Source of the DNA: Promethearchaeota archaeon Loki_b32
GTDB lineage: Archaea; Asgardarchaeota; Lokiarchaeia; Sigyniarchaeales; SOKP01
Length of the DNA stretch: 27,063 nucleotides
Assembly: GCA_005223125.1 (NCBI GenBank)
Contig: NJBH01000043.1
Span: 1-27,063, forward strand
Direction: 5' to 3'
Positions 1 to 27,063 of this stretch are shown piece after piece. The translations under genes and the position numbers were made by a program. The notes below the pieces were generated by a model. That model had not been told where the DNA came from. It searched no databases and saw only the letters and a program-made list of their open reading frames with translations. The first letter of the stretch is position 1, and every line of letters starts with the position of its first letter.

Positions 1-5
1 AAGAA

Positions 6-389
6 ATGTTAAAATGGTTAGAAAAATATTTTACACCTGAAGGAGCTATAAAAGAAGCACCAGAAGTTGAAGAAAAACCAGCTGAAGGTGAAGAAAGAAC
101 TTTAGAAACTAAGTATAAGCTAGCTTGTACACAATGGGAAGATAACCTGCAAGATTGTATAAATTATGGTGAAGAACTAAAATCTAAATATGGCAGCCCA
201 AAATTTTATAGTACAATTAATAGCGCGTATATTTGTAAATTAGGATTAAGTTATTATCAAGAAGATAGATATAAAGAAGCTTATGAAACTTTTATTATAT
301 TAATTGGAAAAGAAGGTGAAAAATATTTATGTGACCGTGTTCCTTTAACAGCTCGGAGAGATTTTGCTTTGGGTATGATGGCTAGTTAG
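6..389 (+). CDS. Hypothetical protein, probably the C-terminal part of a longer ORF, with one TPR-like helix pair
   Basis: The frame is open to the window edge (GAA precedes the ATG at 6). It has an E/K/P-rich linker and a TPR-like segment, LGLSYYQEDRYKEAYETF. It ends 5 bp before the next ORF. Confidence 0.5.
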   Translation: MLKWLEKYFTPEGAIKEAPEVEEKPAEGEERTLETKYKLACTQWEDNLQDCINYGEELKSKYGSPKFYSTINSAYICKLGLSYYQEDRYKEAYETFIILIGKEGEKYLCDRVPLTARRDFALGMMAS

Positions 390-394
390 TTTAA

Positions 395-1000
395 ATGAAA
401 CTCCTTAAAAATAAAAAATTCTATGTATCAATTTTAATAGATTTTTCTTTTTTATTTATTTTATACTTTTTTGTTTTATTTATTATTAAGAAAATACAAA
501 GTTATGCTTTAAAATTACAAGACTTTGGTCTGAATTTAAAACAAGCTGAGTCTATAATACAACAGAATGCCAGTTTATTAGATTATAATTTGTTATTAAA
601 TAATGTAGAACTAATAAATCAGGTGATTCAGAAAGTTTTAATCTTGTTCTTTTTATTATTGGTTGGAAGTTTTTTGATGTATATTTTATTCCAAGGAACA
701 CAGTGGAGTTTTATTTTAAGCAATCTTAAAAATTTCAAGAAATATTTTTGGAAATTCAGTTTAGTAAGTTTTGTCAGTTTTTCATTAAGTTTGTTGTTTT
801 TATATTATATTCTATTAAATGTTAGAATTATATTTGTTAATTATTTAACTGGTGTTTCTTTTTATAGTCCTATAATTAAGATTGTTTTATTAATTGTTTT
901 AACTGAGCCAAGAGCCTTTGCAATAGCTTCTGCAGCTTTATTTTTTTCGGCTACTATTATGGTTGCCATTATGGTTTTTTATTTACATGATATATTATAA
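395..1000 (+). CDS. Multi-pass membrane protein of unknown function; the C-terminal ~33 aa are probably artefactual (antisense of the topA fragment)
   Basis: Four or more long hydrophobic segments. The tail TEPRAFAIASAALFFSATIMVAIM is the reverse-complement reading of the topoisomerase N-terminus at 969-900. Confidence 0.55.
   Translation: MKLLKNKKFYVSILIDFSFLFILYFFVLFIIKKIQSYALKLQDFGLNLKQAESIIQQNASLLDYNLLLNNVELINQVIQKVLILFFLLLVGSFLMYILFQGTQWSFILSNLKNFKKYFWKFSLVSFVSFSLSLLFLYYILLNVRIIFVNYLTGVSFYSPIIKIVLLIVLTEPRAFAIASAALFFSATIMVAIMVFYLHDIL
862..969 (-). pseudogene. topA: 5' fragment of a type IA DNA topoisomerase (TOPRIM N-terminus), truncated at a sequence junction
   Basis: Manual translation from the ATG at 969 gives MATIIVAEKNKAAEAIAKALGSVKTINKTILIIGL* (TAA at 864-862). 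The first 21 aa match the hhhAEKxxxAxxIAxxLG start of Topo I/III. AT-rich promoter-like DNA lies upstream (970-1132). Confidence 0.75.
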
Positions 1001-1132
1001 TATAAGTAAATTTTCGAAGATCAAATAATATATTATAACAGTTAAATAAATTACTGGTTGTTATTAAAAGAAAAATACTGATTTATTATTTTGATTATTA
1101 AGAGATCTTCAATTCTTTTTGGCTCCACAATT

Positions 1133-4100
1133 TTAAATTGGTAGCGTGAATGTGAAGGTTGTTCCTTTATTAATTCCATCTGAATCAGCGTGAATTTCAC
1201 CACCATGAGCATTCACTATTCCCTTGGTGATGTAAAGTCCTAATCCTGTACCACTATCCTTAATATGGATACTCTCATTAGGAATTGGTTGTTTAATTCT
1301 CTCAAATTTTTTGAATAACTTTCCTAATTCTTCTTCAGTGAGTCCAATTCCATTATCCTTTACTTCAAAAAGATATCCTTCATTCATTTTTTTAGCTGAT
1401 ATTTCAATCCAACCATAATCAGGTGTAAATTTAATAGCATTTGAGATTAAATTAGTAAAAACAGTAAAAATACGTGTCGTATCCACATTTAACATTATTT
1501 CATGATTGATATTTAATATTATCTCGAGATTTTTCTCATTAATCAGATAACTTAATTCATCAAGACAATCATTTATGATATTACTTACATTAATTTGTTC
1601 TTTTTGAAGTTGTAATTTATCTTCATCAATTTTCATGACTTCTAAAAGTTGATCCATTAAAACTTCTAATCTATTAACGTTTCTCTGCACAGTTAATAAG
1701 TCAGTTGTAATTTCAGGATTAAGTTGACTTCTATGTTTCATCAAAATATAGTCTGTATAACCTGAAATAGAAATTAATGGTGTTTTTAATTCATGTGCGG
1801 CCATTGAAATGAAATCATTTTTTACCTTATCTAGTTTTTTTAATTCAATATTTTGTATTCTTAATTTCTTCTCAGATTCTAATAACTCCTGTTCTAATCT
1901 AAATTTCTCAGTAATATCAGAGAACGTTCCTTCAATGGCAATTGGGTTATTATCATCATCTTTTATTAAATGAGCATTCACTTGAACAACAATTTGTTCT
2001 CCGTTTTTCTTTTTAAAGGGTACTATATAATTTCTAATAAATCCATTTTCAAGTAATTCTCCGATATATTCTTCTCTGTCAGCCATATCTTCCCAAAAGA
2101 ATGGTACATCTTTCCCAAATAACTTTTCAAAGGGTTCATATCCTGCAATTTTAACGAATGCGGGATTATGATATATTATTTTACCCTCCCATTCTACTTT
2201 ATAATATCCCTCATCTAAATTAGTTATCATATTTCGAAAATTTTCTTCGGATTCTTTCAATTGATTTTCAATTTTTCTACTTTCAGTGATATCTCTTATG
2301 ATTGTGATAATTTGGGTAACTCTACCTTCATTAAAGATTGGGATTTTCCGAGTTTCTGTAAATATTTCTTTTTCATTTAATAATATGCTGCCTTCTTCAG
2401 TAAGAAGAATTTCTCCAGTATTAAAAACTTGTTCATATTCATTGCGAACTTCATCAGGTAAGAACGGAAATGCTTCAAATACATTTCGACTTACGATCTT
2501 CTTATCAAGCCCTAAATCAACGAGCCAATGGTCAAATGCAGCATTTGAAAGAATTATCCTTAATTCTCTGTTAACAACATGTAGTGGATCATTTAAAGAA
2601 TTAATAGTTGTACGATATTGCTCTTCAGATTCGATTAAATCTTTAGTTCTTTCTAATACTTTTTGTTCCAATTCTCTATTTAACGTTTTTAGATCTTCTT
2701 GAGATTTTTGTAACTCTTGTTCAGCAATTTTTTTCTCCGTAATATCTTGTATTAATACTTGAAAAAAAGTCTCACCCCCAATTTCGACAAGTGAATCATC
2801 AATACTTATCCATATTAAACGTCTGTCTTGTGATCGAGAAATTTGAACCTCGATTGGTTCTGGGACAATTCCATTTAGGATATCTTGATATCTTTGCTTA
2901 AATAGAGATAAAGCTTTTTCAGGTTTTATACTCACATCTAAGAAATTTTTATTTATGAGATCTTCAATTTTTCTATTAAATAATTTTTCAGTGGCGGGAT
3001 TACAATCAATTATTACCCCTTTTTTATTGATTAAAATGATTGAATAGGATGAACTCTCGAATAAATGTCGATACTTTTTTTCAGATTCCGTTAATTTTTG
3101 TTCAGTTAATTTCCTAAGTGTTATGTCTCTAGCTAAATTTAAGATTTTGGTTACTTTTCCGTCTTCTTTCAATGGTACAGCATTTACTTCATATTCAAAA
3201 ATTTCACCTCGAGTTGTTTTGGCCTTGATTTCAACTCCTTTAATCTCTTTCCCTGCTTCTATAGCAGCCCCAACCTCCCTTAATTCATTAATATTATCAC
3301 TAGCTAAAAAGTGGGAATAATTCACACTTTTAACCTCTTCCAATTTCATTCCAATGCGTTCTAATAATGCGGGATTCATATCTAAAATATCTCCTTTTAC
3401 GTTAGTTAAAAATATATAATCTGGACTTGAATTGAATATTGTACGATACTTTTCTTCTGATTCTTTAATTTTCTGCTCCAAGATAAATTTCTCTGTAATA
3501 TTTCTCGCTAAACCACTAAAACCAATTTTAATACCTTCTGAGTCATATATTAAATATACAGAAGATTCACAAATAACTAAATCTCTATTTTTTTTTCGAA
3601 ATTGATATTGAAAATTGGATTTTGGTTGGGAGGTTTGATAAACTTCATTATAAACTCTAAAAATTTTGTTTTTATTTTCTTCATCTACAAAATTACGATA
3701 ATTTGTACCGAATAATTCACTTTTAGAATATCCAATAAGGTCAATAAAAGCATCGTTGAAAAATGTAAAATTCCCTTTTAAATCGACTTCAAAATAAGTC
3801 TCTTTAATATTTTCTAATATACCACGATATTTTTCTTCAGATTCTTTTAATTTTTGTTCACCAATTTTACGAATTGTAATATCTTCATAGGTAACTAGGA
3901 TGCCTACTACATTACCTTTTGAATCATGTAGAGGAATTCTGTTAACCTCATACCAAGATTGCTTACCTTTGACAAAATTTAATGATTCAATAACATTATA
4001 TTCTGGTTTATCATTTCTTATAACCTCGTGTTCTTTATTTTTTAAAGATTGTAAATTCTCTTTATACCAAATTAGATCTTCATCTTTTCTTCCAATAATA

Positions 4101-4693
4101 CTAGTAGGCTCTTCTATATTATTTAAGAGTGCAAAATTTTTGTTACACCCCATATAGACCAGATTTGTATCTTTCCAATAAATTAATTGAGGTATATTAT
4201 CAAATACCAATTCTAACATTTCTGTTGTCTGTTGCACAACGTTTATTCCTTTTCTTGACTGAAGTAATCTCCAAAACTGTATTTCTGGTAAAGAATCAGT
4301 TATTTCTCCGAAACGAGTTTGACTTTCTTTTAAATCGAATTCAAATTTTTTAAATTTGGTAATGTCTCGACAGATTAAAAAAACTTTTTTACAGTTATCT
4401 TCACTGTCTATGAAACTCTTTCCTTTAATTTCAAACCATCTGAACGGCTTACCATCATATTTAATTTGGGCATCCTCAGATCCATAACCTGTTTTAAAAA
4501 TATCTTTTAACAAGTTAGATACTCTTTTGAAATCCTGTGGATGTACATAATCGTTAATTTTTTTCTTATAATTAGATTGTTGAAAATTATTAAACTCACA
4601 CTGATACTTATCATTAAGAATAAATATAAGATCATCAATATTTTCAGAGAAAATCTGCCCAATTTTACTATGATTTCTAAAAGTGCTTGTCAT
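1133..4693 (-). CDS. Soluble multi-PAS (about 7 PAS/PAC) sensor histidine kinase (HisKA + HATPase_c)
   Basis: Repeated PAS/PAC units end in (R/E/S/Q)DIT or RNIT, with ESE(E/K)xYR linkers. H-box AAHELKTPL, N-box NLISNAIKF, G1 DNGIG, G2 GTGLGL. No transmembrane helix. SD-like GAGGT lies upstream. Confidence 0.95.
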   Translation of the reverse strand: MTSTFRNHSKIGQIFSENIDDLIFILNDKYQCEFNNFQQSNYKKKINDYVHPQDFKRVSNLLKDIFKTGYGSEDAQIKYDGKPFRWFEIKGKSFIDSEDNCKKVFLICRDITKFKKFEFDLKESQTRFGEITDSLPEIQFWRLLQSRKGINVVQQTTEMLELVFDNIPQLIYWKDTNLVYMGCNKNFALLNNIEEPTSIIGRKDEDLIWYKENLQSLKNKEHEVIRNDKPEYNVIESLNFVKGKQSWYEVNRIPLHDSKGNVVGILVTYEDITIRKIGEQKLKESEEKYRGILENIKETYFEVDLKGNFTFFNDAFIDLIGYSKSELFGTNYRNFVDEENKNKIFRVYNEVYQTSQPKSNFQYQFRKKNRDLVICESSVYLIYDSEGIKIGFSGLARNITEKFILEQKIKESEEKYRTIFNSSPDYIFLTNVKGDILDMNPALLERIGMKLEEVKSVNYSHFLASDNINELREVGAAIEAGKEIKGVEIKAKTTRGEIFEYEVNAVPLKEDGKVTKILNLARDITLRKLTEQKLTESEKKYRHLFESSSYSIILINKKGVIIDCNPATEKLFNRKIEDLINKNFLDVSIKPEKALSLFKQRYQDILNGIVPEPIEVQISRSQDRRLIWISIDDSLVEIGGETFFQVLIQDITEKKIAEQELQKSQEDLKTLNRELEQKVLERTKDLIESEEQYRTTINSLNDPLHVVNRELRIILSNAAFDHWLVDLGLDKKIVSRNVFEAFPFLPDEVRNEYEQVFNTGEILLTEEGSILLNEKEIFTETRKIPIFNEGRVTQIITIIRDITESRKIENQLKESEENFRNMITNLDEGYYKVEWEGKIIYHNPAFVKIAGYEPFEKLFGKDVPFFWEDMADREEYIGELLENGFIRNYIVPFKKKNGEQIVVQVNAHLIKDDDNNPIAIEGTFSDITEKFRLEQELLESEKKLRIQNIELKKLDKVKNDFISMAAHELKTPLISISGYTDYILMKHRSQLNPEITTDLLTVQRNVNRLEVLMDQLLEVMKIDEDKLQLQKEQINVSNIINDCLDELSYLINEKNLEIILNINHEIMLNVDTTRIFTVFTNLISNAIKFTPDYGWIEISAKKMNEGYLFEVKDNGIGLTEEELGKLFKKFERIKQPIPNESIHIKDSGTGLGLYITKGIVNAHGGEIHADSDGINKGTTFTFTLPI

Positions 4694-4871
4694 ATCTAAA
4701 AATTACCTCATATATCTTTTTGGTGTAAAAATTTTACATTATTAATAGAGAAACCTTACCTTTTCTCATATAAAAATTGTACTAATTAAAATATAATGTT
4801 TATCTATTTAGAATTTGTTTGACGCAATTTCCAAAACATACTAAAATGAAGAAATTTTTGAGGAGAATAAT

Positions 4872-5984
4872 CTAAGTTAATTTATCTACCCCACCCCTTA
4901 CAATTTTTCTCATATTTTCTTGTCTTAAAATTATCTTAGTTAATTGTTCTTGTGATTTATTGGTTAAATCAACAAATTCAGGTACAAAGTTATACTTTAT
5001 GAAAATATTTCTAATTTCTTCTGATAGTGGCCCATTTTTGATATTATTTGGATTTTCCTGAAAACTTTGAAACTGAGATTCCCATTCTTCTAAAAATTCT
5101 CTTATATTATGTTTTTCTAAAAAAATGGGTAATACCCCCAAACTATTTGGAGTTGTTACAGCAACATTAGCCCGATTGACACTGAATTTATTACCATTAA
5201 ATGAAACAGCAATACCATCCTCGTCCCTTATTCTCTGGAGCATGTTAATATCTGTGATTGAATCTCCTAATACAATCATTTCTGAGAGTGGAATTTTTGT
5301 TCGCTTTGATATTTCTTCGACAGCAACTTCTTTCCTTTTACCCCCAATGACTGATATTTGGTTCATAACTCTTATATAATTAGATTCTCGATCTCTCCAG
5401 AAAAAATTATTTAAATCAACAATAACACTCTCAAGATCTTTATTGTTAACAAGATATTTCTCAAAGATCTCTAGCATCAACGAATCAATAGAATTTGTCA
5501 TATCTCTTAATTCTTGTTTTAGCTTTTTAATGTTAAATTCTGTACAATATACATGGTCTTTTGGTATATTTAGCACTTCAGCAACAATGTATGCAAATTG
5601 TGAGTAGCTTGTAGAAACTACGAATATATCCCAATCTTTATGTAGTATCTTCATTAATTCTTTACAGCCAGGTAACAATTTGATGTTTTGCTTAGCTAAA
5701 TTTATCAATTCATTTTCATTGAAGCAGGATGCATATAAAGGAGCCATTAATCTAAGAGTATCCCCTGGTTGATACTCTGGAATGTTTAATAATTCTTTAA
5801 CTCCGGGAACATCAATAATATAATCATCGTAATTGGATATCATAGTAAAAAATTGGCTCATGTTATATCTTTGAAAATTAAACTTTGATTTTTCATTTAA
5901 TTTCCTTCCAAGTTCAGCTGCAAAATCAATAATACTAAGTGGGCCTTCAAGATCCCAACAACAACAAAATTTCTTTAATTTCAA
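4872..5984 (-). CDS. HAD-superfamily hydrolase (EhaR/COG4030-like)
   Basis: Motif I variant WDLEGPLS, the family segment YQPGDTLRL, motif II VVSTSY, motif III GGKRK, motif IV GDSITD, and AVSFNGN. Confidence 0.8.
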   Translation of the reverse strand: MKLKKFCCCWDLEGPLSIIDFAAELGRKLNEKSKFNFQRYNMSQFFTMISNYDDYIIDVPGVKELLNIPEYQPGDTLRLMAPLYASCFNENELINLAKQNIKLLPGCKELMKILHKDWDIFVVSTSYSQFAYIVAEVLNIPKDHVYCTEFNIKKLKQELRDMTNSIDSLMLEIFEKYLVNNKDLESVIVDLNNFFWRDRESNYIRVMNQISVIGGKRKEVAVEEISKRTKIPLSEMIVLGDSITDINMLQRIRDEDGIAVSFNGNKFSVNRANVAVTTPNSLGVLPIFLEKHNIREFLEEWESQFQSFQENPNNIKNGPLSEEIRNIFIKYNFVPEFVDLTNKSQEQLTKIILRQENMRKIVRGGVDKLT

Positions 5985-6117
5985 AAGAATCTTTATTTTA
6001 AAGAATAAATCTAATTAATTTATATTATAGAGAATGTAAAATCTTAAATAACTGCTTATTAAGTCTTTATTATTTATAAAAAGAACACAACCAATGATTA
6101 AATAAAAAATTCTCTTA

Positions 6118-6600
6118 TTAATACTTAGTTTTAAAGATTTCCTGGATAGATTTATTTCTTTCTCTATCCACGATTTCTTTCCATCTTGGTTCTATGACAT
6201 CAAAAGCTCTTAATGTCAAATCTCTTACATCATCATCAGAAGAAGCTAACAATGGACCTAGATATGATAGAGCTCTTTTATCTTTTATTTTTATTAGACT
6301 TTCAATAATATATATGATTCTATACTTATCTGGTTCTTCCTTTTCTCGTTCCTCGAGAAGACGTTCTATAATTCTTAAAGTTGTCCTTCCGTCACTAATT
6401 CGTCCCAATGCTTCTATAATTCTATTAATTACAATGTGATCTTTCTCTGACCTAAGAGCTCTACACATTAAATTCGTGGCTCTTCCATCTTTTAGTAATC
6501 CAAGTTGTCTTGCAGCCTCTGCTCTTTTCTTCCAATCATCATCATGGAAGAGTTGTTTTATTAAGGCATTAAATTCAGCGTTTTTTTCATGCCAATTCAT
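6118..6600 (-). CDS. HEAT-repeat (PBS-lyase-like) protein
   Basis: Repeats RAEAARQLGLLKDGRA, IIEALGRISDGRT, IIESLIKIKDKRA and DDDVRDLTLRAF. Confidence 0.85.
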   Translation of the reverse strand: MNWHEKNAEFNALIKQLFHDDDWKKRAEAARQLGLLKDGRATNLMCRALRSEKDHIVINRIIEALGRISDGRTTLRIIERLLEEREKEEPDKYRIIYIIESLIKIKDKRALSYLGPLLASSDDDVRDLTLRAFDVIEPRWKEIVDRERNKSIQEIFKTKY

Positions 6601-6695
6601 AATTCATGAATAAATTAAAAAAGATAATATTATAAGTTGATGATTATAGAATATAAAACCCTAATAAGTTCATATTATACAAGATAAAATAAATT

Positions 6696-8015
6696 TTAGC
6701 TATTTAATAGTGAATTCATATGATCAATTCGCTTTTGTAACAGTTTTCGCGTCCCTACATCCTTTCTATGAAACAATTTTCCTTCGATACACTCTACTCC
6801 CGCTTCCGCAATCTTTTCAGCATTTTCTAAAGAATCTGCAATACCTAATACTCCGATTGCTCTTGAAGTAGTAGTATAAATATTCTCACCTTCTCTATAT
6901 ACTGAAGCATAATAATATTTTGCACCTATCTCATCAATTTTCTTTTTATTAATGTTAACTGATTCATCCTTTTTAGGATTAACAGGATACCCTTCCGGAG
7001 CTAAATATTTGCACACAGTAGCTTTCTTTTCAAATTTAAAATTCTGAGATAAATTCCCATTTATTATAGCCCAGCAAATATCCACAAGGTTTCCTTGGAG
7101 AAGAGGTAAAACATTCATAGCTTCAGGATCGCCAAATCGAGAATTAAATTCAATTAGTTTCAATCCCTTTGCTGTTTTCATGAATTGTCCATATAAAAAA
7201 CCTTTGTATTCTACACCTGTTTCTGCTTTTACAGCTGCTACTGTCTTTTTCATATCTTCAAGTGCAATGTCGACGTCTTTTTGAGTAATAAATGGCATAA
7301 GATGATCTTCCAATGAATAAGATCCCATCCCTCCTGTATTTGGACCCTTATCATCTTCATACGCTCTTTTATGATCTTGAACTAAGGGTGAACCGAGAAC
7401 AGTTTTTCCATCAACAAAAGTTTGTAAAGTGAATTCTTCACCTATACATTTTTCTTCCAAAAGAAATCTATTATTATTATTCGTCAATTCTTGACAATAT
7501 TCTAAAATATCTGCTTTTGAGAAAAGGTGATCTCCATAAACTTTAACTCCCTTACCTCCAGTTAGACCCTCTGGTTTTACAACAAGACTTTCTTCCCTTA
7601 TATCTTTAATAAAACTCTCAATTCCATCCATTGAATCAAAAGCTTTACTCATAACATTTGATTTGATCTTATATTTTTCTAATAGATTTCTGGCAAAAAC
7701 TTTTGAACCCTCTAATTGAGCAGCTTCAATTTTAGGACCCACACATGGGATTCCGCCTTTTTCCAGGGCATCAACAATTCCAACAACCAATGGGGCTTCA
7801 GGTCCAATTACAGCAAAATCAATTTTATTCTCCTTACTAAAATCAATAATTTCTTTGAAATCAGTCTCAGAATGAATTTTGATTTTTATGCTTAAATCTT
7901 CTAATCCAGCATTTTTAAAACTCATAAAAGAAAACAATTTTGCTCCTCCCTTAACAAGAGTTTCCCCAATCACATGTTCTCTGGCACCATGCCCCACGAT
8001 TAAACAATTTAACAT
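6696..8015 (-). CDS. purD: Phosphoribosylamine--glycine ligase (GAR synthetase)
   Basis: GHGAREH, IGPEAPL, AAQLEGSK, GGKGV, QDHKRAYEDDKGPNTGGMGSYS and EFNSRFGDPE. Start moved from 8081 to the ATG at 8015 (MLNCLIVGHG), the usual PurD N-terminus. Confidence 0.97.
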   Translation of the reverse strand: MLNCLIVGHGAREHVIGETLVKGGAKLFSFMSFKNAGLEDLSIKIKIHSETDFKEIIDFSKENKIDFAVIGPEAPLVVGIVDALEKGGIPCVGPKIEAAQLEGSKVFARNLLEKYKIKSNVMSKAFDSMDGIESFIKDIREESLVVKPEGLTGGKGVKVYGDHLFSKADILEYCQELTNNNNRFLLEEKCIGEEFTLQTFVDGKTVLGSPLVQDHKRAYEDDKGPNTGGMGSYSLEDHLMPFITQKDVDIALEDMKKTVAAVKAETGVEYKGFLYGQFMKTAKGLKLIEFNSRFGDPEAMNVLPLLQGNLVDICWAIINGNLSQNFKFEKKATVCKYLAPEGYPVNPKKDESVNINKKKIDEIGAKYYYASVYREGENIYTTTSRAIGVLGIADSLENAEKIAEAGVECIEGKLFHRKDVGTRKLLQKRIDHMNSLLNS

Positions 8016-8128
8016 AATTATCAAACAAAATAATTCTATAGTTCTATAATAACTTAAAAGGTTAAGATTTAATTTTAACATTAATTATTAACCAAATAAT
8101 TATATACTAATTTAAAATTTAGATAAAA

Positions 8129-9271
8129 ATGTCAGAAGAAAAATATAAAAAAGCAGCAAGAACGATTGTAAAAGCAGGAATCTTTCCATTTCCTATAAAT
8201 AATACTATGATGGAACTATTGAAATTATTGATTGATGAAGAGCAATTAAATTTCATAATGGCTTTTACAAAAAAACCCTCTCAAACTATGGAACAATTAA
8301 AAAAAAGGAGTAAAATGTCTAAAGATGAAATTAATACTCATGTTGATAAATTAGCTAAAAAGGGCTTTATATTTAACCAACCTAATTCAAAAGGAATTAT
8401 GGTATATAGATTAATGCCATTAGTTATGGTTGGTGCATTTGAGTATACTTTTATGAAGAAAATTGAATTTTCTAAAGAAAATGAAAAAATTGCTATATTA
8501 TTTGCTAAATTATGGGATGAATTAGCGGATTTCATCCAAGATAACTATGATATGATTCTACCTTTATTTCAAAGGATGCTTCCTTTTGATAGAACTGTTC
8601 CATTTCTAGATAAAAATATTGAAGGTGAAGAAATTCAGATTACAATTAACAAGGAATTAGAAGTTCCAGAAGAGAAAGTAATAACAACTCAAAATGTTGA
8701 AGAGATAATACAAAAGTTTGATGAGATCGCCGTAGGACATTGCTTTTGTAGACATCATCAAGATCTATTAAGTAATCCATGTAAACAGACAGATATTAGA
8801 GAAAATTGTTTTACTTTTGGAAAATCTGCAAAATATGTGGCTGAACAAGGTTTTGGAAGAATGATATCGAAACAGGAAGCACTAACAATATTGAAAGCTT
8901 CTGAAAAAGATGGATTAGTTCACAAAGCTTGGCATCCTCACTCTGATATTTCAAAAGCAGAGACCAGTATTTGCAATTGTTGTAAATGTTGTTGCGGGAT
9001 TTTTGATTGGTGGAGAAAAGGAACTACGGCTATAATAAACTCAACTAATTTCTTATCCTATATTGATAAGAACATGTGTATTGGATGTGGTACTTGTATG
9101 GAGAAATGTCCTGTAGACGCAATCCAAGGAGATGATAATAATAAGGCAGAACGAACTGCAGAATGGTGCATAGGTTGTGGAGTTTGTGCTCATTTCTGTC
9201 CAGAAAATGCCATTTCATTGTTAGAAGGAATGAGAACCGTGTTTGTACCCCCTCCTAGATTAAGAAAATAG
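8129..9271 (+). CDS. Fe-S protein: N-terminal winged-helix-like region, Cys-rich core and C-terminal 2x[4Fe-4S] ferredoxin domain
   Basis: CIGCGTCMEKCP and CIGCGVCAHFCP; core motifs HCFCRHH and ICNCCKCCCG; wHTH-like TMEQLKKRSKMSKDEINTHVDKLAKKGFIF. Confidence 0.88.
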   Translation: MSEEKYKKAARTIVKAGIFPFPINNTMMELLKLLIDEEQLNFIMAFTKKPSQTMEQLKKRSKMSKDEINTHVDKLAKKGFIFNQPNSKGIMVYRLMPLVMVGAFEYTFMKKIEFSKENEKIAILFAKLWDELADFIQDNYDMILPLFQRMLPFDRTVPFLDKNIEGEEIQITINKELEVPEEKVITTQNVEEIIQKFDEIAVGHCFCRHHQDLLSNPCKQTDIRENCFTFGKSAKYVAEQGFGRMISKQEALTILKASEKDGLVHKAWHPHSDISKAETSICNCCKCCCGIFDWWRKGTTAIINSTNFLSYIDKNMCIGCGTCMEKCPVDAIQGDDNNKAERTAEWCIGCGVCAHFCPENAISLLEGMRTVFVPPPRLRK

Positions 9272-9299
9272 AATAGATCCAAATCTATTACCTTTTTTT
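9272..9299 (+). terminator. Hairpin followed by a U-tract directly after the Fe-S gene
   Basis: AATAGAT-CCAA-ATCTATT (7-bp stem, 9272-9289), then ACC and T7. Confidence 0.5.
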
Positions 9300-9391
9300 A
9301 CATCCACACCTAAAATTTGGGAGTTCGATAAATTAATTATTAAACCAATGATTCCTTAGCTTAGTTATTACAATAAGATCACGTTTTAACA

Positions 9392-10342
9392 ATGAGCAAA
9401 AATACTTGCATTGAATTTAAAAACGTTTCTAAGAATTATAAAGAACTACTTGCTTTAGATGATATTTCTTTTAAAATCCCTAAAGGAGAAATATTTGGTT
9501 ATATTGGCCCAAATGGAGCAGGTAAGACAACCACTATTAAAATATTGGTGGGATTAATAAGAAATTTTAAAGGAGATGTTCTTGTTTACGGGAGGAATAT
9601 TTCTAACGATTGGAAGAATTTACATAATCTAATTGGGTTTCATCCTCAAGAAGCTGGTTTTCAAGAATGGCGAACGGTGGATCATGTTTTTAAAACATTT
9701 GGTCGCTTATCAGGACTCACTTCAGAACAACTAGAACAACGGACTCAGGAAATCTTAGAATTAATTAATTTATCTGATGTACGATATAAGAAAATTGTTC
9801 ACTTATCGGGAGGTATGTTTCAAAAATTAAGATTAGGTCAAGCCTTACTTCATGAACCGCAGATTTTAGTATTAGATGAGCCATTATCTGGTCTTGATCC
9901 AAACATGAGATTTCAATTCAAAAAAATCATAAAAAAACTCAGAAAGAGTGAGATTACTATTTTATTTTCTTCACATATATTAAGCGATGTGCAAGATGTT
10001 GCCGATAAAATAGGTATATTGAATAAGGGTAAGATTCTAACAATTGGTAGCCCAGAAGAGCTTCAAAATAGTTTTCATATAGGAAACATAATAGAAATAA
10101 TAGTTGCTGAAAATACTCCACTTTGCGAAAACTTGGAAGATTTAAGCAATATTGAATATGTTGAGAATGTCAAATCTAGTAAACAATTGATTCATCTAAA
10201 ATCGGATGCAGACATTGATTTGAGTATAACAAGTATTTTTGAATTGTTAATACAGCAAAAATGTAAAATTCGTACTTTTAATCTAGTAAAACCTAGTTTG
10301 GAGGAAGTTTATCTAAAATATGTTGGAGGTAAAACTGAATGA
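9392..10342 (+). CDS. ABC-2 type exporter, ATP-binding subunit
   Basis: Walker A GPNGAGKTT, signature LSGGM, Walker B LVLDEP, H-loop SSH, and a C-terminal PSLEEVYL. Confidence 0.95.
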   Translation: MSKNTCIEFKNVSKNYKELLALDDISFKIPKGEIFGYIGPNGAGKTTTIKILVGLIRNFKGDVLVYGRNISNDWKNLHNLIGFHPQEAGFQEWRTVDHVFKTFGRLSGLTSEQLEQRTQEILELINLSDVRYKKIVHLSGGMFQKLRLGQALLHEPQILVLDEPLSGLDPNMRFQFKKIIKKLRKSEITILFSSHILSDVQDVADKIGILNKGKILTIGSPEELQNSFHIGNIIEIIVAENTPLCENLEDLSNIEYVENVKSSKQLIHLKSDADIDLSITSIFELLIQQKCKIRTFNLVKPSLEEVYLKYVGGKTE

Positions 10343-11001
10343 GTTTATTACTTCTCTTTCTCGATGAATTAAAGGGATATGCAAAATCAAAAGTTATGAT
10401 TGTACTTTGGTTTGGATTACCATTATTATCCTTCTTTATTCAATTTATTAGCCCTCAAACCCTAGAAGGAATGCCAATTTCATCTTTAGTAGCTTTAATT
10501 GTTTCAAGTATAGGAGGAACTCTTTCTGCTATAATGTTGAGTACTTCCATTGTTAGTGAAAAAAACCGACATGTATATGAACTCTTTTTAATTAGACCCG
10601 TAAGGCGTAGTAGCTTAATTTTAGCAAAATATTTGGCGGTTTACTTATGTTTAGTTATTGCTGTTTCGATTTCTCTAACTGTTGGACTTTTAATTGATGC
10701 AATTACAGGGGATTTGATAAAAAACTATCTGGACATCACATTTGAATCATTAATTATTGGTGTCTCTTCGATGTCAATTACCTGTTCGATTGGGATCTTT
10801 TTTGGTGTTTTAGTTTCATCTGTTCCTTTAGCAGCGATTTTGTCGGTCTATTTGGGTAGTCAACTGTCTTCAATAATTATTTTACCAACCTTTTTCGTAG
10901 AGATTTTAAACCCTGGTATACTTGCTTTATCCTTAGGAGTTGTAATTACTATTTTCATTATGAGCATTAATGTAATATTATTTAGCAAGAAACAATTTTA
11001 A
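10339..11001 (+). CDS. ABC-2 type exporter, permease subunit
   Basis: About 6 TM helices and the motif SEKNRHVYELFLIRPVRRSSLILAKY. ATGA overlap with the ATPase stop, and a GGAGGT SD motif upstream. Confidence 0.9.
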   Translation: MSLLLLFLDELKGYAKSKVMIVLWFGLPLLSFFIQFISPQTLEGMPISSLVALIVSSIGGTLSAIMLSTSIVSEKNRHVYELFLIRPVRRSSLILAKYLAVYLCLVIAVSISLTVGLLIDAITGDLIKNYLDITFESLIIGVSSMSITCSIGIFFGVLVSSVPLAAILSVYLGSQLSSIIILPTFFVEILNPGILALSLGVVITIFIMSINVILFSKKQF

Positions 11002-11049
11002 AGTTAAATTAACTTTCTATAAAATTTTCTAAAAAAGGATTCTGTTGTT

Positions 11050-12264
11050 TTATTTAATCTCAGAACCGCATTTATGACAAAAGTTCGCACCTTTTTTAAT
11101 AGATATTAAACAAGATGGGCAAATTAATGAGTCATCTTTTAAATATTGCTTAATGCTATTTTCCAATTTTTCTACTTCAAGTTTTTCCTCTTTTACAATC
11201 TTAATTACTTCTATTTCTTTTCTCTTTAGTTTTTTAGCTTTTTTTTTCTTTTTTCTTTGCTTTTTCAGTTTGAAATAATTATAAATTCCATAAAAACTAA
11301 TAAATAAAAAGAGTGGGATAAAAACTATGAATGAAAATGAGACAGTTATACTACCAAAATTCTCTTTAGGAAAAGCAAGAGAAAATTCATAAGCTGATTT
11401 GGAAAAAATTAGCCAAATTATTATTACTTCAGGTTTTAAAAATTTCAATTTTTTACTTATGATATCTGTTTTTTTACCAATTAAACCTCCCATAGTTACG
11501 AGCAATAGAAATAAATCAAAAAAGTAAAGAATTATTTGTATTGGGAGTGCTAATGTAGATTCTTCACTTTCAATTAAACTTAAAGATGCTTTCAGTATTA
11601 AATAAGAAGCATAAACCGAAACATAAATAAGAAAGATTCCAAGCCACGCGTTAAATTTTCCTACAAAAAGAAATAATAAACAAACAAAAAACAAAAGTGT
11701 GAATAAAGTAATCATAAATAATGGTATAACACCTAATCCAGTTAATACTTCTTCTGGAATAATATACCAATTAAATCCAATATTAGCAATTAACAACATA
11801 ATGATAACCGAAAGAGCAAATCCTCCAAAAAATGATATGATTCTTAAAAGAAAATTCAGGAGTTTCGGCAATTTGTATAATTTTTCATCTAAATCAACAC
11901 CCCATTTATAGCAATTATGTAATGTATATAATGATGTTATAAAAATATAAGAAAGAATAGATATAACAACTAAAAAGAGAACTGCGAAAAGGATAAGTGC
12001 AGTAAAAATCACAAAAAGAGGAATTGCTAATAGACAATATTTTACTATCGATTTAAAAGTCATTTTTTTTAAATCTTTTTTAAAAATTAATGAAACTAAA
12101 AATAGAATGATTAATATTCCTAAAAGTGGTAAAAACATAACAATACCAATATTTCGAGTTGTTCTAAATTGAACAGCTGTAAACCCGACTAAAAGCCAAA
12201 TCACAAGAATTAGAATAAGACGGTTTTCTCTTTTTTTAAGTTCAATTAAATCTTTAAATCCCAT
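11050..12264 (-). CDS. Polytopic membrane protein with a Lys-rich tail and C-terminal zinc ribbon
   Basis: About 9-10 hydrophobic segments, a KKQRKKKKKAKK stretch, then CPSC-x10-CHKCG. Confidence 0.8.
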   Translation of the reverse strand: MGFKDLIELKKRENRLILILVIWLLVGFTAVQFRTTRNIGIVMFLPLLGILIILFLVSLIFKKDLKKMTFKSIVKYCLLAIPLFVIFTALILFAVLFLVVISILSYIFITSLYTLHNCYKWGVDLDEKLYKLPKLLNFLLRIISFFGGFALSVIIMLLIANIGFNWYIIPEEVLTGLGVIPLFMITLFTLLFFVCLLFLFVGKFNAWLGIFLIYVSVYASYLILKASLSLIESEESTLALPIQIILYFFDLFLLLVTMGGLIGKKTDIISKKLKFLKPEVIIIWLIFSKSAYEFSLAFPKENFGSITVSFSFIVFIPLFLFISFYGIYNYFKLKKQRKKKKKAKKLKRKEIEVIKIVKEEKLEVEKLENSIKQYLKDDSLICPSCLISIKKGANFCHKCGSEIK

Positions 12265-12379
12265 AAAGAAATAATAATAATTCTTTTATTTAACGTTTCT
12301 CAACAAAGCTGTTTAACTTCTTGAGACTTTTTGCAGAAACTATATAATAAATCAATCTTAAATTATTAAATTTCTATCG

Positions 12380-12979
12380 TTAAAGTTTTAATTCTTGTGG
12401 GTGTTTTTTTTTTGAAAACTCATGATAGGCGAAAATTATTCTTTGAATAACGGTTATATTTGTTCCAATTGCTAAAACAATCATCGTCCACCAGATAGCA
12501 GTAGGGAACCAAATGTGCAATATTGCCCCAATTAATAAAATTGGTACACGATCTGTACGTTCTAATATTCCAACACCATATAAATTATCAACTCCTAATG
12601 CCTCAATCTTTGCTCGTGTATATGAGGTTAAAAACGCTCCGATCAGTACGATTAAACCTATTTCAATTGTTGTATATCCCCCTAAAATCACTCCAATAAA
12701 TAGAAAAAAATCTCCAATTCTGTCTAATGTAGAATCTAAAAATCCTCCTAGAATCGTAGGTCCTTGAAGTCGAGCTACTACACCATCTAATTGATCGAAA
12801 AATTCAGTTATAAAAAGAAATATAATTATTATTATCAAGTGGTTGAATATAAATCCAAAAAAACTAATTACTGCTGAGATTAAGCCGAAAAGTGTAAAAT
12901 AATTAGCAGGTATTTTGACTAATTTCTTGGCTAATGGTCGTAAAAGCTTTGCCGAGAATTTTTTTACTTGTAATAGCAT
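12380..12979 (-). CDS. CDP-alcohol phosphatidyltransferase (archaetidylinositol-phosphate synthase/PgsA-like)
   Basis: Family signature DQLDGVVAR-x7-GGFLDSTLDRIGD; also ANYFT, SYTRAKIE and GILERTDR. Confidence 0.92.
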   Translation of the reverse strand: MLLQVKKFSAKLLRPLAKKLVKIPANYFTLFGLISAVISFFGFIFNHLIIIIIFLFITEFFDQLDGVVARLQGPTILGGFLDSTLDRIGDFFLFIGVILGGYTTIEIGLIVLIGAFLTSYTRAKIEALGVDNLYGVGILERTDRVPILLIGAILHIWFPTAIWWTMIVLAIGTNITVIQRIIFAYHEFSKKKHPQELKL

Positions 12980-13023
12980 TTTTAGAAACTCAATTAATTA
13001 AATAAAAAAATATTGAAGTTGAA

Positions 13024-13689
13024 TCAATCTATAATCTGAAGGTTAATTATTTTTCCTTTTTGATCGAAACATTTAACGCTGTTTAAATCAAAATAAGGAT
13101 AAGCAACAATGATGTGAAATTTTCCTTTCATAATAATATTTTTTAAATCAGTTGGGGAGGGATTGGGATTTCCATTAGGATGAGAATGGACGGTTCCTTC
13201 AAGTGAGGGGTCCGAGGGCATTCTTCTAGGAAAATACACGCCTGACTTATGAGATGTTACTGCTCCGGGGGGTAAAATAAATTCAGTAATTACGCCTTTA
13301 TCTACCCTTAAGAGCCCTAGAATTTCTCTTGGATGATGCTCTCGACATAAAGCTAATATTCCATTAATTAAATCTTTATTTATTCTTACTGTATTTGATC
13401 GCATACCCTCAATAAATGCTAAAATTTCAGTAATCAGTTCTACGATAGAGATGGTATTTTTCTTTTCCCAATCCATTAAAGATGAGATCTCCCTATCTAC
13501 TTTTCTATATACTTTTCCATCGGTTTTTGTCAATTTTACTTTAGGTTTTTTGGGATATTTAGAATAATCAATATCTAAAAAAACTTCATTCATTAATGGG
13601 ATTTTAAGATGGGAAATAAAATCATTAACAAGAATCGTATTTGGAAAAGCCTCAATTACTTTTTGATATTGTTCCTCGATAATATCCAT
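13024..13689 (-). CDS. JAMM/MPN+ metalloisopeptidase with an N-terminal E2/UEV(RWD)-like domain
   Basis: Complete JAMM motif: E in HPREILG, then HSHPNGNPNPSPTD (HxH-x7-S-x2-D). The N-terminal ~95 aa contain LDIDYSKYPKKPKV and LMDW...IVELITEI, like the UBC fold, and have no Cys. ATG 13689 preferred over GTG 13701. Confidence 0.85.
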   Translation of the reverse strand: MDIIEEQYQKVIEAFPNTILVNDFISHLKIPLMNEVFLDIDYSKYPKKPKVKLTKTDGKVYRKVDREISSLMDWEKKNTISIVELITEILAFIEGMRSNTVRINKDLINGILALCREHHPREILGLLRVDKGVITEFILPPGAVTSHKSGVYFPRRMPSDPSLEGTVHSHPNGNPNPSPTDLKNIIMKGKFHIIVAYPYFDLNSVKCFDQKGKIINLQIID

Positions 13690-13805
13690 TAGTATTCTCA
13701 CTATAAAAAAATATTACATCATAAAATAATTTTCTATAATCAATCAATAGTTCAGATGGCAAATCTTCTACAAGTTCTAAAACAAAAATAAATTAAAAAA
13801 ATAAT

Positions 13806-15296
13806 TTAAAGATTGTATATTGGGTAAAATTTCTCCTCAATTCGTTTAATAAAGTAATCGGGATTTAGATCTTCTCCGCTTATTCTCTTGATTAAGTCAG
13901 AAGGTCGATAAATTTTTCCATATTGATATACATTTTCATTTAAATAATCCAGTAGATTTTTAAATTCTCCTTTCTTGAAATCTTCAGCTAAGTTGGGCAT
14001 TTCTTTTAATGCCTCATTGTAAATTTGTGCACCATAAAGGTTTCCCAGCGCGTAGGTTGGGAAGTAGCCGAAATCACCACCCCAGTGAGGGTCCTGTAAG
14101 ATACCCTCTGCATCATCCGGGGGAGTAATTCCTAATAATTCTTCCATCTTTTCATTCCATAATCCAGGTAACTCATCTACTTGAATATTCTCCTCAATTA
14201 TCATTTTTTCTAATTCAAACCTTAAAATGATATGTAATCCATAAGTAACCTCATCTGCTTCTACCCGTATAAAAGAAGGCTGAACCACATTCATAGACCT
14301 GTAAAATTCTTCCATAGAATAGCCTTTTAAATTTTCAGGAAAAGTTTTCTGAAATTTTGGATACCAATATGTCCAAAATTCTTCGCTGCGGCCAACAATA
14401 TTCTCCCATAAACGACTTTGCGATTCGTGTATTCCGAGGGATGTTCCTTCAGCTAATAATGAATCTTGAATTTCTTCTTTAAATCCCATTTCGTAGAGAG
14501 CATGGCCACATTCATGAATTGTTCCAAAAATACAGGCAGGTAGAAAGTTTTCCCATATTCTAGTTGTGATCCTGGTATCTATTGATGATAATGATGCAGT
14601 AAATGGATGGGTACTTTTATCTTGACGACCAATATTAAAATCAAAATTTAATTTCTTGATTATTTCAATACTCATTTGCCACTGCTTTTCAGGATCATAG
14701 TATTTCTTTAAAATAGATTGATCAGGTTTATCAGAAGAATTGTCCAATTTAGTGATAATTTTTATTAGTTTAGACTTAAGAGCGTTAAAAATTTTTGAAT
14801 ACCACTCGTAAGTTGAGCCTGGTTCATATATATCTAATAAAGTTGAGTATAGCGTAGGTCCTGTGTTAAGGTGTTCGGCATACTTTATTCTTAAGTTAAT
14901 CATCTTTTTAAGAAATGGCTTAAATATTGAAAAATCTTTTTTTTCCCTTGCTTTTTGCCAATTCATATTTCCTAAAGATGCAGTTTTCGCAATCTCCAAA
15001 ACTAAATCATCAGGAATTCTCGTAGCATGTTTATATTCTCTTTTTGCTTCCCTTATCATCGCCAATTCAGTTTCACTCAAATTATCTAGTTTTTTAGCGT
15101 TTTTTATTAATTCACCAGTTTTATCAGATTTTATTCTTGAGTGAATTAATTTTCTTATAAGTGCGTGTTGTTCAGCTCTTCCTTTAACAGACCCTTTAGG
15201 CATATTAACTTGTTGATCCCAGCCTAAAAGCTCTCCAATATAGCTCAATCTCATTATTTCTGTAAAATGTTCCCAGAGCTCTTTCATTTCGTTCAT
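13806..15296 (-). CDS. M32-family metallocarboxypeptidase (copy 1)
   Basis: LGWDQ, HPF, DTRITT, HECGH (HExxH), HESQ, IRVEADE, QDPHW and GYFPTY. Confidence 0.96.
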   Translation of the reverse strand: MNEMKELWEHFTEIMRLSYIGELLGWDQQVNMPKGSVKGRAEQHALIRKLIHSRIKSDKTGELIKNAKKLDNLSETELAMIREAKREYKHATRIPDDLVLEIAKTASLGNMNWQKAREKKDFSIFKPFLKKMINLRIKYAEHLNTGPTLYSTLLDIYEPGSTYEWYSKIFNALKSKLIKIITKLDNSSDKPDQSILKKYYDPEKQWQMSIEIIKKLNFDFNIGRQDKSTHPFTASLSSIDTRITTRIWENFLPACIFGTIHECGHALYEMGFKEEIQDSLLAEGTSLGIHESQSRLWENIVGRSEEFWTYWYPKFQKTFPENLKGYSMEEFYRSMNVVQPSFIRVEADEVTYGLHIILRFELEKMIIEENIQVDELPGLWNEKMEELLGITPPDDAEGILQDPHWGGDFGYFPTYALGNLYGAQIYNEALKEMPNLAEDFKKGEFKNLLDYLNENVYQYGKIYRPSDLIKRISGEDLNPDYFIKRIEEKFYPIYNL

Positions 15297-15410
15297 GTTT
15301 TAATCACTTTTTAATTTTGATTTTCAAAATATCTTGAAAATGTTAGTTAATTTTGTTACAAAAAAGTTTTGGTTTTAACATTATTAAACTGAGGATATTT
15401 TTGGAGTAAT

Positions 15411-15419
15411 AAAAAAAAA
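15411..15419 (-). terminator. Oligo-U archaeal terminator candidate between the two M32 genes
   Basis: A9 on the plus strand (U9 in the minus-strand transcript), about 30 nt after the stop at 15448. Confidence 0.4.
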
Positions 15420-15447
15420 GAAGTTATTTTTGTTAGAATAAGGAAAA

Positions 15448-16944
15448 TTATAATCCATAGATAGGATAAAACTTATTTTCTATATATTTCATGAAATAAT
15501 CAGGATTTAGGTCTTCCCCAGTAACTCTTTTTATTAAATCACCAGCTCTATATACGCTTCCATGTTGATGAACATTCTCTCTTAAGTAGTTCACTATGCC
15601 GGAAAATTCACCTCTTTTATACTCTTCGGGTAAATTTGGTCTTTCTTCTAGAGCTTTATTGTAGATTTGTGCTCCAAACAGAGTTCCTAAGAAGTAAGTT
15701 GGGAAGTATCCAATCATTCCCATGCCCCAGTGTATATCTTGTAAAACCCCTTCAGCATCATCTGGAGGAACAATTCCAAAAAATTCCTCAAACTTAGAAT
15801 TCCAAACTTCTGGGAGCTCACTTATTTGAATTTTACCATCTATAAGATCTTTTTCGATTTCAAATCGCAAAATAACGTGTAATCCATAAGTTACTTCATC
15901 TGCATTTACTCTTATAAAAGAAGGTTGGACACAGTTAATAGACCTATGAAATTCTTCCAATGGATAATTTTTTAAAATTTCCGGAAAATATTTTTGAAAA
16001 GTTGGATACCAATAGGTCCAAAATTCCTTGCTTCGACCAACGAAATTTTCTAGAGTCCTCGATTGAGATTCATGGATTCCAAGTGAAGTACCTGTGCCTA
16101 GTATTGTATCATGTAGTTCCTTTTTAATGCCCATTTCATAGAGTGCATGTCCACACTCATGAATTGTTCCAAATATACATTCGTTAAGAAAATCTTCTTT
16201 TGTTCTTGTAGTAATACGGGTATCCATAGATGACAAGGAGGATGTAAATGGATGAGTTGATCGATCTTGACGTCCTGCTTGTAAGTCAAAATTCAATTTT
16301 TTTATTATCTCTACACTTAATTCAAATTGTTTATCGACATCATATTTTTTCCTTAGGATTGAATCATCTGGTTTATTGGAAGATGTATTTAACTTTTTAA
16401 TAAAATCAGTTAATTTTGGTTTTATTGGATTAAAGATGTTAGAAATCCACTTGTACGTTGCGCTAGGCTCATATAAATCAATTAAAGTGGAATATAAATC
16501 GGGGAAAGTTCCAAGTTTCTCTGCTTTTTCTTTTTGTAATTCAACTGTTTTTTCCAATAGTGGTATAAATGATTTGAAATCTTTATTTTGTCTTGCTTTT
16601 TGCCAAACTTGTTGCGACAATGCAGCAGTTTTTGTTATTTCTACAACTAATTCTTCCGGTAATTTAACTTCTTGATCATAGGCTCTTTTTGCTTCTCTTA
16701 ACATTGCAGCGTCAATATCATTTAGATCTTTGCGTTTTTCAGCTTCTTTTATTAATTTACTTGCCTTGTCTGATACTAATCTCTGATGTATAAGTTGTGA
16801 TAGAAGCGCACTTTGTTCTGATCGTCCTTCCACAGTTTTATACCCCATCATGTTAACTTCTTGATCCCATCCCAACAATGATTGTACGTAATTCAATCTC
16901 ATTATTTCGGTAAAGTAATCTTTAATTTCTTTCATTACGCTCAT
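15448..16944 (-). CDS. M32-family metallocarboxypeptidase (copy 2)
   Basis: LGWDQ, HPF, DTRITT, HECGH, HESQ, IRVNADE, QDIHW and GYFPTY. Confidence 0.96.
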   Translation of the reverse strand: MSVMKEIKDYFTEIMRLNYVQSLLGWDQEVNMMGYKTVEGRSEQSALLSQLIHQRLVSDKASKLIKEAEKRKDLNDIDAAMLREAKRAYDQEVKLPEELVVEITKTAALSQQVWQKARQNKDFKSFIPLLEKTVELQKEKAEKLGTFPDLYSTLIDLYEPSATYKWISNIFNPIKPKLTDFIKKLNTSSNKPDDSILRKKYDVDKQFELSVEIIKKLNFDLQAGRQDRSTHPFTSSLSSMDTRITTRTKEDFLNECIFGTIHECGHALYEMGIKKELHDTILGTGTSLGIHESQSRTLENFVGRSKEFWTYWYPTFQKYFPEILKNYPLEEFHRSINCVQPSFIRVNADEVTYGLHVILRFEIEKDLIDGKIQISELPEVWNSKFEEFFGIVPPDDAEGVLQDIHWGMGMIGYFPTYFLGTLFGAQIYNKALEERPNLPEEYKRGEFSGIVNYLRENVHQHGSVYRAGDLIKRVTGEDLNPDYFMKYIENKFYPIYGL

Positions 16945-17106
16945 TTTTAAAACACTTTTTTTAATAATTTAAATATTGATTTATCAAATTCGTTTAGTTT
17001 AAACATTAAAATATGTCTAATAAATTATTGAATATTTAATTGTTTTAAAAGAAGTATATTGTGAACTTTTATTGAACTAACAACACGAAATTAAATATGA
17101 TATTAA

Positions 17107-18675
17107 TTAGGTCATTTGTTCTTGTTTAACAAAAAAATTTGCTGCTAATTCAATATCTTCAATTGTTATTGGTCTCTCTAAAGATTTTTCTAATTCTGTT
17201 ATCAAGTTTTCGCATAATTTTAAGCTAAGAGAACTTCCTTTCTGAGTTATTAATTTTTGTAACTCTTTGGTAAAATCAATTACTAATGGTTTTCTTATAT
17301 CTTCTTTTAATTCTTCATGTGCTCCAAATAACTCCATTGGCATTTTTGCTGTAGGTTTTATTTCTACTTTTGATTCTTTAGTTACTTGTTTTGGAATTGA
17401 AATTGGTTTTATGATTTTTAATTTTGATTTTTGGCTTTTTATTGGTTTTATTTCTTTTTCTTTATCAAGTTTTTGAAAAGATACCAAATTCTTCAAGGAT
17501 TCTGGAGATGCGGTGGGTTTTTCTTCAGTTAAAGATTGTTGATTTATGGATTGAACTGAGGAATCAGGACTAGGAAGTGGTTTTACAGTAACTCTCCGTG
17601 TAAACTTTAGAGGTTTTGCTATTTCGAATTCTTTTTTTCTATCAAATTCTTTTCTTTTTTCACTTTCTTTTTTAAGTTGGAGATTTAATTCATTAATTTT
17701 CTTTTCTAAAGCTTTAGTATATATTATATTTTGATAAGATTTACTAATATTGAGTAATTCTTTATAACTCGCTAATGCTTGAATCTTTTTTCGTTCCAAG
17801 ATTAAATTATCAGCATTTTTTATTAATTCTGGAAAATTTGAAGGTATTTTCTTTCTTAGACCAAGAGCCTTCATGATATGTTGATAAATTTCTGATTTAG
17901 CAGCAGGAGTGTTTAATGATATTTCTTCAAAATCAGAAATACTTAATTCATTCTTTATTCTTCTGATATCGCCATCTTCAACTAAATCCCTTTTGTTTCC
18001 AATTATTAATAATTTAGAAGCACTACTTTCCATTTTATGGAGTTTCAAGAAATGGTCCAGCATTCTTAAATTGTAATTTGCCAAATTAAACAATAGAATA
18101 ACTAAGTCAGATCCTCGTACAAATTTAGACCATAAGAGAGAGAAATTATCTTTTAATTGGAAATCCCATATATCAAAAAAAATACCATCTATTTCTAAAA
18201 TTGATGTTTTTGCAAAATCCATATGGATTTTTTCTTCGCCACTTCTTAGGAGATTATAGAGAGTCGTCTTTCCAGCATAAGCTGGTCCAATTAAAGCAAT
18301 TTTAGAATGAAGATCTTTTTGAATCTGGTTTAAAAATTCATTGAATTCATTATTTGCATTACTAGGTTCATTTACTTTTGAAGGATTTGGAAATAATTCT
18401 GTGAATTTATCAATTGTTTTTATCATAATCTCATCGAGATATTGAAGTGAATCAACTAGATCTGTGATAAATAGAAAATATAAATTACCAGATGCTCTAT
18501 GAAATATTTGAAAATTTGATACAGCTCTTTGAAATGTCTTTCCAGGCATAGGCATATCAATGTATTTCTGAATAATCTTTTTAACATTATTCAATTCATC
18601 ATTTCCAAGAGCCATAGCATAATCTTTAACAAATAAGAGTTCTGACTCTAGAAAAATATGTAGTTGTCTTAACAT
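17107..18675 (-). CDS. Longin-like domain fused to a Ras-superfamily (Arf/Rab-like) GTPase domain, followed by a helical bundle, low-complexity linker and small C-terminal helical domain
   Basis: G1 GPAYAGKT, G3 position WDFQL (degenerate), G4 GNKRD. The N-terminal ~120 aa have a longin-type pattern (LHIF...FQIFHRASGNLYFLFITD...helix...FTELF). Confidence 0.8.
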   Translation of the reverse strand: MLRQLHIFLESELLFVKDYAMALGNDELNNVKKIIQKYIDMPMPGKTFQRAVSNFQIFHRASGNLYFLFITDLVDSLQYLDEIMIKTIDKFTELFPNPSKVNEPSNANNEFNEFLNQIQKDLHSKIALIGPAYAGKTTLYNLLRSGEEKIHMDFAKTSILEIDGIFFDIWDFQLKDNFSLLWSKFVRGSDLVILLFNLANYNLRMLDHFLKLHKMESSASKLLIIGNKRDLVEDGDIRRIKNELSISDFEEISLNTPAAKSEIYQHIMKALGLRKKIPSNFPELIKNADNLILERKKIQALASYKELLNISKSYQNIIYTKALEKKINELNLQLKKESEKRKEFDRKKEFEIAKPLKFTRRVTVKPLPSPDSSVQSINQQSLTEEKPTASPESLKNLVSFQKLDKEKEIKPIKSQKSKLKIIKPISIPKQVTKESKVEIKPTAKMPMELFGAHEELKEDIRKPLVIDFTKELQKLITQKGSSLSLKLCENLITELEKSLERPITIEDIELAANFFVKQEQMT

Positions 18676-18878
18676 ATTCCATTGACCTAATTGAATTAAT
18701 TGGAGATGTTTATTTTTATAAGAAAAAAAGAAAGGCTAATTAATAATTCTTTAGAATTAATTGATTGTAAATTTTAATCTTCATTTATACTTATTTTAAA
18801 AAATAATAAAAAATATTAGATTCTAATTTTTTACTTATATTAGAATCGAGTTAAATAAAATAATCTTGAAATTCGAGA

Positions 18879-19832
18879 ATGCCTTTAAATGAAGAACACA
18901 TTTTAAAATTTTTAGACAATGAATCAGATACTAAAGCTAAATCTGAATTAATTAGTTTATTAAAGACGCGAATAGATAAATTGTGTTTTGACGAATGTGA
19001 GCGAGATAGGATAACATGTACTTTACAGCCAAAATGCTCAAGAAGATTCTTGCTTAAATTGAGGATTAAGGGAGGACTCACTATAGATGATTTACCAAAA
19101 TTCTGTTATAGTGTTCATAAAGGTGTGGTTGAAAGATTCTTTCGAAATAAAACTGTTATTTATAGGCCATTTGATGCATATCTCTATATAATTGATTTTT
19201 TTGACATTTTCTTTCATGGGGATTATCGTAAATTAAATAAATTCGTTTCATTTAAAAAATGGGATGAAATTTTTAAGATATTTGATGATAGGATACAAAA
19301 TAGAAATGAAAATTTTGATTACTTATTAATAGATAATTACTTAATCATCAAATTTGACGACCGCTTACATATTGCCTTTTTAGAAGAAAAGTATGCCATT
19401 TGTAACTCTAATCGTGAAAATATTGCAAGTCTTGAATTATTATATGGGATCTGCAAATTACATGCTGCTCTATATTTTTCTGAAGTAAAATTAACGTACA
19501 TGACTTCTAAACATGTAGAAATTACTCTTAAAATACCTTATGATGTTTTAACAAAGATTTCAGAAGAACCCTCCATTGCAAACAATTCTAAAGCAGACCA
19601 ATATTTTTGGAATACTTTTTGGGAAGATCTTAATGCTTTAACACAATACTGTGATCAAATTAATTTGAATATAGATAAAAATCAAAATTTAGAAATAATT
19701 TTATACATCAGTCTTTTAACTAATAATTTTAATGAAGTAGGAGAGAAATTACCATTAAGATTTAGAGATTTACGATTAATATTTAATTTCATAACTCGAA
19801 TTTATACAGATTATTATATACTTTGGGTATAA
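18879..19832 (+). CDS. Hypothetical protein with an N-terminal Cys cluster
   Basis: 317-aa ORF with C-x3-C-x6-C-x5-C and a later CYSVH. No recognised family. Confidence 0.75.
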   Translation: MPLNEEHILKFLDNESDTKAKSELISLLKTRIDKLCFDECERDRITCTLQPKCSRRFLLKLRIKGGLTIDDLPKFCYSVHKGVVERFFRNKTVIYRPFDAYLYIIDFFDIFFHGDYRKLNKFVSFKKWDEIFKIFDDRIQNRNENFDYLLIDNYLIIKFDDRLHIAFLEEKYAICNSNRENIASLELLYGICKLHAALYFSEVKLTYMTSKHVEITLKIPYDVLTKISEEPSIANNSKADQYFWNTFWEDLNALTQYCDQINLNIDKNQNLEIILYISLLTNNFNEVGEKLPLRFRDLRLIFNFITRIYTDYYILWV

Positions 19833-19861
19833 ATAAAAGAACATAAAAAGAGGATATTAAG

Positions 19862-21136
19862 ATGAGTGATGATAAGAAAGATTCTATAGAAATTACTCAA
19901 ATAAAAGATTTTGTGAATGATGGTAGATTTGATGATGCCGTACAAATATTTGCTCTTTACATTGGAGACGCTACTGAACAAGAATATTTAGATAGGCTTG
20001 AAGATATGATTGAAACTCTTTTAACATTACATGGTGGACGTACAGTATTACGTTTCTTGATTGAAAACCTCATTATTGATATACCATCTTTATTGGAAAA
20101 CCTTTCAAAGAAGGATTCAGTATTGCGATATACCTTTTTATTACTATTAAGAACGATTTGTGAGAAAGAGTGTAATCTTTTTCTTCCTTATAGTGAGGAT
20201 TTATTAAACTCAGAGGATCCAAATGTTCGGGAAGCAGCATTACAATTATTAATCTATATGGCAGGTGGGGAAGCAACCATCGATGATGAAGTTCTTATAA
20301 AAGTTGTACTAACAAAATTATCTGATAAAAAGGATTTCGTTGTAGAAAAAGCTATTCAAGCTTTAAAAACAATAGGACAAAGATCACCTAAATTAATGAC
20401 AAAAATTCTAACTGAATATGCCAAAGAAATTTCAATTATCCCCGAGAATGAAGAAATAAGAGAATCAATTGATCAAATTTTAAAATCTATTGTTTCTGTT
20501 GATAAAATTGAAGAGATTGTAGAAGAAGAAATCATAAAAAAGGAATTTTTAGAAGATGAAATTGTGACTTCAGAATTAAAACCAGAAGAAGAGAGGGAAG
20601 GTTTTTTAAAAGAAGAATCAGAGATATTGGATAAAGAATTTGAGTTAAAAAAGAAAGAATTAGAGATTAAAAAAAGAAAATTAGAATTGGAAGAAAAAGA
20701 AAGGGAAATTGAGGAAAAAGTAATCAAAAAGAAAGAAGAAGTCCTTATGCTTAAAGAAGAAATCTTAGAAAATCAAAGTGAATTTGGAGTGAAGATTGAA
20801 AAAAAAATTCCTAAAAAACTCAAGAAAAAAGAAGAAGAAATTATTGACAAAGAGATTGAATTAAAAAAGAAGGACTTAGAAATCAAGAAAAAGAAATTAG
20901 AAATAGAAGAAAAAGAGAAAGAATTGGAAGAAAAGGAAATTTTAGAGAGAGAAAAGGTTTTAAAATTAAAAGAAGAGTTAATAGAAAAGGAAAAAGCACT
21001 ATCTCAAGTTGAACTAGAATTAAAACAAAAATCAATCGAGCAGAAACAACAGAAGATACAAGAAGAAGAAATGAAAAGAGTTGAAGAAGAACTTAAAAAG
21101 GCTCTACAAAAAGAGGAAGAAAGTAAGGAAGATTAA
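19862..21136 (+). CDS. HEAT/ARM-repeat protein with a long E/K-rich C-terminal coiled coil
   Basis: HEAT units LSKKDSVLRYTFL, LLNSEDPNVREAALQLL and LSDKKDFVVEKAIQALKTIG. The last ~200 aa are mostly E/K/L/I. SD-like AGAGGA upstream. Confidence 0.85.
   Translation: MSDDKKDSIEITQIKDFVNDGRFDDAVQIFALYIGDATEQEYLDRLEDMIETLLTLHGGRTVLRFLIENLIIDIPSLLENLSKKDSVLRYTFLLLLRTICEKECNLFLPYSEDLLNSEDPNVREAALQLLIYMAGGEATIDDEVLIKVVLTKLSDKKDFVVEKAIQALKTIGQRSPKLMTKILTEYAKEISIIPENEEIRESIDQILKSIVSVDKIEEIVEEEIIKKEFLEDEIVTSELKPEEEREGFLKEESEILDKEFELKKKELEIKKRKLELEEKEREIEEKVIKKKEEVLMLKEEILENQSEFGVKIEKKIPKKLKKKEEEIIDKEIELKKKDLEIKKKKLEIEEKEKELEEKEILEREKVLKLKEELIEKEKALSQVELELKQKSIEQKQQKIQEEEMKRVEEELKKALQKEEESKED
20612..20986 (+). 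repeat. Internal duplication in the coiled coil: two ungapped ~53-codon units with a 216-nt period
   Basis: EESEILDKEFELKKKELEIKKRKLELEEKEREIEEK...LKEEILE (20612-20770) aligns with KEEEIIDKEIELKKKDLEIKKKKLEIEEKEKELEEK...LKEELIE (20828-20986). Confidence 0.75.
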
Positions 21137-22176
21137 TCATCTCCAACATTTTCTTCAAAATCCATACTTGATTCAGGTTTAATCTCAATAGGAGTAGTAT
21201 GTAATCTTCTAACTATTTTCCTTATTTCCTCAATTTTCATACTCTCTGGAGGTAAATTAATCTGTACATCTTTCGCTAGTTTATAAGCTAATTCGATATA
21301 CTTGAGATCTTCTAAGAATTCGATCATTTGGATTTTGTAATCTACATCCAAAGTTCCTCCTGTATACTCCATTAGTTTTTCTTTAAGTAAAATATCAATT
21401 TTATCTGATCTCTCAACATATTTAACTTTCTTAACTAACTGCTTAAAACTATTCATAATATTATACATTTCAGATTTAGAATAACTATCAATGTTTTTTA
21501 GAACATAGAAAATATAAATTTCAGCTTTTTCCCATCTTTTAAATCTCAAACTAGCCTCAACTAATTCTAATAACGCTTGTTCATAAAGAAATTTACTTTC
21601 AACATTTGGGATGATTTTTTCAAAGATCCAATCAAGCAAATTAGGTTGATTAAACTTTTCAATTATATCAATTAAGAATTTCTCCACAGAAAAATATAAT
21701 TTAGCATTTTCCGTTTTTGTTGGAGAAAGAAAAGAAACTAAAGCATATTTAACACGTCCCATAGCATCTTCTAAATTTAGGGGTGTTTCAGCAAATTTAT
21801 AAAAAGCGGATTCCAAGATAGGAATTATTTTTTCTTTAGCATCAAAATCATAAACGAAATATTCGCCCCATGCAGGACTTGGTCCGGTAGTTTTCTTGGG
21901 TGTTGTTAACTTTTTCTCTCCTGGAGTACGTGGAGCTTTTTTCACTTTAGGTTTCTCTGCCTTTAATTTGTCTGAGATTTCTTTAACCTGTTCATCAGAT
22001 AAGAATTCCAGGACTATTTTATCCTTTTCTTTAGGAACAAACAATCTGAAATATACATCAGCATCTTCTTCAAATAAAGATTCTCTTAGGTCTTTTGGAA
22101 AAGTAATTCCTGTTTTTGTTTTCTTTACAACCTCCTCAAAAAACGGTTGATCATCGGAATTCTGATTTTCTTCCAT
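21133..22176 (-). CDS. Hypothetical protein: AbrB/SpoVT-like N-terminal domain, Lys/Pro linker and all-alpha (TPR-like) C-terminal region
   Basis: GITFPKDLRESL...VYFRLFV...DKIVLEF resembles the AbrB swapped-hairpin pattern. The remainder is helical. Its stop overlaps the convergent gene's stop at TTAA 21133-21136. Confidence 0.65.
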   Translation of the reverse strand: MEENQNSDDQPFFEEVVKKTKTGITFPKDLRESLFEEDADVYFRLFVPKEKDKIVLEFLSDEQVKEISDKLKAEKPKVKKAPRTPGEKKLTTPKKTTGPSPAWGEYFVYDFDAKEKIIPILESAFYKFAETPLNLEDAMGRVKYALVSFLSPTKTENAKLYFSVEKFLIDIIEKFNQPNLLDWIFEKIIPNVESKFLYEQALLELVEASLRFKRWEKAEIYIFYVLKNIDSYSKSEMYNIMNSFKQLVKKVKYVERSDKIDILLKEKLMEYTGGTLDVDYKIQMIEFLEDLKYIELAYKLAKDVQINLPPESMKIEEIRKIVRRLHTTPIEIKPESSMDFEENVGDD

Positions 22177-22261
22177 ATGTATATTATTTTAATTATACTT
22201 TTAAAATTCATTATTGAAGATTTAAGAATAAATTCTCAATAAGGTAGAACAAGTTATTTTT

Positions 22262-22855
22262 TTAGCCTGTAATATTAACTAACTCAATACCTCTGTGCTG
22301 GAAGTTTCGATCTATGAAACATAATATCGCGTGACCCTTGTGGCTATAAACTATAGGAACAGGATGAGATTCTGCATTTTCAATTACACTTTTTTTAATA
22401 AATAGAGGAAGAACTGTATTACACACTCTACATTCTACATGAATTCTTTTAACTAAATCTAAATCTGCAAAATTCATTATTATATCTTCAGTATTTTGTT
22501 TAAATCTCTCAAAAAGACCAGGAGAAAAATTACCATATGATAATATTACCTCTACATCATAGGCCTCATTAAATTTTAAATCTATATACTCCAGCAATGC
22601 TTCAAGTAACTGATATTGGACTCTTGGATTTGCTCCCGCTGTATATATAAGGTTATGCTTTCTGATATATACAATTTTCATATTCCCCTTGTCTTTATGA
22701 AAGAAAATATCACTTATGGGATTTTCCTTAATTATGTTTAAGTCTAGGTCAAATCTCCTCATAGATCTTGCTGGTTTCCACTCAAATAATGTAAATTTCT
22801 CATTACTAATATTAATAAATTCCAGGAATTCTGCAATATTTTTATATACGGACAT
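22262..22855 (-). CDS. Longin-like domain protein with a C-terminal CxxC/His (putative Zn-binding) domain
   Basis: GNMKIVYIRKHNLIYTAGA...LLEALLEYIDLKFNEAY...FERF resembles adaptin sigma/mu and TRAPP longin folds. The tail has CRVC...HKGH...FIDRNF. The ATG at 22855 follows the SD-like GGAGTGA. Confidence 0.7.
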   Translation of the reverse strand: MSVYKNIAEFLEFINISNEKFTLFEWKPARSMRRFDLDLNIIKENPISDIFFHKDKGNMKIVYIRKHNLIYTAGANPRVQYQLLEALLEYIDLKFNEAYDVEVILSYGNFSPGLFERFKQNTEDIIMNFADLDLVKRIHVECRVCNTVLPLFIKKSVIENAESHPVPIVYSHKGHAILCFIDRNFQHRGIELVNITG

Positions 22856-23066
22856 AAATTCACTCCATCCTACTTTCAGTTTTGAAATTATAAATTTTAA
22901 TCTATTTAAGTTAACAATCTTATGGTTGCACAAAAGATTTTCTAACTAACTAATGAGATTTCTCATATTTATATCTTTCATTAAGCAAGTTTATGTAAAA
23001 TGAACTTTTCGAATATTATATAATTTAATGAAAAGCTAATAAATTAGTGAACAATTATATTACCTC

Positions 23067-23897
23067 ATGATAGCAGAAGCGAACGGAATCAAAATTTCAT
23101 ATGATCTAAAGGGAAAGGGTTTTCCTCTAATTTTGATTCATGGATTTGGCTCAAAAAAAGAAATTTGGAAACCCCAAATAATAGATTTCAGTAAAAAATA
23201 TAAAACAATAACATTTGATTTAAGGGGAACTGGAAAAACAGATAGACCTAATTATCCTTATACAATGGAGATGTTTGCTGATGATATAAAGGGTTTAATA
23301 GATTATTTGAAAATTGAATCAGTTCACCTTATAGGGCGATCTCTAGGTGGAATGATTGCTCAGAATTTTGTTTTAAAATATCCTCAAAATGTAAAAAAAC
23401 TCGTTTTAATAGCTACTAATGCAATATTCGATAATGAGAGTGCTGTAGATTTAGTTATAAATAATCGAATAAAAGATATTGAATTAATAAAAAAAGATCC
23501 TGTTAAAGCATTTTGGAATAAATCTCTTTTTGTATACCATCAGAAATTTCGACAAGAGCTCAAACAAAATCCGAAAAAGAAGTTTTATAACGCTTTTTCA
23601 TTAGAAGATCTAATAGAGGAGAGTACAATAAATCCCTCAAGAGCTCAAGATATTAATAATCAAGGAAATGCAATGAAAGGACATAATACTTTAAATCGAT
23701 TAAATCAAATAAAAAATGAAACACTCCTCCTTGCTGCTTCTCATGATAGACTTATTCCTAAATCCTTGATGGTTGAGATAAATAAAAGAATTTCAAATAG
23801 TATTTTGAAAATTATTGATAAAGCAGGGCACTTTATGACGTTTTCCAGGGCAACTGAAGTAAATAATATCATTTTAGATTTTCTGAATTCTAAATAA
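23067..23897 (+). CDS. Alpha/beta-fold hydrolase
   Basis: Oxyanion motif IHGFG, DLRGTG, nucleophile elbow GRSLGG, acid HDRL, catalytic His in AGHF. Confidence 0.93.
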   Translation: MIAEANGIKISYDLKGKGFPLILIHGFGSKKEIWKPQIIDFSKKYKTITFDLRGTGKTDRPNYPYTMEMFADDIKGLIDYLKIESVHLIGRSLGGMIAQNFVLKYPQNVKKLVLIATNAIFDNESAVDLVINNRIKDIELIKKDPVKAFWNKSLFVYHQKFRQELKQNPKKKFYNAFSLEDLIEESTINPSRAQDINNQGNAMKGHNTLNRLNQIKNETLLLAASHDRLIPKSLMVEINKRISNSILKIIDKAGHFMTFSRATEVNNIILDFLNSK

Positions 23898-23942
23898 CTG
23901 TTTTCTAATTTAATTTATAAAATAATTGAGAAGTGAAATTTA

Positions 23943-24800
23943 TTGAATAAAAAAAAAAATAAACAAGAAAATAATGAGTTTCAAGAAACTCTTAGAACAA
24001 ATGAGTATAAAAACCTAACATTTACTATAATTTTAGTCCGACCTGAGCATTCTGGGAATATAGGGTCAATAGCTCGTGTTATGGAAAACTTTAATTTTAA
24101 TAATCTAGTAATCTTTAATCCTATTGAGAGTGTTGACAATATATTAAGTTATGAAACCCAGGGATTTGCCATGCACGGGAAAGATATCCTCTCTAATACT
24201 AAAATTATAGAAATAAAAAAACAAGATAATCATCTTACAGAATTTAAAACTCTACTTGGGACATTTGATTATGTTATCGCAACAACTGCTAGGGGTAAGA
24301 GTTATGCAAATATTAGAAGGTTAGCTATTTTTCCAGAAGATCTAACTCTTCCAATATCTGTAAAACCCTTAAAAATTGCTATTCTGTTTGGAAAAGAATC
24401 TCGAGGATTAACGAATGAAGAAATAAGTCTTGCAGATATCCTCTTAAGGGTCCCAACCAACAGTGAATATTCCGCATTAAATATATCTCATGCTTGTGGA
24501 ATTATTTTATATGAAATTTTTAAAAAAATTAACTTACTTACTATTAGTAGAGGAGAACATCCCGTGTTACTTGCTGATAGAAAAGATCGATTAATTTTAT
24601 ATAATATAATAAAAAATATAATAGAAAAATTGAAAATTCGGTCTTATAAAGAAGAAAATGTGTTTTTAGCATTTAAAAACATTTTTGGCCGGAGTTTGAT
24701 GTCAACTAAAGAATTAAGCTTGATCTTAGGTTTATTTTCTAAAGTAAATTCAATTCTAGAAAATCTAAATCTATATGAAAAAAAAATTAAACAAAATTAG
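23943..24800 (+). CDS. trmJ: SPOUT RNA methyltransferase, TrmJ/LasT family (tRNA C32/U32 2'-O-methyltransferase)
   Basis: LVRPEHSGNIGSIARVMENF, VIATTAR, LFGKESRGLTNEE, YSALNISHACGIILYE, and a helical C-terminal domain. Start codon uncertain. Confidence 0.88.
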   Translation: MNKKKNKQENNEFQETLRTNEYKNLTFTIILVRPEHSGNIGSIARVMENFNFNNLVIFNPIESVDNILSYETQGFAMHGKDILSNTKIIEIKKQDNHLTEFKTLLGTFDYVIATTARGKSYANIRRLAIFPEDLTLPISVKPLKIAILFGKESRGLTNEEISLADILLRVPTNSEYSALNISHACGIILYEIFKKINLLTISRGEHPVLLADRKDRLILYNIIKNIIEKLKIRSYKEENVFLAFKNIFGRSLMSTKELSLILGLFSKVNSILENLNLYEKKIKQN

Positions 24801-24861
24801 ATAGGATTAGCCTTACCATTCAAGAATGGGATGAACAATCCAAATGAGAAAGGTAGATTAC

Positions 24862-25503
24862 TTAGATAAAGACTTTTTTCTGCAATCTTACATATTCATT
24901 ATAATACAGGAATTCCTTTTCAACATATTCATGAGCAATCTCAAATAATTGCCTAAACAATTCCTCTGGAAAAGCTTTTTGTTCAAAAATAACTTCATTT
25001 ACTAATTCTTCAGTGAGAATCTGCGAATTAATTGGCTGATGCATAACTAAAAAATTCATCATTGCCTTATCTACCTTAGATTTAATGAGATTTTTTATGA
25101 ATTTCAAGCTGATATCTCGCTTGGGATCAATAAAATAAGGGTAATTCATATCATCTAAAATTTTGATATAACTCAAAGATTCTATGATTTTTTCTACACA
25201 ATAATCTAATGAACTTACTGGAAGCCCGAATTTATGACAAAAAACTTTCTTAGTTTCATGAACAGGAAACGCAAAAGGATGCCTAGAGATGATATAATAA
25301 GCCGCTACAAAGAATTTATATAAATTATGAGGTATTTTTCTATTATTTCTCAAATATTTATAGACTACTGAAATAGTATCTAATAAATAATCTGTATTAA
25401 TATCAAATTGCTGCAAAAACTCTTGACCGTCTTTTATTAAATCGATAGTAATGCGCTCTTTAGTGTTAATAACTTCATAATCAGGGGTATAGAGTTCTAA
25501 CAT
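24862..25503 (-). CDS. Protein with a single TFIIB/cyclin-like repeat plus a helical C-terminal domain
   Basis: PHNLYKFFVAAYYIISRH...ETKKVFCHKFGLPVSSLDYCVEKIIESL parallels the TFB repeat (AAxhYhxxR...TxxEhxxxxGh). No Zn ribbon. ATG 25503 preferred. Confidence 0.6.
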   Translation of the reverse strand: MLELYTPDYEVINTKERITIDLIKDGQEFLQQFDINTDYLLDTISVVYKYLRNNRKIPHNLYKFFVAAYYIISRHPFAFPVHETKKVFCHKFGLPVSSLDYCVEKIIESLSYIKILDDMNYPYFIDPKRDISLKFIKNLIKSKVDKAMMNFLVMHQPINSQILTEELVNEVIFEQKAFPEELFRQLFEIAHEYVEKEFLYYNEYVRLQKKVFI

Positions 25504-25540
25504 TTTACACACATAGGGTATAATATTTAAATGACACACT

Positions 25541-25628
25541 TATAATATATGAATATTATATGATCCTCTTCATTTATAAATCTATGCATCTTCAGTGATG
25601 CATTAAATGATCATTTGTGCAAATATTT
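25541..25628. promoter_or_regulatory. Divergent promoter region with clustered inverted repeats (candidate operators)
   Basis: TATAATAT-N4-ATATTATA (25541-25560), ATGCATC-N6-GATGCAT (25584-25603), the perfect palindrome AAATGATCATTT (25605-25616), and AAATATTT (25621-25628). Confidence 0.5.
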
Positions 25629-25687
25629 AAATACTCGAAAAAAAATGATCTTAATAAGCAACAAAATTTTGTCGGTAAATTAAAAAA

Positions 25688-26113
25688 ATGCCATCAGAAA
25701 CAAAAAAAACATCGGAATTACTGAGACGTACTTTCAGTTTAAGTGCTTTCGATGAGAGGGTAATAAGTCTGATGGCAAAAAAAAGAAAACAATCTATTTC
25801 AGAAACAATTCGGAATCTGGTACATAATTGGGTTGAGAACAACCCCGTATTATTAAAAAGTAATTATGATATTGATTTAACTGATATTACGAGAGAAATT
25901 GAGATAACAGACTATAATCAAGTTATACAAGCCTCAATTCAAAAATTAGTAAAATATTCAGAACTATTTAATGAAATTGAATCTGATATTTTAGCAGATC
26001 AACTAGAAATTAGTAAAAAGATTCTAAGAACAATCATTTTTGATCATAAAAATAAATTGGAAAAGCTTGGTGTTAAGCTTAGAATTCGAGGAAAGTTAAT
26101 TGTAAAAGAATAA
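25688..26113 (+). CDS. Ribbon-helix-helix (CopG-like) DNA-binding protein with a C-terminal winged-helix (PCI-like) domain
   Basis: RHH: RRTFSLS (beta), then ERVISLMAKKRK and SISETIRNLVHNWV. C-terminal region: EIESDILADQLEISKKILRTII...LRIRGKLIV. Confidence 0.7.
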   Translation: MPSETKKTSELLRRTFSLSAFDERVISLMAKKRKQSISETIRNLVHNWVENNPVLLKSNYDIDLTDITREIEITDYNQVIQASIQKLVKYSELFNEIESDILADQLEISKKILRTIIFDHKNKLEKLGVKLRIRGKLIVKE

Positions 26114-26127
26114 GAGGAATATATAAT

Positions 26128-26352
26128 ATGAGTTCAGGAAAATTATATAAATTTCATATTAATGAATCTATTGAGGAAACCTTTGAATCAGAAGTAGATA
26201 TTTCTAAACTTATTATTCCATTTTCACGGCTTTTTAAGAAGTATGAGTCTTGTGATATTTACTCAGGAAAAGAGGAGATTCCGTTTAAAGAAAGAAATCC
26301 TGAATATAAAATGATTCTTATGCAAGAATTTTCTAATTTATTAAAAATTTAA
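26128..26352 (+). CDS. Small hypothetical protein (possibly a truncated remnant)
   Basis: 74-aa ORF 14 bp after the RHH gene with AGAGGA upstream. No motif recognised. Confidence 0.45.
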   Translation: MSSGKLYKFHINESIEETFESEVDISKLIIPFSRLFKKYESCDIYSGKEEIPFKERNPEYKMILMQEFSNLLKI

Positions 26353-26469
26353 TCAGATGTTTTATTTCGAAAATGAAATCCCTCTTCATGCATATCTCAG
26401 ATTACAAAAATAGAGTGTATCTAAAGGTTAGAAAAACACCTGAAATTTTCATTTTAGCATGAAAAGAAC

Positions 26470-27063
26470 CTATTGTGATATAATTGATTCTACAAAAACA
26501 CTTGTTCTTTTAATAGTCTCCCATTTCATAGGATATTTTAAATATTGCTCTAATTGACTTAAAATTCTGATTGTGTTAATCATGTATCCGTAGAATAATT
26601 TATAAACGATTATATAAAACAAAATTTTTGGGTTTTCCCTTACATCCACATATATCGCATACATACTGATAACTATTTCTATTATCAGAAAGAAAAAATA
26701 CCAGAAAAAATAAATGTGTATATATATAAGAAATCCAGAAAATGGATTAAATATAAGTATAAAAATCCACACACCTGCGAAAAAGTTAAACCAAGAAAAG
26801 ATTAATCCATTCAAAGATATCCATGGAATTATAAACAATCCTGTAGTTCCATATTTTGGATTAAAAAACATGCCTTTATGTTTAATTATTACTTGTAATA
26901 ATCCTCTATACCAACGATACCTTTGTTTAGCTAAATCAAAAAGAAATATTGGAGCTTCTGTATATCCGATTGATTTAGGTTCATATTCTATTTTATATCC
27001 TGCTCTTAATATTTTTAAAGTTAAGTCTGCATCTTCTGCAAATGTATCTCCAGTATAGAAACC
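26470..27063 (-). CDS. Processive GT2 glycosyltransferase (PgaC/IcaA/cellulose-synthase-like), 3' part; the gene continues beyond the window
   Basis: The frame is open from 27063: GFYTGDTFAEDADLTLKILRAGYKIEYEPKSIGYTEAP...KQRYRWYRG, containing the xED and QxxRW motifs. TM helices and a terminal KWETIKR follow. The ORF track caught only the last 133 aa. Confidence 0.9.
   Translation of the reverse strand, partial: GFYTGDTFAEDADLTLKILRAGYKIEYEPKSIGYTEAPIFLFDLAKQRYRWYRGLLQVIIKHKGMFFNPKYGTTGLFIIPWISLNGLIFSWFNFFAGVWIFILIFNPFSGFLIYIHIYFFWYFFFLIIEIVISMYAIYVDVRENPKILFYIIVYKLFYGYMINTIRILSQLEQYLKYPMKWETIKRTSVFVESIISQ

Follow-up and report, generated by a model that had tools for sequence, protein, structure and literature searches.

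Asgard archaea encode dozens of eukaryote-like small GTPases. Fusions of a longin domain to a GTPase, already named as an Asgard feature in a sequence-only reading of the DNA considered here, are documented both as longin-fused Arf-like and Rag-like GTPases (Tran et al. 2024, PMC10933270; Liu et al., bioRxiv 10.1101/2020.10.19.343400) and as the N-terminal longin domains of AArf proteins (PMC11914678). A longin is also paired with an Arf-like G domain in the SRP receptor, as the SRX domain of SR-alpha with SR-beta (PDB 1NRJ, 5CK3); these are separate chains, however, SR-beta having a membrane anchor and G motifs that still work, and SR-alpha an NG domain, none of which is true of the protein described here. 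AP sigma and COPI zeta are free-standing subunits of heterotetramers. Eukaryotic pseudo- and atypical GTPases that have kept nucleotide binding and not the switch include RGK proteins such as Gem (G3 sequence DxWE) and AAGAB, which binds AP sigma and in which a pseudoGTPase is thus paired with a sigma-type longin.

The window analyzed here is a 27,063-nt stretch of DNA from Promethearchaeota archaeon Loki_b32 (contig NJBH01000043.1). The gene of interest lies at 17107..18675 on the reverse strand (522 aa plus stop), as defined from the ORF list and its translation and by homology to full-length orthologues at 45-96% identity. Its predicted product has five parts, all likewise on the reverse strand: a longin domain, an Arf-like G domain, a helical bundle, a disordered linker, and a C-terminal three-helix module. 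Beyond the G domain, the AF2 model has helices at residues 281-293, 297-313, and 317-348, disorder at 356-465, and further helices within 468-521. Motif statistics are for 136 full-length orthologues (38-96% identity), among which mean identity is 0.69 for the C-terminal module, 0.67 for the G domain, and 0.42 for the linker; motif coordinates were checked by translating each interval.

The N-terminal domain (residues 1-122; 18310..18675) is a longin, as the sequence-only reading had proposed, and is sigma-adaptin-like. Its AF2 elements (E2-9, E12-18, H25-40, E48-52, E55-62, E65-71, H77-94, and H106-122, mostly at pLDDT 71-91) come in the order the longin fold demands, beta-beta-alpha-beta-beta-beta-alpha-alpha. 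The best Foldseek matches are AP sigma and mu, COPZ1, SRX, VAMP7, and Tca17 (E 8e-5 to 2e-3), and VIA-align gives a Z of 13.8 for synbindin (117 aa, 2.4 A), with VAMP7 (12.6), sedlin (12.3), sigma2 (10.4), and SRX (9.6) below it. At the sequence level, a family profile matched against the PDB reaches AP-2 sigma at E 6.6e-4, aligning residues 1-101 onto 1-101 without gaps, and the VAMP7 longin at E 0.003-0.01. The Pfam family Clat_adaptor_s (PF01217) matches 8 of 26 orthologues at E up to 0.1; its gathering threshold of 22.5 bits is not reached by either the full protein (13.5) or the domain alone (16.2). As AP-2 sigma is within reach of the family profile, distant kinship to the Clat_adaptor_s longins is likely. 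AP sigma and COPI zeta are the closest relatives of the N-domain in both sequence and structure, with the difference that the longin is here fused to a G domain. The domain begins with MLRQ: all 29 aligned N-domains have R3 and Q4, at least 90% have M1 and L2, and R3, within an MLR start, is kept in most canonical longin-GTPase paralogues as well. R3 is probably structural for the sigma-type longin subtype, since AP-2 sigma begins similarly, with MIRF in the profile alignment.

The G domain (residues 123-275; 17851..18309) is of the Arf family. Pfam Arf (PF00025) scores 38 bits on the 522-aa protein against a cut-off of 22.3 and matches all 26 orthologues examined, 18 of which also match SRPRB, weakly; the top PDB sequence match is the Asgard GerdArfR1 (8OUN/8OUM), followed by Arl8, Arf6, and Arf1 (E 1e-8 to 1e-5). 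With these it has in common the Arf-type W-D...L-W frame of interswitch and switch II. Unlike them, it has no switch-I Thr and no DxGGQ, and the N-terminal amphipathic helix of the Arf family is absent, the N-terminus being occupied by the 122-aa longin in the AF2 model and in the Foldseek and VIA-align matches. Because these defining residues are missing, it does not belong among Arf proteins with a working switch.

The nucleotide-binding motifs are in much better condition than the sensors. G1 and G4 had been read as intact, and the orthologues bear this out. In the P-loop, GPAYAGKTT (residues 130-138; 18262..18288), G130, P131, and G135 never vary, position 136 is Lys in 132 sequences and Arg in four, and T137 and T138 are near-invariant. 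In G4, NKRD (residues 227-230; 17986..17997), N227 is found in 134 and K228 in all 136, with Asp (110) or Glu (26) at position 230. S253 of a G5-like SLN (residues 253-255; 17911..17919) is kept in 133/136. AF2, for its part, is unsure around the P-loop region.

G3 is another matter. In alignments to ArfR and Arl8, the expected WDxGGQ is replaced by WDFQLK (residues 170-175; 18151..18168), and the loss noticed in the single sequence turns out to be a property of the whole set: the Asp is retained in 120/136 orthologues, while the position of the DxxG Gly is Leu in 123, Ile in 10, and Gly in none. Position 175, where the catalytic Gln is expected, is Lys in 73, Arg in 36, Asn in 15, Gln in five, and Asp in four, or Lys or Arg in 109/136. 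The switch-I remnant EEKIHMDFAKTS (residues 147-158; 18202..18237) likewise lacks the usual Thr, again as first read. HMM alignments to ArfR and Arl8 place Met152, Asp153, or Phe154, depending on the alignment, opposite Arf T48, and no Thr is conserved there among the 136, although E148, M152, D153, F154, and A155 are; position 158 carries a hydroxyl residue (Ser in 108, Thr in 16). A G2 or G3 displaced by a few residues was also looked for and rejected: in the 136 orthologues, the interval from W170 to G188 is free of Gly, and that from E148 to K156 has no Thr that is conserved. The degenerate G3 opens the best-conserved stretch of the entire protein, the former switch II (WDFQLKDNFSLLWSKFxxGSD).

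Like the documented Asgard longin-GTPases, the protein has at its N-terminus a longin with an MLRQ or MLRE start, followed by an Arf-like G domain and then by a helical hairpin. Two canonical paralogues in the source genome, to which similarity extends over residues 1 to ~340, retain PT in switch I, DFAGQ, and NKQD, as canonical members do generally, whereas in the clade of the focal protein the switch-I Thr is gone, as are the DxxG Gly and the Gln. This clade also has linker motifs and a C-terminal module of its own. In a quick-search tree of longin-GTPases (SH-aLRT support), the two switch-dead groups, T1 and T2, form one clade (97), sister to the canonical longin-GTPase clade (95). Loss of the G2/G3 sensors arose once, because the tree unites both switch-dead groups. 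Orthologues in the sister family are more decayed: most have lost NKxD and one the P-loop, and S158 and K175 are not retained in these syntenic genes. Within one order, two families have the focal gene, one in 115/128 genomes and the other in 10/14, mostly with a single match each; the other 30 families searched gave none. Canonical longin-GTPases, which are multi-copy, have matches in 202/268 Asgard genomes.

The hairpin behind the G domain had been described as MIT- or TPR-like. Residues 281-348 (17632..17835) are indeed modeled as a three-helix bundle with an extended third helix (pLDDT 88-98), and canonical longin-GTPase paralogues have this hairpin in the same place, behind the G domain. 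Foldseek matches it to many MIT domains (katanin p60, USP8, Vps4, MITD1, NRBF2, Sulfolobus Vps4), but at E 0.2-2, and the VIA-align Z of 7-10 is a level common among helical bundles, with designed bundles and TPRs equal or higher. Only the fold type is supported by these scores: the generic bundle stands, and homology to MIT domains in particular was set aside as unproven.

The next ~110 aa (residues 349-465; 17281..17631) are a Lys/Ser/Pro/Glu-rich linker at pLDDT below 50-60, with a net charge of +9 across residues 356-465. The conservation profile of the 136 orthologues has three islands within it: LKFxRKxxVKPLP (17572-17610), VSFQKL (17464-17484), and KMPMELF (17326-17346). The C-terminal module of ~55 aa (residues 466-522; 17110..17280) is confidently modeled as three helices (pLDDT 93-96); both the P/S/K-rich linker and the helical cap that had been picked out by eye are present in the AF2 model (disorder 356-465, helices 468-521). 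The module appears to be portable. It is also carried, at 67% identity, by an unrelated protein of 723 aa (P0179), and a 211-aa form (P0234) has it with neither longin nor G domain. An ESM Atlas search with it returned no usable match; in Foldseek and VIA-align searches with a model of the C-terminal part, the matches were taken up by the 281-348 bundle. Pfam hits to SapB_1, TIP49_C, and HTH_Tnp_Tc5 were below threshold and treated as chance.

Four neighboring genes are linked to the GTPase gene. The nearest (18879..19832, forward strand; syntenic in 64/66 loci) is divergent from it, 203 bp away, and encodes a 317-aa protein with invariant Cys36, Cys40, Cys53, and Cys76, for which no Pfam or PDB match was found and all ESM Atlas scores were below 0.9 (TM below 0.5). 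Next, two genes away from the sigma-like longin, is that for a 424-aa protein with a HEAT-repeat head (Pfam HEAT_2, HEAT, Cnd1) and a charged coiled-coil tail (19862..21136, forward strand; 61/66 loci). By profile it is a generic PBS-type HEAT protein, matching alphaRep/PBS-HEAT and INTS4, with AP-1 beta1 ranked below both and matched weakly (E 0.006-0.02). A 347-aa protein encoded at 21133..22176 on the reverse strand (55/66 loci) has an N-terminus that looks AbrB-like by eye, a Lys/Pro linker, and a helical domain, and has no Pfam or PDB match. The last is a protein of ~197 aa with conserved CxxC and HxGH motifs (22262..22855, reverse strand; 49/66 loci), called longin-like in the sequence-only reading; its similarity to the longin-GTPase family by hhalign is not significant. 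Alignments with its homologues begin at residue 27 of the long ORF, and its true start is likely the Met at 22855. For the 317-aa, 347-aa, and ~197-aa proteins alike, profiles gave no credible match in the PDB, and hhalign nothing significant against the longin-GTPase family. The linkage of all four to the GTPase gene survives rearrangement in the sister family, where the Cys-rich gene is still linked, the HEAT gene is syntenic, and the gene for the 347-aa protein is immediately upstream of the GTPase gene on the same strand. General conservation of gene order may be part of the cause, the synteny being within one order. No mu-like or large-subunit orthologue of adaptor complexes was identified.

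The gene probably encodes a nucleotide-holding, non-switching scaffold derived from the Asgard longin-Arf-like family. Judging by the alignment, the phosphate- and guanine-binding residues (G1, G4, G5, and the G3 Asp) are under strong selection, and the G domain would hold guanine nucleotide as a fixed cofactor and not run the loaded-spring GTP/GDP switch. The frozen switch surface and the longin platform could then bind permanently, either in cis or within a dimer formed through the longin, with partners tethered by the flexible tail, which carries the three short motifs and the C-terminal module. The sequence-only reading also offered half of a longin heterodimer as a possible role; the neighbor that it called longin-like has no significant profile similarity to the longin-GTPase family. 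The most plausible candidates for such partners are the products of the four linked genes (the HEAT/coiled-coil, Cys-rich, AbrB-like/helical, and longin-like Cys/His proteins). The evolutionary pattern supports a pseudo-GTPase, both by the single origin of the loss and by the further decay in the sister family, where loss of NKxD and once of the P-loop fits a function independent of a GTP cycle. RGK/Gem and AAGAB may be similar in that a small-GTPase fold which has lost the G2/G3 sensors is retained for binding; PDB 2HT6 and 9DDT are among the Foldseek matches, but no specific homology of either group to the focal protein is detectable, and the analogy is one of mechanism only.

Public annotation points elsewhere. 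Relatives carry source names such as "ADP-ribosylation factor-like protein," "Rab family GTPase," and "GTPase SAR1 family protein," and with Pfam Arf above threshold the protein might pass for a small GTPase of the usual Arf-like or Rab kind, with additional domains. This is extremely improbable: the G2 Thr and G3 Gly are missing throughout and the catalytic Gln is present in only 5/136 orthologues, the N-terminus is a longin with no amphipathic helix, and the source genome also has canonical paralogues whose motifs are intact. A switch could also work with non-canonical machinery, S158 or D153 sensing the gamma-phosphate and K/R175, or R3/Q4 in cis or across a dimer, aiding catalysis, in the manner of HAS-GTPases or of longin GAPs that supply an Arg finger. 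The intact G1, G4, and G5 and the G3 Asp (120/136) would suit such a switch, as would Ser or Thr at 158 (124/136), Lys or Arg at 175 (109/136), the invariance of R3 and Q4 with MLR in most canonical paralogues, and the extreme conservation of the old switch-II segment. We nevertheless think it unlikely, since the Thr and the DxxG Gly, both universal sensors, are missing together, while HAS-GTPases retain the two; S158 and K175, moreover, are not kept by the sister-family orthologues that also lose NKxD, and R3 probably has the structural role suggested by the MIRF of AP-2 sigma.

The same decay in the sister family, including the one lost P-loop, would be expected of a GTPase fold that is fully dead, cannot bind nucleotide, and keeps P-loop and NKxD for folding alone, and the uncertainty of AF2 at the P-loop and the Lys to Arg change in 4/136 orthologues point the same way. 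That reading is very doubtful, however, because the near-invariance of G130, P131, G135, K136, T137, T138, N227, K228, D/E230, and S253 across the 136 orthologues is hard to explain without a ligand. The non-switching, nucleotide-holding scaffold might be the core of something larger, a Lokiarchaeales-specific five-gene machine of longin plus nucleotide-locked Arf-like domain, HEAT/coiled-coil protein, and three orphans. By analogy with Arf1-GTP and sigma on the large subunits of AP and COPI, the frozen Arf surface would sit permanently on the solenoid, making this a switch-free archaeal analogue or offshoot of an adaptor or tether complex; we consider this extension quite unlikely.

Although the longin-GTPase fusion as such is already known, its switch-dead branch and the conserved neighborhood appear undescribed, and a full-text literature search found no paper on a pseudoGTPase in Asgard. 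With no member found outside Lokiarchaeales-type genomes, the clade would be an offshoot confined to its lineage and not directly ancestral to a eukaryotic system. The focal protein most likely marks a branch in which the longin-Arf-like switch became a fixed module, once and for good, and was then retained, mostly at one match per genome, across an order and including closed (single-contig) genomes. The conserved linkage yields a short list of candidate partners, the binding of which can be tested pair by pair. Should the HEAT neighbor and the sigma-adaptin-like longin form a complex, this would bear on the origin of adaptor-like assemblies from longin-GTPase pairs.

The ORF at 17107-18675 (-) encodes a 522-residue longin-Arf-like GTPase; the window has a G+C content of ~28% and belongs to an assembly of 4.13 Mb with 95.5% completeness. 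Its closest protein relatives are from Promethearchaeota/Promethearchaeia metagenome genomes (Asgard, Lokiarchaeia-type). The N-terminal domain (residues 1-122), proposed to be a longin in the sequence-only reading, proves to be one: the AlphaFold2 model has the order beta-beta-alpha-beta-beta-beta-alpha-alpha; the best Foldseek matches are AP-2/AP-1 sigma, mu N-domains, COPZ1, SRX, VAMP7, and Tca17; and VIA-align gives Z scores of 13.8 for synbindin, 12.6 for the VAMP7 longin, 12.3 for sedlin, 10.4 for sigma2, and 9.6 for SRX. Searched against PDB sequences, a profile built from 29 N-domains matched AP-2 sigma at E 6.6e-4, without gaps over residues 1-101 of both, followed by the VAMP7 longin (E 0.003-0.01); the Pfam Clat_adaptor_s score for this domain was under threshold. 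For the G domain (residues ~123-275), Pfam Arf covers residues 117-254 with a score of 38 bits (cut-off, 22.3). The Arf model matches all 26 aligned orthologues, and the SR-beta model 18 of them weakly. By family profile the best solved relative is GerdArfR1 (8OUN/8OUM, entry identity confirmed; E 1.2e-8), with Arl8, Arf6, Arf1, and Sar1 after it.

Intact G1 and G4 with degenerate switch motifs had also been noted, and a tally of 136 full-length orthologues extends this to the whole orthologous group. In G1, G130, P131, and G135 are invariant, with T138 in 135, K136 in 132, and T137 in 129; four of these proteins have Arg for the P-loop Lys. In G4, K228 and D/E230 are invariant and N227 is found in 134; S253 of G5 is found in 133. 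As to G3, Asp171 is kept in 120, but the Gly of DxxG in none (Leu in 123, Ile in 10), and the catalytic Gln position is Lys in 73, Arg in 36, Asn in 15, Gln in five, and Asp in four. The equivalent of Arf T48 is Met152, Asp153, or Phe154, varying with the alignment used. The protein is probably a scaffold that holds nucleotide and does not switch; that it is an ordinary GTPase is very improbable. The former switch II, WDFQLKDNFSLLWSKFxxGSD, is the most conserved stretch of the entire protein; an active switch of a non-canonical type is conceivable, if unlikely.

Exhaustive searching split the relatives into three tiers: the orthologues with DFQLK (T1); their counterparts in the sister family of the same order (T2; 500-780 aa, 27-32% identity), which also lack the G3 Gly and adjoin homologues of the T1 neighbors; and canonical longin-GTPases with GFSGVGKT, IPT, DFAGQ, and NKQD (T3). 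A quick maximum-likelihood analysis of 65 sequences groups T1 and T2 in one clade (SH-aLRT 97) with the T3 clade (95) as its sister, and the switch motifs were therefore lost once. Most T2 proteins have lost NKxD and one the P-loop, while G1 and G4 persist in T1; a fold entirely free of nucleotide is doubtful, more so than an unconventional switch. Stepwise decay of this kind is to be expected if the conserved role needs no GTP cycle.

Among 379 Asgard genomes (E up to 1e-40), the T1/T2 gene was found in two families, in 115 of 128 genomes of one and 10 of 14 of the other, generally with a single match in each genome; the remaining 30 families gave no match. A canonical paralogue matches 202 of 268 genomes from many families, usually in several copies, although distant-family matches may not span the longin. 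Two canonical paralogues are in the same genome as the window. One (345 aa; locus L067, 1049-2086 (+), contig C32) lies directly downstream of a gene for a Rag-like 305-aa protein (106-1023 (+)), which ends 26 bp upstream of it; this protein has a DTPGQ- and HKVD-containing G domain followed by another domain at the C-terminus, and the two are a possible GTPase pair. The other (624 aa; locus L068, 1233-3107 (-), contig C30) has a Pro-rich linker and coiled-coil tail, and is preceded by a 163-aa ORF (3159-3650 (-)) that looks roadblock/LC7-like.

In a second model (pLDDT 88-98) the G domain is followed by helices 281-293, 297-313, and 317-348. The MIT/TPR-like hairpin of the sequence-only reading holds in shape: many Foldseek matches are MIT domains, yet at E 0.2-2, and designed bundles and TPRs score equally in VIA-align. 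The model gives residues 281-348 as a three-helix bundle of MIT/TPR shape, with no more specific assignment. The linker (residues 349-465) is disordered and Lys/Ser/Pro/Glu-rich, with a net charge of +9 over 356-465 and three conserved islands (LKFxRKxxVKPLP, VSFQKL, and KMPMELF). The C-terminal module (residues 466-522), modeled confidently as a three-helix unit, equals the G domain in conservation (mean identity 0.69 vs. 0.67). It moves between proteins, since a copy at 67% identity, with a KMxMExF motif, ends an otherwise unrelated 723-aa metagenome protein, P0179 (residues 613-690), which has internal repeats N-terminally and no Pfam match. A 211-aa protein consists of bundle, linker, and module and nothing else.

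Window proteins were compared with 66 species-level loci. A divergently transcribed 317-aa Cys-rich gene (18879-19832, +) adjoins the orthologue in 64; a HEAT/coiled-coil gene (19862-21136, +) is nearby in 61, a 347-aa gene (21133-22176, -) in 55, and a longin-like gene (22262-22933, -) with invariant CxxC and HxGH in 49. Directly downstream of the GTPase gene are tandem M32 (Taq-type) carboxypeptidase paralogues (13806-15296 and 15448-16944, both -), at least one copy of which is so placed in 61 loci and both in several. The HEAT and 347-aa genes are convergent, their stop codons overlapping by 4 bp (21133-21136). The listed TTG start of the longin-like ORF is probably wrong, and the true start 22855 (~197 aa), because in 19 loci the alignment with homologues does not begin until residue 25-37, mostly 27. 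The HEAT head is of generic PBS type, with weak resemblance to AP-1 beta1; the other three neighbors had no matches in Pfam, PDB, or profile-profile comparison, nor the 317-aa orphan in Atlas. Across two families, Cys36, Cys40, Cys53, and Cys76 of this orphan are invariant, as are several Arg, Asp, and Tyr; together these may form a metal site. Three sister-family loci were examined. In two, the order is rearranged, with the 347-aa gene directly upstream of the GTPase and the 317-aa and HEAT genes transcribed divergently from this pair, but the same four genes are still together, which argues for a functional link beyond mere gene-order inertia; in the third, only the 347-aa gene remains beside the GTPase.

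Asgard longin-GTPase fusions are already documented (PMC10933270; bioRxiv 10.1101/2020.10.19.343400; PMC11914678), and a full-text literature search combining pseudoGTPase and Asgard found no paper; the fusion architecture is known, while a switch-dead branch with a conserved neighborhood appears to be undescribed. As a scaffold, the protein would offer permanent interfaces, the longin platform and a frozen Arf surface, and its flexible tail would recruit partners by short motifs and the end module. These partners would probably be the products of the linked genes.
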